Source: a virus
Lineage: Duplodnaviria; Caudoviricetes
Reading direction: 5' to 3' (one strand)
IMG/VR virus record: IMGVR_UViG_3300031994_000095
Coordinates: 1,584 to 65,583 of that record
Length of the DNA stretch: 64,000 nucleotides
Part shown: positions 1 to 64,000 of the stretch, one piece after another
Layout: every line of letters begins with the position of its first letter
How positions within the stretch are numbered: position 1 is the stretch's first letter
Position numbers and translations under genes: made by a program
The notes under the pieces: model-generated
The model's input: only the letters and a program-made list of their open reading frames with translations
Told to the model about the DNA's origin: nothing
Databases searched by the model: none

Positions 1-736
1 CGATGCTGTCCTCGACCTCCTTGACTTGCGCTTGGAGGTTAGCAAGCAATGCAACCGACTCACCGAGTCCTATGGAGAGGAATCCCTCGACAACGTTGGC
101 AACCTCGTGTTCGGCGGGGTTAGCATCGGGAGTCCAGATGCTTCCCTCCTTCTCGCAGAGTAAGATCGCGTCAACGGTGTCCTTGCTCATCGGCTCAATC
201 TCCACGAGCTTCCCACAAGTGTCTTTCAAGATGTCATCCTTGTTGCCCTTCTTGATGGGTAGGCAATAACACTTGCGAACCTTGATTTCGGGGTTGATAG
301 CCTCGAAGAACACTTTATAGAAGCCAAGCTGAGAGGCGAGAGCGTCCTTGTGGACGGACGATGTGCGCTTCATATCTATGAGGTCCACGGTGTTCTCGTC
401 AACCTTTGCAACGAGGTCGATGGATGATGCGACCGTCTCAAAGTCGGAGACAAGGTACTCGGTGGCGATGATGTCCAATCCGAGTTTCTTGAACGACTTG
501 ATGAGTGGTGTCTCGGGGATGGGGAGTCCATCGCAATAGGCTTCGATAGCCTTGTGTGCTTGTGTCCCGAGGTCCGCTGCGTGGTCAAGCACCTCCTGGT
601 CAACCATCGTGTAGTTGGGCGAAAGATTTTGCTTTCGCATCAGTTCCGTGCACCCGATAAGCATCTTCTCACCGTCGAGAATATATGAATGGGTGAGAGG
701 GTAAAATACGACCCTGGTAACTTTATTTAACTCCAT
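1..736 (-). CDS. PD-(D/E)XK (RecB/Cas4-like) exonuclease, 3'-truncated by the window edge
   Basis: Manual translation from ATG 736 (TAATG overlap with the MTase stop): MELNKVTRVVFYPLTHSYILDG...LGTQAHKAIE...IIATEYLVSD...SSIDL...DLIDMKRT...QLGFY. H..E, D, DxK and QL.xY motifs. Absent from the ORF track because it has no stop in the window. Confidence 0.75.
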   Translation of the reverse strand, partial: MELNKVTRVVFYPLTHSYILDGEKMLIGCTELMRKQNLSPNYTMVDQEVLDHAADLGTQAHKAIEAYCDGLPIPETPLIKSFKKLGLDIIATEYLVSDFETVASSIDLVAKVDENTVDLIDMKRTSSVHKDALASQLGFYKVFFEAINPEIKVRKCYCLPIKKGNKDDILKDTCGKLVEIEPMSKDTVDAILLCEKEGSIWTPDANPAEHEVANVVEGFLSIGLGESVALLANLQAQVKEVEDSI

Positions 737-1456
737 TAGAATAGTGTGTATTGGGATTGTTGGATGCCAATTCTTTGATTGGCATAGTCAACGTAGTTTT
801 GGGATATTTCAGTACCGATGAAATCTCGGCGTTCCTTTATAGCGGCAATCGCAGTTGTGCCACTCCCCATAAAAGGGTCATAGACAAGTCCACCTTCGGG
901 GCAAGAGGCTAAAATTGCCATCCTTGCCAACTGCAAAGGGAACGGTGCGGGGTGCTTATTCTCTTGGATATGCGATATGTCCCACACATCCCCCCATCTT
1001 GCCATCTCTCCATTGAAATAAGGCTTACCTTTGGTGAATACAAAGATTTCCTCGTGGCGTGGATAAAACTTATCTTTTGCGACATCTGGGGACGACGGAT
1101 ACTTCCATACAATGTGTTGTCTTAAAGGAAGAGGACAAAGGTCAATAACCCAAAAGGGGTGACGATAAGTATGGTCTCGCCATTGTCCTTTGTGATTCCA
1201 ATAAAGTGTGCCACCTTCTTTTAGGGAATAGGCGCACAGTTCAAGGATTTTCTTTATCCAATCCCTATAAGCATCATCGGGCATATCATCAGAGTATGTG
1301 TCATAACTCCTCGCCCTTCCGTTACGGTTGAATCCGCCAAAGTTGTATGGAGGCGAGGTAACTATCATATCACAAAATCCGCCCCCCCCCGTTTTGCATA
1401 AACTCTTGACAATCAGCCAAGTATATCTTGTTCCTTTCAAGACTTGATGTTGTCAT
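736..1456 (-). CDS. N4-cytosine/N6-adenine DNA methyltransferase (beta class), frameshifted at a G9 tract
   Basis: TSPPYN, HPAPFP and DPFMGSGTT motifs. The natural N-terminus MTTSSLERNKIYLADCQEFMQN (ATG 1456) is in another frame and joins the body if the tract at 1382-1390 is G8 or G11. Confidence 0.85.
1382..1390 (-). repeat. Poly-G tract (G9), candidate phase-variation switch
   Basis: C9 on the + strand, inside the 5' part of the MTase. Confidence 0.85.
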
Positions 1457-1739
1457 CTCCTTCGAGTTTTATCCCGAAGCCTTTGATAAGGTCATCGGTG
1501 TGTTTTCTTGATGAGTCTATCTTTCGGACCATTTCATCGCCCCTTTGCGCCAACGCATTCAGCGCATCCACAAGGGATGGCATCGGAAGTCCGACAAAGG
1601 CAAGGACGGCAAGGTATTCGTCACCGAAGATTTCCTCGCCATCCTTTGCGAAGATGGACAACCACTTGACTATGCCAAAGAGGTCTTGCAGGAACTCATC
1701 GGGTGTCTTGCCGTTGATTGTCTTATTGCTTAATGCCAT
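1437..1739 (-). CDS. Hypothetical protein
   Basis: 100-aa ORF overlapping both neighbours in the operon. Confidence 0.7.
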   Translation of the reverse strand: MALSNKTINGKTPDEFLQDLFGIVKWLSIFAKDGEEIFGDEYLAVLAFVGLPMPSLVDALNALAQRGDEMVRKIDSSRKHTDDLIKGFGIKLEGDDNIKS

Positions 1740-2370
1740 TTGCTTTCTCGTTTAGGGCGGTTATGAATCGTGCCTCGCGTCCAAGGATGGGGAGGTACTT
1801 CTTGTATGTGGTCTCAAGTTCAGCCCTTGTTTTCGCGCCCGCTATTGCTTTCAAAGCATCGGAGAGGGCTTGTGCCTTATCGTCGCTTTTCGTGGGCGTT
1901 GTAGGGCTTGTTTCGGGCGTTCCTGCGGGTATCTCGTCCGGGGTCTCCTTGTCGGGATCGGCAATGTCTGCGGTCGGGACAAGGAACACTTGCATAAGGA
2001 CGTACTTGAGTGCGATGCTCTTGCACTTGTTGTAACCCTTGTCACCGTTGTCGGCGGCTTCGCCCCAGCCGTCTGCGGTGACACTTGAGCCATCCTCGGT
2101 GGAGACGAAAGTGAAAGTGAAATGGATGCGCGAACGGAACTGCATCTTCGGTTTTCCGTAGCCGTCAACGTAGTCGATGCGCTCTTGGATAGCCTCCGTC
2201 TCCGAGGGAAGGATGATGACCTTGTACTTTGCGAACAAGCCGTGGAGAGTGTTCATAAAGTCGTCGATGCCACGGAACTTGAAGTTCTGCTGGGTATTGG
2301 TTTGTCCTTTCTCGATAGCACCAACCTCGGACATTATCTTGCCGAGGGCGGGGTAAATCTTTGCGTCCAT
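1723..2370 (-). CDS. ERF-family single-strand annealing protein
   Basis: QNFKFRGIDD, G.G.AAD.GDKG.NK, ALKYVLMQVF and DPD motifs typical of ERF. Confidence 0.85.
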   Translation of the reverse strand: MDAKIYPALGKIMSEVGAIEKGQTNTQQNFKFRGIDDFMNTLHGLFAKYKVIILPSETEAIQERIDYVDGYGKPKMQFRSRIHFTFTFVSTEDGSSVTADGWGEAADNGDKGYNKCKSIALKYVLMQVFLVPTADIADPDKETPDEIPAGTPETSPTTPTKSDDKAQALSDALKAIAGAKTRAELETTYKKYLPILGREARFITALNEKANGIKQ

Positions 2371-2371
2371 A

Positions 2372-3484
2372 TTAGTTTCCCATTACAACCGTAGCAACTG
2401 GCACGATGACTTGCTTACGGCTCTCGTTATTCGTTGTGAGTAATACCGCACGTTTGGGTGAGTCCAAGCTCACCACAACATCGGTCTCGGTGAGTACGGA
2501 AAGGAGTGCGGTAAGAAGGTCGTGCTTGAATCCTATCTCCATCTCTTGTCCGTTGTAGGTCACGCCATCCATCGTCTCGCGCGCGGAGCAGCCGAACCCG
2601 ATGTCCTGCGCCTCGATGGTAGCGCCGCCGAGGGTGGAAAGCGAGAACTTGATTGCGTTGGATGCCTTGTTGGCGCAAGTGGATACGCGCTTGACGGTGG
2701 CAAGTAAGTCGGCGACATTCGCGGTGAGTTTGCTCTCGTTGTCCTTCGGGATGACCATCTCATAGTTAGGGAACTTGCCCACGACCTTTACGGCATTGAT
2801 GATGGTGTTGCCGAACGCGAAGGACACGTGGGCATCATCCTCGGAGAAAAGCACAGCGGTGTCATCATCTGGGAGTTGCGATGCGAGGAATCGTGACGCG
2901 GAGGAGGGTAACACGAACGGCTCAAGAGTGTCGGCGGTAAACGGAACGGTCTGGAGCGACAATGTGTGAGCATCCGATGTCACGATGTCATACGTGCCAT
3001 CCTTGGGGTTGAAGTACACGCCACAAAGGACGGGACGGAGCTGGTCTTTGGCAACGGACGGTGCAACGAATCCGAGGGCATCCTTGAGGTCGGAACACAC
3101 CATCGAGGAGGTGGGTCCCATAATGACGGTGTTGACATCGGGGTAGTCCTCGGTAGGGAAGCACGGCACGGTAAACTGTCCACCCTTGTACTTGATGGTG
3201 GCGATGTTCTCGCCGGAGGCGACGATGATGTCATCATCGGGCATAAGTGCTACGGAGTCGAGGAGGAGCTTGGCGTTGATGCAAGTGGAACCGGCATCGG
3301 TGCACGTTGCGTTGGTGCTCGACTCGACCGTGATAGAGCCGTCGGTAGCGATGACGCGGAGTGCATCATCGTCGATGGTGAGGAGGAAGTTCTCCATCAT
3401 CGGGAACGACGGCTTGGCGGCGATGGCCTTGTACGCGGTGGTCAAGACCTTCTGCAAGTCTTTTTTGTTAGTCTGTAATTCCAT
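2372..3484 (-). CDS. dnaN: DNA polymerase III beta sliding clamp
   Basis: Start trimmed to MELQTNKK. ATDGSI, RPVLCGVYF, GKFPNYEMVIP and IGFKHDLL match the three-domain clamp pattern. Confidence 0.9.
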   Translation of the reverse strand: MELQTNKKDLQKVLTTAYKAIAAKPSFPMMENFLLTIDDDALRVIATDGSITVESSTNATCTDAGSTCINAKLLLDSVALMPDDDIIVASGENIATIKYKGGQFTVPCFPTEDYPDVNTVIMGPTSSMVCSDLKDALGFVAPSVAKDQLRPVLCGVYFNPKDGTYDIVTSDAHTLSLQTVPFTADTLEPFVLPSSASRFLASQLPDDDTAVLFSEDDAHVSFAFGNTIINAVKVVGKFPNYEMVIPKDNESKLTANVADLLATVKRVSTCANKASNAIKFSLSTLGGATIEAQDIGFGCSARETMDGVTYNGQEMEIGFKHDLLTALLSVLTETDVVVSLDSPKRAVLLTTNNESRKQVIVPVATVVMGN

Positions 3485-3503
3485 AAAGATGAGTATTGAA
3501 TGT

Positions 3504-3589
3504 TGGCGTTCCCTGGAGGAGTCGAACCTCCATCTTCTCGCACGGAAGCATATCCTAATCCCTATTTTGAAAGTGATACATCGAGGAAC
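3504..3589 (-). ncRNA. tRNA-like element, degenerate
   Basis: GTTCCT/GGGAAC acceptor stem, GGAGG-TTCGACT-CCTCC T arm and 3' GCCA. D and anticodon arms are non-canonical. Confidence 0.5.
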
Positions 3590-3823
3590 AGAAAAACTCG
3601 ATGTCTTCCGCCGGACGTTGTGACCATCACACCGAGGGAGCGAGATGCCATCTGCTTTGAGAAGGCGAGAGTCAGTCTTGAAGGAATTGGCCGCTATGTC
3701 TTTCAGGCTCTCCGGCTTTACCCAACGTGGTGAGGAAAAAAGACAAATTGGCGCACTCGCCACGCGCGGGATTCCAACCTAATTGCTTCACGAGTACCGA
3801 CAAGTACCTGCCATCTCAAGAGC

Positions 3824-3982
3824 CTACCTTCGCATCTCTTTGTCGCTTTCCGTTTCCGATAGTAGCGCGTTGGCCATAAGGCCACACACGATTACCATAA
3901 GTAACTGGTGCGAGTAACCGAAAAAAAGAGAGACGAAGGCTATTGCGCCAAGGGTGGCGAAGATGTATCCGAGGGTTTTCAT
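3824..3982 (-). CDS. Small membrane protein (52 aa)
   Basis: Manual translation MKTLGYIFATLGAIAFVSLFFGYSHQLLMVIVCGLMANALL..., two hydrophobic segments. ATG overlaps the upstream stop. Confidence 0.6.
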   Translation of the reverse strand: MKTLGYIFATLGAIAFVSLFFGYSHQLLMVIVCGLMANALLSETESDKEMRR

Positions 3983-4206
3983 TTGCGGAATTTTTCGAGA
4001 TCGGACGGGAGGTATCCTGCTATGCCGTTAGCGACTGTCTTCTTGAGTCCCCTTCGGGCATAGTTTCGGATGGATGATTCACAGACGCCGAGGTATTGTG
4101 CCGCTTGCTTGCGATTGAGTGGTATCTCGGCATTTGGCTTGAGTGTCTGGAGGGCGAGTAGTATCGCTTCTCCGATGGTGATGATGCGGTCGAGCCGGTC
4201 TTCCAT
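3979..4206 (-). CDS. HTH DNA-binding protein (excisionase-like)
   Basis: LNRKQAAQYLGVCESSIRNYARRG. Confidence 0.75.
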   Translation of the reverse strand: MEDRLDRIITIGEAILLALQTLKPNAEIPLNRKQAAQYLGVCESSIRNYARRGLKKTVANGIAGYLPSDLEKFRK

Positions 4207-4212
4207 AGGTCA

Positions 4213-4431
4213 TCAGAAGAGTTGTCCGTCTGGAACTCCGTCCTTCAGGAAGAGGTTTTCATAGATGCCGTGGACGAGGGTGTCCACTACGATGGAGTTC
4301 CCAGCGAGTTTGTACTGCTGGGACTCGGAGATGCCGGATGCCTGGATGCGGTCAATCTCTTCATCCTTCACGGCCATCAGTCTAAAACACTCCCTGGCCG
4401 TAAGCTTGCGGATTCTATAAATCTTTGCCAT
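4213..4431 (-). CDS. C5 cytosine methyltransferase C-terminal half (motifs IX-X)
   Basis: RIRKLTARECFRLM and QQYKLAGNSIVV. Confidence 0.88.
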   Translation of the reverse strand: MAKIYRIRKLTARECFRLMAVKDEEIDRIQASGISESQQYKLAGNSIVVDTLVHGIYENLFLKDGVPDGQLF

Positions 4432-5658
4432 ATCGTTGTTATTTTGAATTTCTATTATTTTCCATCCGTTAGTGAAGGCGAGGTTGGCGAATGTCTGCCG
4501 GACTGCTCCGATAATTTGCCCCCCCCCTCAATTCGTGATTGAAGTCATCAAGCAGGACGATCCTCATAGACTATCACCTTTATGCCCCCCCCCTGCTATA
4601 ATGGTCGGAGCGATGTTTCGTGGGTTGATGAACTGGCACTCGGAGATGGATGTCTTCTTGTAGTCATCCAGATGCGTCCTGATATTCCCATTTGGGAGCA
4701 GAGTATAGACGATGTTAAAGTCCTTGCGAGTCCATTTCTTCATATAGCACCCAGTATCCGTAACTTCCGAATGTAGCGGTAATGCCAACAGATATGCCCC
4801 CCCCCCCCTATCTATTTTCGGGACTTTGCCAAGGGAGAATTTCGCGCCCTTGTCCCCGTGGAGATGCCGTCTGCGTTTCTCCTCTTCACTCCGCTCTCTC
4901 GTCAGTATCTCGGTAGTCAGATATTTCATAGATTTCTAATACACCGGTATTAGGATAATAGCCGCCCCCCCCGTGAGGCTTTTCAAGCAAGCCCCATCAT
5001 ACCTCGCACGGATTGTGAAGGCGCATCCGTCAAATGTCACATTTATCGGTATCGTCCTCTTCATAGGTTATCACGATGACACCCGTTGCTCCCCAAGTGC
5101 CAGTCCGCAGGAAATTAGCAAAACTCGTCTTCCAATATTGAGCCTTGATTCCCCTTGCTGCGCCATTGGGTGCCGGGTTAAGCGGGATCACTTTCGGTAA
5201 CTCCTTCATATTCATAGCGGTAAATCTCTCCCGATGCGGTGAGGGTGGGACAAATCTCGCCCCCCCTATGACCCTTCCGCGCCTTGTGAGCGAGGATGTG
5301 TATGTGCCGTCGAAAACACCGCCAAGGGACACTTCGATGTAACCTTTTTCAGTCGCTTGGCGAATCCTTAATTTCTGTGACATACCAATAGTTGCCGTGG
5401 CTGATTCTCGTGTGTATCGTCCCCGCAATCTCAAGGTTGACCGAGGAGTTGTAGATGTCTATCCAGACCCCCCCCCCTAATCGGAATCACGCCATCGTCA
5501 AACATCCGCTGGAATGTCGGGACTATCTTCGCCATAGACTAATATGCAACCGAATCCGTAGCCGTGGGTACCGGCCATAATGCTGGGTGCGAGACCGAAG
5601 GTCGAGAAGACCCGCCCCCCCCCATCTCACTCGTCGGAGAGTACGTCCCCAGAGTCAT
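4432..5658 (-). other. Array of 8 overlapping mini-ORFs resembling C5-MTase variable-region (TRD) modules, 7 with central poly-G tracts
   Basis: ATG starts at 5658, 5535, 5383, 5215, 5064, 4929, 4743 and 4567. Tracts: 5615-5623 G9, 5468-5477 G10, 5260-5266 G7, 4965-4972 G8, 4797-4808 G12, 4585-4593 G9, 4519-4527 G9. A one-base correction gives coherent modules such as IRQATEKGYIEV...RRGRVIGGGEICPTLTA. Confidence 0.8.
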
Positions 5659-6367
5659 CACCCTCAAGGAGTCTTTTCTTGTCATCGTCAAGGTTCTCGA
5701 TGAACTTGTTGACCCTCTCCTGGTCGAGATAGTATTTCTCATCCACCTTGTCCTCCAGCATATCCTTGAGCCGGAGTTTCAGCTCGAAAGGTTCGCCGAA
5801 AGTGAAACTGCGGTCATCATCGCGGATGGACACCACGAAGATACGCTCTCGGTTTTGGGGGATGCCGTAATCCTTTGCGTTGAGAACCTTGCAGTAGTTG
5901 GAGTAGCCGTAGGAGGCAAGCTCCTGTTCCCATTTATGAAAGAGAGGAAGGAACTTGTTGCTTACCAAGGCCTTTACGTTTTCCATCATCAAGTACTTTG
6001 GTCTCTTTGCAAGGACGGCTTTGCGAACCTCCCATAAGAGCGAAGAGCGAGTGCCAGAACCTTCAATTCCTCCTGCTTGCTTACCGGCGTTAGAAAAGTC
6101 TTGGCAAGGGCTGGAGTAGGTCATAAAGTCAAAGTCCGGCACTTCATCCCAATTTATCTTGGAGATGTCTCCGTAGTTGAGGTCTGCGGCTTCGGGGAAG
6201 AGAGCATTGTGCGCCTTGATTGCGTAAGGGTCAATCTCGCTCCATCCTACAATCTTGTAGTCGAAGTCGGGGTTGATTTCCTTGAGACGCTCGAAGGCGA
6301 GAGCCTGGCTGTCGTATCCCGCGAAACCGAAAAAGCATCGAAGCGGATTTTCTTTCGTGTACATCAT
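5627..6367 (-). CDS. C5 cytosine methyltransferase N-terminal half (motifs I-VIII)
   Basis: FAGYDSQ, SPCQDFS (catalytic PC), MENV and PQNRERIF. Start set at the ATGA overlap at 6367. Confidence 0.9.
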   Translation of the reverse strand: MMYTKENPLRCFFGFAGYDSQALAFERLKEINPDFDYKIVGWSEIDPYAIKAHNALFPEAADLNYGDISKINWDEVPDFDFMTYSSPCQDFSNAGKQAGGIEGSGTRSSLLWEVRKAVLAKRPKYLMMENVKALVSNKFLPLFHKWEQELASYGYSNYCKVLNAKDYGIPQNRERIFVVSIRDDDRSFTFGEPFELKLRLKDMLEDKVDEKYYLDQERVNKFIENLDDDKKRLLEGDDSGDVLSDE

Positions 6368-6597
6368 CTTGCTTCGGTTGCTACAGTGACATAGATAGGA
6401 CTCTCGGAGGGTCTGGACTTGACCGTGATGCGGAAGTCCTTGTTCTCGCGGAGATTGTACTGATGGGCGGCGGAGCGGATCGTCTCGACCTCCTTGTAGT
6501 CCTTTGCAGGGAAAGTGCACTCGTCACCGAGGACAAACCCGGAGAAGAACTCCCGCCACTTGCGGGTCTCGCCGCTGATTAAATCGAATCGAATCAT
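6364..6597 (-). CDS. Hypothetical protein
   Basis: 77-aa ORF coupled to the MTase start. Confidence 0.65.
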   Translation of the reverse strand: MIRFDLISGETRKWREFFSGFVLGDECTFPAKDYKEVETIRSAAHQYNLRENKDFRITVKSRPSESPIYVTVATEAR

Positions 6598-6752
6598 ATA
6601 TATAACTTTGTTTGGTTAGACTTGTAAAAACCTCCCGCACATCCCTGCGAGGGAGGAGAAACAACAATAACATTGAGTAAAGGTGGGGTGTCAGATGCCC
6701 CAGGGGTCGGCAGAAAGCCGAATCAACATTGCAAACATAGATAGTAATGTGA

Positions 6753-6873
6753 GGCTTGAGTGGGAGTCGAACCCACAACCACGGCGCAGATGAACTCTTT
6801 TGTGGAAAGATTTGAGTACTTGCATACTCTCCGTTTTCCTGCCCGTTGTTGTTACCACTTACACTACCAAGCC
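6753..6873 (-). ncRNA. tRNA-like RNA with a two-hairpin insert replacing the anticodon loop
   Basis: GGCTTGG/TCAAGCC acceptor, TAGTGTAAGTGGTAAC D arm, ACGG/CCGT stem and GTGGG-TTCGACT-CCCAC T arm. 56 nt sit in place of the 7-nt loop. Confidence 0.65.
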
Positions 6874-7349
6874 TTGCGCCGAGCATCTCTGCTGGACTTC
6901 CAATGATTGATTGCAATATGTCCTGCTCAGAGTTTTATCCCGACTTGCAGTACGGGCACGGAAAAATAGGAACAGAATTATTATGAAGAAAGAATCGCGT
7001 GACTTTTCCGTGGTATCTTTACGACATTGGTCGCAAGGGGAGATGGCTCATATAGTTCTTTCCGTCCGGCTCTCCACCGGCATCGGGACTCTCAATCGAA
7101 TCCGAACGTCCTCTCACTTGTCTTTAGCACAAGCACTGGGTTGTGTTCTCACTCGCCATCCGCTTCATCCCTATGCCCCGCGCTCCTCCTCTCTTATCAA
7201 GGTGCAGCGCATCCTTACGGCATTCCAGCCATAAGACTTGAATCGTCATTCATTCCACGTGGGCAAACCAACGGCTTCTCACGGCTCAGATGGTATCGTG
7301 GAGTATATCCCCGAGGGGCAAAGAACTTTTCGGTTTATTCATAAGCGGA

Positions 7350-7381
7350 CTTGCTTTTGTGAATCCTTTTCCCTATATTTG
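7350..7381 (+). promoter_or_regulatory. Bacteroidota-type promoter toward the repressor
   Basis: CTTG-N20-TATATTTG. Confidence 0.55.
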
Positions 7382-7462
7382 CCCTTGAAAACAACAATGT
7401 AAGAGGCTCGTATGGGGGTCGGGGGTTTCGTTTGAGCAGTCCGTTCATTTAGAAACCGAGAG

Positions 7463-7494
7463 CAAATATAGGGAGTAAATTTCGTTTTAGCAAA
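7463..7494 (-). promoter_or_regulatory. Bacteroidota-type leftward promoter (MTase/recombination operon)
   Basis: TTTG-N20-TATATTTG, a perfect consensus. Confidence 0.7.
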
Positions 7495-7582
7495 CATTTA
7501 TTCATATTTTTTTTGAAAAAATTTTCGCTTGAGCAGTTAACACCCCATCGAGAGCCAGAGTAAGGAACTAATACACAACACT

Positions 7583-8209
7583 ATGGCTGAAAAAGAACAA
7601 CCAATCGTCAAACGGCGGATTATGGACTACTATGAGTCGCTGGGGATGACTCCGGGCGAATTTGCGAAGAAATGCGGCATCGACGGTACGACCTTCTACC
7701 GCGACTCGCAGGAACTTCGCATCAGCAGTCTCATCCGCATCCTCAAGGCTTGCCCCGAGCTGGATGCCTACGAACTCCTGTTCGGTGCTAAACCGAAATT
7801 TGAGAACAACACCATCGACCTTCCGCTTGTCCCCTTCGATGCCGTAGCCGGACACCTCAGGGAGAGCTTCGAGGATTCCTACCCCGAAACCATCGCAGTT
7901 CCGAAAGCCATCACCCGTGGCGCGGACTTCGTGATTAGAGTGGACGGGGACAGTATGACACCGAGATTCCAGAGCGGGGAGATGCTCCTCGTCAAGAAGG
8001 TGGACGATCCGTCATTCTTCCAGTGGGGCAAGATATATGTCCTCGCCACCTCGCAAGGGTGCGTTGTGAAGCGGTTGTACCCAGACCGCGACGATGACAA
8101 CTCCGTGGTGTGCCACTCCGACAACACCGCGAGTTATCCCGACTACACGGTCAGGAAGAACTCCATCTACGGGGTGGGACTCGTGGTCGGTCACATAGGG
8201 CACGATTAA
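7583..8209 (+). CDS. CI/LexA-like repressor (HTH plus S24 peptidase)
   Basis: N-terminal XRE HTH; VDGDSMTP (Ser) and VVKRL (Lys) catalytic dyad. Confidence 0.88.
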   Translation: MAEKEQPIVKRRIMDYYESLGMTPGEFAKKCGIDGTTFYRDSQELRISSLIRILKACPELDAYELLFGAKPKFENNTIDLPLVPFDAVAGHLRESFEDSYPETIAVPKAITRGADFVIRVDGDSMTPRFQSGEMLLVKKVDDPSFFQWGKIYVLATSQGCVVKRLYPDRDDDNSVVCHSDNTASYPDYTVRKNSIYGVGLVVGHIGHD

Positions 8210-8240
8210 AGGCGGTTTTCAAGCCCATACACGCGATTAT

Positions 8241-8588
8241 ATGGAAAAGACGGACATTGACCTATCCGCGCGTCTGCGCGAGGTTGTAAGGCGCGTTTCC
8301 TACGGGAACCAGGCTGCGTTCTCCCGGAGGTGTTCCCTGCCTACTGCATCGGTGTCAAGACTCTTGTCTGGAGAGTACAAGATGACCGAGAACTACATTG
8401 CGAAAATCTGCGCTGGAGTGGACTACCTGAACCCTGACTACCTCCGTGGGGAGTCGGACAAGATGATAGTGGATGACACGGAGAAGTTGTTGCGAAGCAA
8501 GGACGAGGAGATACGGAAGTTGAAGGAGGAGCTTAGTACGCTCAAGTGGCTGATAAAGAAGGCGATGCTGACGGAATTGGGGAAGTAG
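8241..8588 (+). CDS. XRE-type HTH protein with C-terminal coiled coil
   Basis: NQAAFSRRCSLPTASVSRLLSG. Confidence 0.75.
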   Translation: MEKTDIDLSARLREVVRRVSYGNQAAFSRRCSLPTASVSRLLSGEYKMTENYIAKICAGVDYLNPDYLRGESDKMIVDDTEKLLRSKDEEIRKLKEELSTLKWLIKKAMLTELGK

Positions 8589-8623
8589 GCGGAAAAAGTT
8601 ATCAACAAAATTGTGCGATGGTG

Positions 8624-8655
8624 TTGCAAATGTTGTGACATCTTGCTTATCTTTG
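8624..8655 (+). promoter_or_regulatory. Promoter for the rep gene leader
   Basis: TTGC-N20-TATCTTTG. Confidence 0.65.
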
Positions 8656-8825
8656 TGGCAGAGGTTATCTCGCCACCCGCGTACACGGCGTAGAGACCAC
8701 ACAAAAGTCCGAATTGGATATAGACATATAGTGGACAAATCCTGTACGCGACCCATAAGGGTGGATGCGTCCAACTGAGAGCATCGAGGTAGAGATTACC
8801 CGATGCTTTTTTATTTTCGCGTACA

Positions 8826-9770
8826 ATGACAAAAGTAGAAATTGAACAAATGAGAAAGTCGATGGTGATGCACACCATTAACTTTACCCTGGTTAAGTTG
8901 CTTGACTATAACTACCTCGCCGCTGACCTATTCCAATACATCTGCTATTGGGTGCTCAAGAACGAGGAGGACAAGAAAAACTTTCACGATGGGAGGTATT
9001 GGACTTACTTCTCTGCAAGTGATCTCATAGAGATGGAGTTTAAGGACTTGTCGAAATGGACGATACAAAGAGCCATTGGTCTATTGATAGAGAAGAAACT
9101 CTTAAAGGTCGGGAACTACAATGCCACGGGATACGACCACACTCCTTGGTACTCCGTGGACAAGGAGGACATTGAGTTTTACCACCCAAATTTAATCAAG
9201 TTATTTGCGAAGAAAAGACGGAGCAAAAATGCTCCAACGATGGTGCAGGATTGCACCGAGCCTGGTGCAGATTTGTCGCATCGAGAGAGCGAAAATGCTC
9301 CATCGACGGTGCAAAATTGCACCGACTCTATATATACTATAGATAACAACCATACTAACAACCTTGCTAACAACCAAGAAAAAAAAGATAATATTTTTTT
9401 AAATAGCCAACATCAACAAGTTGATATGGTTGTTAGTGAGGTTAAGGGGGATTCTAAGGGGGATTCTAAGGGGGATGCCAAGAGCGAACATCCTCTCACG
9501 CAAGAGCAATGGAAGAAGTACTCCAAGAAGATGCCCCAAGGAAAGTTCGATGATACCCTTGCACAAGACTTGAAAGATAGGATAGACAAGTATGGCGAAG
9601 ATATGGTTGACGAGTATGTGGATTACGTTATGAGACTCTGGCCAGAGATAACTTACTTGCCAAAGTTCGTAGAGAAGGTGGGTGAACAATTAGACTTGGA
9701 TGCTTCCGATGCAAGACGAAATGGGAAACCGTTTGGGAAGATTAAGAACGAGTATCGAATGAGGTGGTGA
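8826..9770 (+). CDS. Phage replication initiator (wHTH) with internal iteron-like repeats
   Basis: FHDGRYWTYFS, GNYN..YDHTPWY, a low-complexity linker and internal palindromic repeats. Confidence 0.65.
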   Translation: MTKVEIEQMRKSMVMHTINFTLVKLLDYNYLAADLFQYICYWVLKNEEDKKNFHDGRYWTYFSASDLIEMEFKDLSKWTIQRAIGLLIEKKLLKVGNYNATGYDHTPWYSVDKEDIEFYHPNLIKLFAKKRRSKNAPTMVQDCTEPGADLSHRESENAPSTVQNCTDSIYTIDNNHTNNLANNQEKKDNIFLNSQHQQVDMVVSEVKGDSKGDSKGDAKSEHPLTQEQWKKYSKKMPQGKFDDTLAQDLKDRIDKYGEDMVDEYVDYVMRLWPEITYLPKFVEKVGEQLDLDASDARRNGKPFGKIKNEYRMRW

Positions 9771-9870
9771 TATAAAAACTCCCCGCGCATCACTGCGAGA
9801 GGAGCAAGTTTAACAAACAAAATTATTGAGTTATGAAATCCCCCAGAACGGGGATAACACAAGCGCAAAG

Positions 9871-11034
9871 CTACTTGAAAAACTTGACTCGACCAAAAAT
9901 ATCTTCCACATCCCTCTCGCTCTTCCGCAAATACTTGAGCAGACTCGCCAAGTTCTTGTGACCGCTAACCACCATTATCTGACGCATCGGCACTCCTTCC
10001 TGATCGAGCAATGTACACAGAGTCCTCCGGCAAGTGTGGCTCGACACCATCTTCCATTTCGGCACTCGCTTCTGCACATACCCCTCGCCCTTCGACTCCC
10101 GCACCTCGACCATATCGTTGATCCCTGCCTTCATACACACGGTCTTGACCTCTCTGTTGAACACCACCTGGCCGACCTCTGGGGCTTTCCCTCCGTTGCG
10201 CCTCAATGCCGTCTTCAGCCGTGGGGACAACGGCAGCACAACCCTCTCGCCGGTCTTCCGCTGGATGTAACGGAACTTCCCGTCAACGATGTTGTCAAGG
10301 GTGAAGGTGGAGAAGTCCTCGAACCTCGCGCCGGTGTAACACCCGATGATGAGGAGGTCGCGCACCATCTTCTCCATCCCGTCCGTCAGTTCCAAGTTCC
10401 ATAACTTGTCAAGCTCCGTCTTGGTGAGGTACACGGAGTCGGTATCATTGGCTGGCTTCCTGAACTCGCGGAACTCCTCATTGGAATGGTACTTGAGTTT
10501 CAAGCCCTCCATCATCACCGCCTTGACCTTTGCGATGACGCTCCCTTGGTAGTTCTTGGAGTATTTCTCCGCGTTCATCCTCTCGACCAGACGGAAGTAC
10601 CACGCGGAGTCGATGCCGTCCCAGCCCGCAGATGTACCCATCAGACGGACGAGAAGGTTGTAGGTGTTGCGCCGTTGTCTCTTGGCGGGATTGTCCTTCG
10701 ATGCCCAATCATCGAAATATTGCCAAAATGAGGGGCGTTTCTTGGCATTATAGGCTGGAAGTGGGGTCTCGCTCCACTTGCCGTCCTTAACCCTCGCCAA
10801 AGCCTCGGAAATGGCTTTCTCGGACGAGAACTCGTCAAGGCAGGATTCGAGACCGATGCGGATGAGACGCAGGGCATTGTCCTTGGAGTATTCGCCCGTG
10901 CGCTTGCCGTTCCAATTCTTCGTCTTGGTGGTGATGCCAACGCTCTTCCTCCAGACCTTCCCGCGATGGGTGATGACCACACGGATCGGGGACTCCTCCC
11001 TGGAGGGGAAGACCAAATTGTAGTAGATGTTCAT
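9871..11034 (-). CDS. int: Tyrosine integrase
   Basis: Arm-binding N-terminus; YTGARFED (R), SHTCRR (HxxR), SGHK and KY. Confidence 0.92.
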   Translation of the reverse strand: MNIYYNLVFPSREESPIRVVITHRGKVWRKSVGITTKTKNWNGKRTGEYSKDNALRLIRIGLESCLDEFSSEKAISEALARVKDGKWSETPLPAYNAKKRPSFWQYFDDWASKDNPAKRQRRNTYNLLVRLMGTSAGWDGIDSAWYFRLVERMNAEKYSKNYQGSVIAKVKAVMMEGLKLKYHSNEEFREFRKPANDTDSVYLTKTELDKLWNLELTDGMEKMVRDLLIIGCYTGARFEDFSTFTLDNIVDGKFRYIQRKTGERVVLPLSPRLKTALRRNGGKAPEVGQVVFNREVKTVCMKAGINDMVEVRESKGEGYVQKRVPKWKMVSSHTCRRTLCTLLDQEGVPMRQIMVVSGHKNLASLLKYLRKSERDVEDIFGRVKFFK

Positions 11035-11056
11035 AGACTGTTATGTTGTTTCGCCA

Positions 11057-11088
11057 CAAAGATAACCAAACTTACCAATAGTTGGCAA
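11057..11088 (-). promoter_or_regulatory. Integrase promoter
   Basis: TTGC-N20-TATCTTTG. The -33 box overlaps an arm-type repeat. Confidence 0.6.
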
Positions 11089-11324
11089 GGATTTTGGCAA
11101 GATTTGGGTAAAAATGCCCATATATGGGTAAGATTCAAAAAATGGGCATTGGGAAACAAAAACGCCCTCCCAGATGCGTGGAAGGGCGATTTGAAACGAA
11201 AAAGGGAGGCGATGTGCCTCCCAATATCAGTGACTCCTTCGTTATTCAAAAGTGACCCCATAACTATGTAAACATCAATTATTTAGGCGTATTGTTAATA
11301 TCTTTTGGCAAGAAAGTTGGCAAG
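11082..11324. other. Candidate attP with paired arm-type sites
   Basis: TTGGCAAG at 11082, 11094, 11305 and 11317 (two pairs, 12-bp period) flanking a noncoding core next to int. Confidence 0.6.
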
Positions 11325-11368
11325 GCTTGTGGATTATTCGTATCTTGTAGTAAATAAGATAATGAGAT

Positions 11369-12004
11369 ATGAAACACGGACATTACTTCGTTCTTGATTC
11401 ACGATGGATGAAAAAGATGCCACTTTCAAACGAGAGGTGGAAGACTGTGCACCCTCCCTTTTTGCCTATATATGAGGTTTCTAATAAGGGTAGGGTAAGA
11501 ACCCTTGATGAAAAAGGGAATGTAAAGAGAATCAATAAGCAATCCCCCGATACCAAGGGTTACTTACGGGTAAACTTGCTTACAGAGAGTGGGGAGCGAA
11601 AGTGTGTCAAGGTGCATCGTTTAGTGGCAATGGCTTTTGTGCCCAACCCCGAGGGAAAGCCTACGATAGATCACATAAACGGGGACATTGCCAACAATGC
11701 TGATAGTAATCTCCGATGGGCGACCGTAAAGGAAAACAATAATAACCCTATCACTTGGGAAAGGTTCTTGGAGGCGAGAAGAAACCGAGAGAGAGCATAT
11801 ACTCTTGAGGTTGGGAGAATCGGTCAAAAAGTGCCTTACTATTGCCCGAACTTGCACGAGGCATCCTTATTCCTAAAGGCGGGAGAAGATGAGATTCACC
11901 ACGCCATAAAGCGATACGGAGTGTATTACACGAAAAGGAATGGGGTTGACTATTATGCAAAAATGGAGGGGACGGACAAGATGCCAGAAGAGACTTTATT
12001 CTGA
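11369..12004 (+). CDS. NUMOD4-HNH homing endonuclease
   Basis: YEVSNKGRVR, VHRLVAMAFVPNP and IDHINGDIANN..NLRW. Confidence 0.88.
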   Translation: MKHGHYFVLDSRWMKKMPLSNERWKTVHPPFLPIYEVSNKGRVRTLDEKGNVKRINKQSPDTKGYLRVNLLTESGERKCVKVHRLVAMAFVPNPEGKPTIDHINGDIANNADSNLRWATVKENNNNPITWERFLEARRNRERAYTLEVGRIGQKVPYYCPNLHEASLFLKAGEDEIHHAIKRYGVYYTKRNGVDYYAKMEGTDKMPEETLF

Positions 12005-12469
12005 CTTGTCCATCGCCTTGAACAACGTGTCGAGTCCGTTGTCCTCGGCGAGAGCCTTGACGAACTCCGTGTCCTCGACCATCTTCCTGGGTCTGCCCCT
12101 CTTGCCGGTCGGGACTGTACCATTCACCACCTGCTTTGTGGTGCTGGCATTGCGCTTGCGCCTCTTCTTTGCGGTGGCTTTCTTCTTCGCCTCCTTTTCC
12201 GCTTTCTCCTTGGCTTTCTTTTCCTCCTCGCGCATCTTGGCGAGTTGGCGGGTGAGGTCATCCCGTTGTCTGCGTATCTTGTCCTCCTCGGACTCGATGG
12301 GCTTGTCCTTGGCACTCCAAACGGTCTTCAGCACGGTGCATCCGTACTCCGACGATGCCCGCTCGTCGATGCCCACCACCTGGATGTTCCTGCCACCCTC
12401 GCTCTGGATGGTCACGTTCTCGGTCGGATAACGCACCGAGAGCATTTCTATAAGTTCTTTCGCTGTCAT
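11996..12469 (-). CDS. Hypothetical protein (basic, coiled coil)
   Basis: Start trimmed to MTAKEL; phage-like codon use. Confidence 0.65.
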   Translation of the reverse strand: MTAKELIEMLSVRYPTENVTIQSEGGRNIQVVGIDERASSEYGCTVLKTVWSAKDKPIESEEDKIRRQRDDLTRQLAKMREEEKKAKEKAEKEAKKKATAKKRRKRNASTTKQVVNGTVPTGKRGRPRKMVEDTEFVKALAEDNGLDTLFKAMDKSE

Positions 12470-12517
12470 ACACAACAAAGTTACAATAAATTCGCAATAA
12501 TTTCCTAACTTTGTGGT

Positions 12518-13054
12518 ATGAGTAAGAAACTGAAAGATTTATCCGACATCGAGAAGGCGGCTCTCTTGTGGGGATTCTACACCACTCCTGACAAGAAGAA
12601 CGGATCGCTTTGGTCCCAGATGTTCGACCTCTGCCATCCGGGCAAGGAGTACTCCACGGACATCTCCAAGAAGAATGTCATCTCCGAATGGCGCAATTCG
12701 CCCTCGGTGGTGTCCTTCTGGAATGGCATCCAGGCTACCGAGGACAACCGCGTTGAGTCCCGCGTCCGTTCCGAACTCGCCAAGCTCGGTCCGATGGAGA
12801 ACAAGCCGACAACATCCGCGCTCGTTGACAAGGTGCGTGACTTCACCGATGTCAACCAGTTCATCGCCTTCCTTAACGAACAAGCCAACACCATCTCCGA
12901 CGAGAAGGACAAGAGGGAGTATCTGAAGATGCTCTCCGACCTGATGCGGTTCAAGGAGGGTAGCCAGACGCAGGAGGACATTATGAGGGTGTACCTCCCC
13001 CTGCGATGCTCGGAGTGTGTCCTGTACAAAAAAGAAAAGGCGAAGGTCAAATAG
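12518..13054 (+). CDS. Hypothetical protein, possible terminase small subunit
   Basis: Has its own TAACTTTG box (12506-12513) and shares the ACAATAA repeat with the terminase and lysis promoters. C-terminal CxxC. Function is inferred only. Confidence 0.5.
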   Translation: MSKKLKDLSDIEKAALLWGFYTTPDKKNGSLWSQMFDLCHPGKEYSTDISKKNVISEWRNSPSVVSFWNGIQATEDNRVESRVRSELAKLGPMENKPTTSALVDKVRDFTDVNQFIAFLNEQANTISDEKDKREYLKMLSDLMRFKEGSQTQEDIMRVYLPLRCSECVLYKKEKAKVK

Positions 13055-13128
13055 ACCCCCGCCCTGCTTCGTTCGTTCGGACACACCGTCACCCTCGGTC
13101 TGCCTCGTTTGCCCTCCCCCTTGCTCGT

Positions 13129-13368
13129 TTAAGGTCGGAAAGGAGTATTGTCTCCGTCAAGAATCCACAACAGTTTCTCGATGCGTTCAAGTGGCATGGG
13201 AATCTGACCCCGGAGTGCCGTGGAAATACTCGCACGGGCGACACCGAGACGCTTGGCGATAACGCCGTGGCTGATGCCTTCCTCTTTCAGTCTGCGGGCA
13301 ATATAGCCCCTTAAGTCCACCCGTCCCATCTCGGAAACCGGAGTGTTAAGCCTTTCTTCTCTTGTCAT
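13129..13368 (-). CDS. XRE-family HTH regulator
   Basis: GISHGVIAKRLGVARASISTALRG. Confidence 0.8.
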   Translation of the reverse strand: MTREERLNTPVSEMGRVDLRGYIARRLKEEGISHGVIAKRLGVARASISTALRGQIPMPLERIEKLLWILDGDNTPFRP

Positions 13369-13387
13369 GGTTGTCAAAGTTATGGAT

Positions 13388-14299
13388 TTATCTGAAAAGT
13401 GCCAGCGATTTTTCGTTCAATTTGACCTCACGGCGGCAAACATACCTCGAAGTCATAGCCGTTCCCGTGTGACCGAGAATATCTCGTATGTCCGTCAGGG
13501 GTGTGCCGTTCGCGCTCAAGTTCGTGGCGACACTGATTCGTGCCGAGTGCGAGGAGATGAATTTCCACTTCGGCCCTACCTCGTCCTTGCCACCCTTATG
13601 CACCTTGACTTGCTCGTCGATACCGGCACGCTTGCACAGTCGGCGTATCGTCTTGTTGAAGGTCGCAGTGTCCACCACCTTGCCGTTCGTTCGGAGCCAG
13701 CGCAACCGCGCCACCGTCCTGTTCGAGCAAGGGATTGATGCCGTTATGCCCGTTTTCTTCGACGTGTAGGTCAAGGTCGTGCCGTCCACGTTCTCCTCGG
13801 TCAGTTCGCGGATGTCGCTCAACCTCGCCCCCGTTTTCGTTCCGACAAGAAACTCGTTCAGCACGATTCGTTCGACAGTCGTTCGGGTGGGTACTCGTTC
13901 GAGTCGTTCGAGTTCTGATTCGTTCAGGTAGGTTTTCACGGGTGCTTCCCCTTTGAGTCGGAGGATGGTGGCGTAGTCCTTGCACGGGATCACCCCTTCG
14001 TCCTCGTATCTCCTGAGTAACGCAACCAGGGATGCCGCCACGGTCTTAGCGGAGGATGGGGCCAGGGACTGCCGGAGCTCGTCGCGGAGATTCATAACCC
14101 CGGCCCGTGTCAAGTCCGAAAAGTCCCGTATCTTGGCGTTACGGAGGTGTTTTGATATGGTGGCCGCCTGGAGCCCTGCGTGCTTCTGTACGGCCTCAAA
14201 AATCGTATCCATAGGCATTGTTAATTCATCCACCCGTTGCGATTCTCCCAAGCCTTGACGGACTTGATAGCTGCCGTCCTTGTTAGGCCGTTCTCGCAT
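13388..14299 (-). CDS. Second tyrosine recombinase (no arm domain)
   Basis: TGARLSD, SHSAR, ILGH and RY catalytic residues. The true start may be ~30 codons downstream. Confidence 0.88.
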   Translation of the reverse strand: MRERPNKDGSYQVRQGLGESQRVDELTMPMDTIFEAVQKHAGLQAATISKHLRNAKIRDFSDLTRAGVMNLRDELRQSLAPSSAKTVAASLVALLRRYEDEGVIPCKDYATILRLKGEAPVKTYLNESELERLERVPTRTTVERIVLNEFLVGTKTGARLSDIRELTEENVDGTTLTYTSKKTGITASIPCSNRTVARLRWLRTNGKVVDTATFNKTIRRLCKRAGIDEQVKVHKGGKDEVGPKWKFISSHSARISVATNLSANGTPLTDIRDILGHTGTAMTSRYVCRREVKLNEKSLALFR

Positions 14300-14487
14300 C
14301 CGAAAAGCGTGTTACCGATGAAGAATAGCACGCAATAGTTCGGATTCTGTACGCTCCACCACATCGACCGGCGGACTTCTACCCTTCGGGTACATTCGGG
14401 ATTGTCGTTGCGGATTTCCTCCCACATAAGTTTAGCGCGTTCGTCCACCTGGAAACAAATCTGCTGCTCAATCATTTTCGTTGTCAT
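14221..14487 (-). CDS. Hypothetical early protein
   Basis: ORF preceded by the CGAACG-N3-ATG motif. Confidence 0.65.
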   Translation of the reverse strand: MTTKMIEQQICFQVDERAKLMWEEIRNDNPECTRRVEVRRSMWWSVQNPNYCVLFFIGNTLFGCENGLTRTAAIKSVKAWENRNGWMN

Positions 14488-14579
14488 AATCGTTCGATTT
14501 TAGTTGTTAGTAGTTGCGCCCGTGGAGCGATTCGGTCGCTCGGCATCGCACCCGTTCACGGGCATCCGTTCGTTCGGGA

Positions 14580-14870
14580 TTACAGACAGGCACACACCTG
14601 TTCGGCCACCTTGCCGCCGTATTCCCGTCTTATCCGTTCAATCATCGCGTCGTCCACTATCACGTATATAGGGAACGTCGCGCACTGGAAACGCTCCTGA
14701 ATCAGTTTGCAGTGTTCATACGCTCCGACAAAATCGTGTTCCAACGATTCGCGTTTGTACTCCAGACCGAAATACTTTGCTATCTCGATCCGCACGTCGA
14801 TATGTTCGTTGTTGTCGGTCATCCCTGCCCACTCCTGGAGTTTGTCGGGAGAAATTGAAATCTTCTTCAT
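14580..14870 (-). CDS. Hypothetical early protein
   Basis: Start trimmed to MKKISISP, preceded by CGAACG-N3-ATG. Confidence 0.65.
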   Translation of the reverse strand: MKKISISPDKLQEWAGMTDNNEHIDVRIEIAKYFGLEYKRESLEHDFVGAYEHCKLIQERFQCATFPIYVIVDDAMIERIRREYGGKVAEQVCACL

Positions 14871-14881
14871 ATCCGTTCGTC

Positions 14882-15166
14882 TTAATTGTTCATCGTGTTT
14901 CGATTCAGCCAACGGTAATACTCCCCGTGGGACTTCCACGTTTGGTATATCTGCCAAATGTCGCGGTCGTCCAGGGGGATGTTCCCGAAGATGTAGGCCA
15001 GACAATCGGCGGTGCAAAGAAAAGCCCGTGTGCCCTTCATATCGTCCGGCATAATGTCGAAATCGTGGTCAATGCAAACACCGATAAGCACCTGGCCGTC
15101 CTCGCCCTGGAGGATGTCAAAACTACCAACGGATAAATTCGTGTGTGTGTCAATGATTCGGTACAT
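14882..15166 (-). CDS. Hypothetical early protein
   Basis: ORF preceded by CTAACACGAACG-N3-ATG. Confidence 0.65.
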   Translation of the reverse strand: MYRIIDTHTNLSVGSFDILQGEDGQVLIGVCIDHDFDIMPDDMKGTRAFLCTADCLAYIFGNIPLDDRDIWQIYQTWKSHGEYYRWLNRNTMNN

Positions 15167-15177
15167 GGTCGTTCGTG

Positions 15178-15384
15178 TTAGTCGTTCTTGGTAAGGTTGA
15201 AATAGCGCACAACGGGCTGGATCATCTGACGGAAAAATGCCCCGTTGTTCACAGGAAGGGCAAGCTCGGAGTATATCTCGTTGCTTATCCCGTTGTCGTG
15301 GTTGTACTTCATAATAGCCCCCAGGCGTGCCCAGTAGTCGGCGTTGCCGTTCCTTACTGTGGCGTTGTTGATTAAAGGTATCAT
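15178..15384 (-). CDS. Hypothetical early protein
   Basis: ORF preceded by CTAACACGAACG-N3-ATG. Confidence 0.6.
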   Translation of the reverse strand: MIPLINNATVRNGNADYWARLGAIMKYNHDNGISNEIYSELALPVNNGAFFRQMIQPVVRYFNLTKND

Positions 15385-15496
15385 AACCGTTCGTGTTAGT
15401 TGTTAAACATTCGTGTTTTAAGTCTTGAGCCTGGTAGGGGTTGCGGTTCCCTCTTGCCGTTCGTGCGCCACGCTTGGGCCAGGCTTGTCCGTTCGG

Positions 15497-16006
15497 TCAG
15501 GCTATCAACTGACGGCCTAAACCGATAAGTTTCTCCATCTGCGAGTATTGCCAACGGTTGCGCTGGAACAAATCGCGGAAGGAGGACGGGATTATATGCC
15601 CGATAAGGTAGTCCAGTACGGCGTTCCTCGCGTCAATCTTCATTGTTGTCCAAGTCGGCGTGCTCGTTCCTTTCTCGTCGGTCAGTCCTGCGGCGTGCCA
15701 CCTCGGAACGCATAAGTTTATAAGTCTGTCGAAGTCCTCAGACGAAAGGAGAAAACTCCATTCCTCGGTTGTTACCCGTTCGCCCGGCCTCGGCATATTC
15801 TCGTCGCGTACCTTAAAATCGGGCTTCGCCCTGAAGTCGTTTTCCTGGAGTACCTGGGTAACGATCCCGCCTACCTCGGCCTCGTGCACCTTGTCACCGA
15901 GAACGCATAAATCGTACTGTTCGTAAAGCTCGGACAGCTTGGCCCGTACCCTGCCCGTCACGTTCGTTTGCAACTCCTGAAGTAGTACCGTGTCATTCGT
16001 TTTCAT
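15497..16006 (-). CDS. Hypothetical early protein
   Basis: Start trimmed to MKTNDTV. Confidence 0.65.
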   Translation of the reverse strand: MKTNDTVLLQELQTNVTGRVRAKLSELYEQYDLCVLGDKVHEAEVGGIVTQVLQENDFRAKPDFKVRDENMPRPGERVTTEEWSFLLSSEDFDRLINLCVPRWHAAGLTDEKGTSTPTWTTMKIDARNAVLDYLIGHIIPSSFRDLFQRNRWQYSQMEKLIGLGRQLIA

Positions 16007-16051
16007 ATCATTCGCGTTTTGATTGTTATACATATAGTCCCCCTTGTTCGA

Positions 16052-16642
16052 TTATCTCCACTCCCTGCCGTTCGCCTCAAATTCGTATTCGTTCGCTATC
16101 ATCTCCTCGCGGATCACCTCGTCGCTATACGACGATTCGTTTTGCTTCTCCCAGGCGGTCGCAAAGTCACTCAGCAACTCGCCGATAAAGTCGTGGATTG
16201 AATCGCCACGCCTAACCGCATCGTACATATTGTTTAGTGCGTTGTCCACTGCGGAATCGGAGTAAACTCCAGTGAGACAGTAAAAATACGGGTCGTGTAT
16301 AGTCCGTGCAATCCGTCGCTTCTCCCAACCCTTATAATACCGTCTGCGGTTATCCAGGGCATCGGCCACGTCGTTTAAGTAACGGCACAGCATCCGGCCG
16401 CCCTCCTCGTCCTCCACGTCTGCCCACCGGCTACTCGTCATCGTCCACCGTGGGCGGCCCTCCAGGTCGCGGACTCGAATACTAAAAACGTCCTCGATCT
16501 TATCAAGCGTTCCCCTGAAATCGTCATCGTTGCACTGACAAAGAAACTGTGCAATCGAGGAACGGCAATTTTCAATCGCCCTCTTCTGGGCCTCTTCGTT
16601 CAGCTCCTCAAAGGTGTAAACGTTCGTCACAATAGTTTTCAT
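16052..16642 (-). CDS. Hypothetical early protein
   Basis: MKTIVTNVYTFEELNEEAQKRAIE...IANEYEF. Confidence 0.7.
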   Translation of the reverse strand: MKTIVTNVYTFEELNEEAQKRAIENCRSSIAQFLCQCNDDDFRGTLDKIEDVFSIRVRDLEGRPRWTMTSSRWADVEDEEGGRMLCRYLNDVADALDNRRRYYKGWEKRRIARTIHDPYFYCLTGVYSDSAVDNALNNMYDAVRRGDSIHDFIGELLSDFATAWEKQNESSYSDEVIREEMIANEYEFEANGREWR

Positions 16643-16923
16643 AAAGCAAAAGATTTAATTTGTTAAACATTCATTCGTGCCCGTTCTCCCACTCGCAGGG
16701 AGGCGCACTCGTTCGCGTGCGGTCGCTATCGTTCGGGCATACCCTCCGGCTCGTTCGGTCAGTCCCTGCCCCTCGTTCGTTCGCCTCCGTCCTCCCTGTC
16801 CGTGCCGTTCGCTCCCCCTGCCTCGTTCGCTCGGCATCGTTCGGCCCAGTCCGTAAGCCTGGGAACGAATAACCACGAGAAAATAAATATCCATCCGATA
16901 ATCATTTGTCTGTCCTCCGTCTG

Positions 16924-17154
16924 TTAAATTGTCATACTGCAAATAAAATCGTCGTCGGTAAATTCGACCCCTTCGTACTCCCTGAAAATGACGGGATCGG
17001 GCACGATTGCACCGGCCCGGGCTAAATCGTCATAACTGGGCGCGTCATAATCTCGGCCCACAATCTCCGCAAATTCGCCACGATCGGCAAGATTGCAAAG
17101 GTAGTTTTGCTTCAGCTCCTGGAGCTGTTCCAAATCCAAATCAAAAACTGTCAT
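16924..17154 (-). CDS. Hypothetical acidic early protein
   Basis: 76-aa acidic ORF with TTGAGTTATG start context. Confidence 0.65.
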   Translation of the reverse strand: MTVFDLDLEQLQELKQNYLCNLADRGEFAEIVGRDYDAPSYDDLARAGAIVPDPVIFREYEGVEFTDDDFICSMTI

Positions 17155-17165
17155 AACTCAAAAAA

Positions 17166-17399
17166 TTAAACGTTCATTTCATTTGTCCATACGATAAGGG
17201 CATTTGTCCCGTAATAAACGCTCGTGAACGAACAGTTATAACCGTTCGCCCGGAGTGTGTCGATAATACGCAGCGCGTGATTGTGGGAGCCCGGACGGAT
17301 TATAACCGTTCCGTCTTTCATCTCCCGAAAACTGGGGTTGCTTGTCATCTCCGTTCTGGGAACGCTTTTGACAATCTTTTTAATCTCGGCCAGTGTCAT
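17166..17399 (-). CDS. Hypothetical early protein
   Basis: 77-aa ORF with the same start context. Confidence 0.6.
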   Translation of the reverse strand: MTLAEIKKIVKSVPRTEMTSNPSFREMKDGTVIIRPGSHNHALRIIDTLRANGYNCSFTSVYYGTNALIVWTNEMNV

Positions 17400-17463
17400 A
17401 ACTCAATAAATTTTTGTCGGTCAAACTTTCATTTGTGGACTGTCTCAAATCTCAATCCGGGGG

Positions 17464-17494
17464 CAAAATTAAGATAAATATTTTTATCGTGCAA
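17464..17494 (-). promoter_or_regulatory. Leftward early promoter
   Basis: TTGC-N19-TAATTTTG. Confidence 0.6.
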
Positions 17495-17520
17495 TAGTTT
17501 TCGCAAAAAATATCAAAAAA

Positions 17521-17640
17521 ATTTTCGTTCGTTCATCTTCGTTCGTCCGTTCGTGTCCTCAATCGTTCAAAATCATTCGTTCCGATCCGTTCAAATTCGT
17601 TCATTCGTTTGCTTCGTTCGTTCGTTCAATTCGTTCGACC
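17521..17640. repeat. CGTTC-rich imperfect tandem repeat
   Basis: About a dozen CGTTC copies in 120 bp. Confidence 0.85.
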
Positions 17641-17809
17641 TATTACACGCATATACACGCATATATGCGCCCGCGTGCGTACTTATATATATAGCCGGTC
17701 GGAGCTCCTGAGCTCCTGGGAGGATTGCACCCAGGAACGCCGTCGGAACGGATCAAAGGAACGGCAAAAACACGGCACGCAAAAAAATCAAAAAAAAAGT
17801 TAAAAAAAA

Positions 17810-17840
17810 TTTGTAGGATAAAAATATTTACCTATCTTTG
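17810..17840 (+). promoter_or_regulatory. Rightward promoter with an A-tract upstream
   Basis: TTTG-N19-TATCTTTG. Confidence 0.7.
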
Positions 17841-17903
17841 CAGTGAACAAAGGAACAAACAAACAAAAAAGATATTAAAACAACTATTAAAAAGTATTGA
17901 GTT

Positions 17904-18530
17904 ATGAAAACGAACGATCTTGAAAAAATGCGCCAGGAGTTAGAAAAAAAACTTCTTTACGCTGAGATGGAAAACGAATTAAACGCCCGCGCCGGTTTTG
18001 ACTGGGGAACAGTTAAAATTATTGGCGAATCTTGCACCCAGGCCGGGAAACTCCAAACAACAATTTGGCGCGACGGTTACGGGCACGACGGACTAACAGC
18101 CGCGCAAGTTTGCGAAGTATTAAACACGTTCCCACAAACGGAGCGCAGCCGCGTATATATCGGACTGGGGAAATATGACGAATTAAGTTATATTTTCGAG
18201 ACTGAACGCACGCCAGGACACGCCACAATTTTGCGCCTTTCTTATATCTCCGACAATTTAGATTTGTCGCTAAATATGGCTATCGATCCAAACGACGAAG
18301 ATACAACGCAGTTTTTTAGACTAACAGCCCGCGAATTGAGTGACACGGAAATAAATTTGTATCTTGACGGCCGCCGGACAAAATACAATTATAACACGCG
18401 GCACAATTTCCAATATTATACGTTTAATCTCGGTAAGGTCGTAAAATTTCAGGGAGGCCGGGATCGGCAAGTTTCCGAAGCTGCCGCCACAACAATAGCC
18501 GCAAATCTTTGGTGCCGGGCTTCTGAGTAA
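17904..18530 (+). CDS. Hypothetical protein
   Basis: 208-aa ORF directly downstream of the promoter. Confidence 0.7.
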   Translation: MKTNDLEKMRQELEKKLLYAEMENELNARAGFDWGTVKIIGESCTQAGKLQTTIWRDGYGHDGLTAAQVCEVLNTFPQTERSRVYIGLGKYDELSYIFETERTPGHATILRLSYISDNLDLSLNMAIDPNDEDTTQFFRLTARELSDTEINLYLDGRRTKYNYNTRHNFQYYTFNLGKVVKFQGGRDRQVSEAAATTIAANLWCRASE

Positions 18531-18584
18531 CAACAGCAACAAACACAACTATACAACAGTAACAACAAATAAAACTATACAACA

Positions 18585-18920
18585 ATGAAAACCGAATCAA
18601 ATAAAATTCTTGAGAATATCGGCGCGTTCCTGAGTGTTCAAAAAAATGCGCTTGCAAATACTGCCATTTGCAACACGTCCGACGTTTTAGATATTATCCA
18701 CACCGTCCGCGAATCCCTCGAAAGGATCGCCAGGATTGAAACGCCGGCCGCGTCCCGTGCAAAATTTAATCTTTGGTCATACGTCGATAAAAACGAATAT
18801 CGGCCCGCAATGGAGTGTATTTACTGCGATAACGGTTATAAAATCGCGTCCGATTCGCATATCCTCGTGGCCGTCAAAGAATCATATTCGCCAGAAGATG
18901 AAAACAGGATATATTTTTAG
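18585..18920 (+). CDS. Hypothetical protein with a beta-clamp-like segment, possibly truncated
   Basis: RPAMECIYCDNGYKIASDSHIL resembles the clamp segment RP.L.GVYF....ATDGH.L. Confidence 0.5.
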   Translation: MKTESNKILENIGAFLSVQKNALANTAICNTSDVLDIIHTVRESLERIARIETPAASRAKFNLWSYVDKNEYRPAMECIYCDNGYKIASDSHILVAVKESYSPEDENRIYF

Positions 18921-19093
18921 ATTGTCCGCGATTCTGGCAATTTGTCCGCGATTCGTCGCCGCTGGGATTCTCCAAAAAATCGCGCCCAGAAATTACGCGC
19001 CAGGAGTGAACAAACAAACAATGATTGACACAATAGAAGATATTTTACTTTCGCGTTCCTAACTCAATAACACAACACACACAACACGACAAC

Positions 19094-19120
19094 AGCCCGC
19101 AAAAAATCGCGGGCTTTTTT
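19094..19120 (+). terminator. Intrinsic terminator
   Basis: GCCCGC-loop-GCGGGC followed by a T tract. Confidence 0.7.
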
Positions 19121-20070
19121 CATATCCTCAAGAATCGCCACAAAACGCGCCCAGAATCGCAACGAACACAACAGGATAATAATTTATATTGTCGGACTGT
19201 TAAAACACGCCACAACGAAAGAAACACGGCAAAACGGCAAGATAGAACAATTTGATATATTGAGATTCTCAGGAACACGGGAAAAACGGAACGGATCACA
19301 ACACGCCAGGAGGATAGCAAACGACAACGGCCGGAACGGGATGAAACAACGGGAACAAATCAAGATAACCGACAACAGAAATACAAACAACAACGGAAAC
19401 GAACACAGGAGGAAAGGAACACAGGAGAAACAAAACAAATGTATTTATAGACGTTTTCCGGCTTCTGGGAACGTCTTGAAACTCAGTAAAGGAACGAACA
19501 CGGGCACAGAATCGGAACGGGATAAAATAGGCTACATTATAACAATAATATAGCCAAAATATTGATTTTAAGGGCTTTATTCGGCACGAATTGACGGAAA
19601 AATCAAGCCTAAAAGACGGGGAGACCCCGCACCTGGCGCAAGCCAGAGCGGGAGTGACTTACCAGATATTTTTTTGTTTTTTATTTTTTTTGATTTTTTA
19701 TTCATTTATGCGTGGGATATACACCGTAGGTGTATAATTGTGTGTAGGAGTGTGTGGTGTGTGCTTGTGCCGGAGTATGGCACAATTAGGGTAGGTAGTG
19801 GAAATAAAGTATCATTTTTCAGTGAGTGGGCGTAGCCCCGAACGATGGCCTCGCGGCCTTGAGCGAGATTGCGTGAAAGGCGAAAAAAACGAAAAAAGCG
19901 TGAAAAGAGTTTTATATTTTTTTTGTAAGGTTTTTGTGTAGTTTTTATAGAACTTTTATTAGTTAACACCTTTTTGCAAGTTTGGGTAAGAAGTTATTAA
20001 CAATCGGTTGAGAAGATATTGATAGTTAGTTGAGAAGTTATTATAATTGCAAAGAGAAGAATTTTGATAT

Positions 20071-20700
20071 ATGTTAGAAGATTGTAACCTTTATCGCTAT
20101 GCTATGGTCAGGTCTGATATGAGCATAGGTTGTCGTATTTTGTGGTCGTATTATTGTACTCAAGCCTCGGTGATGGTGTTGTCGGTAGGTGAGAAGTTGG
20201 AGGAGTTATTGTGTGCGCGTGGTGAGGTGTTGGTGCTGGAGGGTATGAGTTATGCGAATGTCCCTGGTGCGATGTTGGGTATGTCCCGTCATCGTTGGAA
20301 TGTTGTGATGGGTGAGATGTATGAGTTGGGGTTGTATCGTAACGAGCGTTTGTCGTTTCCGTTGGATATGCAAGTGTCTGGTTTTTTCCCGTTACGGAGT
20401 AAGCCGGGTATGACTCCTTGGGACATTGCTTTGTACTCCTGGGTGCTTGACCGCATAGAGTATGGTGGTGGCACGATGACGGATGTGACCAATGCCGCGA
20501 TTGGTGCTGGTCTTGGCTTGACGGAGTACTCGGTGCGTAAGCGGAAGGTGGGGATGTATGCCCGTGGTTGGTTGGAGCCGGTGCGCCGTGGGCAGATGGT
20601 GTATTGTGCTGCTCCAGATCTTGTGCGGAGTGATGGTTATGTCTATCCGAAGGTTTCCTCGCGCAAGAGTACCGCTCCGAGGTTGAACTTGGATAAATAG
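20071..20700 (+). CDS. Hypothetical protein with a possible wHTH
   Basis: 209-aa GT-skewed ORF; NAAIGAGLGLTEYSVRK. Confidence 0.6.
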   Translation: MLEDCNLYRYAMVRSDMSIGCRILWSYYCTQASVMVLSVGEKLEELLCARGEVLVLEGMSYANVPGAMLGMSRHRWNVVMGEMYELGLYRNERLSFPLDMQVSGFFPLRSKPGMTPWDIALYSWVLDRIEYGGGTMTDVTNAAIGAGLGLTEYSVRKRKVGMYARGWLEPVRRGQMVYCAAPDLVRSDGYVYPKVSSRKSTAPRLNLDK

Positions 20701-20741
20701 GCTACATTATCAACAAGTTATCAACAATCGTACGGGTGTTG

Positions 20742-20773
20742 TTGTGAATTATTGTCGGATGTTGTTATCTTTG
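20742..20773 (+). promoter_or_regulatory. Promoter
   Basis: TTGT-N20-TATCTTTG, preceded by tandem TTATCAACA. Confidence 0.65.
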
Positions 20774-20780
20774 TTGGCGT

Positions 20781-21014
20781 ATGGGAAACGGAAAGAGCAT
20801 ACGTAGTTTGACACCGCCTCGTCGTACTATTGCCATTGGTGATTACGTTGAGTTGGGTGGTGTGCGTTATGAGGTAGTGTCGCGTGGTGCGATAGAGTTT
20901 CCGCGTGATGCTTGTATGGGTTGTGCGTTTGCTTCGCGTAATTGTCCCGAGTACTTGGCGTGTTCGAGTTTCGACCGCCGTGACAAGGTTAGCATTTGGT
21001 TCAAGGAGATATGA
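20781..21014 (+). CDS. Small Cys-containing hypothetical protein
   Basis: CxxC...C...C pattern; overlapping operon. Confidence 0.65.
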   Translation: MGNGKSIRSLTPPRRTIAIGDYVELGGVRYEVVSRGAIEFPRDACMGCAFASRNCPEYLACSSFDRRDKVSIWFKEI

Positions 21015-21424
21015 AAGTCAAGCGAGGAAAAGTCAAGTTAGAGAAGGGCGACCGTAGGGTTGGCAACTTCGTGTACCACCGTGAGAGTGGTCATTACAAG
21101 CTCCAGGACATCGGTGGTGTGATGTCTATCCGTGTGAGCGACGTGTTGCTTGCTGGTCGTATGATAAGCGAGGTGTTTGACGATGGTGGTGAGAACTTCC
21201 TTGCGAACTACGCCGCGACGATGTACAACGTTATCGGTTGTGTGCCGGACGTGGAGTACTTGACAGCATTGAACAAGTGCGCCGTTGACTGTATCAATCG
21301 TCACAAGGACTTGTACGGTGTGAAGGATGACATCTCCGCCGAGGAGGATGCCAAGATACTCCGCGAGGAGCGTGAGTTGGCCGAGGCCGAGGCAGAGGTG
21401 CGTAAAGAGGAGGGTTTGGAATGA
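21011..21424 (+). CDS. Hypothetical protein
   Basis: ATGA-coupled start MKVKRG. Confidence 0.65.
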   Translation: MKVKRGKVKLEKGDRRVGNFVYHRESGHYKLQDIGGVMSIRVSDVLLAGRMISEVFDDGGENFLANYAATMYNVIGCVPDVEYLTALNKCAVDCINRHKDLYGVKDDISAEEDAKILREERELAEAEAEVRKEEGLE

Positions 21425-21630
21425 CGCAGGACGAGATGGGTGTGATGCTGAATCTCCGTGCCACATTGTCGGAGTACGAGCATTTTATGTCTCAGTTGTC
21501 CTTGATGATTGAGCGCGGTGTGGATGTGCCGTTGTTTGGCACGATGTCTTTTCCGATGAAGGACAAGCTGTACAAGCAGGTGCGTGACTTAGTGTTGGGC
21601 CAAAGTGCGATGGTGAATGACGGCAAGTGA
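21421..21630 (+). CDS. Hypothetical protein
   Basis: ATGA overlap. Confidence 0.6.
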   Translation: MTQDEMGVMLNLRATLSEYEHFMSQLSLMIERGVDVPLFGTMSFPMKDKLYKQVRDLVLGQSAMVNDGK

Positions 21631-21799
21631 GTTTTATAGCAAGCGGGTGAAGATAGGCGACGTGGTGCGTTATCGTGGTCACGATGTCCAGGTCTTGAAC
21701 GCCTTGACGGTTAGCACCGACAAGCAGGGCAAGGATATGCGGGTAGAGATTGCCAAGGGTGTGTGGGTTGATGTTAACGAGATAGAGTTATGGCGATAA
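21617..21799 (+). CDS. Hypothetical protein
   Basis: Overlapping 60-aa ORF. Confidence 0.55.
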   Translation: MTASEFYSKRVKIGDVVRYRGHDVQVLNALTVSTDKQGKDMRVEIAKGVWVDVNEIELWR

Positions 21800-21904
21800 T
21801 CACTGATACTGACGTGCGGAAATGGGTGGAGAACATCCAGAATTGGCTTCCCGACGGTAGGGCGTTACTTATCACCAAAAACGACGTAGCATATTGCGAG
21901 AAAA

Positions 21905-22441
21905 ATGAAGATACAGACGATAGAGGTTAGTGGCTTTATGTCGATGTTCTGTTCCCTGCGGTTGCCGTATGGGAAGAGTCCTCGCGTGAAAGGCTCTTGT
22001 GATTTCTTCCTTGAAAACGACCAACTGAACTATGGTGCGATAGTCACGCCACATCCGAAGGACTTGGAGTTGGTGCAGAAGCTCATCACGCGCGGTGACG
22101 AACACGCGAAGCCGATGCGTGGTGTCATCGCCTATGCGCGGATAGATGCGCCCGTCTATTTCTTCGTGGAACTCGAGACATATCGTGCCGGACACGAAAG
22201 GTTGTTCTCGACCAGCACGATGCACGTTGATGCCAAGGGGCTTCAAGGCGAGGAGTTGCAGAGGGTCAAAGCGGAAATACCGATGGGGCACGAGATGACC
22301 AAGGTGGATATGTTCTCTTATCAATGCTTGCGTAACATCGTACGCCAACGTGCCAACCACCGTCTCCCCGAATGGCACGAGTTCATAGATTGGGTTCACA
22401 CCTTGCCGCTTGCCGAGGAACTTATCTTTGTGGGCTTATGA
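21905..22441 (+). CDS. Divergent ThyX/Thy1-like protein
   Basis: GDEHAKPMR, AP.YFF.E..TY, STSTMH, and SYQ.LRNI..QR.NHRL.EW. Confidence 0.55.
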   Translation: MKIQTIEVSGFMSMFCSLRLPYGKSPRVKGSCDFFLENDQLNYGAIVTPHPKDLELVQKLITRGDEHAKPMRGVIAYARIDAPVYFFVELETYRAGHERLFSTSTMHVDAKGLQGEELQRVKAEIPMGHEMTKVDMFSYQCLRNIVRQRANHRLPEWHEFIDWVHTLPLAEELIFVGL

Positions 22442-22612
22442 TAGAGATTTTGTTTTACCGCCATCCTTACTTTGCGCTCCTGCCCGAGTTCGAGTTCTGG
22501 GACGGGTTGATAGCCTTCAGTTGGTTGGTATGGTCGCTTGAGATAGATTTCAACGGGGACGATGAGTCTTCGATGTCTTATTAGTTTTTGGTTTAGTTTT
22601 AGTGTTTTGCAG

Positions 22613-22646
22613 AAAGGGCCGCGCCGTGATGGTGCAGCCCTTTTTT
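22613..22646. terminator. Bidirectional terminator between convergent units
   Basis: AAAGGGC...GCCCTTTTTT. Confidence 0.65.
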
Positions 22647-22885
22647 CATATCCACGCGAGGAAGAGTCCGATGGCTATTCCTCCGATGTCGCACACGATG
22701 TCGTGCCAAGATGCCACGCGTCCGTGTTCCTTATCCCATAGTTCCTTGCCGATGCCGATAAGGAGTGTGATGCCACCGGCAATCGCCCACGGGAAGATGA
22801 GCGATATTGCGATGGCGATGAGAGCGGAGGTCTCGAGGTGGAGGAGTCCGTCAGTCTTGATCCAGTCGCGGATGCTTCCTTTCAT
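22646..22885 (-). CDS. Small membrane protein
   Basis: Start MKGSIRDWIKTDGLLH; hydrophobic helices; GKELWD and SWHDIVCD. Confidence 0.65.
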   Translation of the reverse strand: MKGSIRDWIKTDGLLHLETSALIAIAISLIFPWAIAGGITLLIGIGKELWDKEHGRVASWHDIVCDIGGIAIGLFLAWI

Positions 22886-23099
22886 AGACGAAATGATAGA
22901 GGATGCCACCGAGACTTGAGAAGATGAATCCCTCAAGGACACCGATGATGACGAGTCCCATAACAATCCATTTGGCGACCTCGGCGAAAAGTGAGCCTTC
23001 GATGACCTTGCCGAAGCAGAGTCCGATGATGGCGATGATGACGGCGGCGACTATCGCCACCCATACTGCCAGTTTCTTAATGAATTTTGCTTGTTCCAT
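22851..23099 (-). CDS. Two-TM membrane protein
   Basis: Two long hydrophobic stretches. Confidence 0.65.
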   Translation of the reverse strand: MEQAKFIKKLAVWVAIVAAVIIAIIGLCFGKVIEGSLFAEVAKWIVMGLVIIGVLEGFIFSSLGGILYHFVYERKHPRLDQD

Positions 23100-23111
23100 A
23101 TCTTTGTGGTA

Positions 23112-23888
23112 TTAAAGTTCTGATGCTCGGATGGGTATCATTTTACATCTGCACCTGCTATGAAGAGGCACAATCTGCACATCCAAAGGGTACGGACTAT
23201 TGGCAACGGCTTCGTCGCATACCTCGCAATCGAAGGATGAACCTCGCTCCACGCGGTAGGCAACGATGTCCGGGTCTCGGCCGAAGTCCAGGAGCAAGCC
23301 ACGATTGTACCCATCCAGCACCTCGTACTGAATCATATTAGCCATCGCGTTGATGGGATTGGTGTCATTTCCGCGTCCGACGTGGAAGCCACGACTTTGG
23401 ATAATCTCCGCGTTCCACCTTTCGGGATGCGCGAAGGCATCCTTCATCGGCTCCCATCCGTAGGGATTAGATAGGAAATGCAATGCGTCTCCGAGGATGT
23501 CGGCATTGTTGAGCTTGTTTGCGAAGGATACCGCGAGGTATCCCTCCAAGAGAAACCTGAGCGCACTTGCGTGACGGTCCATCCTCTCCTCATTGGTTTG
23601 TCCGTTGCGCTCACGGTGAATCCAGGCGAGTACCGTGTCATCGTCATCGTGATTGTCTATTGTCTTTAATGTCCTTGTGTCGGCCTCCTCAAGCATCGCG
23701 TCCGAAAGTTGTATGAGCAATCGGTTGACCTCATCGGAGAGGTCCGCGTTGGCATTGAACGAGAACCTCTCCCCGAGGAACGAATACTCTTGGCAAAGGA
23801 CGAGTATCTTCCGAATGGTCTCCAAGACCTCGGATGTCACGCGCCCTTTGATGCCCGTAAGGATGTTTGTTACTTGGTCTATCGTCAT
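23112..23888 (-). CDS. Head morphogenesis protein (SPP1 gp7/Mu gpF-like)
   Basis: Follows the portal; C-terminal CEVCDE...PLHSRCRC. Confidence 0.75.
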   Translation of the reverse strand: MTIDQVTNILTGIKGRVTSEVLETIRKILVLCQEYSFLGERFSFNANADLSDEVNRLLIQLSDAMLEEADTRTLKTIDNHDDDDTVLAWIHRERNGQTNEERMDRHASALRFLLEGYLAVSFANKLNNADILGDALHFLSNPYGWEPMKDAFAHPERWNAEIIQSRGFHVGRGNDTNPINAMANMIQYEVLDGYNRGLLLDFGRDPDIVAYRVERGSSFDCEVCDEAVANSPYPLDVQIVPLHSRCRCKMIPIRASEL

Positions 23889-23890
23889 AC

Positions 23891-25390
23891 TTAGTTAGTC
23901 ACTTGCGAGATGGTCTGTCGCGCGGTATTGACGGGATTGCTCCTGTCGGTAAGTGTGATGGCCTCTTTCTGCGCCTCACCGACCATCTCATCGTGTTCCT
24001 GCTGGAGTAGTCGCTTTGCTTCGTCGAGTGTGCCGAGTCCGAGTGTCTCGTAGATGTACTCCGTTGCCGACCGCTTGGATAGCGCACCGATGGAGACGAG
24101 TTGCACGACGGTGTTGACGATTTCGCTCTCGGCCATAAATGTCCACGGCTGGAGTGTAATCTTGATGTTGAGTTGCTTGAACTCCGGGAGGAGGCTTGCC
24201 TCCGTGCCATATCCCTCGATGAAGATACGCACCACCGTGTCAAGGAACTCTTGGTATGTCTTGGCATCGTCAAGAGCCTTGAGGTAGGAGTCCTGCATAA
24301 GTGTCTTGACGGTGAGTGACGAGATGTCGCTACCACTCTTGAGCTCGGGAGTCTCCACGGCGAATGAGCATCGCATAATCTCCTTTTCGAGTTTGGTGAG
24401 TTGGACATCGAAGGAGCCGGACGAATCGGCGGGCTCCAGGAAGCCGACCTTTGCGTTTGGATCGGTGGAGTTAATCTGCGTTGGTGTTCCGTCCACGGAC
24501 CCGTCCATCTCGAACTCCGCGCCAAGTGCATAGAGGATGCGAAGTGCGTACTGTGCGTTGTTCTCTGCGAGTTGCGACATCGCAAGTTCGTGCGTCTCGA
24601 TGAGTGACTGGCTTCCCGCCCACGCGGGTTCTCCGTAACGATGGTAGGCAACGGGGCAGAAGGAGAAGGCGTGTGGACGGAGAGGTGATGAGACTATCCA
24701 TCCCTCGCCACGCATCGCCTCGGCCTCCCAAGGTGCGACACTACGGTATTGGATGTAGTTGTCTTTGTCCCATACGTCAAGGAAGGTGACGATTTCGGAG
24801 ATGCCCTCGTCATTAGGGTTGATAATGGCGCGTGTGAACGTGCGTCCGAAGGTGTCAAGTTCGCCCGTCATCGGGTCGAAATGTGGATAGAGTGTGTCCC
24901 CTTTGGCGAAGGAGAAGATGCGGTATCCGAACCGACCCCCCGACTTGTAACCGCAGATGGCAACGTCACCGACCTTGAGGTCATCGGAGATGGCGAGGTG
25001 TATTCCCGTGTCCATTCCCTTGACGGACCACCCCTCCTTGAACTGCGCGAGGTGCTGTTGTGATGTCTCATCGGACTTGGACTTCGCCGATGTGATGTCG
25101 GGTTCGTAACCCGTGAGAGCCACCACCCTCTTGGTATGGATTCGGCGTTGCCAAGCGACCGCGACGCGGGAGCGGACTTTCGCCTCGCGCTTGTGCTTGG
25201 TCTGGTCGATGAACAAGAGGTTGGGATAATACTTGATGGAGTTTATCTTGTGCGAGGTAGGGTTGTACTCGCGCAGGAACTCCGCTTGCGAGACCGTCTC
25301 GTACTTTAGTGCCCCGTTGGGAAACCCATCCTCGGATGGCAGCATCCGTACAAACGGCTCTTTTGTCAGGATTTGATTAGGTGTAAGCAT
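23891..25390 (-). CDS. Portal protein
   Basis: 499 aa, directly after terL; SPP1 gp6-like size and position. Confidence 0.8.
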   Translation of the reverse strand: MLTPNQILTKEPFVRMLPSEDGFPNGALKYETVSQAEFLREYNPTSHKINSIKYYPNLLFIDQTKHKREAKVRSRVAVAWQRRIHTKRVVALTGYEPDITSAKSKSDETSQQHLAQFKEGWSVKGMDTGIHLAISDDLKVGDVAICGYKSGGRFGYRIFSFAKGDTLYPHFDPMTGELDTFGRTFTRAIINPNDEGISEIVTFLDVWDKDNYIQYRSVAPWEAEAMRGEGWIVSSPLRPHAFSFCPVAYHRYGEPAWAGSQSLIETHELAMSQLAENNAQYALRILYALGAEFEMDGSVDGTPTQINSTDPNAKVGFLEPADSSGSFDVQLTKLEKEIMRCSFAVETPELKSGSDISSLTVKTLMQDSYLKALDDAKTYQEFLDTVVRIFIEGYGTEASLLPEFKQLNIKITLQPWTFMAESEIVNTVVQLVSIGALSKRSATEYIYETLGLGTLDEAKRLLQQEHDEMVGEAQKEAITLTDRSNPVNTARQTISQVTN

Positions 25391-25402
25391 AGCTATGTTA
25401 TA

Positions 25403-27049
25403 TTACCAGATGTTGAAACCTTTGCGTATGGGCGATTGGTGGACATCGAAGAGTGGTTGGAACATTATGAGTCCCTCAATGAAGTCGGGGGAGTGTCCCA
25501 CCTCGATTTTCATTTGTTTCTTGTCGATAATCTCGAACCTTGCGCCCGTATCGTCCTTGCGCTTGAGCGCGAGTCTTTCCTCGTCGAGTCTTTGCCGGAC
25601 GGTGAACGTGTGTCCTTTCTTGTCGGTGAACTTTCGCTCCAGGAGTGCCTGGTCGATGGACCACATTGATTGCTTGACCTCCCTCACCCATTTCTCCGCG
25701 CTTTCGGACTTGAGGTTGTTCCACAAGCGGTTGTCGGATGGTGCGCTCTTGTTGTTGAATGGCTTGCACATACGGAACGCGGAGTGGTTGGACAACCACA
25801 CACCGAGACCATTGGCATCGAACGTGAAGTTCTTTTTGCTTATGCCATTCTTTCGGAGGAAATGCTCGATGAACGGTATGACGGCATCGGACATCTCGCC
25901 GAACCACGCATCCATATCGTAGATGTGCCGTCCCTCGGCGGCATAGATGACGAAGAAGTCCCCGACGATAGCGACATCGCACGATGCGCGTTTGATGCCG
26001 TCCCCACGTTGCTCGGTGTTGTCGAAGAACTTTCGCATATCCTCACCCGACAAGAGTCCCGTTCCCTCGTCGATGTCGCGCCACACGCCCGAAAGGTCAT
26101 TGATGACCGAACCATCGCCCTTTGATGCAAGGCGTGAGATGTATCGCTTGTCGGTGATTTGGAGAATCTTGTTGTCGGAGTAATCGCCCTCGATGAACTG
26201 GACGGTCATAATCATATCTTGCACCGTCACGTCATCGCGTCCGAGGACCAACAAGTCAATCTTCTGCTTTGCCTTGGGATGGGCATAGACCTCCTCCCAA
26301 GTGTTGCCCCACGCGATCTCGGAGTCATCGCCACCGTACTTGAACATATACCGCACCTTCCCGTCCCTTTCCTTGATGACGGTATCGGTCTCGGGGTCTA
26401 TGTACCACTCGAGGAACTTGCGGAGTTTGTTTTTCCATCCTACGGGGTTGCACGTTGCTACCATCTGGGACTTGACTCCGGCGGTGTTACGGTTGACCGC
26501 CAAGAAGTCGAAGATGACATTAAGGTCATCGCGCGTATGTTCGGGTAACTCCTCAAGGTCTATGTACGCGAGTTCCGCACCACGGAAGCGGTCGGATATT
26601 TTGCCGAGGTCGGCAATATGCTCCATCTTCATCGTTGCGCCCTTGCCGTCAAGGAAAGCGAACTCGAATGTGGACTCCTTTGCCGTGCCGAATCCGCGAA
26701 AGAGCTTCTTGGCCTCTTTCCACGGTCCGCGTCTCACATCGTCCTCGTACTTACGCACGGCGAACATCGACACGTCGGGGTTGAACATATAACGCATTGA
26801 TTTAATGAGACTTATAGCAGTCTTGCCGCCGCCTTTTCTTCCGCCAACTACAAGCAAGTCAGCCTCCGCGAGACACACACGCTCTTGGAATCCCTCTTGT
26901 GGAATGAGGTTGATAAGTCTCTTGCCCTTGGTCTTTCGGTCAAGGACATCATCGCGTATAGATTGCGCGAAGTCATTGGTATAGACCTCTTGTCCGTATC
27001 GTAGGAACACGGGGTCGAGGTACTGCCTATCATCACTTTTTTTCTTCAT
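25403..27049 (-). CDS. terL: Terminase large subunit
   Basis: Walker A VVGGRKGGGKT, Walker B IDLEE, TCNP, and nuclease DVA...D...G.SPDF. Confidence 0.9.
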   Translation of the reverse strand: MKKKSDDRQYLDPVFLRYGQEVYTNDFAQSIRDDVLDRKTKGKRLINLIPQEGFQERVCLAEADLLVVGGRKGGGKTAISLIKSMRYMFNPDVSMFAVRKYEDDVRRGPWKEAKKLFRGFGTAKESTFEFAFLDGKGATMKMEHIADLGKISDRFRGAELAYIDLEELPEHTRDDLNVIFDFLAVNRNTAGVKSQMVATCNPVGWKNKLRKFLEWYIDPETDTVIKERDGKVRYMFKYGGDDSEIAWGNTWEEVYAHPKAKQKIDLLVLGRDDVTVQDMIMTVQFIEGDYSDNKILQITDKRYISRLASKGDGSVINDLSGVWRDIDEGTGLLSGEDMRKFFDNTEQRGDGIKRASCDVAIVGDFFVIYAAEGRHIYDMDAWFGEMSDAVIPFIEHFLRKNGISKKNFTFDANGLGVWLSNHSAFRMCKPFNNKSAPSDNRLWNNLKSESAEKWVREVKQSMWSIDQALLERKFTDKKGHTFTVRQRLDEERLALKRKDDTGARFEIIDKKQMKIEVGHSPDFIEGLIMFQPLFDVHQSPIRKGFNIW

Positions 27050-27060
27050 CGCTTACAAAA

Positions 27061-27126
27061 ATCACAATAAAATCACAATAAAGTTGCAAAGTGACGATGT
27101 TTTATTGTGAAAAGAATGTATTTTTG
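27061..27126. promoter_or_regulatory. Divergent late control region with ATCACAATAAA repeats
   Basis: Direct repeats at 27061 and 27072, an inverted copy at 27101-27110, and TATTTTTG at 27119. Confidence 0.55.
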
Positions 27127-27148
27127 GCACAAAGTGATATGGTAGAAG

Positions 27149-27310
27149 ATGGAGAAACCGACATATTACAGGGTCTGTTGCCCGAATTGTGGAAAGTTCC
27201 TGAAGGTTAGGATTCTCGAACTTCGCGGTACACTTCGGTACTCTCTCTACTGCACCTCGTGTAAGCAATCGAGTGTGGTTGAGTTGAGTGACATAAAGGC
27301 CAGGGAATAG
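27149..27310 (+). CDS. Zinc-ribbon protein (Mu Com-like), 53 aa
   Basis: Manual translation MEKPTYYRVCCPNCGKFLKV...YCTSCKQ; CxxC...CxxC. Below the ORF-track cutoff. Confidence 0.7.
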   Translation: MEKPTYYRVCCPNCGKFLKVRILELRGTLRYSLYCTSCKQSSVVELSDIKARE

Positions 27311-27374
27311 GCCGCAGCAGACTAAAGTCCAGACCCTTGTAGGTCACAATATAGTCCGTTACGGAGGCGATTAG

Positions 27375-27399
27375 GTTCGCCTTCGTGGCGGGCTTTTTT
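27375..27399 (+). terminator. Intrinsic terminator or attenuator before the head genes
   Basis: GTTCGCC-TTCGT-GGCGGGC-T6. Confidence 0.6.
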
Positions 27400-27426
27400 A
27401 TGTTTAACAAGTTCTTTTACAACGAG

Positions 27427-28104
27427 ATGAAAACTAAAATCATTAGCGCACTCAGAACTAAGTATCAGCGCTTCGGGCTGAGTAATGAGGCTGTTGACCG
27501 GATTGCCTCCGCGCTGGAAAAGACCGTCACCGACGAGAGTGGAATTGACGCTGCCCTTGCTGAAGCATCGACAATGACACTTATCGCAGAAGAGTTACAG
27601 AAGTCGGCTGATGCGGAGCGTCGCAATCGCTCCACGCTCCAGAAGTCTTTTGATGACTACAAGAAGGCACACCCGTCCGATGAACCCGATCCCGTGGTCA
27701 AGACCGAGCCGAGTGGCAACGAGGCCATCCTTGCGATGCTCAAGCAGATGCAGGATGACAACAAGGCACTCAAGGCAAGGCTTGATGAGAGGGATGCCAA
27801 TGCGAGGACGGACGAGATGCGGGCCAAGGTTTTGGCAGGGCTGAAGGCTTCCGGGCGTGAGGACAGCGCGGTTACGAACATCATTATGCGGCAGTTTGCC
27901 GTTGGTAAGGACGATACCGCCGATACCCTCATCGAGAAGTACAAAGGCTCATACGATGCCGACTACAAGATGATTCACGGTGACGGTGCAGTCCCTCCCG
28001 TGGGAAATTTCTTCCCGAAGAGTGACAAGCCCGATGCCAACGAGTTTGCAGGTGCGGTCGAGCGTCTCCGCGTCAAGGGTGTGCTTCCTGCCAAGAAACA
28101 GTAA
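27427..28104 (+). CDS. Capsid scaffold protein
   Basis: Helical, charged ORF upstream of the decoration and capsid genes; start MKTKII. Confidence 0.7.
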   Translation: MKTKIISALRTKYQRFGLSNEAVDRIASALEKTVTDESGIDAALAEASTMTLIAEELQKSADAERRNRSTLQKSFDDYKKAHPSDEPDPVVKTEPSGNEAILAMLKQMQDDNKALKARLDERDANARTDEMRAKVLAGLKASGREDSAVTNIIMRQFAVGKDDTADTLIEKYKGSYDADYKMIHGDGAVPPVGNFFPKSDKPDANEFAGAVERLRVKGVLPAKKQ

Positions 28105-28122
28105 TCATTAAACCCTTAGAAA

Positions 28123-28794
28123 ATGAGTACCTACAACACTTATTTCAACAAGAACATCCAGGCGGGTGCAGAAGTTCCCGTTTGGCTTGGTGTGGTGTCT
28201 CCGATTCCCGTGGGTGCGGTACTTGGCTCCGACTATGCCAAGGCCGGTGCTTTCTATCCCGCCGGAACTCCGATGGCTCTTGATGCCGACGGTCGCACCG
28301 CCACTCCTCTGCTCGGTTTCGTGGTTTTGAACTACGCCACCGATTCCACCAACTCCCTCATCACCGTCAAGGGTAACGTCCCCGGACTTGCCCCGAAGGC
28401 TACCGATGTCCTCCAGAAGGTCGGTGCGACTTTCGCCGCCACCGCAAAGGCTTGGTCTCCCGCTTCCATCGCCGCTGGTGCTAACGATGGCGAGTACGTC
28501 ATCACCGTAGCTACCTCCGGCATCGACGTGGTTGCCGCTGGCGATATGCTGGCTTACTCCGCCGGAACTGTCGGTGCAAGCAAGTCTCTCGCCGTCAAGC
28601 CGGAGTACTACCTCTACAACGATGTCGCCATCGACCACATCGCCAACAACGAGTCCATTGAGAACGTTCAGGCATCCGTGTCGCTCGTGAACTTCCACGG
28701 CGAGGGCATCCTCATCAAGAGGACTCCTGCTGCCGGTTGTGCCGCCGCTATGAAGGCCGCCGTTCCGAATGTGTACCAGGAGGTCCGTTACTAA
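28123..28794 (+). CDS. Head decoration protein
   Basis: Lies between scaffold and MCP; strongly biased codon use. Confidence 0.65.
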   Translation: MSTYNTYFNKNIQAGAEVPVWLGVVSPIPVGAVLGSDYAKAGAFYPAGTPMALDADGRTATPLLGFVVLNYATDSTNSLITVKGNVPGLAPKATDVLQKVGATFAATAKAWSPASIAAGANDGEYVITVATSGIDVVAAGDMLAYSAGTVGASKSLAVKPEYYLYNDVAIDHIANNESIENVQASVSLVNFHGEGILIKRTPAAGCAAAMKAAVPNVYQEVRY

Positions 28795-28816
28795 TCCTTA
28801 AAAACGAGAAAGCATT

Positions 28817-29971
28817 ATGGATACTTTTGCTCCTGAAACCCATTTCGATGCGCTGTTCTATGCGCTTGGCGGTGACTTCGCTCGTCTCCAGCCCTTCGTA
28901 GATGCCATCCTCGCGGACTACAACGCCCTCGAGATTGACGGCTTCACTTTCAACGATGACCTCCTCGACGACTTCACCTTTGAGCAGGTGGAGAACTACG
29001 TTGGCATCGCTCCTCTTGCCTCGGTTGTTGACCCCGATTCCCCGGCCATTCCGTTTGGTCGTAAGGGCCAGAGCCTCGGCACTGGTAAGATTCCTCGTAT
29101 GAAGACCGTCGAGTATCTCAACGAGGCCAAGGTCCGCACCCTCAAGAAGCTCATCCGTCGCCGCGATGTCGGTGCACGTGAGATTATGGCTTCCGCCGGT
29201 GCATCCATTGGTGAGATTATCGCCAATCAGGTTGCCTCCTTCACCAACGCACTGACCTATCAGCGCGACCAGATGGTGTCCACGGGCGGTGTCATCTACA
29301 ACGCCACCAACAACCCTTACGGTATCAGCCTTTCCCTTTCGGCTCGTGTTCCTTCCGCGAACAAGTATGCCGTCAACAGTGGCAATGGTTGGTTCAATTC
29401 CGCGAGCAACTACGCCGCCGTCGCTTCTTCCGACCCCATCCAGGATATGAAGAACCTCGTGGAGGTTGCCCGCCAGGCCGGTCTCGTGGCTTGCCACTTT
29501 GAGATGAACAACCTTGTCATCGACCGTCTCCTGGCTCACACCCAGGTCATCGACGACATCAAGCTCCGTCTCTCGCTCAACGCCACCTACGACATCACCT
29601 CCCTCAAGCCTTTCACCCGTGCCGAGCAGCTTGCCGCTCTCGCCGCTCTGGTTGGAAAGCCCATCGTGGAGAAAGACCACATCTCGAGTGTCGAGTACAA
29701 TGATGGTGGTGTGCTGAAGGAGCGTTCCTTCGCTTCCTTCTCCGATGCCAACGTTGCCCTTGTCCCGGACGGCAATATCGGCGAGATCCTCACCGTTGAG
29801 CCTATGCTCTTCGAGGGCGGCCGTTATGCCTTCGCCTTTGGTCGCAAGGCCGCGTTCACCATCGGCACCGACTACGTGAAGAAGTGCCAGAGCTACTCGG
29901 GCGAAATGACCTCCGTGGTCGCTCCCGACAAGCCGAGGCTTATGTTCTACCTCACCGGCATCAACGCCTAA
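28817..29971 (+). CDS. Major capsid protein (HK97 fold, lambda gpE-like)
   Basis: 384 aa, position, high-expression codon bias. Confidence 0.8.
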   Translation: MDTFAPETHFDALFYALGGDFARLQPFVDAILADYNALEIDGFTFNDDLLDDFTFEQVENYVGIAPLASVVDPDSPAIPFGRKGQSLGTGKIPRMKTVEYLNEAKVRTLKKLIRRRDVGAREIMASAGASIGEIIANQVASFTNALTYQRDQMVSTGGVIYNATNNPYGISLSLSARVPSANKYAVNSGNGWFNSASNYAAVASSDPIQDMKNLVEVARQAGLVACHFEMNNLVIDRLLAHTQVIDDIKLRLSLNATYDITSLKPFTRAEQLAALAALVGKPIVEKDHISSVEYNDGGVLKERSFASFSDANVALVPDGNIGEILTVEPMLFEGGRYAFAFGRKAAFTIGTDYVKKCQSYSGEMTSVVAPDKPRLMFYLTGINA

Positions 29972-30007
29972 GTGAGAGGTGCGTGTAACCGATAGCGAAA
30001 AAGGATT

Positions 30008-30352
30008 ATGACGATAGAGCAGTACTTGAACGGAAAGGCCGACTTCAACTTACAGGAAGAGACCATCCAAGCCATTTTGTTTGACCGTGGCATCGCGGAG
30101 GGGGAGGATATGACCAACGTCACCGCGATGCAGCGGGACTTGGCTACCGCCGACTTGTATATGTTCCTTGCGTCATCGTCCACGTCCGCGTCGGGTGATT
30201 ACGAATCCGACGGTGGTTGGCAACGGCAGCGTTCCTCCAAGAACGTATATGACCGCAATGGGTTGAGAGCTCTTGCGAAGTACCTATACGCCAAGTGGGG
30301 CGTTGTCGTGCCTGACACCGTTGGGATTATCAAGATGAAGCCGATTTACTAA
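30008..30352 (+). CDS. Head-tail connector
   Basis: Size and position after the MCP. Confidence 0.65.
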   Translation: MTIEQYLNGKADFNLQEETIQAILFDRGIAEGEDMTNVTAMQRDLATADLYMFLASSSTSASGDYESDGGWQRQRSSKNVYDRNGLRALAKYLYAKWGVVVPDTVGIIKMKPIY

Positions 30353-30354
30353 GT

Positions 30355-30771
30355 ATGGATAGTCCGCACAATCCGAGGTTTCCCTTTACGTTCAAGGTAC
30401 TCCGTCCCCGCAAGGTGGATGGCGAGTACGTTTTGGATGCCGAGGCGAATCCCATCTACGACGTTGTTGAGTTGTCCGTTGTGGCGATGAGCAATGGTTG
30501 GATGGTGCGTAGGTCCGATGGTAGTCCGGTGATTGAAAAGACTGTTACGGAGCTTTCGTGTGGTTATCGTACCAACACGAGGAACTTGGCCGAGATGGGC
30601 GACGTTGTGGTTTACAACGTGACGCTTCACACGCCACCTTTCACCACACCGTTGCTCTTTGAGGACATCTTGGAGATTACGGATTACGATAGGACTTACC
30701 GCGCGAAGGTTGTGAAGAAAGTGACTTTCAACTGGGGTAGTGACATTTGGTTTGACGAGGTAAAGAACTAA
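30355..30771 (+). CDS. Head closure/stopper protein
   Basis: Beta-rich; position. Confidence 0.6.
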   Translation: MDSPHNPRFPFTFKVLRPRKVDGEYVLDAEANPIYDVVELSVVAMSNGWMVRRSDGSPVIEKTVTELSCGYRTNTRNLAEMGDVVVYNVTLHTPPFTTPLLFEDILEITDYDRTYRAKVVKKVTFNWGSDIWFDEVKN

Positions 30772-30773
30772 CA

Positions 30774-31211
30774 ATGGGATACGTAGAGGACAATGCCAAC
30801 AAGATAAACGCCGCTTTCGAGAGGCTTCGCTCCGCCGCAGAACTTTCGTTCTTGACGGGGATGAAGGCGGTCTTGGATGCGGGTGTTGAGTATTGCCTCC
30901 AGGAACACGATGACTTGCACCAACGCCACGCGGAAGAGGGGGATGGCTACGGCTGGATCCTTCTTCACAACGGGCGGGAGATAGAGCGCAAGCTCTACGG
31001 TACAGACTCGGAGCTAATGAGCAATGCTAACAATGCTTTGAGTTACGTCATCGGACGGGCGTCGAATAGCGGATGGGTCGGGATTGTCCTTGCCACCGTG
31101 AAGCCCGTTACCTACTTCAATGCCCTTTATGAGTTCATACCTATGAGAGCCGGTATCCGCGACCTCAAGTCGGATGATTTCAGTCGGTATTTCAAAGCGT
31201 TTAGTGTATGA
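30774..31211 (+). CDS. Neck/tail completion protein
   Basis: Position. Confidence 0.55.
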   Translation: MGYVEDNANKINAAFERLRSAAELSFLTGMKAVLDAGVEYCLQEHDDLHQRHAEEGDGYGWILLHNGREIERKLYGTDSELMSNANNALSYVIGRASNSGWVGIVLATVKPVTYFNALYEFIPMRAGIRDLKSDDFSRYFKAFSV

Positions 31212-31597
31212 AGTTTTACAGTGTTTCCGACATAGAGTCAGCTTTCAAGGCTTTCGTGAAGGATGGCGGTGTCACCACTACGGTTTATGACGCACGTCCC
31301 AAATCTGTGGTCAGTGGCGTGTCCGACTTTGCCGTGGTGCGTATGACGGGGAAACTTGAGGATATGGCTACCTTCGGTGAGACCGAGGTTGGCGTACACC
31401 TTTTCGCCAAGGACATCCAAGCCTTCAAGAACACCGAGAAACTTGACCTTATGCACGAGCGGCTGATGGCCGCCGTCCCTGCGGAGACCGAGGACCTCTA
31501 CATTGACATTCATCCTTTCGTACTCCCCGACGTAGCCGATGACTACGGCTTTCACGCACGGATAATCACCTTTAGTGTAACCATAAAAAATAGATAA
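31208..31597 (+). CDS. Tail terminator protein
   Basis: Position before the major tail protein. Confidence 0.6.
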   Translation: MKFYSVSDIESAFKAFVKDGGVTTTVYDARPKSVVSGVSDFAVVRMTGKLEDMATFGETEVGVHLFAKDIQAFKNTEKLDLMHERLMAAVPAETEDLYIDIHPFVLPDVADDYGFHARIITFSVTIKNR

Positions 31598-31599
31598 CA

Positions 31600-32217
31600 A
31601 TGGCAGCACAAGCAGTACGTTTTTTCACTGGCCAGAGCAAGACTTGGGCTAAGGCCCTCCTTGCGACTCTTTTCAAGGGTCAGAGCCACTTCTCGCTGAT
31701 GCCCTACGATGCCACCAATGGTGTCACTTGGGCGAACCTCTCCTTCAATGGTGCGGACGAGTTCTTCACTCTCAAGGACTCCTTCCAGCTTTCCAAGGCT
31801 GACCCTACCACCACGGAGATTAAGATTGACCAGATGGATGCCACCATCGACACCACCACCGAAGATGGCGAGTGGACCTTCACCGGCAACATTCCCGTCC
31901 TTGCTATCGCTTATTGCGACATCTTCTTCGACAAGGGTGCTACCGTCACTTCGGCTGGTGCAATTATCGGTCAGGACGGCACACAGTACTCCGCACAGGC
32001 TTACTTCGCCACCCCGAAGGAGGTCTATGCCACCGCGATGATTGAGAATATGGCGGGCACCGAGGGCATCGCCTTTGCCCGCGTGAAGATGACCGTTGGC
32101 GTGTCCAACGATGACTCCACCAATCCCGCTTACCTCCGCATCAACGGTACTATCCTCAATAATACCGAGTCGAGCGGTGTTCAGGGTGACTGGGCAATCT
32201 GCACCAAGGTCGCATAA
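31600..32217 (+). CDS. Major tail tube protein
   Basis: 205 aa, strong codon bias, followed by a terminator. Confidence 0.75.
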   Translation: MAAQAVRFFTGQSKTWAKALLATLFKGQSHFSLMPYDATNGVTWANLSFNGADEFFTLKDSFQLSKADPTTTEIKIDQMDATIDTTTEDGEWTFTGNIPVLAIAYCDIFFDKGATVTSAGAIIGQDGTQYSAQAYFATPKEVYATAMIENMAGTEGIAFARVKMTVGVSNDDSTNPAYLRINGTILNNTESSGVQGDWAICTKVA

Positions 32218-32239
32218 ACCGAGTTGGTAAGAACCGAAT

Positions 32240-32282
32240 GGGGCGGGAGATGATTTGAGTCGCCCGTCCCTTTTTTAGTTTT
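32240..32282 (+). terminator. Intrinsic terminator
   Basis: GGGGCGGG...CCCGTCCC followed by a T tract. Confidence 0.6.
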
Positions 32283-32289
32283 TTGAATT

Positions 32290-32826
32290 ATGGAGCAAGT
32301 TTCAAAGCAAGCACGGATAGGGTTGGATGAGATTATCAATGACAGACCCACGCGAGTGCACATCCCAGGAACAAAGAGATATGTCACGCTCAAGGGCATC
32401 AAGCCTTACACCCTTGAGAGGTTGACGCGGCTTTGGATTGAGCGCGATGTGGAGTCAATCCCGGACGATTCCGCATCGACGTTGAAATCAATGTGTAAGG
32501 AGCCGTATTTTGCCGTGAAAGAGGCCGCTATTTTGGCCATAAACTCCTTTTGGGGGTTACTATTCATCTTTCCGTTTAAGTGGCGTATTTGGGCCTATTT
32601 GCGGGGTTATACGGAATCGCAAGTGATGCCGATAATCGTGGAGGGTAAAAAAAAACTTCAGCTTACCGCACATTGGACGAATATGGCGTACTCGGTGGAT
32701 ATGAGGACGGATTGGATGAGGATGACGAAGGCGGAAGCCGAGCAGTACCGAGCCGAACTTCTTTCGGAGTCGAGTCAAGTTTCGTCGAAAAGTACCCCGA
32801 ATATGGTCGCACCAAGTGGGGTGTAA
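32290..32826 (+). CDS. Tail assembly chaperone (G form)
   Basis: Between MTP and TMP; A9 slippery run at 32647-32655. Confidence 0.75.
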   Translation: MEQVSKQARIGLDEIINDRPTRVHIPGTKRYVTLKGIKPYTLERLTRLWIERDVESIPDDSASTLKSMCKEPYFAVKEAAILAINSFWGLLFIFPFKWRIWAYLRGYTESQVMPIIVEGKKKLQLTAHWTNMAYSVDMRTDWMRMTKAEAEQYRAELLSESSQVSSKSTPNMVAPSGV

Positions 32827-33044
32827 GGCATTGGGGTTATCGTTGTTTCTTGACGATGCCCCAGATAGAGTTGATGAGTGCCGACTTGCCTCACACCTTG
32901 TATCGTAGCAAGAAGAAGTCGAGTGCGGACGAGGAGGCAGAGGTGATACGGTTGGCGCAGGAGGCGGCAGAGCGGAAACGTAAGGCGAAAGAGTCCGGTG
33001 GATACACCGTCGAGGATGTCTTTGACGGTTTGGCAGACGAATAA
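32655..33044 (+). CDS. Tail assembly chaperone -1 frame extension (GT form)
   Basis: The -1 frame is open from the A9 run to 33044. Confidence 0.65.
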   Translation, partial: TSAYRTLDEYGVLGGYEDGLDEDDEGGSRAVPSRTSFGVESSFVEKYPEYGRTKWGVRHWGYRCFLTMPQIELMSADLPHTLYRSKKKSSADEEAEVIRLAQEAAERKRKAKESGGYTVEDVFDGLADE

Positions 33045-33058
33045 AAGTAGAACGATAT

Positions 33059-36000
33059 ATGGCAACGTTAGAGCAGTTAAACTTTAATGTCATCATAGAC
33101 GACAAGGATTTCAACAACAAGATTGGTCAGATGAAAGACCAAGCGGAACAGTTGAACACATCCTTGTCGCAACTCTTGAACATCCGTGGTGGCATTGCTC
33201 CCGTGACTGCGGCCGATGTTGAGAACGCGAAGAACTTGAACAAGATTCTCAAGGAGAACTTCAAGACTCAACAGCAGATGCAGAGGATGCAGTCCAAGAC
33301 GGACGCGGGGAAGGTAGTGGATGATGCCGCCGCCGAGGCTCGTGCCCGTAAGGAGGTGACGAAGGCAAGGGAGCAGGAATCGCGCGAGGTCATCAAGACG
33401 CAGATGGCGCAGGAGAGGCTTAATAGGTTGCAGAAAGAAAGTAACTCCATCTTAGGCAAGAGCAGTAGGCTTTGGCGTGAGATGGGCACGATGGTCGCTG
33501 GGTATTTCTCTATCCGTGGCGCGGCTAACCTTGTCAGCACCCTAACTCGCGTGACGGGCGAGTTTGAATTGCAGAGGGTAACATTGGGCGCGATTCTCAA
33601 CGATACTCAAGCCGCTGGGAAACTCTTTGACCAGATTAAGGACTTGGCGGTCAGGTCGCCTTTCCAATTCAAGGAATTGACATCCTATGCCAAGCAACTC
33701 TCGGCATACTCCATTCCCGTGAATGAGTTGTACGAGACCACCAAGATGCTTGCCGACGTGAGTGCCGGTCTTGGTGTTGGGATGGATCGCTTGGTCTTGG
33801 CGTATGGCCAGATAAGAAGTGCGAGTTTCCTGCGCGGCCAGGAAGTGAGGCAGCTGACGGAAGCTGGCATACCCATCTTGGAGGAACTCCGCAAGCAATT
33901 TGTGGAACTTGGCGAGGAGGGCATCACGGTCGGTGATGTCTTTGACAAAATCTCCAAGCGAATGGTTCCGTTTGAGATGGTGGAGAAGGTCTTTAAGGAT
34001 ATGACCTCGGCGGGTGGCAAGTTCTTCGAGATGCAGGAGGTGCAAGCCGAGACCTTGAGGGGAAAGATAAGCAACTTGACGGATGCCTATCAGATTATGT
34101 TCGCCGAGATTGGCGACAGGAAGCAGGGCTTGCTCAAGGGTGCGGTCGATATGGCGCGTAGCCTTGCCGATAACTACGAGAAGGTAGGTAGGGCGATAGT
34201 TGCTCTTGTTGTCGCCTATGGTGCATACAAGACGATGGCTATGGCGGTCAAGGTAATAGAGGAAACTACACTTATCGCCAAGATAAACCACGTCAAGACA
34301 ACGCAAGCACTCAGCAAGGCAATAAAGATTCTCTCCGCCGACAGTGCCACATTCGCGGCTATACAGAAGGCCATTGCTGCGGTTAATCCTTGGGCGGCGA
34401 TAGGTGCTGCGGTTGCAGCGGTATCGGCATACCTCATATCGGCATCGGTGCAAGCCAATAGGTTCCAGAAGGAGTTGAATGGTGTTGCGGACGCGCAGTT
34501 ACGGACGGCAGAGAAGTCCGTCAAGGGTTTCAAGGATTTGGTTGACCAACTCCGTCACGCCACCGAGGGTAGCCAGAACTACCGCGATGCCATTTCCAAA
34601 TTGAACAATCAATATGGGGAGTACTTGCCTAACCTTTTGAACGAGAAGAACGCCTTGCTTGAGATTGCCAAGGCTGAGCAAGCCGTGACGAACGCCATTT
34701 ATGCAAGGGCAAGAGCCTATGCGGAGTCCGAGGGCATCCAAAAGATTGAGGAGAGGGAGGGCAAGAAGGTCTCCCAAGCCACCACAGAACTCTTAAAGGC
34801 TTTGCGTGGTAAGGCTTTGGCAGAGGATGTCGCAGACGATTTCATCAAGGGTTTCCGGGATGCGCTCCAAAATAGCGAAGGAGACATCAACGAGGTTTTC
34901 CACAACACCTTGAAGAACTATCTCGGTGAGGACTATTACCGTTGGGGCGAGGAGTCTATTCGCTATTGGAATGAGATAGCGGGTGCGGCCCAGGAGTATG
35001 GGCAATCCGTTAGGGCAGTTTCGGATGCGACGAAGGATTATCAACGTGTCCTTGATTTGCGTTTCGGCCAGCAAGGCTACACAAGCGCAGAGGAAAGGAA
35101 ATACATAGGGGAGGTAGAGAAGAAGTACGCACAACAAGAGGCCGCGATTAGAAATCAAAACCTTTCCGCTGAAGAGACCGAGCAAGCACTTCTCGACAAT
35201 AAGATTGCCAAGTTGAACGAGATGCTTGCAACCTATAAGGGCCTTAACTATCAAGCCAAGGAACTTGGCAAAGAAGGTGCTTGGGATAACCAGATACGCG
35301 ATGTCCAAAAGCAACTTGACGCGCTCAAACCCGCCGATGACTCTTGGCTCCAGAAGTTGGTCAATCCCGTGGCACAAGCCGGTGGTCAACGCGACCTTAT
35401 AGCCCAACTTGGAGACCAATACGACGAGTACGTGGACAAGATTCGTAAGGAGTACAAAGATGTCACCGAGACTTTCGCGGACGCACAAAAGACATACAAT
35501 GGATTAGTCGAGGAGAAGAAGAAAGGACTCACTGTTGATGATGCCGTCCTCCAGAAAGCCAAGGAGCAATACGACTATCTTGAGAAACGCCAAAAGACCA
35601 TCGAGAACATCGGTGAGGCTCTGCACATCTCCGTCAACGATAAGATACGCAAGGCATCAAGTGGTGGCTCTTCCGGCAAGTCCGCAGAGCAAGTTGAACT
35701 TGAGATGCGCCGCGACACCTTGAAAGACCTCCTCAAGTGGTACGACAAGCTCCGTGACGCGGGTATGGATAGCCAGAGCATCAAGAACCTACTGGTTTCC
35801 TACTTCCCCGACCATAGCGAGATTATCAATGCGGAGAACTATAAGGAAGCTCTCCTTGAGATTGCCGATGCCTTGGAGGTTTACGACAAGAAGGCGGCCC
35901 AGGCTCTCCGCGACGATATGGGGTTGAACGCCATTGACCTCCAATTTGACAAATGGAAGAAGGCAAAGAAAGCCGCCGATGACTACGAGGAGTTTATGCG

Positions 36001-37822
36001 GAATTGGCTTGAGGAAAGCGAACTCTTTGGCGAAGGCTCGGAGTTTAACATCTCCCAAGCCATCAACAAGTATAAAAAGACAATCCAACAGATTGAGAAC
36101 AAACGTGCGGAGGCCATAGAACTTCTCTATGCGAAAGCAAATGAGACGGGAATCTTTGGTCTCGGATACCTTGAGGAAGGGCAGAAGATAGACGAACAAG
36201 CCCTTACGCAATCCACCAACGCCCTAAAGACCGCTAACGAGGAGATACGCAAGCAAGCAGAGGCGTGGGTTAAGAGTTGGGACGGCATCGCGGAGATAGA
36301 CATCTCGCATATGTCCGACCTCACCACGAGGGAACTCCAAAAACTTATGGATGCCCTCAAGAAATTGTCCGACAACCCGGAGCAGTATTTCGATGAAGAC
36401 TTAAAGAATGGTCTTGGCGAGGTGGAGGGCAGTATGGAGGTCTTTATTAACGCCATCAAAGAGTATGTCGAGCAACTCAATGGCCAAGCCGAAGAGAAGA
36501 ATTGGGACAAGATAATCAAGAAGATTCGTCTCTATCAAAAAGCCTTAAAGACCGCTACGGATGCCTTGCGCGACCTTGCAGAGACTGCTGGTTGGAGTGG
36601 AATATCTGACCTTGCAGAACATATTGACCGTGCTTCCGATGCGGCGATGAACTTTGTTCAGAACTTAGCAGAGGGCGACCCTCTCGGAGCAACGATGTCT
36701 GCCGTTACCTACATCGCCGAGGAGATGGTGCACATAGCCACCTCCGCGATGGAGTATCGCAATACGATGCAGGAGATCCAAATCCAAATGGAGGCATTGA
36801 GCCATTCCGCGATGCTTTCGTCGGGTGTCAATTCCATCTTCGGAACGGACAACTATCGCGCCCTAAAGAACGCCTATGAACTCCTTGACTTGATGGAGGA
36901 CAAGATTGCAAGTCTGCGTGATAGGCTTGGTAATATCACGGCACACGTTGACAAGTCGAAGTGGTGGCAGTTCCTAATGGCTCCTACCGCTTGGTATGGA
37001 TGGTATCAGCACTTCTTTGGGAGCGAGTCCTATTCCTCCTTGCTTGATGACCTTGGCGCGGAACTCTTTACCGAGACTGGACGCGTCAATGTTGAGGCTA
37101 TAGAGGCTCTCCAAGACAAGTTTGACAAGTTAAGTGCGTCCGAAAAGGTTGCTCTTGAGCAAGCCATCCAGGATGCAAAAGACTTCAATGCAGCCCTTGA
37201 CCAGATTGACGATGTGATGTCCGACTTGGTTGGGAACATCGCAGACAACTTTGCAGATGCCATCGTGGACCAATGGAAAGCCGCCGGAGATGCCGCAACC
37301 GATTACAGTGAAATCCTCGATGAACTTGCCACGCAGTACGCAAAGATGTACATCCGAAATTCCATCCTTGAGAATGTCTTTGACCCCGAATTTGAGGAGC
37401 AACTCAAGAAGATGACCTTGGGGATGGATGCCGCTGGGGTGATGAACCTCTTTGATGAAAAGGTCAAGGAACTTGAGGACTACTATCCTTTCTTCGAGGA
37501 TGTTCTCAATGGTTTGAGTGGGTACTTTACCGAGGATGCGGAAACCAAGAATACCCTTGGAAACGGCATTAAGTCCATCACCGAGGATACGGCAAATCTC
37601 CTCGCATCCTACGTGAACGCCATCCGCGCAGATGTGGCTGCGATTCGTCAAGCCGTAGTCGCGGGCAACACCAACACGTTGCCGACGCCGACTCTTGCCG
37701 AGTACTTGACACAAATCCAGGCAAACACATATAACAACGCGGTAGCGACTCAAGCAATCCTTGAGAACCTCCAGAGTATGATGACGGTCTCCGATGGTCC
37801 TGCACTACGAGTTTTTATGTAA
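33059..37822 (+). CDS. Tape measure protein
   Basis: 1587 aa, helical; tape-measure domain (SPFQFKELTSYAKQL). Confidence 0.92.
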   Translation: MATLEQLNFNVIIDDKDFNNKIGQMKDQAEQLNTSLSQLLNIRGGIAPVTAADVENAKNLNKILKENFKTQQQMQRMQSKTDAGKVVDDAAAEARARKEVTKAREQESREVIKTQMAQERLNRLQKESNSILGKSSRLWREMGTMVAGYFSIRGAANLVSTLTRVTGEFELQRVTLGAILNDTQAAGKLFDQIKDLAVRSPFQFKELTSYAKQLSAYSIPVNELYETTKMLADVSAGLGVGMDRLVLAYGQIRSASFLRGQEVRQLTEAGIPILEELRKQFVELGEEGITVGDVFDKISKRMVPFEMVEKVFKDMTSAGGKFFEMQEVQAETLRGKISNLTDAYQIMFAEIGDRKQGLLKGAVDMARSLADNYEKVGRAIVALVVAYGAYKTMAMAVKVIEETTLIAKINHVKTTQALSKAIKILSADSATFAAIQKAIAAVNPWAAIGAAVAAVSAYLISASVQANRFQKELNGVADAQLRTAEKSVKGFKDLVDQLRHATEGSQNYRDAISKLNNQYGEYLPNLLNEKNALLEIAKAEQAVTNAIYARARAYAESEGIQKIEEREGKKVSQATTELLKALRGKALAEDVADDFIKGFRDALQNSEGDINEVFHNTLKNYLGEDYYRWGEESIRYWNEIAGAAQEYGQSVRAVSDATKDYQRVLDLRFGQQGYTSAEERKYIGEVEKKYAQQEAAIRNQNLSAEETEQALLDNKIAKLNEMLATYKGLNYQAKELGKEGAWDNQIRDVQKQLDALKPADDSWLQKLVNPVAQAGGQRDLIAQLGDQYDEYVDKIRKEYKDVTETFADAQKTYNGLVEEKKKGLTVDDAVLQKAKEQYDYLEKRQKTIENIGEALHISVNDKIRKASSGGSSGKSAEQVELEMRRDTLKDLLKWYDKLRDAGMDSQSIKNLLVSYFPDHSEIINAENYKEALLEIADALEVYDKKAAQALRDDMGLNAIDLQFDKWKKAKKAADDYEEFMRNWLEESELFGEGSEFNISQAINKYKKTIQQIENKRAEAIELLYAKANETGIFGLGYLEEGQKIDEQALTQSTNALKTANEEIRKQAEAWVKSWDGIAEIDISHMSDLTTRELQKLMDALKKLSDNPEQYFDEDLKNGLGEVEGSMEVFINAIKEYVEQLNGQAEEKNWDKIIKKIRLYQKALKTATDALRDLAETAGWSGISDLAEHIDRASDAAMNFVQNLAEGDPLGATMSAVTYIAEEMVHIATSAMEYRNTMQEIQIQMEALSHSAMLSSGVNSIFGTDNYRALKNAYELLDLMEDKIASLRDRLGNITAHVDKSKWWQFLMAPTAWYGWYQHFFGSESYSSLLDDLGAELFTETGRVNVEAIEALQDKFDKLSASEKVALEQAIQDAKDFNAALDQIDDVMSDLVGNIADNFADAIVDQWKAAGDAATDYSEILDELATQYAKMYIRNSILENVFDPEFEEQLKKMTLGMDAAGVMNLFDEKVKELEDYYPFFEDVLNGLSGYFTEDAETKNTLGNGIKSITEDTANLLASYVNAIRADVAAIRQAVVAGNTNTLPTPTLAEYLTQIQANTYNNAVATQAILENLQSMMTVSDGPALRVFM

Positions 37823-37844
37823 CGAACTTTTATGTAACCGATAT

Positions 37845-38489
37845 ATGGCGATAGTAGATATACCGATAGCGAATTACAAGCCTTTCTACATCCAGTACGG
37901 TGAGAACGCCACCGCAACGGACACGAAGGCGGCTTGGGGGATGGTCGCAAAGACCAACCCCTATCCATTGCTCCCAACACCGAAAGACCCTTACAAGAAC
38001 GATTGGAAGGACGAGGACGGTGATGACGAGTACACCACCACTATGCACTACCAGGCATTTGAAATCGAGGTGGAGTTCTATATGAAAGCGATAGGCGAAA
38101 CCCCTGCCGCAGACCTCCATCTTGCCGCTTGGTCTTTCTTCCAAGCCGTCCGCGAGGGGACGTTCCGCATCTACGATGCCTACACTTGCCTTGGCTTTCA
38201 AAGAGTCCGTTACGCGGGTAGCGACTTTGGCGATGCCACCTTCAAGGAGAGGCGAGGCACGGCGACGGTGATGTTCAAGGTCAAGTTCAAGGTCAACGAC
38301 CCCGTGACGCGGATGACCTACAACAATGGAGTTATCACCGCCGATGATGCCGACCCGATTGTGACGGACGTTGTAAGGTTCACCGACCAGAACCTTACCA
38401 CCGCCCAGCAGGAGCAAGCCCGCGAGAACATCGGTGCGGCTCCGCTCACGGGCATCGCAATTCTTGGAGACGTTATAGATACCGTATAG
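37845..38489 (+). CDS. Distal tail (Dit)-like protein
   Basis: Directly after the TMP; start MAIVDIP. Confidence 0.65.
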   Translation: MAIVDIPIANYKPFYIQYGENATATDTKAAWGMVAKTNPYPLLPTPKDPYKNDWKDEDGDDEYTTTMHYQAFEIEVEFYMKAIGETPAADLHLAAWSFFQAVREGTFRIYDAYTCLGFQRVRYAGSDFGDATFKERRGTATVMFKVKFKVNDPVTRMTYNNGVITADDADPIVTDVVRFTDQNLTTAQQEQARENIGAAPLTGIAILGDVIDTV

Positions 38490-38492
38490 CCT

Positions 38493-41400
38493 ATGAGGTT
38501 CAAAGTAATGTCAAGGGATGGCTCGACCATCCGATACAGTGGTGCGCCGAAGTACAATGGTCTCTTCGGCAAGCCCTCATATATTGAGTTCGCGGAGATT
38601 GCGTCCCCTACGCCTATCGAATGGGAGATAGGGGACTACGTGGACTACTCGCGCACGGGTTTCCGTTACAAGCTCTACTCGCTTCCGCAAGTGGCGAAAT
38701 CGGCGCGTAGCGGTGAGGCGGGTGATGCTTTCGTGTATAAGAACGTGCAGTTCTTCTGCGCGACCAAGGACCTTGAGATAGCCCTTTTCCGCGACATCGT
38801 AGAGTATGACAACGGCATCCATTTCTCATCCATCCCCAACGTGGATACCTACGAGGACGTGTATGGCATCATCAATCGCATACAGGCGAATATGGATGAC
38901 TTCGCGCCTGGCGAATGGACGATCCGTGCGATGTCCACCTCCTACTCCGAGATAACCAACCTTATGCACGAGGTCAAGGCTTTCTCCTTGAGCGACGGCA
39001 CTTGTATGGACGCGCTCAACCAAATCTACAACTTGTGGAAAGGCTTGTCTTGGATATACAAGGTAGAGGGAGGACGGCATACCATCGTGATTGGTAGGCC
39101 GAACTTGCAGGACGCGAGTAACACAACGCCGGAGTTCTCTTTCGGTCACGGAAATGGCTTGAATGTCATCACCCGCGCCGTCTCTACGAAGAACGAGATG
39201 GCAACGCGCATCTACGCATACGGAAGCGACCGAAATATGCCGACACGCTACTACAACAACATCGTACCTTTCATCAAGGACTATGAGAGCGTGTACATCC
39301 CTCACTTGATGCTCCCTCTCACCGATTGGGGTATGACGAGTGGACAACGCGATGCTCGTCTGGCGTACATAGAGGATTCAAACGCGGTAAATACCTATGG
39401 GCTTATCCCAAAGGTGATGCGTTTTGACGGGTCGAACGGTCTTGATGAGATTTATCCCTCCATTGAGGGTATGACCGTCAGCGATGTTGCCGATGAGGAT
39501 TTCCCCGCAACGGGTTGGTATGGTGGCGAGAGGATAGACGAGGTGTATGGGTGCGAGAATCCCGAAGATGACGGTATGTACACGACGGAGAGCGTAAAGC
39601 TCAAGCAACCCGTTATAGACTTGACCGTGCGGAATCCCGAACTGACCATCGTCACGAAGCCCAACCAGGAGGCGGTGACGATAGGGACGGACCATTACCT
39701 TTGCTCCTCCGCAGACGTGCAGAGGGAGGTCAACCCTTACGATAGTGAGGGTAACTTCACCATCAAGATTGACGGCTTGCACGGATGGATAAGGTGCGAG
39801 GAGGCGGTACTTGGTGACTATCTTACCGATGTCCCCAAGGCTTTCCTTGACGTGATGATAAACGGCAAGATACAGTCCAGCACCGAGGTAAAAGTGACAT
39901 CTACCAAGATACAAGAGGATTTCTTCTTCGAGTGTCAAGGCGTGAAGTTCGTAACCACGGCGAAAGGTCAACTTGATATTTATCTCCGCATCGAAATGTC
40001 GCTTGCTCCCAACACGCCATCGTTGACTATCCGATACGATTTGTGCTTGGACAATGAGGGTGTGGAGATTCCTGCGAGGGTGTCCATCCGTTGTGCCTTC
40101 ACCATCCCCAAGACATTCAAGATTTTCACCCGTCAGTTGGGCTTTGACCTCAAGGCTCTTGGTACGAGTTTGAGCGAGGGCTTGGCCACGTTGAGTATGA
40201 AAACGGGAATGTGTGCCGGACGCGACTTTGTTGTCAATGATGCCATCTATAACCCGGATACTCATTGTTGGGAGTTGGAGTGCCAGAGGCAAGACGATAC
40301 GTCGCTGATGCAATACTTCCCGAACGGTGTGTACACGATAGAGCCGGATGACCGCTTTGTGTTCGTGGATGTGCAGATGCCGACCAAGTATGTTGTTGCG
40401 GCATCAAATCGTCTCCGTACCGCTGCGGTAAACGCCCTTGCGAAGATGTGCAAGCCCGTGATGGCGTATGTCCCGGAGGTGGACTCGAAAGAGGTGTTCC
40501 TTGCTTCGGTGACGCTTGTGGAGGGCTTGTATATGCCCATCTACGACCCCGACCTGGTGGAGACATTTATCTCAAGTGAGCCGAACGTGAATTGGATTCT
40601 CATATCGTCCGTGACGATAGCCGAGAACGATGATGTCATCCCGATATACTCCGTGACACTTCGTGACGAGAAGGTGGACTCTATGTTGCAAGTCATCACG
40701 GGTGAACTTAACGCCACGCAGAAGCGGTTACGCGACAAGGATGTGGATGAATCCCGCATCCCTGCTGCGGAAGACCCCGAAGCCATCCTTATACCGACCA
40801 CGGTGGGCGTGAAAATCCAAGCGGACTCCAAGATGTTCGTCAGCGATGCGGAGGGCGACTTCACGGGGCAAACGATAACCTTGACCGCCGTCACGACGGG
40901 TATAAACAATCCCGTTTTCACTTGGTACTACAAGGTAGAGACGATTGTCCCCAGCGAGGAGGAGGGCGGCGAGGACGAGATTGTAGAGGAATGGCGGCCA
41001 CTCGAGGAGGAGGTTGCCCAAGCCTATATTGTTGAAGCGGATAGTGAGATTTACTTCCAGGGCGATAAGGTCTGGGAGGACTTCCGCGTCGAGGTGACGG
41101 ACGGTCCGAGGGTAGAGCCGTCCCCGGATGAGGGCGAAGGTGGCGAGGACGAGGAGCCTCAAAGGATATACTTTGACACCATCCGCATATCGAAGGGTGG
41201 TAGGGGTCCGAAGGGTGACGATGGAGATCCCGGTCAAGACGGATGGTCGAAGGCCACCATTACGCTTTATAGGCGTTTCCCCTATGGCTCTCCTATCGAC
41301 ACGCGAATTGGCGACACAACGTACACTTTCTCGACGCAAGAACTTGTCGGCAACTTGAACGGTTGGGCGGCTGTCTTACCGTCAACGGGTAGTGGACCGA

Positions 41401-42443
41401 TATATGTCACTTCCGTGAGTGTGGCATCGCAAGACGATACGGTGTCCATCAAGGGCGGTTGGGTGACTGATTATCCTGCGGGTGATTGGAGTGTTCCCGT
41501 GCGACTGACGGGCGACAACGGCTTGATGGGGAAGGTGATGCGTGGCATCAACGTGTGGCAGGAGGGTGGTCTTGAAGGTGGTCGTCCCGATGGCGTTACT
41601 GATGGCTATCAAGGTATGGACGAGACGGACACGTCTGTCATCTACTACGATGTGGTAGCGAAGTTGGACGAGAACGGCAACATATCGAACTTGTATTACT
41701 GCAAGGATGGCAGTAACGGTGATGCCGCATTGTATGCCCCTTGGACTACGGCTGGAGCCGCCTATTGGGTAGAGGCCGACAACTTCAATTTCATCGCCAC
41801 GAAGGTATTGCTTGCCGACAATGCTTTCATTGACGTGATGAGTGGCAATGCCGTTTACTTGTATGGTGACGGTGGTGCTGGTGGCTCTACGCCTTATGTG
41901 GTTGCTGGTATGCAAGGTGGCAGTACCGATGCGAACGGTGACCCGCAAGTGAACTTCTTTGCTGGTACGGACGGTACGAATACCGACCCTCAAGACGCGC
42001 CTTTCCGCGTGTACTACGATGGGTCGTTTGTCTCTACGGCTGGTCGGATTGGTGGCTACACCTACGACGAGAACGGATTGACCTATTATCGCAATGTCCC
42101 CGGAGGTAATGATGGATACCATAGCATCTATCAAAAAGATGCCTTCGAGATACTTTGGCGAAGCCAAGGAAGGGTAAATAAGGTAATAGGCAATGTCCAA
42201 CCGACCGCCAACCAAGTCCTAAAGGTCTCGCAAGGATTCTCCGCGTCAAAGCCCGCGCTTGTAGTGGAGGGGTACAATGGTTCTTCACTTGCGTTGGATG
42301 TTACTGGCTATATCGAGTGTAACAGCGAAAGGGTCATCACCTCCGTTGACGGCAATATCCTCAAGATGGCACAAATGACACAAGCGGCTTACGATGCCCT
42401 CGCTACGAAAGATGCAACCACGGTCTATGTAATTAAAGATTGA
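38493..42443 (+). CDS. Tail tip/baseplate hub (Tal-like) protein
   Basis: 1316 aa; ATRIYAYGS..N hub motif; short collagen-like GPKGDDGDPGQDG. Confidence 0.75.
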   Translation: MRFKVMSRDGSTIRYSGAPKYNGLFGKPSYIEFAEIASPTPIEWEIGDYVDYSRTGFRYKLYSLPQVAKSARSGEAGDAFVYKNVQFFCATKDLEIALFRDIVEYDNGIHFSSIPNVDTYEDVYGIINRIQANMDDFAPGEWTIRAMSTSYSEITNLMHEVKAFSLSDGTCMDALNQIYNLWKGLSWIYKVEGGRHTIVIGRPNLQDASNTTPEFSFGHGNGLNVITRAVSTKNEMATRIYAYGSDRNMPTRYYNNIVPFIKDYESVYIPHLMLPLTDWGMTSGQRDARLAYIEDSNAVNTYGLIPKVMRFDGSNGLDEIYPSIEGMTVSDVADEDFPATGWYGGERIDEVYGCENPEDDGMYTTESVKLKQPVIDLTVRNPELTIVTKPNQEAVTIGTDHYLCSSADVQREVNPYDSEGNFTIKIDGLHGWIRCEEAVLGDYLTDVPKAFLDVMINGKIQSSTEVKVTSTKIQEDFFFECQGVKFVTTAKGQLDIYLRIEMSLAPNTPSLTIRYDLCLDNEGVEIPARVSIRCAFTIPKTFKIFTRQLGFDLKALGTSLSEGLATLSMKTGMCAGRDFVVNDAIYNPDTHCWELECQRQDDTSLMQYFPNGVYTIEPDDRFVFVDVQMPTKYVVAASNRLRTAAVNALAKMCKPVMAYVPEVDSKEVFLASVTLVEGLYMPIYDPDLVETFISSEPNVNWILISSVTIAENDDVIPIYSVTLRDEKVDSMLQVITGELNATQKRLRDKDVDESRIPAAEDPEAILIPTTVGVKIQADSKMFVSDAEGDFTGQTITLTAVTTGINNPVFTWYYKVETIVPSEEEGGEDEIVEEWRPLEEEVAQAYIVEADSEIYFQGDKVWEDFRVEVTDGPRVEPSPDEGEGGEDEEPQRIYFDTIRISKGGRGPKGDDGDPGQDGWSKATITLYRRFPYGSPIDTRIGDTTYTFSTQELVGNLNGWAAVLPSTGSGPIYVTSVSVASQDDTVSIKGGWVTDYPAGDWSVPVRLTGDNGLMGKVMRGINVWQEGGLEGGRPDGVTDGYQGMDETDTSVIYYDVVAKLDENGNISNLYYCKDGSNGDAALYAPWTTAGAAYWVEADNFNFIATKVLLADNAFIDVMSGNAVYLYGDGGAGGSTPYVVAGMQGGSTDANGDPQVNFFAGTDGTNTDPQDAPFRVYYDGSFVSTAGRIGGYTYDENGLTYYRNVPGGNDGYHSIYQKDAFEILWRSQGRVNKVIGNVQPTANQVLKVSQGFSASKPALVVEGYNGSSLALDVTGYIECNSERVITSVDGNILKMAQMTQAAYDALATKDATTVYVIKD

Positions 42444-42444
42444 T

Positions 42445-44085
42445 ATGGTACTGAACGAAGCAGATGACATAAGGCTCGGAAGTGGCAAAGTGGATGCCGT
42501 GTATCTTGGCGATACCCTCATTTGGCCACAAGTAGCATACACCTATGTGGTTATCAGCACGACAATCCATTATAGCGCAGGGACGAACATTGACGCGGGT
42601 AGTGTCGGCTCTATGTATTCCGGCAACTACGCCTACGTTACGGGCACGGTGCAAGTGAAACGGGACGATACCGTTGTCGATACGCTCTACGATGAGCCAC
42701 TCACCATTGACTACGTGTCCTCCGATTTCGCAGTCATAAACGAGAAAGTTTACGGATACAATCTCGGCAAGCAAGTGACCTCGGGGATGTTGACAACGGA
42801 TGTCTATGTGTCTTATCGGACATCGGTGAGCGTCCTTGCTGGTGTGGTGTCGCAAGTGCGGAACACCCGCTCCCAGACATCGCAATCCATCGAGCGCGAG
42901 TATGGCACTCCCACCGTATCTCCTCGTCCCGTGGCGGGTTCATACTATGTTGTCCTGAACGCCAACCGCTACACCACATCGGGGAGTCCTTGTCCCGCCT
43001 ATGGCTCATACGCGACATTGACTCTCTATGGCGGACATAACGAGGCCAACTACTCTACAACGCCGTGGGAAGACGTGCAGACCACCATCTACACTTATAC
43101 ATCGGGCGCAACGGACACGGAGTATGACGTGGTTGATTCCGGCTACACCACACCCGAAAAGCAAGGCTCGGAGTGGGGTGTTGATGACACACCCACGCTC
43201 ACCGAAAACGTGAGTTGGGCGAGTTACGATAGCACTACGAAAGAGGTGACGATAGACAATGCCGGACAGACGATTTACACGCAACCACGCGCTTGCCTTC
43301 TTACCGCGACCAACGGGGACGCAACTGCGACAATAACCTTGTACCAACAAGCGAATATCCTGGAGTCCACAACCACCACATACGACATCTATTGCCACAT
43401 CGAAAGGTCGAGCGACTTCCCTGCGGCGGGTGGCACATTCCCCGTGTCTTATCGGTCGAGAAAGACCACCACGACAACGTACACGAGTGGCTCTTACTCC
43501 GCAACGACCAATGCCACATCTAATGTTAGTCTTGTGGGATGTACATCGCTTGTGGAAGAGGTGTCGGGAAGTGGAACATTCAACATCTCGCTTGGGAGCA
43601 ACGCGGGTGGTACGAAGTACATATCCGTGACCATCACCTCGCAGGATGACATCAGCCAGAGCGCAAGCGATTGGCGATACCAGGAGGGTGCGCCCGTTGT
43701 GGCCGGTATCCTCTATCCTGTGGTCAACCAACTCACGGGTGTAGTGTCGATGAAGTGGGAATGGAATACCGCATCTGTCGCTCCGACTTATCCCCTCTCC
43801 GTGGACATAGACACTCTTGTGTACCATTGGGTCTTGAGTGGCGAGACTACGGAACACACACAAAGCGTAACGGGAACGACAACGGTGTCCTTCTCCGCTA
43901 ACAATGGGACATTCTCATTGAATCGTAAGATAACGCCACACCTCGAGGGGACATCTGGCAGAAGTTGGTTTACCGCGTCATCCGTGACGGGTGTGTACTT
44001 TGACGCGGACAATCAATCGGAGACATTCCCGACCGACAAGACATTCAACGTACGCGAACCTTCGCCTATTGATCCATCACTGTAA
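42445..44085 (+). CDS. Tail fibre/receptor-binding protein, Thr/Ser-rich with Ig-like repeats
   Basis: N-terminal IRLGSGKVDAVYLGDTLIWP; beta-rich repeats (ATITLYQQAN). Confidence 0.65.
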   Translation: MVLNEADDIRLGSGKVDAVYLGDTLIWPQVAYTYVVISTTIHYSAGTNIDAGSVGSMYSGNYAYVTGTVQVKRDDTVVDTLYDEPLTIDYVSSDFAVINEKVYGYNLGKQVTSGMLTTDVYVSYRTSVSVLAGVVSQVRNTRSQTSQSIEREYGTPTVSPRPVAGSYYVVLNANRYTTSGSPCPAYGSYATLTLYGGHNEANYSTTPWEDVQTTIYTYTSGATDTEYDVVDSGYTTPEKQGSEWGVDDTPTLTENVSWASYDSTTKEVTIDNAGQTIYTQPRACLLTATNGDATATITLYQQANILESTTTTYDIYCHIERSSDFPAAGGTFPVSYRSRKTTTTTYTSGSYSATTNATSNVSLVGCTSLVEEVSGSGTFNISLGSNAGGTKYISVTITSQDDISQSASDWRYQEGAPVVAGILYPVVNQLTGVVSMKWEWNTASVAPTYPLSVDIDTLVYHWVLSGETTEHTQSVTGTTTVSFSANNGTFSLNRKITPHLEGTSGRSWFTASSVTGVYFDADNQSETFPTDKTFNVREPSPIDPSL

Positions 44086-44105
44086 CCCCTTAAATCATTA
44101 AGAAT

Positions 44106-44285
44106 ATGAAATCATTTATGAAAATCCTCAAGCTCCTCCTCGCCCTTGTTGGCATAGGAGGTTTCGTGTGTGCGGTAATCCTTGCCATCGGTGCGAAGGC
44201 TTGGATTCCGCTTGTGGCTATTGCCGTGCTCGGATGGTTTGCCACGCCTACCATCAAAGGTCTTATCGAGGAGATAATGGCCTAA
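44106..44285 (+). CDS. Two-TM small protein (holin candidate)
   Basis: Manual translation MKSFMKILKLLLALVGIGG...; 59 aa. Confidence 0.55.
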   Translation: MKSFMKILKLLLALVGIGGFVCAVILAIGAKAWIPLVAIAVLGWFATPTIKGLIEEIMA

Positions 44286-44320
44286 AGTTACAATAAAATC
44301 ACAATAAAAATCAACGGAGA

Positions 44321-44352
44321 TTGCGAAAAGTAGTCTCCGTTTTTTATATTTG
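44321..44352 (+). promoter_or_regulatory. Lysis-module promoter
   Basis: TTGC-N20-TATATTTG, preceded by ACAATAAA repeats. Confidence 0.65.
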
Positions 44353-44379
44353 GGGTGTAACCGACTAATAGATTGTACA

Positions 44380-44874
44380 ATGGATTGGATAAGCCTCATA
44401 GAAAAGCTCTTGCCCTTCATCCTCGGAGGTGGTCTTGTGGCGATTTTCACAGTTCCGGCGGCCGTTAAGAAAGCCAAGATAGAGAACGAATCATTTGCCA
44501 TCGAGCCACTACGGCAGACGAATGAGCAACTACGGACGGAGATAACGCGGATGGAGGAAAGGTACGCATCGCTTGAGGACAAGTATGAGGCTATGGTGGC
44601 GAAGATGGAGGCAAAGCAAGCCGACACAACGGCGAAATATGAGGACAAGTGCGAGGAGTGTGCCACCGCGAAGAATATGATGTGTATCCACCTCGGATGT
44701 AGCCTCCGCGACCCTATGTTGGGACAGGGTGATGCTTGGTATGAGGCGCACAAGGGCAATATCAATCTCGGAGTCGATTACACACCCGTGAACGTGCTTA
44801 TGAAACGGCTTGGGGACAAGCGCAAGAAAGAAGTGAAAGATGATGGACCGCAACGCGATAATCAAGGCTCTTAA
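44380..44874 (+). CDS. Holin-like protein (N-terminal TM plus coiled coil)
   Basis: MDWISLIEKLLPFILGGGLVAIF, upstream of the endolysin. Confidence 0.6.
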   Translation: MDWISLIEKLLPFILGGGLVAIFTVPAAVKKAKIENESFAIEPLRQTNEQLRTEITRMEERYASLEDKYEAMVAKMEAKQADTTAKYEDKCEECATAKNMMCIHLGCSLRDPMLGQGDAWYEAHKGNINLGVDYTPVNVLMKRLGDKRKKEVKDDGPQRDNQGS

Positions 44875-45295
44875 ACCATACTTCGCCATAAACGAGTTGG
44901 TGTGCCCCCATTGCTTTGCCAAGTATGGGGAGCGTAGTTGGCAGTTCCTTGACACCAATGCCTTGTATGGCTTGCTCCTGATGCGCGAGACCATCTTCGG
45001 TGTGCCGATGTATGTGAACAACTACAAGAACGGCAAGACGCAGAGGGGATTGCGGTGTAACAAGTGTGATTTGGTCAAGAGCAAGGCGACCTTGTACTTG
45101 ACGATGCACGGCTTCGGAAAGGCTTGGGACTTCACGGTGCAGGGAATGACTGCGGAGCAAGCCCGTAAGAAGATAATTGAGAGCGCGCACTTGTTCCCTT
45201 TCAACTTCCGCTTGGAGGCAGATGTGAGCTGGGTTCATTGGGATTGCCTCGATATGTATAACAACACCGCCAAGGTGTACATTTTCAAGGGATGA
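44840..45295 (+). CDS. Endolysin, peptidase M15-like
   Basis: RGLRC, MHGFGKAWDF (H...D) and WVHWD Zn ligands. Confidence 0.75.
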   Translation: MMDRNAIIKALKPYFAINELVCPHCFAKYGERSWQFLDTNALYGLLLMRETIFGVPMYVNNYKNGKTQRGLRCNKCDLVKSKATLYLTMHGFGKAWDFTVQGMTAEQARKKIIESAHLFPFNFRLEADVSWVHWDCLDMYNNTAKVYIFKG

Positions 45296-45456
45296 CGAAA
45301 GAGACAGCATTGAAAGTATTGCTCTCCGAGTATCCGCAAGGACGAAGGTTTGAGGGCTTTTTCCGCAAGGTGATAGACGATTTTGCGGGTGAGAGCAACG
45401 TGATAGACAACTACTGCATGGAGCAGATACGGCTATACCTCAATAGTTTGACATAA
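45292..45456 (+). CDS. Hypothetical protein (54 aa)
   Basis: ATGA overlap; manual translation. Confidence 0.5.
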   Translation: MTKETALKVLLSEYPQGRRFEGFFRKVIDDFAGESNVIDNYCMEQIRLYLNSLT

Positions 45457-45487
45457 CCTTTTTATAACCCATAAAGTTTTTAAGAGT

Positions 45488-45736
45488 ATGAGACTGATTA
45501 TTAACGGTGAAACCCCGTTCCAAGTGAACAAGCGGGCTTTCATGCTGGGTGTGTCCTCAAGTGGATATACCCTCAAGTGTAATCCCAACTACTCAACGGG
45601 CGACCCGATTGTTGCCGCCGATTGGAAGGATTACTCGGATGCCATCCCTGCGGGCTATCCTCATTCCGTGGAGGCCCCGTCCGGCGTATGGTGGATGTTG
45701 TCGGGCAACTCCGGCAAGGTATCATGTGTTTTTTAA
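45488..45736 (+). CDS. Hypothetical protein, possibly a virion component
   Basis: 82-aa ORF in the late operon. Confidence 0.6.
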   Translation: MRLIINGETPFQVNKRAFMLGVSSSGYTLKCNPNYSTGDPIVAADWKDYSDAIPAGYPHSVEAPSGVWWMLSGNSGKVSCVF

Positions 45737-45748
45737 CGGAGGTGAACT

Positions 45749-45940
45749 ATGGCAACAAAGTTAATCAATGGTGTCTATCACACCTCTATCCATGAGCTTG
45801 GTGGTGGTGGCCCTACCGAGAGTGTGCTCTATGTGGCGCAGGAACTCACGGCAAGCCAGCAAGCCCAAGCGCGAACGAACATTGGCGTTGCGGGCGCATC
45901 GGAGGTCGCGTACCTCGGCTCTCCCGTAGGAACGGCTTAA
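45749..45940 (+). CDS. Small protein with an LT..QQ.QAR.NIG fibre-type repeat
   Basis: ELTASQQAQARTNIG; the same motif ends the Dit-like ORF (NLTTAQQEQARENIG). Confidence 0.6.
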   Translation: MATKLINGVYHTSIHELGGGGPTESVLYVAQELTASQQAQARTNIGVAGASEVAYLGSPVGTA

Positions 45941-45952
45941 CATGAAAGGACT

Positions 45953-48508
45953 ATGGCAAATATAATTCCACTGAAAGAGGAGTCGGGTGCTCAGTTTTAC
46001 CCGCAGACTCACGAGAAGGCCGTCATTGACAGTAATGGCGTGAACCTTCAGACCAAGTTGGCGAACATCACCACGCCGAGCTACGTTACGGCATGGGATG
46101 GTGTGTCCACGCCCGTTGTGGCGAACATCCCCGCCGGTGTAGTTGTGACCTACAACAGCACGGATTACACCGGCACTCTTGCGGCATCCGCAAGTACCCT
46201 TAACAAGACTTACCTTGTTGCTACGGGTACGGCTAACAACTACTACCGTTATGTCACCGAACTTAGCGGGTCATCCTATTCTTGGCATAGCATCGGCACG
46301 ACCGAGATTAACCTTAGTGACTATGCGACCAAAGAGGAACTCAGTCAGTTATCCCAAATTATTACCGACCATGTGGGCTATAAGAGCCTCGATGTGACTT
46401 CTGCCGGGGAAAAACAATTGATTACCGGGTTAACTTTCAAAGCCGGGTTTACATATACGTTCAAGTTGACGTTCCCTGCCGGATTGTCGGCCGATTTCTC
46501 CGTTAGAGAAAATAATGCAGTTCCGCCACTTGTCCACGCTACTATTGCCACCTCCGACACGAAGACGATACTTACTTTTGCTCCTTCTGAAGACGTGGAA
46601 AACTGTAACGTTAGACTGTATGTAAACAATGCGTATAATGGTACAGTTAATCTTTCCGTGACGACTAACGGAGTTGTCACTATGCGCGAAGAGATTAGTG
46701 AACTTGAAGCGGACGCGAATACTCTTAATATGCTGCTCGGTAGCCAAATGCAAGTAAGCGCCCGTGTGCGAAGATATAAAAACAGGTTTGGCTCATTTTC
46801 TTTAATTGCCGGCAATCTTTACAAATTCGTTATGGAATTTGAACCCGGACTTACTGGATATCTTAGTCTCCGAGATTCATCGGATTCTATACTTGTGAGT
46901 GGAGACCCTATAACAGCCACGGACACGAAGTCTATCCTGTTTTATACTCCGTCAGAAAACCTCGCTGGATTATATGTATACATATATGCGGAGGATGACT
47001 ACAATAAGGATATATCTTGTGTAGTTACGATGAATGGCGGGAATAATTATCACTTACCGACTCTCAGTGATTGGAGTGCAGAAAAAAGCCTTAAGATACC
47101 TATTCCGAAATGTGCTCGTATCCATATCACTGGAATATCCCAAATGCCCGCGACGAAAACTACAGATGCTCATGCATATATGGAGTTTTGGGATATGGAC
47201 GGCAATTACTTCAAGAAAAAGGTAATAGCAAATGCCCAAGGCTCAAGTTCGATGGCTTTTGACAAGAAGAACATTGCCATTGATATTTGCAATGATGACT
47301 GGGTTGGAGACGATACGTTCAAAATCCAATTTGGTGATTGGGTTCCACAAGACTCCTTCCACATTAAGGCGTATTACCTTGACCCGTTCCGGTGCTTGTG
47401 CCCGGTATCATACGAGCTCTATGATGAAATGGTCAGAACCTATGGTCCGATAAAGGACTATGTATGGAAAAGGGCAACAATCAATTCGACCGCCATTACA
47501 CCAACTGATACGGGACTCACTTTGGATAAAGTCGACAAACAGTGGACTAATGGTGCGAAATGCTTCCCTGCAGGATTCCCTTGTATCGTATATTTTAACG
47601 GAGAATTCTATGGGATATTCGCGTGGCAGCTGAAGAAGCATCGTGACAACTATCGGATGTCAAAGAATAAATCGGAAAATATTCACCTTGACCCGGGTCA
47701 TATCAATACATCAACGCTCTTTGGCGCAAACGGAAATCCGGCTTCGATTAACTGGGATGCAAATAACGGATTTGAGATTCGCAACCCGAAGTCGCTGTAT
47801 CTTATGAACGGAACCAAGTACGACGCTGATACCAACAGCGGGGAGCTTATTGACGCCACGTCGCAATATTATAACCCCGCAAATGAGAACCACGTCCGCT
47901 CGGCAGAGGTTAAGGCGTATATCCTTGATTTGTCCCGTGTCATGACGATTGTCCGCAACGCGAGCGATGTTTATGAGGCATCACAAAAAACTGCGGCAGA
48001 CTTGGCTACTTTCAAGGCCGTTTTTGAAACTTATTTCGACCCGGACAATCTTATGGACTATCTGATTATGTCAGATGTCTTACGTAACTTCGACGGATTC
48101 GATAAGAACTGGCAGTGGCTCACATACGATGGAATAAAATGGTACATCGGCGCTTATGACCTGGATTGCGTCATGGGTAATTGGTTCGAAGCAACGCAGA
48201 CAATTTGCGCTCCCTTAACTAATTCTCATGCGTATAACGGAATGATGTATGTCCCAATTCTTAACTATTATGGAGATGCGCTTCGTGCGAAGTATAAAAA
48301 GTTCCGAGATGCCAAGATTATTGACAAAGATAATATCATTGGCATGGTTGAAGATTGGCTGGACCGGTTTGGCAATACTGAGATCTTTGAGCAGGAGTGG
48401 GATAGGTGGCCCAACTTCAAGAAGAATGATTCAATTATGAGGCTATACAAATGGCTGGAGACTTCTATCGCAAATATGGATAGCCTCTATGTATATAGCC
48501 ATAATTAA
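45953..48508 (+). CDS. Large protein with a C-terminal CotH-kinase-like domain
   Basis: AQGSSS..FDKKN, YFNGEFYGIF, D.DN..KNW and YDLD. The N-terminus is fibre-like. Confidence 0.65.
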   Translation: MANIIPLKEESGAQFYPQTHEKAVIDSNGVNLQTKLANITTPSYVTAWDGVSTPVVANIPAGVVVTYNSTDYTGTLAASASTLNKTYLVATGTANNYYRYVTELSGSSYSWHSIGTTEINLSDYATKEELSQLSQIITDHVGYKSLDVTSAGEKQLITGLTFKAGFTYTFKLTFPAGLSADFSVRENNAVPPLVHATIATSDTKTILTFAPSEDVENCNVRLYVNNAYNGTVNLSVTTNGVVTMREEISELEADANTLNMLLGSQMQVSARVRRYKNRFGSFSLIAGNLYKFVMEFEPGLTGYLSLRDSSDSILVSGDPITATDTKSILFYTPSENLAGLYVYIYAEDDYNKDISCVVTMNGGNNYHLPTLSDWSAEKSLKIPIPKCARIHITGISQMPATKTTDAHAYMEFWDMDGNYFKKKVIANAQGSSSMAFDKKNIAIDICNDDWVGDDTFKIQFGDWVPQDSFHIKAYYLDPFRCLCPVSYELYDEMVRTYGPIKDYVWKRATINSTAITPTDTGLTLDKVDKQWTNGAKCFPAGFPCIVYFNGEFYGIFAWQLKKHRDNYRMSKNKSENIHLDPGHINTSTLFGANGNPASINWDANNGFEIRNPKSLYLMNGTKYDADTNSGELIDATSQYYNPANENHVRSAEVKAYILDLSRVMTIVRNASDVYEASQKTAADLATFKAVFETYFDPDNLMDYLIMSDVLRNFDGFDKNWQWLTYDGIKWYIGAYDLDCVMGNWFEATQTICAPLTNSHAYNGMMYVPILNYYGDALRAKYKKFRDAKIIDKDNIIGMVEDWLDRFGNTEIFEQEWDRWPNFKKNDSIMRLYKWLETSIANMDSLYVYSHN

Positions 48509-48518
48509 CTAAGTTATC

Positions 48519-48544
48519 AGCCCCGGTTTATTAGGGCCGGGGCT
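48519..48544. terminator. Hairpin or bidirectional terminator
   Basis: AGCCCCGG-loop-CCGGGGCT. Confidence 0.6.
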
Positions 48545-48599
48545 ATTCAAAATAACTCGACTTGATAGTCCCGTAGCTTTGACAAAAAGGGAAAAATAA

Positions 48600-48761
48600 A
48601 AAGCCCTTGGCGTTATGTATTAGCTGCTCAATTCTAAACACACTGGCTTTCGCCACCCACGAGGGATGCCAAGGGCTCACAAAAGTCCTCCTCCCTTATG
48701 GGTGGTTGTTGTGTTTGGAATTGAGCATAACAAAGATAATAAATAATTTTTATAATTCAAA
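48600..48761 (-). ncRNA. Putative structured antisense sRNA with its own promoter
   Basis: Promoter TTTG-N19-TATCTTTG (48761-48731); 17-bp imperfect inverted repeat 48625-48641/48711-48727. Confidence 0.45.
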
Positions 48762-48763
48762 CA

Positions 48764-49075
48764 ATGAAAGCCGAGAATATTATTAGAGAAGCAGTTGCCG
48801 ATATGTTCGGTATGCTTGAGTACAAGGTCAGAAATGGTGATGTATCTTTTGATGACTTACGTTCTCTGGTTGCACTGTTCGAGATTCACGGAGGCATAAA
48901 GGCTACCGCAACCGACCTTGCGAATTACTATCACCAAAGTGAAGATAATGTCCGACACATCTTACATCGTACATATATGCCCAAGCCTATAAGACGTGTG
49001 TACTATGATATGCTTTCATTTGCCAAGAATGTGCCTTTGAAATGGCGCAATAAAGATTCAATTTCAACGGATTAG
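48764..49075 (+). CDS. Hypothetical HTH-like protein
   Basis: TATDLANYYHQSEDNVRHIL. Confidence 0.6.
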   Translation: MKAENIIREAVADMFGMLEYKVRNGDVSFDDLRSLVALFEIHGGIKATATDLANYYHQSEDNVRHILHRTYMPKPIRRVYYDMLSFAKNVPLKWRNKDSISTD

Positions 49076-49170
49076 AGATTGTTTATCACAGCGGTTGTCA
49101 TAGGCTTCCGTACTTTTGTTCCTCTGCCGAACTTTGTAATGCTACTTAACCTACTTAAACTTTTTAAACT

Positions 49171-50073
49171 ATGGCAGATGTAACTTACATTCCTGACGGT
49201 AACAGTCAGAGCAACAATCTCCTTCCTTGGATGCTTGCGGGCAACAATGGCTTTGGTGGCTTCGGCGGTGGCTGGGGCGGTGGCATCCTCGGTTTCTTCC
49301 TCGGCCTCCTCTTCGGAAACGGATGGGGTGGCTTCGGTGGTTTCGGCAATGGCTTTGGTGGAAATGCCGGGGCCGGATTTCTCTCCAACCAACTGAACAA
49401 CGACAGCGGTCGTGAGCTTCTGATGAACGCCATTACCTCGCAGGGTGAAGCGGGTAGGGCAGCCACCCAGAACCTTGCTACGATGCTTGGCCAGGACTTC
49501 AACCTTGTCAACACCGCTATCGCTACTCTCCAGGGCGGTCTCTCTTCCCTCGCTCTCCAGCAGGCAGTTTCCGTTCCGCAGATTATCAATGCCATCCAGT
49601 CGGGTGACGCATCGCTTGCCGCCCAGCTGAGTCAGTGTTGCTGCGAGAATAGGCTTGCCACGTGTCAGCAGACCAACACTCTCAACTCTGCAATCTCCGC
49701 AAGCGGTCAGAGAACCGTCGATGCTATTGCCGACCTCAAGACCACTATGGTCAAGGAGTTCTGCGATGCCAAAGAGCGCGATATGCAGGAGAAGATTGAC
49801 GGGCTTCTTTCCGCCAACAACAACCTCCGTTCGCAGATTGACAACGCAAACCAGACTGCGGCCATCACCGGCTACATCAACTCCATTGTCTCGCCGATTG
49901 CGAAGGAGGTTGACGACATCAAGTGCAAGCTCCCCAATACCGTGAGTGTGACCTACCCTAATCTCTATGCGGTCAACGCGACTCCGTATGTCAGCGGCGG
50001 TTTCTACCAGGGTGGATTCAACGGCTACTACGGTGGTGGAGTACCCGGTTTCAACAACGGCTTCAACTTTTAA
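49171..50073 (+). CDS. Gly-rich hydrophobic N-terminus plus coiled-coil CCC protein
   Basis: GFGGFGGGWGGGILGFFLGLLF...QLSQCCCENR. Confidence 0.75.
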   Translation: MADVTYIPDGNSQSNNLLPWMLAGNNGFGGFGGGWGGGILGFFLGLLFGNGWGGFGGFGNGFGGNAGAGFLSNQLNNDSGRELLMNAITSQGEAGRAATQNLATMLGQDFNLVNTAIATLQGGLSSLALQQAVSVPQIINAIQSGDASLAAQLSQCCCENRLATCQQTNTLNSAISASGQRTVDAIADLKTTMVKEFCDAKERDMQEKIDGLLSANNNLRSQIDNANQTAAITGYINSIVSPIAKEVDDIKCKLPNTVSVTYPNLYAVNATPYVSGGFYQGGFNGYYGGGVPGFNNGFNF

Positions 50074-50086
50074 GGAGGGATAGGCT

Positions 50087-50428
50087 ATGGTGTTCGGATA
50101 CAGAATCAACACGAACCGATATGGTATCCCGTATGTCCGAACTACAGGTGTGACGGTAGGAACGGAAGCGGTGGACTTCGCTCTCGGCTTCCGTCCTATC
50201 GACCCCATTGGCGACATCACCATCAACGTTGCCAATGAGATTCCGACGGGCACCACGGGCACACTTCCGGTTCGTTTCACCCTCAATGGAACGACAAGGA
50301 CATTGACGTTCTTCGGGGGCACACCCGTAACTGCGGCAGACCTTGTTGGTACGGGTGACATCAAGGTGTTTCACAACTTCTACAACGGAACGCTGACACT
50401 CGTATCACCTCTCGCGCCAACGGCGTAA
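50087..50428 (+). CDS. Beta-rich hypothetical protein
   Basis: Second gene of the cassette. Confidence 0.7.
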   Translation: MVFGYRINTNRYGIPYVRTTGVTVGTEAVDFALGFRPIDPIGDITINVANEIPTGTTGTLPVRFTLNGTTRTLTFFGGTPVTAADLVGTGDIKVFHNFYNGTLTLVSPLAPTA

Positions 50429-50457
50429 GTATTTGTCAATAATTAAATCATTAACCA

Positions 50458-51015
50458 ATGTTCCAAGGACTTCCACAGGGAGCAACCCAGATAACGCAAG
50501 GGTCTTCCGTTTACATCCTCAATCGAAAAGAGCCAAGTGTAACCCCCGCCACCGTTGTGAACGTTTCACAACCGCACGTTTCTGCCTCCGCGCAGACGAA
50601 CCCCGCGCTTGCATTGCAAGGTTTCGTTGTTGACCTCACCCTCTCTATGGGTAGTGAGACAATGACATTGGAGTTCCCCGTTAACAGCACGTCCGCTAAT
50701 TACCCCGATAGGGGATGGTTTGTGAGCAATGACCGACTTGCTATCACCCGCGAGGTAGAGTCAATGGCAAATATGTCGAAACAAGTACTCTCGCAAGTGC
50801 CGATGCACGAAAAGATAGTAAAGGGATGCGACGCGTTATTGCTTCAACTCAACCCGGACAAGCAGAAAGAGGCGCAGCAAGCGGAGGAGATAGCAATGCT
50901 GAAGGCTCAGATTGAGGAGATGAAACGGAACTCCTCCGAGACGGGCAACAAGCTCGACAAAGTTCTGGCGTTGCTTGCCGTGGATGGTCCAAGGAAAAAG
51001 ACCAAAGAAGAATAA
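50458..51015 (+). CDS. Hypothetical protein
   Basis: Third cassette gene; coiled-coil C-terminus. Confidence 0.7.
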   Translation: MFQGLPQGATQITQGSSVYILNRKEPSVTPATVVNVSQPHVSASAQTNPALALQGFVVDLTLSMGSETMTLEFPVNSTSANYPDRGWFVSNDRLAITREVESMANMSKQVLSQVPMHEKIVKGCDALLLQLNPDKQKEAQQAEEIAMLKAQIEEMKRNSSETGNKLDKVLALLAVDGPRKKTKEE

Positions 51016-51018
51016 AAA

Positions 51019-51273
51019 ATGGGACTGATTAAGATAATGGAGCGCGGAGGCGAGGACCTGCGCGACTACAAAAGGGCCTTAAAGATGGCCAAGGAGGGCA
51101 TAGAGATGCTCTGCGACCTCACCGAAGATATGGAGGAGCAGTACAGTGCCCGTGACGGGTATGGAGAAAGAAGCCGCTATCGTGGCGGTTATTCCCGTCG
51201 TGACGAGATGGACGATATGGAGATGTCCGAGCGTCGCTATCGTGACGGACGCGGACGGTATGCGTCCAGGTAA
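51019..51273 (+). CDS. Small charged protein with RRGRY-type tail
   Basis: ERRYRDGRGRY. Confidence 0.65.
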   Translation: MGLIKIMERGGEDLRDYKRALKMAKEGIEMLCDLTEDMEEQYSARDGYGERSRYRGGYSRRDEMDDMEMSERRYRDGRGRYASR

Positions 51274-51277
51274 TAAT

Positions 51278-51300
51278 AGGGGAGGGGCAACCCTCCCCTT
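51278..51300 (+). terminator. GNRA-capped hairpin
   Basis: AGGGGAGGG-GCAA-CCCTCCCCT. Confidence 0.55.
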
Positions 51301-51314
51301 AACCTAATAAGACT

Positions 51315-51716
51315 ATGGAAAGACGAGATTCAAGAATGAAGTACCGCCCCGCTATGGAGGAGTACTTATCCGACTACGGCTACCATTTCAATCGGCGTTT
51401 GTTCGAGTTCGCCACAAGTATAATGGAGGACCGCGACGGTAATCCCATCGAACCGTGGGACAAGGACAAGACGACAACCTTCTTGTCCTCGCACAATGTC
51501 ACCCTTGAAAACGACTATGGCCACGATGCCGCGTACGTCTTGAATATGGCGCGGAGTGATTATTGGGGTGGTGCAATAACCGATGAGCAACACCTTGCGA
51601 TGTTCGTCAAGGATTACCTTGATGACATTGATGGTACGGAGTCAAGGGCATTTGACGAGTTCTACATCAAGACCGTAGCGTTGGGTGTTCCTATCTTCTG
51701 GGACGAAATGTTGTAA
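51315..51716 (+). CDS. Hypothetical protein
   Basis: YGYHF...DAAYVLNMARSDY...YLDDIDG. Confidence 0.7.
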   Translation: MERRDSRMKYRPAMEEYLSDYGYHFNRRLFEFATSIMEDRDGNPIEPWDKDKTTTFLSSHNVTLENDYGHDAAYVLNMARSDYWGGAITDEQHLAMFVKDYLDDIDGTESRAFDEFYIKTVALGVPIFWDEML

Positions 51717-51719
51717 GCG

Positions 51720-52118
51720 ATGTTGTGCAGACCTTTACAACTTGGGCGTTGGTACATTGAGTTCTACTTTGCGCCCGACGGATATGACGTGGACGAGTTG
51801 TTGTCGCGTTTGTATGACTTTGGCGCACGTTCGCGTGACTTGCGCGATGCGGAGAGCCTTATGATGAATGGGCGATACAACACCGGCTTTGCGTTTGCTA
51901 ATCCGTGGGATATGATAGGCATCATTGCCATTGGGGCTACTTCGTCCGGCGAGGAGTTTATTGACACCCTTGTCCACGAGATCCATCACTTTGCCGTCTC
52001 CGCTGCCGTGGAGTTAGGCGCGGATTTAAGGGAAGAAACACCGGCTTACATCTCCGGCGATACCGCGCGGGAGTTGTCGGATGTCATTTGCGCGTTGGGT
52101 TGTAATAGGTGTGCATAA
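51720..52118 (+). CDS. Putative Zn-metalloprotease (HExxH)
   Basis: TLVHEIHH...EETPAY. Confidence 0.6.
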   Translation: MLCRPLQLGRWYIEFYFAPDGYDVDELLSRLYDFGARSRDLRDAESLMMNGRYNTGFAFANPWDMIGIIAIGATSSGEEFIDTLVHEIHHFAVSAAVELGADLREETPAYISGDTARELSDVICALGCNRCA

Positions 52119-52150
52119 AAAAAGGGAGACCGCTTGGCCTCCCTTAAAAT
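52117..52150. terminator. Bidirectional terminator
   Basis: AAGGGAG...CTCCCTT with flanking A/T tracts at a convergence point. Confidence 0.6.
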
Positions 52151-52202
52151 TTAAACTGTACTCTCGTTCCGACTTGAGCAATCGGTGCGTGTTGGATATG
52201 GT

Positions 52203-52925
52203 TTACAAGTATCTCCAAATGAAACCACCCGCCGTGTTTTGTTTGATTTTAGGATTAGCACATTTTAGTATGTTGCTCCATCCAAGGCCCAACTCTCGTG
52301 CTGCATCAGTGCCAGAAGTCCACTCTCTTATCAGTGTACCGTCGGGTGAATATTGCCCTATACGTTTGCATTTCTTTAACCTTATTTCTTCTGTTTGCTT
52401 CCTCCCCGTTAGGGCGCGCCTTATTTTCTCTCGGCTCTCCTCCGATAATGTGCGGCTCTTGTTTGACTCTATGAGTTTTTGCCTGTGCCACTCTGGTAGT
52501 TTTCTCCCCTTTGAGCGTTGATTCCCCATCATTGCTTGAGTCAAATGTTGCCTCGTTATGGGGTTAAGCGCGTTTTGGTGATGCGTACACCACCGAAGGT
52601 TATCTACTCTATTATTGTCTCGTACCGTGTCTATGTGGTCAACGCACGGGTAGTTATTGGGATTAGGGATAAAAGCCAAAGCAACAAGGCGATGTACAAT
52701 AAGGTGTATTGATTTTCTCCGAGTATATGGCCTCAAATCAACGCATAAATAGCCACCCTTGCAAGCGCGTGCCTTAATTATGTGTTGTCCGAATGTCCTT
52801 GGTGCATTTCCCCATCGGTTTCTTGCTATTATTCTTCTTGGGATGCTCCTAATGCGTCCGAGGTTAGATACCTCATACTTTTCTCTCAGTCCCTCAATTG
52901 GGATTGGTTTCCAAATTTCTTCCAT
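52203..52925 (-). CDS. NUMOD4-HNH-NUMOD3/NUMOD1 homing endonuclease
   Basis: YEVSNLGRIRS, VHRLVALAFIPNP, VDHID..R.NNRVDNLRW, and C-terminal AGGFIWRY. Confidence 0.9.
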   Translation of the reverse strand: MEEIWKPIPIEGLREKYEVSNLGRIRSIPRRIIARNRWGNAPRTFGQHIIKARACKGGYLCVDLRPYTRRKSIHLIVHRLVALAFIPNPNNYPCVDHIDTVRDNNRVDNLRWCTHHQNALNPITRQHLTQAMMGNQRSKGRKLPEWHRQKLIESNKSRTLSEESREKIRRALTGRKQTEEIRLKKCKRIGQYSPDGTLIREWTSGTDAARELGLGWSNILKCANPKIKQNTAGGFIWRYL

Positions 52926-53081
52926 CTTGCCATTATTTTATGTTGTGCCATTAAAAAGAAGAGCAGGAAGGGCTAATGGCTTACCTTTGTTGTCGTGGTG
53001 TCCGACCACAACTATCCTGCTCTATAAAGTTACAACATAATCGCAAGGTTTCACAACAAAGATGCAACTTTGTTGATAACT

Positions 53082-53576
53082 TTATCGCCCTCCGAAACTC
53101 ACAAGGTTATACTGTATGCCTACGCCCACATAAGGAGATAAACCATCTTTCGATGCTCCGTATCCCGCTTGCACACCGATTGACCATCTTGGGTTGGTGT
53201 ATTCCTTGATAGTGTTGGTCACGGTGATGGTTGTTGTCTTGCGGAACACATCTATGGAGTCCAACTGCGGGGCATAACCACTCACATACGCGAGATAGGT
53301 GGAATCTTGATATATCTTCTGTTCCCGTGGCAGTTCTGCCCACACCGTATCGGTCTTACCTTGAACGGGCACGGGGACTCTTATCGTGTCCACCGTCCTT
53401 ACGGCTATGTACTTCGGCTCTACGGTGTGTATGGTGTCCGTGAGGGTTAGCGTATCTCGGACGGTTATAATCGTCTCTACGGCTTTGGAAATGCCCTTCT
53501 TGTAGCCCTTGTGGTATGATGCCAAACTTGCGATTACGGCAAGGACGATGATGGTTGGAATGATGTACTTTTTCAT
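53082..53576 (-). CDS. Membrane-anchored protein, spanin-like candidate
   Basis: N-terminal TM; DTI repeats; C-terminal IGVQAGYG...PYVGVGIQYN beta strands. Confidence 0.6.
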   Translation of the reverse strand: MKKYIIPTIIVLAVIASLASYHKGYKKGISKAVETIITVRDTLTLTDTIHTVEPKYIAVRTVDTIRVPVPVQGKTDTVWAELPREQKIYQDSTYLAYVSGYAPQLDSIDVFRKTTTITVTNTIKEYTNPRWSIGVQAGYGASKDGLSPYVGVGIQYNLVSFGGR

Positions 53577-54172
53577 AACTTCTCGAGAAACTGAATTATC
53601 TTTTTACACAGAATATCTACGGCAAGACATATCTGCTCGTCATCATTGGGATTGATATGTCCGGGGAAACGTTCGATGAAGTACGACTGCATCCATATCT
53701 TCGTGTTCCTCTCGATGGCGGCGAGGTATCGGTTGGTGTGTTTGAAAACCTCCTCCCAAACGATGGATGCTTGTTGAGCAAGGATGTTGCAGAGCATCGC
53801 GGATGCGAGTATCTTCTGCTCCTCGAACGGAACGCCGTGTCTCTTGAGTTGGTTCATCACCGCAACTTTCGTGATGAGGATGTCGTTGGCGAGGGCGGAG
53901 GAGAAGGCGTCCATAATGTCGATTATCTCGTCTTGTTGCTCCTGTGTGTATGCTCGGAAGAACTGCCGGTTGACCAGGTTGTAGTTATGCTTCAAGTCGC
54001 TTAGGGCTTTCTTCGTCTTGCCCTTTACGGGGATTGGCATTAGGTCCGATGTCAAGGTGGAGTACATCGCGTCGAGAATGAAAAAGGGGAGCAACGGTGA
54101 TGCGCTGTCCCCTTTGAGCCTCCGTAGTCCGATGGAGTGGAGGTAGGTGTCCACGAGTTCGAGAATGGTCAT
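53573..54172 (-). CDS. Hypothetical protein
   Basis: 199-aa coupled ORF. Confidence 0.7.
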   Translation of the reverse strand: MTILELVDTYLHSIGLRRLKGDSASPLLPFFILDAMYSTLTSDLMPIPVKGKTKKALSDLKHNYNLVNRQFFRAYTQEQQDEIIDIMDAFSSALANDILITKVAVMNQLKRHGVPFEEQKILASAMLCNILAQQASIVWEEVFKHTNRYLAAIERNTKIWMQSYFIERFPGHINPNDDEQICLAVDILCKKIIQFLEKL

Positions 54173-54342
54173 TGCTCTATGAGTCTTTTAAGCCTTTCCT
54201 TGCTCCAGATGAGATTGGATCGTGAGCAGTCTTGTCGAACGTACTTCTCTACGGCATCAATAAGGTCGAGTGCCGCTTCGGTAATGTCTTGGATATTGTC
54301 GAGCAGGGCTTCGCGTTGCTCTTGAATTTCGTCTGTTGTCAT
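54169..54342 (-). CDS. Hypothetical protein (57 aa)
   Basis: Manual translation MTTDEIQEQRE...; ATGA overlap. Confidence 0.55.
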   Translation of the reverse strand: MTTDEIQEQREALLDNIQDITEAALDLIDAVEKYVRQDCSRSNLIWSKERLKRLIEQ

Positions 54343-54493
54343 AACTTGTCAATTAAAAAGCCTTCGTTACTGCACTCCTTGGGAATTACCCCGTGGTCTG
54401 TCTGCTTTCAACTGGATTAAGGTTTTGAGGTTTCCCGGTCGTACTCCCTCCAGCGAGTCAGCATCAGGGGCTCAGACGAAGGCTTGGTTGTTC

Positions 54494-54673
54494 CTACTGT
54501 AGCCCCTTTTTCGGAAGTTCGTTAAATCGTCTCAGTATCTCCGAGTAGAACTTCTCTTCCGTGTCGTAGGTCTCAACAACCTTACTCGGGTCGTTGCCTC
54601 CTTCAATATAGATGTCTCCCTCGATTGCTATGATGGCTTTGACATCCTGCCAAGTAAGCTCATTCTTTTCCAT
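54494..54673 (-). CDS. Hypothetical protein (59 aa)
   Basis: Manual translation MEKNELTWQDV... Confidence 0.5.
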   Translation of the reverse strand: MEKNELTWQDVKAIIAIEGDIYIEGGNDPSKVVETYDTEEKFYSEILRRFNELPKKGLQ

Positions 54674-54962
54674 CTCTAAGTGTTTTAATTAGCTCATCTG
54701 CCATTTCTACCGCGTGATGCACCTCGTAGATGCTATCATAGCTTTCGTTCCCTTGTATTAATGCGCAGAGCAAGTCCTTTGTCGCCTCTCTGCGGAAAGC
54801 ATCCCAGTCAACGCAAAGCGCTGTGGCGTCTTCGTGTAGCAACTCAACGTCTTCAAAATCTACTTCGTATGGAGTTCCTCTATCATCACAGACATCCAAT
54901 GTCACCTTTGCGTAGGGGGCGATCGGCATTATATCGCCTGTGCTCTTAATTTTTACTTTCAT
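54660..54962 (-). CDS. Hypothetical protein
   Basis: Start trimmed to MKVKIK. Confidence 0.6.
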   Translation of the reverse strand: MKVKIKSTGDIMPIAPYAKVTLDVCDDRGTPYEVDFEDVELLHEDATALCVDWDAFRREATKDLLCALIQGNESYDSIYEVHHAVEMADELIKTLRDGKE

Positions 54963-54975
54963 TTTTGTTCCTCCT

Positions 54976-55245
54976 TTATCGTTTAATTGCTTCATATCTA
55001 TCAGTAGATTGAATTCGTTTAAGCAACATAACTGCAATAGTATATCCATTAAAGTTCTTACGAGAGAAATGATTCCACCTATGATATAGGAAATAGGCAA
55101 GTAGTTTACTATTCGTTGCAATCTGACCAACACAAGGGCAAGCGGCAGCATTTACCTCATCAAATTTCCTTGAAACAACTATGTATTTCCTCGGCTTGAT
55201 GTCTTGATTGACCCAGATGCCAGCACTATTATACTTCTCTTTCAT
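54976..55245 (-). CDS. Hypothetical protein (AT-rich accessory)
   Basis: ORF track; tandem small-gene cluster. Confidence 0.5.
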   Translation of the reverse strand: MKEKYNSAGIWVNQDIKPRKYIVVSRKFDEVNAAACPCVGQIATNSKLLAYFLYHRWNHFSRKNFNGYTIAVMLLKRIQSTDRYEAIKR

Positions 55246-55248
55246 ATC

Positions 55249-55518
55249 CTATTTCTCCCTTTTGCTGATAGTAAGAGTAATTGTTTCGAGTAGTTTCTTG
55301 GAACAATCACTTATAACATCTTGACGAAGTGGACTATACCTATCCGTTAGCTGTCTCTTCAACTCAGTTTCGACATCGAAATTATTATATGTCTTTATAA
55401 TAAGTCGATGAGCCTCTTCTTGGACAGCTTCTTGAATCCAATCCCGTATGTCCTCTTTGGTAATTCCAAGTTCATTAAACATGAAGTTCCTGAACATTTT
55501 GTATTTATCACTTACCAT
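55249..55518 (-). CDS. Hypothetical protein
   Basis: ORF track. Confidence 0.6.
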   Translation of the reverse strand: MVSDKYKMFRNFMFNELGITKEDIRDWIQEAVQEEAHRLIIKTYNNFDVETELKRQLTDRYSPLRQDVISDCSKKLLETITLTISKREK

Positions 55519-55546
55519 ATCCTATTCCTCCTCTGCTCAAGTTTCA

Positions 55547-55885
55547 TTATTCTTCTTGTTTAACTCCAAGCATAGATTTTAAGTCCGCATATTCATAGTC
55601 TTCTTCATATTTCCAATAAGTTTGGAAACGAACCGGAGAATCGGGATATTTTCTAACACTACGGCCACGTATATACTTCCGATTGCTCTTTATTTTAATC
55701 TGGCCATCATCCATTCTCACAATAGTACCTTTCCCCTTCGTACAAGTGCCATTACATTGTTTTGCTGACCCGAAATCCGGATGAAATAAACAGAACACCT
55801 CATCCCCGACATTATGCCCGGTTAATTCCAAGCACTTCTCTTGCCAAGCAATATCGCAAGCAAGTATTATATCTTTCTCATTCAT
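55547..55885 (-). CDS. Hypothetical protein
   Basis: ORF track. Confidence 0.55.
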   Translation of the reverse strand: MNEKDIILACDIAWQEKCLELTGHNVGDEVFCLFHPDFGSAKQCNGTCTKGKGTIVRMDDGQIKIKSNRKYIRGRSVRKYPDSPVRFQTYWKYEEDYEYADLKSMLGVKQEE

Positions 55886-55888
55886 CGG

Positions 55889-56365
55889 TCAGTCCTCCTC
55901 TGCTTTAAGGACAACTATGCGAACCTTGTCACCATTGTTAAATTGTGATAGATATTTTGTTAATTCAGCGTTGTTGCGTTCTTTCACATAAGCAACTTCG
56001 CCAAATTTGTAGACTTCTCCTTCCACCGCATCCTTGAGCATCTGGCTTTTCTGCCATTCTGCAAAATGACGGGCAATATCTTGAAAATCGAATACTGTTA
56101 ATGGGTCATTCCCATTTTCAAGCGTTTCATCGAAACGAGTATGGTAATGTGCATCAATGAAACGTTCTATCTCCTCATTCAAATCCACTTTTGGTTGCTC
56201 CTGTTGGAGAGAGTCGATGAGAATACCAACATATTGGTAAGCGAAATCTTTCCCTTCGTGTAATTTTCTTGTTTCGCTATCCGCACAACCTAATGCGGAT
56301 TTATGAGCTACTTTCTCAAGCCTTTTAACTTCTTTTCGTAGAAGGTCTGCGTCAATGTATTTCAT
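55889..56365 (-). CDS. Hypothetical protein
   Basis: MKYIDADLLRKEV, a common phage accessory N-terminus. Confidence 0.65.
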   Translation of the reverse strand: MKYIDADLLRKEVKRLEKVAHKSALGCADSETRKLHEGKDFAYQYVGILIDSLQQEQPKVDLNEEIERFIDAHYHTRFDETLENGNDPLTVFDFQDIARHFAEWQKSQMLKDAVEGEVYKFGEVAYVKERNNAELTKYLSQFNNGDKVRIVVLKAEED

Positions 56366-56553
56366 ACCAATTTATTTTTATCTACATAAAATAATTCACA
56401 GGTTTGACCTCTTCTCCATACAGCAGTATGGCAACCATTGAAGTAAGCGCAAAAGAAACAACCATCCTTTCTTTCTGCTATATTATTATGTCCTTCAACT
56501 TGCTCTTGTACATAGTCAGGGTCATCCTCTGTTAAAGTGGTATAATATGCCAT
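56362..56553 (-). CDS. Small Cys-rich hypothetical protein
   Basis: CFFC...C...C. Confidence 0.5.
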   Translation of the reverse strand: MAYYTTLTEDDPDYVQEQVEGHNNIAERKDGCFFCAYFNGCHTAVWRRGQTCELFYVDKNKLV

Positions 56554-56654
56554 ATCTAAATCAAATTAAAGAGGGTGCGTAGGTTTCGTGGCCTCCAATT
56601 TGCGTCCAATTGGTATAACGGCTCAGTTCTCACTCGACACGCACCCTATTGGTT

Positions 56655-57320
56655 TTACATCAGTTTCCTAAGAACAGCTATAAGAGTATTCAGAATCATC
56701 CATTCATCCTTATTGTTTGGAAGATACTTCAGTGCTTCAACAATGGCGAGAATCTGCTCATCGCTGGGTTTCCAAGAAGGTCGAAGAGATTTGAGCCAAG
56801 TCATCCAAACAATACGATAATCTCCTTTTTCTTCAAGATATTGGATTAATTCTTTTCTTTTCCAGTCATCCTCCTCGCTCCACTCTGCGGGCTTCTGTCT
56901 CATATTCATTGGCGGAAACTCGTATTCTTCTTGTTCGGTTATTGGTATTTTTTCATTTGTACAATAGTAGTAATCATCATCCACTGACACAATTACCGGC
57001 AAACCGTCAATAATGCCTTCTGCTGCTTCCTGCTTGGTTCGCATCATATCACCTACTCTGAACTTCGGAATAGAAGGCTTCTGTTCTTTCTGCTTTTCGA
57101 GGTAGGCAAGAGCCTCCTCTTTTGTTGTGTGCGAACCAGGTGAAACTGCGCTTCCATCCTCAAGTGCAAATAGTATTAGTGCTACAATGTCCTTCCTTAT
57201 CCTCTCGTCCTCGCTCTCCTTGAGTTGCGGGAAAACAAACTCCAATGTGGCATCGTCGTATGCGCCTGTGCCATAAGCAGACCTTGCTCTTTCAAATGCA
57301 TCTCTTTCCATATCAGTCAA
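56655..57320 (-). CDS. Hypothetical mosaic protein
   Basis: ESEDERIRK, KPAEWSEED and WKPSDEQ modules. Confidence 0.65.
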   Translation of the reverse strand: MTDMERDAFERARSAYGTGAYDDATLEFVFPQLKESEDERIRKDIVALILFALEDGSAVSPGSHTTKEEALAYLEKQKEQKPSIPKFRVGDMMRTKQEAAEGIIDGLPVIVSVDDDYYYCTNEKIPITEQEEYEFPPMNMRQKPAEWSEEDDWKRKELIQYLEEKGDYRIVWMTWLKSLRPSWKPSDEQILAIVEALKYLPNNKDEWMILNTLIAVLRKLM

Positions 57321-57570
57321 AAATCGGTATCAAAGGCCAAACAATATACAATGCGTAAAGGATGACGGCTAACTCAATCACCTCACAGGTGGTTGCTATC
57401 ACCTCCATCCATATCCTGAATCTTCTATAATGTTTCATCGTCCGAAAGTTTTGGGGTATATCCACTCCATATTTCCTTGTTCAAATGCTCACGCCATTCC
57501 ATACGATTGCTACATCCGTACTTGTCCCAATCCTCTCTTTCGGGGCATACGGCGTATTTTTGTTTCTCCG

Positions 57571-57789
57571 TCATTGCTCTTTCTTTTGGAATGTAACACA
57601 AGCCTCGTCATCCGTCCCAACGGAGATCCCGCGCATCCAACAATGATTAAGAGCCTCGTCGCAAAAGTCGCACTTACCGCAAGTGTTCTTTCGCTCCTCG
57701 TTGATATAGCAAAGGAAGGCGAGACCACCTCCGATGATGATTGCGCCACCGATGATGAGCGCGACGATAAATAAAATCAATGCCTTCAT
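57571..57789 (-). CDS. Small membrane protein with a Cys cluster
   Basis: Start MKALILFIV; CGKCDFC. Confidence 0.55.
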   Translation of the reverse strand: MKALILFIVALIIGGAIIIGGGLAFLCYINEERKNTCGKCDFCDEALNHCWMRGISVGTDDEACVTFQKKEQ

Positions 57790-58265
57790 ATCAGTTTTTG
57801 TTTTCCGTAGTGTGCCAGGAGTATGGCATCTGCGGTGTTCAACGTTACTTTCTCGCTTGGATAGAGCCTTTGTGCGAGGCCCTTGAGTTTGTTCTTCCAC
57901 TCGGTCTTGCCAAGCCCTTTTGACGAGCCGAGTTGGTTTGAGTAGTACTTCTGCCATTTCTGTGGCGTGACCTCCTCGGTCTGGATGCCGAGTGCATAGA
58001 GTGCCATCTCGAGGTGTCCGTTATGCCGTGCGAACGTGGCGGTGGCTTTTGATGATTGGCCGGGCATACCCGTGCCGACGCGCTCCATTACGCAGGTGAT
58101 ATTGGCTGGGGAGTATGCTGCCTTGATGCCGGATAGGAGTGAGAAGATGTCGGGATATGTGGACGGCATCTTGTAGGTAAAGAGTTGATTGCCTTTAAGG
58201 ACGGCAATACCTCCGGCATTTCCCGGATCAATCCCGATTACGATGTTCTTGACTTCTTGTTCCAT
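57786..58265 (-). CDS. Holliday junction resolvase (RuvC-like)
   Basis: IGIDPG, MERV and ADAILL acidic triad. Confidence 0.8.
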   Translation of the reverse strand: MEQEVKNIVIGIDPGNAGGIAVLKGNQLFTYKMPSTYPDIFSLLSGIKAAYSPANITCVMERVGTGMPGQSSKATATFARHNGHLEMALYALGIQTEEVTPQKWQKYYSNQLGSSKGLGKTEWKNKLKGLAQRLYPSEKVTLNTADAILLAHYGKQKLI

Positions 58266-58267
58266 AG

Positions 58268-58441
58268 TTAAATCATATCATTCATTGCCTCCTCGTAGTG
58301 GTAGAGTCGGCGCATTATTCCGTCGATGATTGCCCTTGCCTCATCGGTGTCGCATTGCTCTTTGAGAGCCGTGCCATCCCAATAGGTAGCGGTGTTGAGT
58401 TTCCGTGCTTGTGCCACGAGGGCGCGGTCTTTATCGGTCAT
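58268..58441 (-). CDS. Hypothetical protein (57 aa)
   Basis: Manual translation MTDKDRALV... Confidence 0.5.
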   Translation of the reverse strand: MTDKDRALVAQARKLNTATYWDGTALKEQCDTDEARAIIDGIMRRLYHYEEAMNDMI

Positions 58442-58815
58442 TGTATCTCCTTTAAGAATTTTCGGTATAGGATTATCATTTCTGGGTTGGATGCCGGTGT
58501 CTCCAAGGCATCCTCGACAAGTCGGCGATAGTGCGTTATAGTGGAGTGGTCTTTGCCCAGGACTGCGCCAATCTTCTCCACGGTCAAGCCTTGCTCATAC
58601 AAGCAATAGGACACCACGGCGCGGGCATACACCCCATCGCGTTGTCGTGTGTTGTTGCGGATGGGTTTCTTCATTATCGCCTCCATCGTCTCAACGTACA
58701 ACTCGCCGAGTGTCAATCCCGCTTGTTCGTGAATCTCCTCCTCGACGAGTTCATCAAGGCGCGACATCACCTTTACGCGTGACTCGCGCGGTAGTGAGTT
58801 GAATCGTGCGGCCAT
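58438..58815 (-). CDS. DnaA C-terminal (domain IV)-like HTH protein
   Basis: RAVVSY...TVEKIGAVLGKDHSTITH, the DnaA DHSTV signature. Confidence 0.75.
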   Translation of the reverse strand: MAARFNSLPRESRVKVMSRLDELVEEEIHEQAGLTLGELYVETMEAIMKKPIRNNTRQRDGVYARAVVSYCLYEQGLTVEKIGAVLGKDHSTITHYRRLVEDALETPASNPEMIILYRKFLKEIQ

Positions 58816-58818
58816 AGG

Positions 58819-60921
58819 CTAAAACACGTCATCGGGCATATCCTGCCCATCCGCTTGAGCAAAGAACTTGTCATACTCCGTTTGGTTGTTCCATCCACCA
58901 TCGGCGGGTGGTGGCGGTGGTATATCCGAAGGCTCCATCCATCCGTAGTGAATCTGCTCCGCGATGTCATTCTTGAGGCGGTTGGACTCAATCTCGAACC
59001 AGAGCTTAATGAAGTGGTCGGTAGCCGCACCCTTGTCACGGCACTTGCATATCTCTACGGCATTGGTGCATCCCGAATCCTTGATGTCCGCGATAGTCCC
59101 CTTGTCGAGAAACTCCTTGGCGGCAGTCTGAAAGTCGCGGTTAATGCGATGGATAATCATCGTGTTCTGCGCGATGTCGGGCAAGTGGCCAGAGCCGGAT
59201 ATTGAGTTCATACGAAGGAAGCCACCCGACTTATTGGGATGTGCGATGATATGGATGTGGATATTGAGTTCAATGGCAAGGTAGTGGATGCGCTTCATAA
59301 ACTCCTTCTGCGCCTTCCAGATGTCGCGGTCAAGTTCGTCGATGTCCAAGATGGTAAGGTTGTCAAGGAACACCTGGTCGATATGCTCCTTGAGGACAAT
59401 CTCGCGGATGTCGGCTTCAAGGGTGTCGTATCGGTCATTGTACTCGTTGTTGTACAACCATAGGTATTGGTCAATCCACGGGTCTATCTTCGCGGCTACG
59501 TCCTTTGGCGTGTAGTAGAAGTTATTGTACTGCGATGGTTTGTTCTTGCTCTTTCCTGCGGCTTGCAAGTAGAGCCAATTCTTGAACTCACCGTCACTAA
59601 GTTCCCCCGTCCACACCGCCGACTTGTAACCAAGATTGGCACAATTAAGTACCAACTGCGATATGATGGTTGACTTGGCACTTCCACGATAACCCGACCA
59701 TAGGGTGACTTGCTTGCGCTTGAACCCGATGATGAGGTCATCAAGTTGTCCGATGCCCGTGGGGATATACTCGGATGGGTCGAACTCCAGCTTAGGGATC
59801 TCGGACATCCGCTTCCATTTCTTGCCCTTGGTTGGCGTTTCTTGTTGCGGTGCGGATGGCTGTACCTCATCGCGTCTCCACGTGCGTTGTAGTTGCGCTT
59901 GTGTGCCGTATCGCTTGTCGTAGCATCCGGGTTCAAGTCTCTCGCGTAGTGTGTGCCAATCATTGCCTTGACACGAATTGTGGAAGCAGAAATAAGCCAC
60001 CGCACCACTCTTGTGTTGGAACAAGACCGCATCTTTTCCCTTGTGGTTCGGATTGAACAAGCAATGGTCGAGGATGTACCGCGTACCATCTGCCACCTCG
60101 ATGCGTTTCACCACCTCGATGCCGTGTCTTTGGATGAAGTCCTCAAGGTCGAACTTCTGCAACGAGTAGTTATTGAACCTTGATGGCTTTTCCTCCTCGG
60201 GGTAGAGGGTGGCGATGCGCTCAAAGTAGGAACGATGGTTTTTCTTTATCTCCGTTGGGACGGACAATATCTTGCACATCCGTCGGGGACGGTCCTCGCT
60301 GTCCGCGCTACCCTTGTTGGAGAATGTCCCCGGCAACTTGGCGATGCGTGATGCGTTATAGACCGATGTGTCCACCTTGACGTGTTCATCGGAGAACTGC
60401 ATTGACATCGCATAGGTGAACCGCTTTACAAGCTCCTCGTCCTCATTGGTGTTCTTGAGGTCACAAGGGATGAAAATGTGATACCCATTTGCCGAGTCAT
60501 TGACAATGCCATCGTAGAAACCCTCGCGCCGTAGGTAGGCGAATATCTCGCGGCATTTGAGTAGTGCGAAGTGCTTTTCCTCATCGGTGGAGTTGACATC
60601 GGATACACCCGTCACGCAGTCGAGGTCGAGGAGGACGAATCGTCTTGCCTCGATGTCGGCATCGGCGGTCGTAGCCAACTTCCCGCCCATCGGCATACAC
60701 TCGCATTGCTTTCGCCCATAGCAAGCCTCCTTGGGGGTATTGATGGTGAAATAGACCGCACCTTTGTGTGCGTTGGCATCGACATCACGGATAAGGTTAT
60801 TGATGTCCTTATAGTAGCCGGAGTCGGTGTATTTTCCCACGATGCGAATCTCGGTAAGTTCGCCTCCGTTTTGGAATATCTGCCACCACGCGTGTACCTG
60901 TTGTATTTGCTCCTCTGTCAT
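58819..60921 (-). CDS. Primase (AEP/PrimPol)-SF4 helicase fusion
   Basis: LLDLDC, SANGYHIF, RIAKLPGT; Walker A GYRGSAKST, VFLDNL and HIIAHPNK. Confidence 0.8.
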   Translation of the reverse strand: MTEEQIQQVHAWWQIFQNGGELTEIRIVGKYTDSGYYKDINNLIRDVDANAHKGAVYFTINTPKEACYGRKQCECMPMGGKLATTADADIEARRFVLLDLDCVTGVSDVNSTDEEKHFALLKCREIFAYLRREGFYDGIVNDSANGYHIFIPCDLKNTNEDEELVKRFTYAMSMQFSDEHVKVDTSVYNASRIAKLPGTFSNKGSADSEDRPRRMCKILSVPTEIKKNHRSYFERIATLYPEEEKPSRFNNYSLQKFDLEDFIQRHGIEVVKRIEVADGTRYILDHCLFNPNHKGKDAVLFQHKSGAVAYFCFHNSCQGNDWHTLRERLEPGCYDKRYGTQAQLQRTWRRDEVQPSAPQQETPTKGKKWKRMSEIPKLEFDPSEYIPTGIGQLDDLIIGFKRKQVTLWSGYRGSAKSTIISQLVLNCANLGYKSAVWTGELSDGEFKNWLYLQAAGKSKNKPSQYNNFYYTPKDVAAKIDPWIDQYLWLYNNEYNDRYDTLEADIREIVLKEHIDQVFLDNLTILDIDELDRDIWKAQKEFMKRIHYLAIELNIHIHIIAHPNKSGGFLRMNSISGSGHLPDIAQNTMIIHRINRDFQTAAKEFLDKGTIADIKDSGCTNAVEICKCRDKGAATDHFIKLWFEIESNRLKNDIAEQIHYGWMEPSDIPPPPPADGGWNNQTEYDKFFAQADGQDMPDDVF

Positions 60922-61322
60922 TAGAATAAGTCTCCTTCTTCAAGGTCGGGCATATTGTTTAAGAACGTTGAAAAGTTCCGTAGGTATGCCCCCGTCTCTT
61001 CCCTGGTATCCACCTCTTGTCGGATGAGGGCAAGCAGTTGTTCCTTGGTGTACTTGCCTTTGGCGAGAAGGTTTCGTATGTGTTGTTTGTCCTTCTGCCC
61101 TTTACCCGTAGGTCGGTTGCCGTTGTTGGCATCCCGGCTTGGGTATGCGTTATACACCTCAAGTACATCCGCATCCTCATCGGAGGTTATGGTCTTTTGT
61201 GTTGGCCATTTGCTCTCCGCTTGGGCTTGCCAATCGGCGAGTATCTCGTCTATTGCGAGACCCGTCTGCTCTTGATAGAGTGTGGCAAGTCCATAGAGAA
61301 CGACCTTCTCGAATTGTGTCAT
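60921..61322 (-). CDS. Hypothetical replication-associated protein
   Basis: VYNAYP...YLRNFSTFLNN. Confidence 0.6.
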   Translation of the reverse strand: MTQFEKVVLYGLATLYQEQTGLAIDEILADWQAQAESKWPTQKTITSDEDADVLEVYNAYPSRDANNGNRPTGKGQKDKQHIRNLLAKGKYTKEQLLALIRQEVDTREETGAYLRNFSTFLNNMPDLEEGDLF

Positions 61323-61489
61323 AGTTTCTTGATGTCTGCCCAGTCGGGGATGGGTGTTTTGTCGAGGGCGACGTACTTGTCGCCGACCTTCTTACACTTG
61401 ACGGTTACTTTGATAACGTTCCCGTCCTGCCGTGCGTTCCACGATGCGAGGTAGTACACCTCTTTCTTGATGGGTTTCTTTGTTGCCAT
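61319..61489 (-). CDS. Hypothetical basic protein (56 aa)
   Basis: Manual translation; ATGA overlap. Confidence 0.5.
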   Translation of the reverse strand: MATKKPIKKEVYYLASWNARQDGNVIKVTVKCKKVGDKYVALDKTPIPDWADIKKL

Positions 61490-61491
61490 AT

Positions 61492-61746
61492 CTAAAAGTT
61501 ATTGATGTCGATTTCTTGGACGAAAGTCAACTTGCCACGATAGCCTCGCCTTGCAAGCTCTGCCATAAGGTCACGCGGTGTGAATTGGTCAAGGGGTTGT
61601 GTGCGCCTTGAGAGAAGGTCATCACCGATGCGCTTGACATTTTGGAGTGCCTTTTCGCCCGCACCGAACTTTACCATAGCCTCCTCAATGGTGTGGGTCT
61701 TGAGATAGTCATAGACCTCACAGTTGTTAAGTTTCTTTCGATTCAT
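61492..61746 (-). CDS. Hypothetical protein
   Basis: LDQFTPRDLMAELARRGYRGKL. Confidence 0.65.
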   Translation of the reverse strand: MNRKKLNNCEVYDYLKTHTIEEAMVKFGAGEKALQNVKRIGDDLLSRRTQPLDQFTPRDLMAELARRGYRGKLTFVQEIDINNF

Positions 61747-61770
61747 ATTAGATGTGTTTAGAAGTTTAGG

Positions 61771-61840
61771 AGGGGTGGCGGGACTCGAACCCGCACCTTA
61801 AATGTTCCATTTCGCCGGATGCATCACGGACTCCACCCCT
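61771..61840 (-). ncRNA. tRNA-like RNA with a 3-nt anticodon loop
   Basis: AGGGGTG/CACCCCT acceptor, AAATG-GAA-CATTT arm, AAGGT variable loop and GCGGG-TTCGAGT-CCCGC T arm. Confidence 0.6.
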
Positions 61841-61848
61841 CTGATTGT

Positions 61849-62589
61849 TTAACCTTTCTGCCATTCGGGGAAATGAACCCCAAGTGTGCCGAAAATCGTA
61901 GTCGGAGAATCGGGTGTCAGCAAGTACCAAAATCCGTTGGCAACGTGCAGACCTTCCCCATTGTCCATCCACTGGATCGTGAAGTCCGTCTGGCTACCGA
62001 GAAGGTTGTCCTTCGGACTCACACGAACGTGGTAGGTCATCTCCGCATTGAGCCTCGTACATCTCGCATACGCCACCGACAAGTCATCGGTAAAGGACAA
62101 CTCGGTGTAAGTCCTTTCTGCCGTCTTGTGTTCCACCTTGCCCGTGACCGTCATATCGAACACCAGGGCGATGCAGTCATAGATGGCATCCACGAGGTAG
62201 TTGGTATCATCCTCCGTGATGACAAGTTCCTGGTCAACGTGGAACGGCGGCTCGGAGAAGAGGTTTGCGGAATAGGCATCGGCTATCTTCGGTGCGGTGT
62301 ATTCTCCAAAGACCGTGTAAGTGCCGATGGGAAGGTCTATTGGTTCGTTGACCGTGACCGTGTAGATGTTCCCATTCTCCTTGGATGTGAGTTTCAGTGC
62401 CATTGTCCTTGACATCGTGGTGTTGTCGAGTACGGACTTGACCTCGGCATCGGATGCCTTTGTCATACTGCCGGACTGTACTTGCTTGATACCGATGGTG
62501 ACGGTGTTGACGGGTGTGGGGATGGAGGTCTCCTTGTTGCAGGATGCGAGTCCGAGGACTCCGATGAGAAGTGCTAAAACTTTCTTCAT
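61849..62589 (-). CDS. Lipoprotein
   Basis: Signal peptide II MKKVLALLIGVLGLAS-C. Confidence 0.75.
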   Translation of the reverse strand: MKKVLALLIGVLGLASCNKETSIPTPVNTVTIGIKQVQSGSMTKASDAEVKSVLDNTTMSRTMALKLTSKENGNIYTVTVNEPIDLPIGTYTVFGEYTAPKIADAYSANLFSEPPFHVDQELVITEDDTNYLVDAIYDCIALVFDMTVTGKVEHKTAERTYTELSFTDDLSVAYARCTRLNAEMTYHVRVSPKDNLLGSQTDFTIQWMDNGEGLHVANGFWYLLTPDSPTTIFGTLGVHFPEWQKG

Positions 62590-62668
62590 AACGTTTTGGT
62601 TTTGTGATGAATTGTTTGTAAATTAGTGTTGCACTAAACGTTATGATAGAAAGAGTTAGACTCTTGTT

Positions 62669-63127
62669 TTAGTCCAGAAACAACTTCATCTGGCTAATGA
62701 TCTCGCCAAGTTCCGATAATGTGCGATACTTTGATGTAAAGCACTCCATATCGTGCTTGGCGCAGTCCATTAAATACCGCTTCGCATACTCGTTGTTGGA
62801 TGCATCGTTGATGGGGACATAGGATGCTTTCTCGCCCGGAGCATTGGCTACACTCACGAACGCCCTGACCTTGCACTTTATCTCCTCACGTTCGACAGTG
62901 ACAACGATACTGCGAATGAGAGCCTTTGCTTGGTTGACTCTCCACGAATCGGCTGCCTTCTTGTCATCCCATTCAAAAATGGAATGTAGCACCGAGGAGT
63001 CGTCTTTCGACTCTTCCACGACTTTCTCTGCTTCGAGAGTTCCGTACTTTTCACGGATTCTCTCAAGTTCTTTCCCTGCTACTTCTGCGGGGACTTTGTA
63101 GATACCTTGAATTGTGTATGAATACAT
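62669..63127 (-). CDS. Accessory gene downstream of the GGY-NN array
   Basis: 152-aa ORF starting 15 nt after the array; LHSIFEWDDKKAADSWRVNQAKALIRSI. Confidence 0.7.
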   Translation of the reverse strand: MYSYTIQGIYKVPAEVAGKELERIREKYGTLEAEKVVEESKDDSSVLHSIFEWDDKKAADSWRVNQAKALIRSIVVTVEREEIKCKVRAFVSVANAPGEKASYVPINDASNNEYAKRYLMDCAKHDMECFTSKYRTLSELGEIISQMKLFLD

Positions 63128-63142
63128 AGTTATTGAAAATTA

Positions 63143-63555
63143 AAACAAGCCGTGACATACCGAGCCTTGCCGAGTCAAAACTGACCGTGCCCCTCCTGCC
63201 GGAACGTGCCTCGCCTTACCCCGCCACACCTTAACCAACCGCACCTTGCCATACCAAACCACTCCTGCCCCGCCATACCTTGCCACACCAAAACGGGACA
63301 GACCCGACCCCACCCCACCTTGCCATACCAGTCCTGCCGAAACTCGCCCAACCACGCCTGGCCTTACCCGACCGTGCCTCGCCGTACCTCTCCTGCCGAA
63401 CCAAACCCCGCCGTAACATACCTCGCGCTATCGCACCCCACCTGAACACACCTCGCCACTCCTGCCAGACCTAAACGGGCCAAACCTGAACGTGCCCTAC
63501 CTCGCCACGCCTCACCTCGCCAGACCAAAACGGAACTAACCCAACCATTCCTGCC
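63143..63555 (-). ncRNA. GGY-NN pentamer array in six GGCAGGA-delimited units (VIPR-like guide array)
   Basis: GGCAGGA at 63549, 63460, 63391, 63332, 63263 and 63194 (left coordinates). Spacings 89/69/59/69/69 all equal 9+5n. Confidence 0.85.
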
Positions 63556-63559
63556 GTGA

Positions 63560-64000
63560 TTAGTCGCTCACAACTTGGAACAAGCCGAACGAACCGCTGT
63601 TGCACTTCTCTGGTCTCCACTCTCCAACTCCGCAAGTGAATCCTGCCGTGTTGAGAAGAGTGAGCAACTTTTCGGGAGTGATGACACCTTCGAGGTACTG
63701 GATGGTGATGTTCGCCCACCATTCGGGATACTCGGCACGATAGCGAGGGGAAGAGGTCTTGCTGATGCCACCGACCTTGACCACATCGCAGCGCATCCTC
63801 GGCTCTCCGTGGATTTCGATGAGTCCCGTCTCACGGTCATCGGCAATAACGTGGAACTTGGTACGGAGGTCAACCATAACCTCTCCACAAGTCTTTCCTG
63901 CACGAACCATCGCGGACTTGAAACCGACTGCGGGGAATCCCGTGCGGGCACCATCGGAGAGATAGTAGAAAGTCTTGGCGTTCTCCTGCTCCGGCGTGGG
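63560..64000 (-). CDS. RAMP/Cas7-like (Vipr-like) protein, 5'-truncated by the window edge
   Basis: The frame is open to 64000: ...GFPAVGFKSAMVRAG...RMRCDVVKVG...RYRAEYPEW...GVGEWRPEK..GSFGLF. Has a P...K.A motif and a terminal Gly-rich loop. Confidence 0.7.
   Translation of the reverse strand, partial: PTPEQENAKTFYYLSDGARTGFPAVGFKSAMVRAGKTCGEVMVDLRTKFHVIADDRETGLIEIHGEPRMRCDVVKVGGISKTSSPRYRAEYPEWWANITIQYLEGVITPEKLLTLLNTAGFTCGVGEWRPEKCNSGSFGLFQVVSD

Follow-up and report, generated by a model that had tools for sequence, protein, structure and literature searches.

Methylases are one of the main routes by which phages escape from restriction, and they are regarded as fixed traits. In all of the multispecific C5 enzymes known to us, the target-recognition domains (TRDs) lie in one chain. 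The established multi-TRD enzymes are the C5-methyltransferases M.SPRI, M.Phi3TI, M.Rho11sI and M.H2I of temperate Bacillus phages, associated with the Trautner laboratory and described in PMC12707154. The locus analysed here is carried by a temperate gut phage. It resembles the Bacillus enzymes in being phage-borne, in having several short tandem TRDs between motifs VIII and IX that share one catalytic core, and in its presumed role in protection against many restriction systems. It differs in that their TRDs all lie in one polypeptide, for which no switch is known, whereas here the core is split and the TRDs are overlapping cistrons, most of which contain an apparently hypermutable run, with up to 17 runs per array.

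Naturally split C5-methylases, namely M.AquI and M.EcoHK31I, are described in PMC3404938, which also reports that fragments can complement one another if the enzyme is broken in the variable region. On the account given there, M.AquI shares with our locus the assembly of an enzyme from separate polypeptides with a break in the variable region, and M.EcoHK31I shares the use of a small separate polypeptide, in that case supplying motif IX alone. Both of these enzymes consist of two fixed parts with one specificity, whereas our locus may combine parts of three kinds, offer a choice of many TRDs, and have switches. We know of no C5 enzyme for which a detached TRD subunit has been established.

In the Type I hsdS of Neisseria gonorrhoeae, changes in poly-G alter the specificity. 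Phasevarions, as described in PMC12707154, include phase-variable Type III mod and Type I methyltransferases with simple-sequence repeats. The likeness to our locus is that slipped-strand mispairing shifts the length of a homopolymer within the coding sequence and changes methylation, which for our locus is a proposal. The phasevarion genes are cellular, and the single repeat in each of them switches the enzyme as a whole ON or OFF, whereas in the phage cluster the repeats come one to a specificity module, from which independent switching would follow. The resemblance to Type I HsdS is a functional analogy only: recognition by a separate subunit that is exchangeable, recombines, and works for an invariant catalytic partner. 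The fold and the chemistry (N6-adenine) are unrelated, and there is one HsdS per complex. No account of phage methylases with several run-gated TRDs came up in a literature search.

In the window (the whole stretch of 64,000 nucleotides that was analysed), the locus runs on the minus strand from 6367 to 4213, and consists, in order, of a C5-methyltransferase head with motifs I–VIII, eight TRD-like mini-cistrons, and motifs IX–X. The head, called alpha here (6367..5627), has 246 residues, is closed by a TGA at 5629–5627, and matches positions 7–215 of the PF00145 profile (1.4e-50, 173 bits). SPCQDFS and ENV can be read in its translation, and the PC and ENV motifs of PF00145 are thus present. 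Motifs IX–X lie downstream of the variable region, as in other PF00145 proteins; this piece, called beta (4431..4213, minus strand), matches profile positions 273–315 and has 72 residues counted from an internal Met (MAKIY...). The C-half of a relative (P0007) aligns through motifs IX–X with M.MpeI (4dkj). From sequence, the enzyme is predicted to be a C5-cytosine methylase.

The profile search and frame analysis reproduced, almost letter for letter, the locus as described in an earlier note on this DNA, including the split of the methyltransferase by a stop after motif VIII, with motifs IX–X apart. The split is conserved: the stop after the N-half is kept in relatives from phages of Bacteroidia, including a complete Segatella copri genome, giving a layout of the M.AquI type. 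The C-terminal part of the first module happens to be in the frame of the N-half, and the TGA alone separates them. Read-through of this TGA, or an alternative genetic code, was considered and rejected: all three stop codons are used, the coding density with the standard code is normal, and the in-frame relation of N-half and first module is absent from relatives. The window also contains a second methylase gene, of the N6/N4 type (PF01555; 736..1456, minus strand), with a G9 run at 1390–1382 after the N-terminal motif that would be ON at G8 or G11. In the 64 kb, this is the sole G/C run of at least 7 nt beyond the array, so that the earlier statement that such runs are confined to the two methyltransferase loci holds.

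Seven of the eight modules contain a run of G7–G12 on the coding (minus) strand, and the reading frame differs across each run, as in a contingency locus. The frame is broken at the runs only; the parts before and after each run (the N-part and C-part) are otherwise all open. The ON lengths that the earlier note had deduced were obtained again, with identical values for all seven, by independent frame analysis. M1 (5626..5498) has a G9 run at 5623–5615 that would be ON at G10 or G7, and is out of frame as assembled. Its ATG at 5626 directly precedes the run, and a second possible ATG in the same frame is found at 5685; in the relative L014, M1 is uninterrupted and begins at the equivalent Met. 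The C-part of M1 has 80–88% identity to L007, L013 and L014. M2 (5535..5349; G10 run at 5477–5468, ON at G9) has a C-part with 75–84% identity to L004, L009, L017 and L023. M3 (5383..5178; G7 run at 5266–5260, ON at G8) is a TRD of the classical ...RRGRV / PTLTA type. Its N-part has 47 tblastn matches in the fetched loci, and M3 homologues are present in the VIII–IX region of intact PF00145 proteins and, in L014, as a free cistron without a run. M4 (5215..5030) is the sole module with no run, and forms a complete cistron of 61 residues; it has many mini-ORF relatives, and a predicted protein of 56 residues (P0001) is 91% identical.

M5 (5064..4886; G8 run at 4972–4965, ON at G9) belongs to a family of 15 members with runs of G7 to G12. 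M6 (4929..4715; G12 run at 4808–4797, ON at G13 or G10) is a hybrid in which two families meet at the run: its front carries another, canonical back in L002, L006, L007, L009, L013 and L017, and its own back comes from a different module family (L009 near 7043, L017 near 6625). M7 (4743..4548; G9 run at 4593–4585, ON at G8) has relatives of its N-part in L023 and L038. M8 (4567..4432; G9 run at 4527–4519, ON at G8) would in its ON state be fused to motifs IX–X, as had been claimed, and an uninterrupted M8 in L017 validates the ON frame. All of these modules are on the minus strand.

The reading of the modules as TRDs, put forward in the earlier note, is borne out by the position of their homologues, which occupy the region between motifs VIII and IX of the intact PF00145 proteins P0004, P0022, P0078, P0091 and P0110, as do tandem TRDs. 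The PTLTA-plus-strand segment also aligns to M.MpeI just ahead of motif IX. A Pfam search with single modules gave no match, as expected for TRDs.

At all seven junctions between modules, the next ATG lies inside a Tyr codon, in the +1 frame. This much of the previous description was correct, but its figure of six T-ATG-A junctions was not: there are five, with one T-ATG-G and one T-ATG-T. TATGA is also the commonest context in the wider junction count, in which 65 of 89 modules are followed by an ORF starting at a +1 ATG, compared with 19 in the +2 control frame. Each module has its own ATG and stop, in the +1 frame, and the array is not one polypeptide of the SPR type. A single chain produced by a suitable choice of run lengths is impossible, because every next module is +1 to the preceding C-part.

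In the assembly, none of the seven array runs is in frame, nor is the run of the second methylase; the chance of this is about 4% if frames are random. Since all seven runs are OFF and M4 has no run, M4 is the only module that would be made as assembled. This all-OFF state counts against a switch model. The present lengths fuse the front of M3 to M4 (ORF 5383..5030) and the front of M6 to M7 (ORF 4929..4564), as already noted from the sequence. The figure of 2^7 states proposed at the same time is too simple: each run has three frames, and some of the OFF frames enter the next module. Frames designed for reading on into the next module were considered for the window and rejected, just two of the six alternative frames being open. 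In L012 and the S. copri group, a run does seem to decide which of two downstream TRDs is used. The run lengths are those of metagenome consensus sequences. Exact-pattern scans of viral and metagenome contigs found no near-identical copies of the window phage, and a DNA search of deposited phage genomes gave distant methylase matches only.

The comparison set consisted of 81 arrays, being 80 fetched viral loci and the window. In these, G runs of at least 7 nt occur 151 times in 85.8 kb of array and 9 times in 558 kb of flanks, which makes them about 110 times denser in the arrays. The arrays span 379–2998 nt, with 0–17 runs each. The runs vary among relatives, as contingency switching, suggested in the earlier note, would have it. 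At one site in prophages of the Segatella copri type the run ranges from G6 to G10 between near-identical flanks, and locked GGT-GGA alleles occur as well; and across 2700 nt L046 and L051/L058 are 98.7% identical, their alignment opening just one gap, and the same site is G7 in one and G8 in the other. These comparisons support the view that the runs are hypermutable. The locked GGT-GGA alleles also confirm the deduced ON frames, for which L007, L013, L014, L017 and L040 supply uninterrupted alleles as validation. In L006 and L017, poly-C (Pro) runs are found in the same linker in place of poly-G. The split form with runs is found mainly in Bacteroidia-associated relatives. More distant relatives, mostly labelled Firmicutes, encode a single chain that often includes a long multi-TRD region, the variable part reaching about 1.1 kb, and there are no runs in their arrays. 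In a census of relatives about one third of internal runs are in frame, a share also expected of unselected sequence; the census is crude, picking the longest open frames, and it miscalled the last module of L009. This one-third share is a second observation that counts against a switch model.

We propose, with a probability of roughly 55%, that the locus encodes a C5-cytosine methylase with which the phage counters restriction, and that the variable region of this enzyme is dismantled into an operon, with an alpha/beta core and run-gated TRD cistrons. The constant core would consist of two polypeptides, alpha (motifs I–VIII) and beta (motifs IX–X), with beta translated from its own conserved Met while the last module is out of frame. 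The eight short cistrons would be translationally coupled and would each supply one target-recognition module, the ATG of each overlapping the last strand of the preceding module in the +1 frame. In seven of them, slipped-strand mispairing at replication would alter the length of the G homopolymer, located in a Gly loop, and so turn that module heritably ON or OFF, leaving the other modules and the core unaffected. Modules that are ON would dock on the alpha–beta core as separate subunits, each adding one methylated sequence. A phage population could then hold many methylation patterns, and would hedge between hosts with methylation-demanding restriction enzymes and hosts with methyl-dependent nucleases; we infer that the array tunes methylation specificity against restriction. 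The runs may in addition serve as breakpoints that generate hybrid modules. In favour of this proposal we count the density and polymorphism of the runs, the poly-C equivalents, the +1 junctions, the homology of the modules to VIII–IX regions, the split and multi-TRD precedents and, as described below, the selection on modules, the free cistrons and the frame of the last module. The single-chain layout of all known multispecific enzymes speaks against it, as do the consensus origin of the run lengths, the restriction of the Met before motif IX to one clade, and the shortness of the alignments used to estimate selection.

A wider claim, which we make tentatively and rate at slightly below even odds, is that such loci represent three-component C5-methylases, with a split alpha/beta core and free, exchangeable TRD subunits of 50–70 residues gated by homopolymers. 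The repertoire would be combinatorial, heritable and reversible, and C5 enzymes would have an equivalent of the Type I specificity subunits; the runs would serve a second time, as the joints at which recombination produces hybrid TRDs.

The alternative that survives best, which we nevertheless regard as unlikely, is that only TRDs covalently joined to alpha or beta are active. The mini-cistrons would then be a silent store, moved by deletion or unequal crossing-over between runs, and the frameshifts would be by-products. The runs with 2–4 flanking bases are the only repeats common to the modules, and no site-specific recombination sites or nucleotide-level module repeats were found besides them. 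Module order and number vary widely across relatives, and hybrids with a breakpoint at the run do exist, as the earlier note had suggested, M6 of the window being an example. These observations would all be accounted for by a silent store. Runs of 8–12 nt are however poor substrates for homologous recombination, and start codons would be needless in silent cassettes, yet a +1 ATG ORF follows most of the modules, as noted above.

The modules also appear to be under purifying selection. Internal modules have dN/dS values of 0.13–0.17 (0.17 for M2, 0.13 for the N-part of M5), calculated from short alignments with saturated synonymous sites. A free run-less module of 53 residues, fused to neither alpha nor beta, has a dN/dS of 0.18 over 14 distinct alleles, again in a short alignment; Segatella copri HDE04, whose chromosome sequence is complete, carries one of these alleles. 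Purifying selection also acts on silent cassettes in other systems, but the retention of complete free-standing module ORFs, in S. copri prophages and in L014 (which has several run-less module cistrons), argues against a silent store. So does the state of the module next to beta. In the run-rich clade that has the MAKIY Met, none of the six run-bearing loci has its last module in frame, so that the supposedly expressed slot would usually be empty. The Met itself is conserved in the 8 loci of this clade, where it follows at least three different terminal TRDs, and the beta piece of L014 is a cistron of its own with no TRD. The Met ahead of motif IX is confined to the one clade, and so may owe its conservation to descent and not to function. 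The S. copri group has no MAKIY Met, and of 12 loci there, 9 have the last module in frame.

This last figure suggests that the frame of the DNA matters, and it bears on another explanation, which we consider improbable: that recoding is not heritable, with RNA polymerase slipping on long G runs to give mixed mRNAs and a low, constitutive level of all modules, and that differences in run length are nearly neutral. Homopolymer transcriptional slippage is a known phenomenon, as described in PMC6260861. It would fit the lengths of 7–12 seen at orthologous sites, which have no preferred frame, and the fact that the run-rich clade is often all-OFF in assemblies while its modules are still under selection. 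However, locked run-less alleles of the same modules imply that the run is not needed for expression, and the +1 design of the junctions would be left unexplained.

Programmed +1 ribosomal frameshifting at each junction, giving one long SPR-like chain, is very improbable. The next module is always +1, and NNU-UGA or NNU-UAA closes several C-parts, in loose resemblance to the prfB site. Nevertheless, the geometry is not fixed, the previous stop lying anywhere between -2 and 19 codons from the junction ATG, and none of the junctions has a conserved slippery motif. At four of the window junctions a stop lies 2–3 codons ahead of the ATG, in the frame of the ATG itself, which is typical of termination–reinitiation, and seven frameshifts in succession would give a negligible yield.

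Finally, the idea that this is a former single-chain multispecific methylase decaying through frameshifts, with homopolymer miscalls added, might draw on the metagenomic origin of the record, on the fact that every run in the contig is out of frame, and on a G17 run in L004 that lies 27 nt from a contig end and may be a sequencing artefact, but it is already largely refuted by the restriction of the breaks to the runs, by the conserved overlapping start codons, by dN/dS values of 0.13–0.18, by a 110-fold run enrichment that random error could not attain, and by the recurrence of the same architecture in dozens of independent assemblies and, as a split form with overlapping cistrons and no runs, in a complete isolate genome (L087). 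The array architecture is a family trait, and neither damage nor assembly error.

At present such loci are split among dozens of unannotated ORFs of 50–140 residues. If the detached TRDs of the proposed operon act in trans, the picture of how C5-methylases recognise DNA would change, and nature would have supplied small plug-in modules, each with its own specificity, from which to build tools for targeted methylation. If the modules are independently switchable, one phage genotype would sample many methylation patterns, and sibling phages could differ in their protective methylation. A switchable array would bear on the balance that phages strike between classical and methyl-dependent restriction, and on host range in the Bacteroidia of the rumen and gut, including Segatella copri prophages.

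The C5-methyltransferase is indeed divided into two parts. Its N-terminal half (alpha; 6367..5627, minus strand, 246 aa) gives a strong PF00145 match over profile positions 7-215 and terminates in TGA, and a separate piece carrying motifs IX-X (beta; 4431..4213, minus strand) matches positions 273-315. Three-frame translation and ORF tracing recover the eight modules of the earlier note between the halves, here M1 to M8, with coding-strand poly-G runs of G9, G10, G7, G8, G12, G9 and G9 in order; M4 alone, between the G7 and G8 modules, has no run. The run-bearing modules have their front and back in different frames, one either side of the run, and all of the window runs are out of frame at their assembled lengths. 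An independent frame analysis returned identical values for the ON lengths, those that place front and back in one frame. Only two read-on frames are open, from M3 into M4 and from M6 into M7, and these are the two joins that had been noted. Because no other module lacks a run, M4 (5030-5215) is the only target-recognition domain (TRD) expected from the assembled sequence, and it may supply a default specificity.

Beyond the array, a single further G or C run of at least 7 is found in the 64 kb, so that such runs are confined, as claimed, to two methylase loci. It is a G9 (1382-1390) in the N6/N4 methylase gene (736-1456, minus strand; PF01555, 1.1e-40), between the N-terminal motif and the DPPY-type motif. 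A length of G8 or G11 would link these motifs; as assembled, the only open form is TTG-initiated and lacks a natural N-terminus.

Both methylases belong to a minus-strand early block. Running downstream, it comprises a small ORF (6597..6364), the methylase region (6367..4213), an HTH protein (4206..3979), a DnaN-like clamp, an ERF recombinase, a small ORF, the N6/N4 methylase (1456..736) and a PD-(D/E)XK nuclease. The IMG/VR record has 65,583 bases, of which the window covers 64,000, and is rated complete by CheckV. The window encodes a portal, large terminase, major head protein, tape measure, primase-helicase, replication initiator and two tyrosine integrase-like proteins, and these structural, replication and integrase-like genes mark it as a temperate tailed phage. 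The two integrase-like genes (phrog_1; 9871-11034 and 13388-14299, both minus strand) lie 3.5-8 kb upstream of the methylase block, and one of them is presumably the integrase. No inverted repeats linking them to the array were found in the window.

A full HMMER search with the ORF covering the M3 front and M4 (5383..5030) gave 240 relatives, the majority of them predicted mini-proteins of 47-140 aa. All ten of the longer relatives scanned with Pfam match PF00145, with the ORF-matched stretch lying between motifs VIII and IX. They include full-length enzymes (P0078, P0094, P0140) and C-halves in which one ORF holds four to about eight TRDs in tandem (P0004, P0022, P0091, P0110). In the C-half P0007, the PTLTA-type motif, the next strand and motif IX align to the M.MpeI structure, immediately before its motif IX; the end of each module is therefore a natural TRD end. 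The homology evidence identifies the array modules as putative target-recognition domains. Public protein sets hold many array pieces as predicted proteins of 47-140 aa, the loci having been scattered into small ORFs by gene callers.

The modules are interrupted at the runs and nowhere else, which is evidence against decay. Phages sharing the mini-cistron layout show saturation at synonymous sites (pS 0.63-0.87) and a pN of 0.16-0.28, and dN/dS, where computable from these short alignments, is 0.13 for the M5 front and 0.17 for the M2 back. The modules thus appear to be kept by selection.

Every run length is a consensus-assembly value, and no near-identical sister contigs of the window were found. 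Among relatives the lengths vary. One site in the Segatella copri-type prophage group has G6, G7, G8, G9 and G10 alleles with near-identical flanks, and interrupted codons (GGT-GGA) in other alleles. Locus L046 is 98.7% identical over 2700 nt to L051 and L058 with one gap opening, and differs from them, G7 against G8, at this same site; in the M5 family, orthologous runs measure G7 to G12. Uninterrupted alleles occur in L007, L013 and L002 (M6 front), L017 (M8), L014 (M1, M3) and L040 (S. copri terminal module), and show that front and back form one polypeptide. Comparison of the alleles thus indicates that the runs are hypermutable and the ON frames real. Poly-C (Pro-Pro-Pro) replaces poly-G at the same linker in L006 and L017, and in one module family of L006 the run sits at a different Gly pair, so that what is conserved is a homopolymer per module and not a specific glycine. 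C runs of at least 7 number 22 inside arrays and 3 outside. Poly-C linker runs are seen in L006 (6667, C10), L017 (6897, C8), L009 (5467, C9), L011 (2107, C9) and L014 (4928, C8). Others lie in the overlap of the N-half tail and first module (L029 and L032 at 4711, L038 at 4692, L016 at 767), where a particular run length could join the catalytic head with the first TRD. A G17 in L004 (5960) lies 27 nt short of the end of its contig; it may be an artefact of two-colour sequencing, or else a real run at which assembly broke.

At all seven window junctions the next ATG falls within a Tyr codon of the preceding module's final hydrophobic strand, as had been described, but T-ATG-A accounts for five of them and not six, the others being one T-ATG-G and one T-ATG-T. 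Across module backs, 65 of 89 have a +1-frame ATG ORF of at least 15 codons beginning in the final 20 codons, against 19 in the +2 control frame; the commonest contexts are TATGA (29) and GATGA (14). The overlap spans -2 to 19 codons, and four window junctions have, in the frame of the next ATG, a stop 2-3 codons ahead of it. Because of this variable overlap and these closely preceding stops, the pattern fits termination-reinitiation coupling rather than a fixed frameshift site.

Relatives also give signs that modules are produced as free proteins. Several complete run-less module cistrons, each with its own junction ATG and stop, are found in L014, where motifs IX-X have a cistron to themselves, with no TRD and just nine residues of leader. 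S. copri prophages, including that of the complete HDE04 genome, retain a run-less 53-aa module. Its start, in the +1 frame, lies 17 codons upstream of the N-half stop, and it is closed by a stop of its own; outside the overlap, dN/dS is 0.18 (14 distinct alleles). In eight loci, those of the run-rich clade, a Met (MAKIY or MAKHY) immediately precedes motif IX, behind at least three different last TRDs, and these loci average 9 runs, compared to 0.8 in all others. In 6/6 run-bearing members of this clade, the last module and IX-X are in different frames. The S. copri group has no such Met, and 9 of 12 loci there carry an in-frame terminal run. Taken together, the free modules, the Met and the terminal frames suggest that beta is produced separately and needs no attached TRD, with clade effect and function inseparable in this comparison.

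We hypothesise that a constant alpha-beta core is served by free TRD subunits, each gated by one run, and that at the assembled lengths M4 would be the sole module expressed. Runs can also select between alternatives. The N-half of L012 stays open up to the first run, where one frame gives a short TRD and another a bypass into a second TRD lacking its own ATG; in the S. copri group module 1 ends at G8, and G9 reads on into module 2. Hybrid formation via the tracts, also proposed earlier, has one clear case. M6-type fronts join one back family in L002, L006, L007, L009, L013 and L017, whereas the window M6 back is of a different family, with its own front in L006, L009 and L017, and the breakpoint is the run. 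Modules share no repeats other than the runs and their 2-4 flanking bases, and from this single case the runs may act as recombination joints.

In the 80 best of 539 confirmed N-half relatives in IMG/VR, the distance from N-half to motif IX is 379 to 2998 nt, with 0 to 17 G/C runs; L009 has a 3 kb array with 16 G runs and one C run. Over these loci and the window, G runs of at least 7 occur at 1.76 per kb within arrays and 0.016 per kb outside. Among genome assemblies, the split run-bearing form is present in Bacteroidia MAGs (rumen RUG13467, Alistipes, Bacteroidaceae, Paludibacteraceae, yak-rumen Bacteroidales) and in one goat-colon bin labelled Clostridia; the complete S. copri HDE04 chromosome has the split form without runs. 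The architecture is a family trait. Relatives at greater distance (identity of 55% or less) are mostly single-chain and Firmicutes-labelled (e.g. Christensenella, Clostridia), the single-chain ones having a variable region of up to 1087 nt and zero runs in it. Loci L095-L125, from Christensenella, Pumilibacter and other Clostridia genomes, encode run-less C5-methylases in one chain whose variable region measures about 0.8-1.1 kb; these are probably SPR-like multispecific enzymes, rich in TRDs, that have yet to be described. The simplest history would be an SPR-like single-chain multispecific ancestor that in Bacteroidia phages was split, was broken up into cistrons and gained runs.

Natural two-part C5-methylases exist, and their fragments complement when the variable region holds the break (PMC3404938); phage enzymes carrying many TRDs on one core are described in PMC12707154. 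A TRD deep in a long tandem array is tied to the core only via other TRDs, from which we infer that it must dock mostly by non-covalent contacts, and loss of the tether would therefore be a smaller step than first seems. In the literature searched, a 2025 review of restriction-modification biology included, no account was found of multi-TRD phage methylases that are gated by runs or split into cistrons. Each ingredient is known, but the combination was not encountered there. Its ecological role may be that of a hedge, between methylation-demanding restriction and restriction that attacks methylated DNA.

What the first reader, a model, noticed from the sequence alone, without database searches (positions are those of the whole stretch)
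63143..64000. RAMP/Cas7-like gene followed by a GGY-NN pentamer array: candidate RNA-guided system with a non-contiguous code
Seen in sequence: 5 nt after the stop of a minus-strand gene begins a 413-bp tract with strict 5-nt periodicity. A conserved trinucleotide (mostly GGT/GGC, some GTT, rare GAT/CGC/GTC/GAC) alternates with a freely variable dinucleotide. GGCAGGA punctuates it into six units with 17, 13, 11, 13, 13 and about 11 variable NN positions, and all spacings fit 9+5n. The upstream protein has GFPAVGFKSAM and a terminal GVGEWRPEK..GSFG loop. Established: these resemble the P..s.KGa motif and Gly-rich loop of RAMP/Cas7 RNA-binding proteins, which polymerise along guide RNA with a fixed per-subunit step. 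Inference: one subunit binds each GGY, the NN pairs are displayed for target pairing, and GGCAGGA marks processing or boundary sites. No cas1/2, nuclease or canonical CRISPR repeat is in the window, so repression of rival phages or host genes is the likely role. This matches my recollection of the recently reported phage VIPR systems, which I cannot verify here.
Basis: partly seen in the sequence, partly recalled or inferred. Interest (0 to 1): 0.96.

Follow-up and report, generated by a model that had tools for sequence, protein, structure and literature searches.

The report
Phage VIPR guide-RNA locus
This is a real example of the phage VIPR system first described in 2026: a lone Cas7-like protein plus guide RNAs written in five-letter GGY-NN repeats. 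It sits in a sheep-gut temperate phage, probably silences regulator genes of sibling phages, and is a new member of a known kind.

Summary
A 413-nt minus-strand tract (63555 to 63143) consists of GGY-NN pentamers. Six GGCAGGA motifs punctuate it at spacings of 89, 69, 59, 69 and 69 nt. None of this is expected by chance.

The upstream gene is a Vipr protein. It matches the solved SUSP1 Vipr (profile E 2e-9, hhalign 97%). Its predicted fold matches Csm3/Cas7 (Z about 10). The gene is not truncated. It wraps across a 145-bp terminal repeat of a complete 65.6-kb temperate phage.

GGCAGG junctions with a minus-one register slip recur in 87 related loci. This fits the "staggered" vrRNA arrays named in the VIPR preprint. 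It differs from the tailed SUSP1 type.

The 152-aa gene after the array is the conserved accessory gene. It lies next to vipr in about 100 of 119 loci.

Under the published one-base-skip rule only, guide 1 matches a winged-helix regulator gene of sibling phages in wobble register: 29 of 34 in the best sibling and 24 of 34 in the phage's own allele. Guides 4 and 5 tile an HTH_17 gene that this phage lacks.

Sheep-gut metatranscriptome contigs carry the locus.

This scan has already noted VIPR in at least 236 other genomes.

The parts
63560..64000 (-). vipr gene, C-terminal 146 codons. The first 61 codons lie outside the window in the record's first 328 bases (L002:146-328, minus strand); the full length is about 207 aa.
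   Evidence: ORF. Terminal repeat. phrog_4652. SUSP1 Vipr chain 36pp_D matches at E 5.8e-6 for the single sequence and 2.4e-9 for the profile. hhalign gives 97.4% probability. An AlphaFold model of a 96%-identical homologue has pLDDT 82.9. All its top fold matches are Csm3/Cas7, with Z 10.2, rmsd 3.5 and 148 residues aligned.
63143..63555 (-). vrRNA array of six guide units. U1 63467-63555, U2 63398-63466, U3 63339-63397, U4 63270-63338, U5 63201-63269, U6 about 63143-63200. Each unit starts with GGCAGGA. Read with a one-base overlap at GGCAG|G, units 1-5 are 18, 14, 12, 14 and 14 whole pentamers.
   Evidence: Family-wide junction statistics. No RNA structure beyond shuffles, z +0.53. No Rfam family. 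RNA-library contigs cover 63374-63706 and 62852-63185.
62669..63127 (-). Conserved accessory gene (vap-like), 152 aa. Its ATG lies 16 nt after the last pentamer.
   Evidence: tblastn finds homologues beside vipr in about 100 of 119 related loci. phrog_15946. AlphaFold pLDDT 95.4. The N-terminal half is weakly winged-helix-like, best Z 5.5. No Pfam family. No similarity to SUSP1 Vap1.

Best explanation
The locus is a VIPR system of a temperate tailed phage from the sheep gut, probably with a Bacteroidales host. It has three parts in one minus-strand unit: vipr, a six-guide vrRNA array, and a conserved 152-aa accessory gene.

By homology with the solved SUSP1 system, Vipr protomers bind one per pentamer along each guide. 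They sequester each GGY and present the NN pairs. The filament then binds double-stranded DNA whose sequence reads NN-x-NN-x (one base skipped), which blocks transcription.

The array has no structured 3' tail. Units are delimited only by GGCAG|G junctions, where the register slips by one base. This is the 'staggered' architecture, so each guide is a whole number of pentamers ending in GGC-AG.

The inferred targets are allelic variants of early regulator genes in sibling phages. Guide 1 reads a winged-helix regulator gene in codon register. Guides 4 and 5 tile the recognition-helix region of an HTH_17 (excisionase/AlpA-like) gene that this phage lacks. The phage's own allele of the guide-1 site falls below the published 80% match threshold.

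Shown here: homology, fold, array anatomy, family-wide conservation, and the statistical target matches. Inferred: guide processing, filament assembly, silencing, and the identity of the true targets.
For: Protein: the SUSP1 Vipr chain is the only significant PDB sequence match, with hhalign probability 97.4% and E 1e-11. The G-loop (C-G-V-G-E-W-R-P) and the thumb arginine align with SUSP1 C173, D177, W178, R179 and R138, the residues that contact the GG bases. The fold matches Csm3/Cas7 at Z about 10, and all top 50 matches are CRISPR RAMPs.

Array: statistics. The closest relative (90% identical Vipr, L003) has the same GGCAGGA-punctuated array with entirely different NN content. Across 281 units in 87 loci, anchored only on GGCAGG, the inner pentamers read G 0.92, G 0.79, Y 0.94, with 0.06 and 0.03 bits at the two NN positions. 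Units hold 8-19 pentamers, mode 11-12. GGCAGG spacings are 4 mod 5 in 271 of 422 cases.

Context: 74 of the 80 IMG/VR loci carry pentamer runs, all but three runs on the vipr strand. The accessory gene is conserved. The genome has an integrase, portal, terminase and capsid gene, no Cas1 and no CRISPR-like repeats.

Targets: only skip 1 gives significant hits. U1 scores 29/34 on contig L134 (expected 3e-9), 27/34 on G001 and L130, 26/34 on G405, and 24/34 on its own allele. Every hit is at the same codon-phase-0 site of the winged-helix gene. The permutation null gave 0 of 400 for U1 and 0.0025 for U4. U4 and U5 fall on adjacent sites of the G001 HTH_17 gene. A database homologue matches the decoded peptide at 19 of 22 positions.

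RNA: sheep-gut metatranscriptome contigs, 100% identical, cover 61839-63185 and 63374-63865. One bridges the vipr 3' end and array units 1-3. None covers 60000-61838.
Against: No data show the RNA ends. The RNA evidence consists of assembled contigs from one sample, which cannot give strand, ends or level, and could include DNA carry-over.

No guide has a perfect target. Exact-pattern scans of IMG/VR for U2, U3 and U4 found nothing, as did a U4 scan of 401 Bacteroidales genomes. Seed scans for U1 in IMG/VR and in the metagenome collection found only the 27/34 allele. U2, U3 and U6 have no candidate target.

The first pentamer of each unit is GGA, a purine where the SUSP1 pocket excludes purines. 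Ten of 62 scaffold triplets are GTT. The column of SUSP1 H17 holds Asn in this clade. The accessory protein is unrelated in sequence to Vap1, so its role cannot be transferred. I could not see the preprint's figure S18 or its type tables, so the assignment to 'staggered' rests on a legend.
Confidence: 0.9

Rival explanations
1. The system is a working VIPR, but its guides act mainly on something other than sibling-phage regulator genes: host genes, satellites or defence genes not present in the collections searched. On this view the wHTH and HTH_17 matches are leftovers of guide ancestry rather than current targets.
For: No perfect target was found for any guide. U2, U3 and U6 have no candidate. 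The U1 matches decline with phylogenetic distance, as a homology footprint would (29, 27, 26, 24 of 34).
Against: The U1 match on L134 is 85%, above the 80% threshold used in the preprint. It is in wobble register and appears only with skip 1. Two further guides tile one HTH_17 gene. Regulator genes of rival prophages are the main target class reported for the Pseudomonas fulva clade.
Confidence: 0.12
2. The array is inactive or is a decoy: a decaying remnant, or guides meant to load a rival phage's Vipr rather than the phage's own, as described for solo vrRNAs.
For: The scaffold is degenerate: 13 of 62 triplets in units 1-5 are not GGY, and every unit starts with GGA. The October 2026 preprint documents decoy and solo vrRNAs.
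Against: An intact vipr and the conserved accessory gene flank the array. The same architecture is kept in the 90%-identical relative, with renewed NN content. GTT makes up 16% of scaffold position 2 across the whole family. The locus is present in RNA libraries.
Confidence: 0.05
3. The tract is not a guide array. It would be either a translated Gly/Val/Arg-rich protein or a DNA-level repeat such as iterons, a packaging site or G-quadruplex DNA.
For: Open frames of 54-83 codons cross the tract. The strand is G-rich.
Against: Signal at period 3 is nil (0.07) and the constraint has period 5. A one-base slip at each junction breaks any reading frame. The NN positions carry 0.03-0.06 bits across 87 loci while the GGY positions are fixed, which no coding or iteron model predicts. 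The tract always lies on the vipr strand.
Confidence: 0.02

Closest known systems
VIPR systems with 'staggered' vrRNA arrays (bioRxiv 10.64898/2026.04.26.720920, fig. S18 legend)
   Same: A lone Vipr RAMP, a two-gene locus, and GGY/NN pentamer guides. Neighbouring guides overlap by one base, so the end of one marks the start of the next. Here that junction is GGCAG|G, with spacings of 9+5n.
   Different: The base after the junction is A here (GGA), against C, G or T in 501 of 516 family junctions. The array lies between vipr and the accessory gene rather than after both. The preprint reports no experimental confirmation of staggered arrays. I could not see its figure or type tables, so the type number is not assigned.
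Type II VIPR of Escherichia phage SUSP1 (Vipr YP_009199429.1, PDB 36pp; Vap1; four vrRNAs)
   Same: The Vipr is homologous, and the G-loop and thumb residues that hold the GG bases are conserved. Guides hold about 11-12 pentamers. The one-base-skip rule fits. The system is phage-borne and aimed at rival elements.
   Different: SUSP1 guides end in a roughly 40-nt hairpin/pseudoknot tail and have no GGCAGG, whereas these have no tail and no structure. Only the C-terminal third aligns by sequence. The G-loop carries a six-residue insertion. The H17 column holds Asn. The accessory protein is unrelated to Vap1.
CRISPR class 1 backbone subunits (Csm3/Cas7 of types III and VII, Cas7-11)
   Same: The RRM core, thumb and glycine-rich loop fold, at Z 9-10 over about 150 residues. 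One subunit binds per fixed step along the guide, and thumbs interrupt pairing.
   Different: Sequence identity is 7-16%. There is no cas1, cas2, cas10 or repeat-spacer array. The step is 5 nt, with 3 bases hidden and 2 read, rather than 6 nt with 1 flipped. The published target is dsDNA, read with a gap.

Membership tests
VIPR system | A Vipr protein homologous to experimentally characterised Vipr | tested here: met
   The SUSP1 Vipr chain 36pp_D is the only significant PDB sequence hit, at E 5.8e-6 (single sequence) and 2.4e-9 (profile). hhalign gives 97.4% probability and E 1e-11 over 64 C-terminal residues.
VIPR system | A single-RRM RAMP fold with thumb and glycine-rich loop | tested here: met
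   The model has pLDDT 82.9. Foldseek's top hits are all Csm3/Cas7, at E 1e-4 and probability 1.0. VIA gives Z 10.2, rmsd 3.5 and 148 residues aligned, and all top 50 matches are CRISPR RAMPs. The model was made on a 96%-identical homologue, because the window's own gene is split across the record ends.
VIPR system | Residues that bind G1, G2 and Y3 of the scaffold (SUSP1 H17, R138, C173, D177, W178, R179, M72) | tested here: inconclusive
   R138, C173, W178, R179 and M72 are conserved. D177 is Glu. The H17 column holds Asn in this clade, although His is usual elsewhere in the family. K33 could not be aligned.
VIPR system | An adjacent same-strand array of 9-16 GGY/NN pentamers with conserved GGY and hypervariable NN | tested here: met
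   for the window. The closest relative has a different NN set. The anchored logo over 87 loci gives 1.50, 1.06 and 0.72 bits at the scaffold positions and 0.06 and 0.03 bits at the NN positions. Unit 1 has 18 pentamers, slightly above the published range.
VIPR system | A minimal locus with a vipr-accessory gene and no cas genes or CRISPR array | tested here: met
   The 152-aa gene lies beside vipr in about 100 of 119 loci. There is no Cas1 and no CRISPR-like direct repeats. Which of the published vap1-6 families it belongs to could not be determined. It is not Vap1.
VIPR system | Viral or proviral carrier | tested here: met
   The IMG/VR record is rated 100% complete and has a 145-bp terminal repeat. 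It encodes an integrase, portal, large terminase, major head protein and primase-helicase.
VIPR system | Guides read DNA by the one-base-skip rule (NN-x-NN) | tested here: met
   This was tested in silico only. Significant matches appear with skip 1 and not with skips 0, 2 or 3. U1 scores 29/34, 27/34 and 26/34 in sibling phages, in wobble register.
VIPR system | vrRNAs are expressed, processed to unit length, and bound by Vipr | not testable with these tools
   Only assembled contigs of RNA libraries from one sheep-gut sample were available. They cover the locus and bridge vipr and the array, but they cannot show ends or strand.
Type II (SUSP1-like) VIPR | A conserved structured 3' tail (hairpin/pseudoknot) after each repeat tract, and a Vap1 accessory protein | tested here: not met
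   There is no tail. Units abut at GGCAGGA. The fold z-score is +0.53. SUSP1 tails are visible in L132 and there is no GGCAGG there. The accessory protein shows no similarity to Vap1.
CRISPR-Cas | A repeat-spacer array with cas1/cas2 adaptation genes and multi-gene effector modules | tested here: not met
   The only RAMP gene is vipr.

The most novel reading that the evidence does not exclude
In this large tail-less clade, the one-base register slip at GGCAG|G is itself the unit delimiter. Vipr filaments would be phased and ended by the slip, and guides would be released by trimming between filaments, with no ribozyme, structured tail or Cas6-like cut. The array would then work as an allele-discriminating weapon among sibling temperate phages, silencing a rival's winged-helix and HTH_17 regulators (85% NN match) while sparing the phage's own allele (71%).
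Probability: 0.35. Interest if true: 0.5.

Novelty: new member of a known kind. Interest (0 to 1): 0.3.

Why it matters
The finding adds a complete, well-delimited VIPR locus from a ruminant-gut temperate phage, in the tail-less 'staggered' class that the preprint names without reporting an experimental test. It offers three things to test.

- An exact prediction of guide ends: 60-, 70- and 90-nt species that end in GGC-AG.
- A natural self/non-self pair for one guide: 24/34 on the phage's own allele against 29/34 on a sibling allele of the same regulator gene.
- A conserved, well-folding accessory protein family unrelated to Vap1.

None of this changes the known picture of VIPR. It extends that picture to another host group and gives handles for studying how tail-less guides are made.

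Tried and rejected
- **Fourier test.** A whole-tract Fourier test at period 5 was unimpressive (1.5 against a shuffle mean of 0.7), because junctions shift the phase. I replaced it with pattern tests.
- **Wrong accessory candidate.** I first took the winged-helix gene just upstream of vipr (L002:341-688) as the accessory gene. I rejected this because it is not linked to vipr in other loci and lies 2.4 kb away in the sibling phage. It turned out to be the homologue of guide 1's target.
- **Exact-pattern scans.** IMG/VR gave nothing for full U4, U2 and U3. A U1 seed pattern found only the G001 allele in IMG/VR, and two contigs with that same allele in JGI metagenomes.
- **Host genomes.** U4 with up to 3 mismatches gave no hit in 401 Bacteroidales genomes. 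Read this as not found in those searched.
- **Sibling guides.** Guides of the sibling phage G001 have no significant site in this genome.
- **Self-targeting.** No site in this genome reaches 80% NN identity.
- **Single-protein locus searches.** Searches with the two target proteins returned only G001.
- The DNA of the best protein-level alleles (P0132, P0133, P0135, P0137, P0144) could therefore not be scored.
- **Cultured phages.** GenBank holds only relatives about 30% identical, in Mycobacterium and Gordonia phages, which gives no host clue.
- **Other negatives.** Rfam found no family in the tract. The sigma-70 promoter and terminator scan was uninformative. For the accessory protein, PDB fold searches gave only weak winged-helix resemblances of Z 5.5 or less, and Pfam, PDB sequence and Atlas searches gave no function.
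- **RNA coverage gap.** RNA contigs do not cover 63216-63349. This is a gap in coverage and not a finding.

Full report
**What is there.** On the minus strand, the stop codon of a gene lies at 63560-63562. Four bases later a tract starts at 63555 and runs to about 63143. Read 5' to 3', it is six units, each made of GGCAGGA, then NN, then a trinucleotide plus NN repeated. The GGCAGGA copies start at 63555, 63466, 63397, 63338, 63269 and 63200. The spacings are 89, 69, 59, 69 and 69 nt, all of the form 9+5n. In units 1-5 the in-phase trinucleotides are GGT 30, GGC 19, GTT 10 and three singletons, and all sixteen dinucleotides occur at the NN positions. Six consecutive GKY-NN pentamers occur 36 times in the 64-kb window, all inside this tract and all on the minus strand, against none in 100 shuffles. 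GGCAGGA-NN-GGY occurs 6 times against 0.22 expected. There is no period-3 signal. The RNA folds no better than shuffles, z +0.53, and no Rfam family matches.

**The gene is whole.** The window is bases 1584-65583 of a 65,583-base IMG/VR virus record rated 100% complete. Window 63856-64000 repeats record bases 1-145 with one mismatch. The gene therefore continues in the record's first 328 bases, with its ATG at L002:328, giving a protein of about 207 residues. The genome encodes an integrase, portal, large terminase, major head protein and primase-helicase, so the carrier is a temperate tailed phage. It has no Cas1 and no CRISPR-like repeats. The closest chromosomal relatives of the protein are in uncultured Bacteroidales and Bacteroidetes assemblies, at 47% and 43% identity. 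The DNA is held by sheep- and bovine-gut runs.

**The protein is a Vipr.** Pfam finds nothing, and PHROGs places it in phrog_4652, of unknown function. Against all PDB sequences the only significant match is the SUSP1 Vipr protein (36pp), at E 5.8e-6 for the single sequence and 2.4e-9 for a 45-sequence profile. hhalign against the SUSP1 gene product gives 97.4% probability. In a joint alignment, the thumb arginine and the G-loop C-G-V-G-(D/E)-W-R-P are conserved. The cryo-EM preprint describes these as the residues that hold G1 and G2 of each GGY. The H17 column holds Asn in this clade, and the G-loop carries a six-residue insertion. An AlphaFold model of a 96%-identical full-length homologue has pLDDT 82.9. 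It matches only CRISPR backbone RAMPs: Foldseek E 1e-4 with probability 1.0, and VIA Z 10.2, rmsd 3.5 and 148 aligned residues to Csm3, with all top 50 hits being Cas7-class proteins.

**VIPR is already published.** Three preprints describe it. The first (10.64898/2026.04.26.720920) covers the discovery, the GGY/NN code, the one-base-skip rule, seven types and vap1-6. The second (.720927) gives cryo-EM structures showing one protomer per repeat. The third (10.64898/2026.10.15.759431) covers competition with satellites and solo guides.

**The array type.** SUSP1 guides are 11-12 pentamers followed by a structured tail and contain no GGCAGG. This array has no tail. The 9-nt junction can be read as two pentamers that share one G: GGC-AG, then G-GA-NN. 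On that reading each guide is a whole number of pentamers (18, 14, 12, 14, 14). This fits the preprint's legend for 'staggered' arrays, where vrRNAs derive from positions that overlap by one nucleotide. The text names sRNA-seq confirmation only for ribozyme and single-guide systems.

The junction is family-wide. In arrays of 80 related loci, GGCAGG spacings are 4 mod 5 in 271 of 422 cases, mostly 49-69 nt. The next base is C 320, G 102, T 79 and A 15, so the GGA seen here is a rare variant. I anchored only on GGCAGG and pooled 281 units from 87 loci. The inner pentamers then read G 0.92, G 0.79 (T 0.16) and Y 0.94, with 0.06 and 0.03 bits at the two NN positions and a mode of 11-12 pentamers per unit. 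The closest relative (L003, in record G001, with a 90% identical Vipr) has seven GGCAGGA units and an unrelated set of NN pairs. In 74 of the 80 IMG/VR loci, pentamer runs accompany vipr, nearly all on its strand.

**The accessory gene.** The 152-aa gene that starts 16 nt after the last pentamer (62669-63127) has homologues directly beside vipr in about 100 of 119 loci. That makes it the conserved vipr-accessory gene of this clade. It folds confidently (pLDDT 95.4). Its N-terminal half resembles winged-helix DNA- or Z-DNA-binding domains only weakly, at Z 5.5 or below. It has no Pfam family and no detectable similarity to SUSP1 Vap1. The winged-helix gene just upstream of vipr is not linked to vipr elsewhere.

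**Targets.** I scored each guide as its NN pairs joined by 0-3 wildcards, the method used in the preprints. No site in the phage's own genome reaches 80%.

- **Sibling phage G001, skip 1.** Only skip 1 gives significant hits. U1 scores 27/34 (expected 6e-6). U4 scores 20/26 and U5 19/26. Shuffled-guide nulls gave 0 of 400 for U1, 0.0025 for U4 and 0.05 for U5.
- **Guide 1.** The U1 site lies in codon phase 0, so the skipped base is the wobble base. It sits in the sibling's copy of the winged-helix gene that stands just upstream of vipr in this phage. On another VIPR-bearing contig (L134, whose Vipr is 57% identical) the same site scores 29/34, or 85% (expected 3e-9). It scores 26/34 in G405, and 24/34 (71%) in G406 and in the phage's own allele. 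All of these appear with skip 1 only. Protein homologues vary at exactly the positions the guide reads.
- **Guides 4 and 5.** U4 and U5 fall on adjacent, partly overlapping sites on opposite strands of a 118-aa HTH_17 gene (Pfam E 1.5e-13). This phage lacks that gene. The 22-residue peptide they spell matches only HTH_17 in Pfam (E 6e-4). One database homologue fits it at 19 of 22 positions, against 16 for G001.
- **What was not found.** No perfect target was found, and U2, U3 and U6 have no candidate.

The reading that sibling-phage regulators are the targets is therefore an inference with fair support for U1 and weaker support for U4 and U5. It agrees with the target class reported for the Pseudomonas fulva clade.

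**Expression.** Two metatranscriptome runs from one sheep-gut sample hold contigs 100% identical to 61839-63185 and 63374-63865. One 333-nt contig bridges the vipr 3' end and units 1-3. There are none for 60000-61838, which the DNA run covers. This is a weak hint that the vipr, array, accessory and lipoprotein stretch is transcribed. Contigs cannot show strand, ends or abundance.

**Verdict.** The locus is a new member of a known, recently described kind, in the tail-less staggered class. This scan has already noted VIPR loci in at least 236 other genomes, so the interest is modest. What this locus adds is a precise prediction of guide ends, a natural self/non-self allele pair for one guide, and a conserved accessory family unrelated to Vap1.

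Noticed in passing
window 63856-64000 = record bases 1-145 (L002:1-145): The record has a 145-bp terminal direct repeat, although IMG/VR classes it as linear without end repeats. The two copies differ at one base, which changes a Vipr codon (Asn against Tyr).
   Followed up: partly
window 61849-62589 (-): A lipoprotein gene (246 aa, Bacteroidetes-type signal peptide) lies downstream of the accessory gene. It is the best-covered stretch in the sheep-gut RNA-library contigs (depth 13). It may be a prophage-expressed moron, for example for superinfection exclusion.
   Followed up: no
L002:341-688 (-), record bases 341-688, outside the window: A 115-aa winged-helix protein (weak HTH_11 match; one source calls a homologue 'biotin operon repressor'). 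Its sibling alleles carry the guide-1 target site, and its homologues vary at exactly the codons that the guide reads.
   Followed up: yes
G001 (L125) 12132-13624 compared with the window: The sibling phage has three genes between the lipoprotein gene and vipr: a 232-aa gene, the HTH_17 gene and a 98-aa gene. This phage lacks all three, and the vipr neighbourhood is rearranged between the two phages.
   Followed up: partly
window 9871-11034 (-): A tyrosine-integrase-like gene (phrog_1) suggests a temperate lifestyle. No attachment site was sought.
   Followed up: no
GenBank phages: About 30 Mycobacterium and Gordonia phages (for example Saal, Quico, Ecliptus and UmaThurman) encode proteins annotated as hypothetical that are 30-39% identical to this Vipr family.
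   Followed up: no

Follow-up and report, generated by a model that had tools for sequence, protein, structure and literature searches.

What kind of element fills the roughly 430-base gap between two minus-strand genes near the end of this phage genome, where G-rich triplets alternate with two free bases in steps of five? The window (the whole stretch analysed, 64,000 nucleotides) corresponds to 1584-65583 in a virus record of 65,583 bases. The original prediction, made from the letters alone, had read six strings of dinucleotides (NN) out of this gap and proposed that they address targets in which every third base is skipped (NNx), by which codon wobble positions could be ignored and synonymous escape resisted. 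Our analysis puts a probability of about 90% on the region being a VIPR guide-RNA array encoded by the phage and situated between the vipr gene and an accessory gene specific to its clade.

VIPR (Viral Interference Programmable Repeat; bioRxiv 10.64898/2026.04.26.720920) entered the literature in 2026, with characterised examples from phages of E. coli and Pseudomonas. As far as the accessible text of that preprint goes, Vipr is a minimal phage RAMP protein, and the vrRNA is built from 9-16 GGY/NN repeats with a conserved tail after them (10.64898/2026.04.26.720920). A double-stranded DNA target is read by the '1 nt skip rule', as NN plus one skipped base, with the skipped base mostly at the third codon position; binding of Vipr-vrRNA represses transcription, and no PAM is needed (10.64898/2026.04.26.720920). 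Rival phages, satellites, and other VIPR systems are given as natural targets, and seven types and six vap genes are distinguished (10.64898/2026.04.26.720920). Published vrRNA callers, as described in the accessible text, demand at least four units. A Vipr protein is recognised as a minimal RAMP with an RRM core, a G-loop, and a thumb. In the accessible text of the cryo-EM preprint, every third target base is flipped out and one protomer covers each repeat; H17, D177, R138, and W178 grip G1 and G2, with H17 contacting G1, the pyrimidine pocket includes R179, and purines at the third position are reportedly shut out of the SUSP1 pocket (10.64898/2026.04.26.720927). Codon periodicity is stated, in the accessible part of a further preprint, to prevent mutational escape (10.64898/2026.10.15.759431). 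The kind of system was thus already published in 2026; the present locus is marked by a tail-less, staggered array with a rare junction, by triplets of the GGA and GTT forms, and by an accessory protein of unmatched fold.

Architecture of the array

The array spans positions 63142-63555 of the window on the minus strand and is made up of six units (U1-U6) of NN+G[G/T]Y pentamers, each opened by GGCAGGA. In the order of the minus strand, the locus comprises the following features.

63560-64000, minus strand: vipr gene, C-terminal 146 codons plus stop codon; the N-terminal 61 codons lie past the window end
63549-63555, minus strand: first GGCAGGA junction, opening U1, 4 bases past the vipr stop codon
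63467-63548, minus strand: candidate vrRNA unit U1, 17 NN (34 specified bases), as read from the sequence
63398-63466, minus strand: GGCAGGA junction and U2, 13 NN, with two adjacent degenerate triplets (GAT, CGC)
63339-63397, minus strand: GGCAGGA junction and U3, 11 NN, as read from the sequence
63270-63338, minus strand: GGCAGGA junction and U4, 13 NN, the NNx reading of which appears to spell an excisionase/AlpA-type HTH motif
63201-63269, minus strand: GGCAGGA junction and U5, 13 NN, as read from the sequence
63142-63200, minus strand: GGCAGGA junction and U6, 11 NN, with triplets decaying towards the 3' side (GAC, GTC, GTT, AAT) and no conserved tail after them
62669-63127, minus strand: conserved partner gene of 152 aa, phrog_15946 (E 4.8e-19)

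The six GGCAGGA junctions were located at 63555-63549, 63466-63460, 63397-63391, 63338-63332, 63269-63263, and 63200-63194. From U1 to U6, the units carry 17, 13, 11, 13, 13, and 11 NN, equivalent to 34, 26, 22, 26, 26, and 22 specified bases, and the NN strings of all six are mutually different. A scripted extraction returned strings identical to those of the original prediction (6/6), and its statement that the units all differ and carry 22-34 specified bases was reproduced as well. The triplets (n = 73) were tallied as 32 GGT, 23 GGC, 12 GTT, and 2 GTC, plus one each of GAT, CGC, GAC, and AAT. Consequently, GGY accounts for 55/73 triplets and G[G/T]Y for 69/73. The opening triplet is GGA, with a purine at the third position, in all six units.

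Neighbouring units abut via a one-base spacer (GGC-A-GGA), by which the register is shifted by one. Only the seven bases of this junction are constant between units, and a conserved 3' tail or pseudoknot is absent. The pattern lies well outside what chance would give and is unique in the genome when both strands of all 65,583 bases are scanned for at least 8 such triplets per 10 successive 5-base steps. Tandem Repeats Finder reported only short rows of period 10 and period 15 within the array, since the units are not copies of one another. No Rfam family covers the array, and the 61000-64000 interval gave only a tRNA-like match below threshold and a snoRNA match put down to chance. Folding of the array RNA showed no excess of structure over shuffled sequence (z +0.53), as expected for a guide that is held by a protein. 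A reading as a CRISPR array was rejected, as Tandem Repeats Finder detected no direct repeats of approximately 24-40 bases and no cas family was found among the 59 + 6 proteins scanned against PHROGs.

Genes flanking the array and related viral loci

The gene upstream of the array belongs to phrog_4652 (PHROGs function not known) and matches no Pfam family. Its N-terminal 61 codons were located at contig bases 2-328, across the circular junction. The window fragment of the protein matched the PDB entry 36pp_D, 'SUSP1 Vipr protein', with a phmmer E-value of 5.8e-6, and a profile of the gene family (A2) matched one solved structure, again chain D of 36pp, at E 1.9e-14. On this family-profile match to SUSP1 Vipr, a TRAP-like sponge RNA, an R-loop origin or G-quadruplex DNA, and a small-terminase/pac site were dropped as candidate explanations. 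The family profile was also matched to the Vipr of Shigella phage Z31 with an hhalign probability of 98%. Phage Z31 is a Felixounavirus with a SUSP1-like gene order.

The window protein aligns to residues 135-181 of SUSP1 Vipr. The thumb residue R138 corresponds to an Arg, and the G-loop D177-W178-R179 is represented by E-W-R. At the position of H17, the window phage carries Asn, and H, N, Q, or E is found across the family. The AF2 model of a Vipr homologue from one of the related loci (L004) reached a pLDDT of 89.9. All 25 Foldseek matches of this model at E <= 0.001 were RAMP subunits of CRISPR effector complexes, mostly of the Csm3/Cmr4 type, plus Cas7-11 and type VII. By sequence match, family profile, and modelled fold, the gene upstream of the array is identified as that of a Vipr RAMP protein. 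Both this gene and the partner gene are intact open frames. Homologues of Vipr were present in 36 records of isolated phages, among them 27 Mycobacterium phages and 5 Gordonia phages.

The partner gene downstream of the array falls into a PHROGs family of function not known, and its 152-aa product matches no Pfam family. Its AF2 model has a pLDDT of 92.8. Comparison of this model with the PDB by Foldseek yielded no match at E <= 0.001, and a wide VIA-align comparison returned Z-values of at most 4.5, confined to the C-terminal helices. The ESM Atlas held only clusters of viral hypothetical proteins for it, one of them labelled DUF4494. The protein is also unrelated to the SUSP1-type vap1 (hhalign 0.1%).

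Through homologues of the 152-aa protein, 35 related IMG/VR loci were fetched. A vipr gene sits beside the homologue in at least 21 of these 35 loci. Pentamer arrays were recognised in 25/35 loci by a simple scan and in 27/35 by a stricter caller. They are placed either between the vipr-family gene and the 152-aa gene, as in the window, or directly after the pair. Outside the window genome, 165 of the 166 called guides lie on the same strand as the 152-aa gene. Judged from gene neighbourhood and homology, the 152-aa gene is likely the vipr-accessory (vap) gene of its clade.

Within the clade, 160 of 171 guide strings are distinct, and 81 of 136 adjacent guide pairs are one base apart, with such one-base junctions present in 25 of the 29 loci with called guides. 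The most common form of the junction is GGCAGGC (53/81); the GGCAGGA of the window is rare (2/81). In Gordonia phage ODay, the pair is encoded by genes 19 and 20, around which the caller placed three guides.

Genome context, host, and RNA

The ends of the virus record repeat each other over 145 bases, which indicates a circular or circularly permuted genome. PHROGs annotation marks it as that of a tailed phage, with genes for terminase, portal, capsid, and tape measure as well as two integrases and a CI-like repressor. The array lies within a minus-strand block that also holds genes for Erf, a clamp-like protein, a primase-helicase, and RuvC. Public runs containing the stretch in whole or in part number 24, for the most part from the gut of sheep and cattle, and two of them may represent the source sample.

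Two metatranscriptome runs of one sample contained contigs 100% identical to 63374-63706, 63407-63557, and 62852-63185, with the middle of the array (63206-63339) uncovered. These contigs from RNA libraries are compatible with transcription of the array.

With regards to the host, the nearest genomic homologue of the partner gene (45% identical) was found in an uncultured Bacteroidales MAG, and the large terminase returned only a 40%-identical fragment from an Ihubacter genome. Shine-Dalgarno sequences are absent before the gene starts. This absence and the Bacteroidales homologue point weakly to a Bacteroidales host.

Testing the address code

The NNx reading was examined within the window's own clade, using 141 distinct guides of at least 9 dinucleotides and 20 shuffle sets. 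The subject was 247 kb of DNA, comprising the window genome and 37 loci, with arrays masked. For each number of skipped bases, the matches were as follows.

Skip 0: 2 observed at >=0.85 (shuffle mean 0.9); 0 at >=0.9 (0.05)
Skip 1: 5 observed at >=0.85 (shuffle mean 0.7); 2 at >=0.9 (0.1)
Skip 2: 0 observed at >=0.85 (shuffle mean 1.1); 0 at >=0.9 (0.05)
Skip 3: 1 observed at >=0.85 (shuffle mean 0.8); 0 at >=0.9 (0.0)

The counts observed at skip 1 were attained by none of the 20 shuffle sets, and those at skips 0, 2, and 3 remained at shuffle level. One guide, common to loci L002 and L003, matches the vipr gene of locus L017 at 20/22 in codon phase 0, and a related guide of L009 matches the same site at 17/20, likewise in phase 0. 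The match of the former guide to a vipr gene echoes the published vrRNAs that are aimed at other VIPR systems. All five of the family target sites examined (guide matches of 0.83-0.94) showed the wobble phase within an open frame of 173-262 aa, on either strand, a result that is soft because long spurious frames are common in GC-rich DNA. The original suggestion of an NNx code that passes over the wobble base coincides with the published VIPR rule, and the guides of this clade exceed their shuffles at skip 1 only. Within the clade, a reading of the addresses as NNx, with the skipped base on the codon wobble position, is supported.

Matches of the six guides to the phage's own genome were determined on the circularised sequence. 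The best NNx self-matches of U1-U6 were 24/34, 18/26, 15/22, 18/26, 17/26, and 16/22, corresponding to a highest fraction of 0.73 (U6), with U1 at 0.71. The value of U1 was also attained by 1 of 200 shuffles. Contiguous and NNxx spacings gave self-matches no better than NNx, and the NNxxx matches were restricted to the array itself. The by-eye impression that the phage carries no self-target held up in this exhaustive scan, in which no guide reached 80% at skip 0, 1, or 2.

Search for natural targets

IMG/VR, the JGI metagenomes, and the GTDB genomes were scanned with exact seeds of 8-11 dinucleotides (16-22 specified bases), and the full guide was scored on the DNA fetched around each seed match. 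In IMG/VR, U1 (dinucleotides 5-12) gave 23 matches with a best score of 23/34, and U5 (dinucleotides 3-10) gave 36 matches with a best score of 20/26, both at chance level. For U2, dinucleotides 3-11 returned no match and dinucleotides 1-8 returned 22, of which the best (20/26) is likewise at chance level. The single IMG/VR match of U3 (dinucleotides 2-9) scored 16/22, i.e., the seed alone. For U6 (dinucleotides 1-8), 13 matches were obtained in IMG/VR, 9 of which reached 0.8 against approximately 6 expected by chance. Four IMG/VR matches were obtained with dinucleotides 3-10 of U4, three of them sharing one identical sequence at 21/26. This site was dismissed as chance because it would place the skipped base at codon position 2 within an open frame of 568 aa. 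The metagenome scan with dinucleotides 4-13 of U1 gave one match (23/34).

In the genome collection of 185,579 species, the full-length U3 had no match. Dinucleotides 2-11 of U5 matched one orthologous locus in four Sphingobacterium genomes at 21/26 and in phase. The site encodes a lipoprotein signal peptide, and its wobble bases vary between the species. By our own estimate, approximately one chance locus is expected in this collection for a 20-base seed, and therefore the count of seed matches alone means little. The Sphingobacterium site is regarded as a weak target lead.

For U4, the same collection contained one locus, in Rhizobium sp. BK650, which matches at 24/26 in codon phase. Four of the six flanking bases match as well (binomial approximately 0.04, calculated by hand). 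The site lies within an HTH domain match (HTH_17, E 9.2e-11; Phage_AlpA, E 1.2e-6), the matched gene is followed by a CHC2 zinc-finger primase gene, and close homologues of its protein carry the source annotation 'excisionase family DNA binding protein'. The homologues found were all close Rhizobium-type proteins, with no rumen candidate among them. As a Rhizobium genome cannot be the rival of this phage, the match indicates a class of target only. Our best lead is that U4 appears to spell a conserved motif of excisionase/AlpA-type HTH genes. If this is right, the real target is predicted to be an excisionase/AlpA-type gene carried by an element in the phage's own host. Addressing the recognition-helix region of such a gene would fit the published immobilising of rival elements.

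Among sampled Bacteroidales genomes, U4 was not found with up to 3 mismatches (0/331 and 0/151). Across IMG/VR, the JGI metagenomes, and the GTDB genomes, no secure natural target was obtained for any of the six guides, and only U4 rose above chance. In the NNx searches of genomes and viromes, U4 gave a lead by its in-phase Rhizobium site, and the other guides stayed at chance level.

Proposed mechanism and alternative explanations

Following the published systems, the vipr gene, the array, and the partner gene would be transcribed as one operon on the minus strand. Each pentamer would be bound by one Vipr protomer, which would grip the GGY (also GTT) triplet and expose the two variable bases. 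Pairing would then take place between the six NN strings and double-stranded DNA of the form NNx, the skip falling on the codon wobble position, and genes of rival mobile elements would be kept from transcription by the Vipr filament. That the array is processed into six vrRNAs, that filaments form and silence, and which targets are addressed, we infer by analogy with these systems. The GGA start triplets, the 12/73 GTT triplets, the Asn at the H17 position, the missing tail and pseudoknot, and the failure of the scans to secure a natural target count against the VIPR explanation.

A variant of this mechanism, which we consider unlikely, is that the array is never cut. One transcript of approximately 410 nt would then be loaded as a whole, and each 'A' spacer would end one Vipr filament and start the next. 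A nuclease, ribozyme, or tail would be unnecessary in that case, and the partner protein would serve assembly. Six addresses would be combined in the resulting particle, which could occupy several sites of one competitor's genome at once.

Less probable still, and in our view quite improbable, is a decayed or orphan array that is homologous to vrRNA arrays and has lost its function in the window phage. The degenerate triplets in U2 and U6, the GGA starts, the Asn at the H17 position, and the lack of a secure target are what such decay might look like. However, the vipr and partner frames are intact, the G-loop and thumb residues are kept, and 69 of the 73 triplets still conform to G[G/T]Y. Related arrays, moreover, are replaced rather than eroded. 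A contig of DNA run X9 follows the window over 62150-63134 with 37 differences in 985 bases, carries 486 other letters in place of the 414-base array, and rejoins the window at 63549 with 8 differences in 449 bases. A replaced array between flanks that are 96-98% identical indicates that arrays are exchanged between phages with near-identical flanking genes. In run X5, contigs diverge from the window at 63172 and 63544. The loose ends of these contigs, inspected by eye as reverse complement, show other triplets at 5-base spacing.

This wholesale swapping also bears on a TRAP-like RNA that titrates a protein or acts as an attenuator, in which each triplet would be bound by one subunit of a filament or ring and the NN would serve as spacers that address nothing. 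The tryptophan-sensing ring TRAP binds the trp leader RNA of Bacillus, which contains at least 11 conserved triplets with 2-base spacers, one triplet per subunit; these spacers carry no information. The geometry of the array is the same as that of the TRAP-binding RNA, from which this explanation draws its appeal. Spacers without a function would be expected neither to be swapped between near-identical phages nor to yield an excess of in-phase gene matches that is specific to skip 1. In addition, the neighbouring protein is a Vipr RAMP protein by the above comparisons and not a TRAP-like ring, which leaves us with little reason to credit the explanation. An element acting at the DNA level without a guide function (G-rich origin or R-loop site, G-quadruplex DNA, or packaging site) would account for the strong G-richness of the transcribed strand and for the position in the replication/recombination gene block, but it is the most far-fetched of the explanations given that the NN vary freely within a strict 5-base register, that guides and genes keep one orientation, that vipr adjoins in unrelated phage backgrounds (Gordonia, Mycobacterium, Felixounavirus), and that the large terminase gene is approximately 36 kb away.

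As a VIPR guide array, the region would place a complete VIPR system in a phage of 65.6 kb that looks temperate and occurs in gut samples of sheep and cattle, and would add a tail-less, register-shifted array form to VIPR. It would also supply six natural guides that are directly testable. Of the 35 related viral loci, at least 21 carry vipr together with the gene of the partner protein, the fold of which matched no solved one. Furthermore, the analysis highlights that the NNx code was recoverable from raw sequence alone.

Comparison with known systems

The likeness to TRAP ends with the geometry of a triplet plus two bases; in the window array, the spacers would be the information and the protein a RAMP filament. 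The likeness to the Cas7 backbone of class 1 CRISPR-Cas systems covers the RAMP fold (Foldseek E 8.5e-5 to 1e-3), the use of one protomer per RNA period, and thumbs by which the duplex of guide and target is periodically interrupted. The period differs, with 5 RNA bases to 3 DNA bases for VIPR, 2 of them paired, compared to a period of 6 with 5 paired for Cas7. Unlike class 1 CRISPR-Cas, the window locus lacks a repeat-spacer array, cas genes, and an adaptation module.

The closest counterpart is type II VIPR, known from Escherichia phage SUSP1 and a Pseudomonas fulva prophage. There are several differences. The 3' tail with pseudoknot and the vap1 gene that characterise type II were not found at the window locus, the partner gene of which is unrelated to the SUSP1-type vap1 and has no solved-fold match. 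Type II vrRNAs are separate genes of approximately 100 nt, whereas the window units abut by a one-base spacer. These units reach 17 NN, compared to the 9-16 repeats reported for VIPR, and they start with GGA and contain frequent GTT triplets, unlike type II VIPR. The window phage comes from sheep and cattle gut and is probably one of Bacteroidales; SUSP1 is an Escherichia phage.

The shared features are a Vipr RAMP protein beside GGY/NN arrays with hypervariable NN, the thumb Arg and a G-loop of acid-Trp-Arg, the encoding by a phage, and the absence of self-targets. Reading with a one-base skip is likewise supported within the window's clade. The arrangement of the junctions has its own counterpart in other VIPR types. 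In 'staggered' arrays, as described in the legend of Fig. S18, vrRNAs overlap by 1 nt, so that the end of one is the start of the next (10.64898/2026.04.26.720920). Going by that legend, the sharing of one G between GGC-AG and GGA in the window fits the staggered vrRNA arrays of these types.

Guide matches among VIPR loci

Guides from three related phage loci (L002, L003 and L009), read as dinucleotides with one skipped target base (NNx), matched a single site in the vipr gene, which encodes the RAMP protein, of a further related viral locus (L017), with scores given as guide bases matched over bases specified.

L002:2024-2081, guide; target L017:2214-2245, 20/22
L003:1952-2009, guide; target L017:2214-2245, 20/22
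L009:2105-2157, guide; target L017:2214-2245, 17/20

The matched site lies in codon phase 0 and encodes a peptide of the thumb region. Judged from sequence, this looks like the targeting of one VIPR system by another. For one guide in each of two other related loci, the top NNx match fell within the guide's own 5-kb locus, both in wobble phase, with the skipped base on the third codon position of an open frame.

L018:1604-1666, guide; best match L018:1236-1270 (-), 20/24, 226-aa open frame
L012:2957-3009, guide; best match L012:2735-2763 (-), 17/20, 173-aa open frame

These own-locus matches could reflect chance or self-regulation. For the array in the window, the best self-match of guide unit U1 at a skip of one base was 24/34 at contig bases of about 510-559 (+), beyond the window and upstream of vipr, which is under the 80% self-target criterion and was equaled by 1 of 200 shuffles. 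U5, read as NNx, matched 21/26 in phase at positions 1498-1535 of the loci from four Sphingobacterium genomes (L146-L149), in the signal-peptide and lipobox region of a 491-aa lipoprotein gene, where the wobble bases vary among the genomes. This match is probably due to chance, though the host phylum is Bacteroidota.

Record ends and other genes

Contig bases 1-145 are repeated at window positions 63856-64000, an end overlap of 145 bases with at most two differences, and the assembly of the record is that of a circle or a permuted genome. One of the differences alters a Vipr residue (Asn or Tyr), and two variants may be mixed in the assembly. Further features were located in the window.

9871-11034 (-) and 13388-14299 (-), tyrosine-integrase genes
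11369-12004 (+) and 52203-52925 (-), HNH endonuclease genes
61770-61840 (-), tRNA-like match
61849-62589 (-), 246-aa predicted lipoprotein gene

The integrase genes lie approximately 2.3 kb apart, which could mark an inserted element. The predicted lipoprotein, encoded immediately past the partner gene, carries a signal peptide with a terminal Cys lipobox and was assigned to no PHROG or Pfam family. The tRNA-like match scored 27.1 bits, slightly below the Rfam cut-off of 29, and ARAGORN called zero tRNAs over the whole window.

Homologues in other phages

Homologues of Vipr, each annotated as a hypothetical protein, were found in records of other phages, including 27 for Mycobacterium phages and 5 for Gordonia phages. 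In Gordonia phage ODay (L041), vipr and a gene of the 152-aa partner type form genes 19-20, flanked by tail assembly chaperone and tape measure genes, and three guides were called near this pair.
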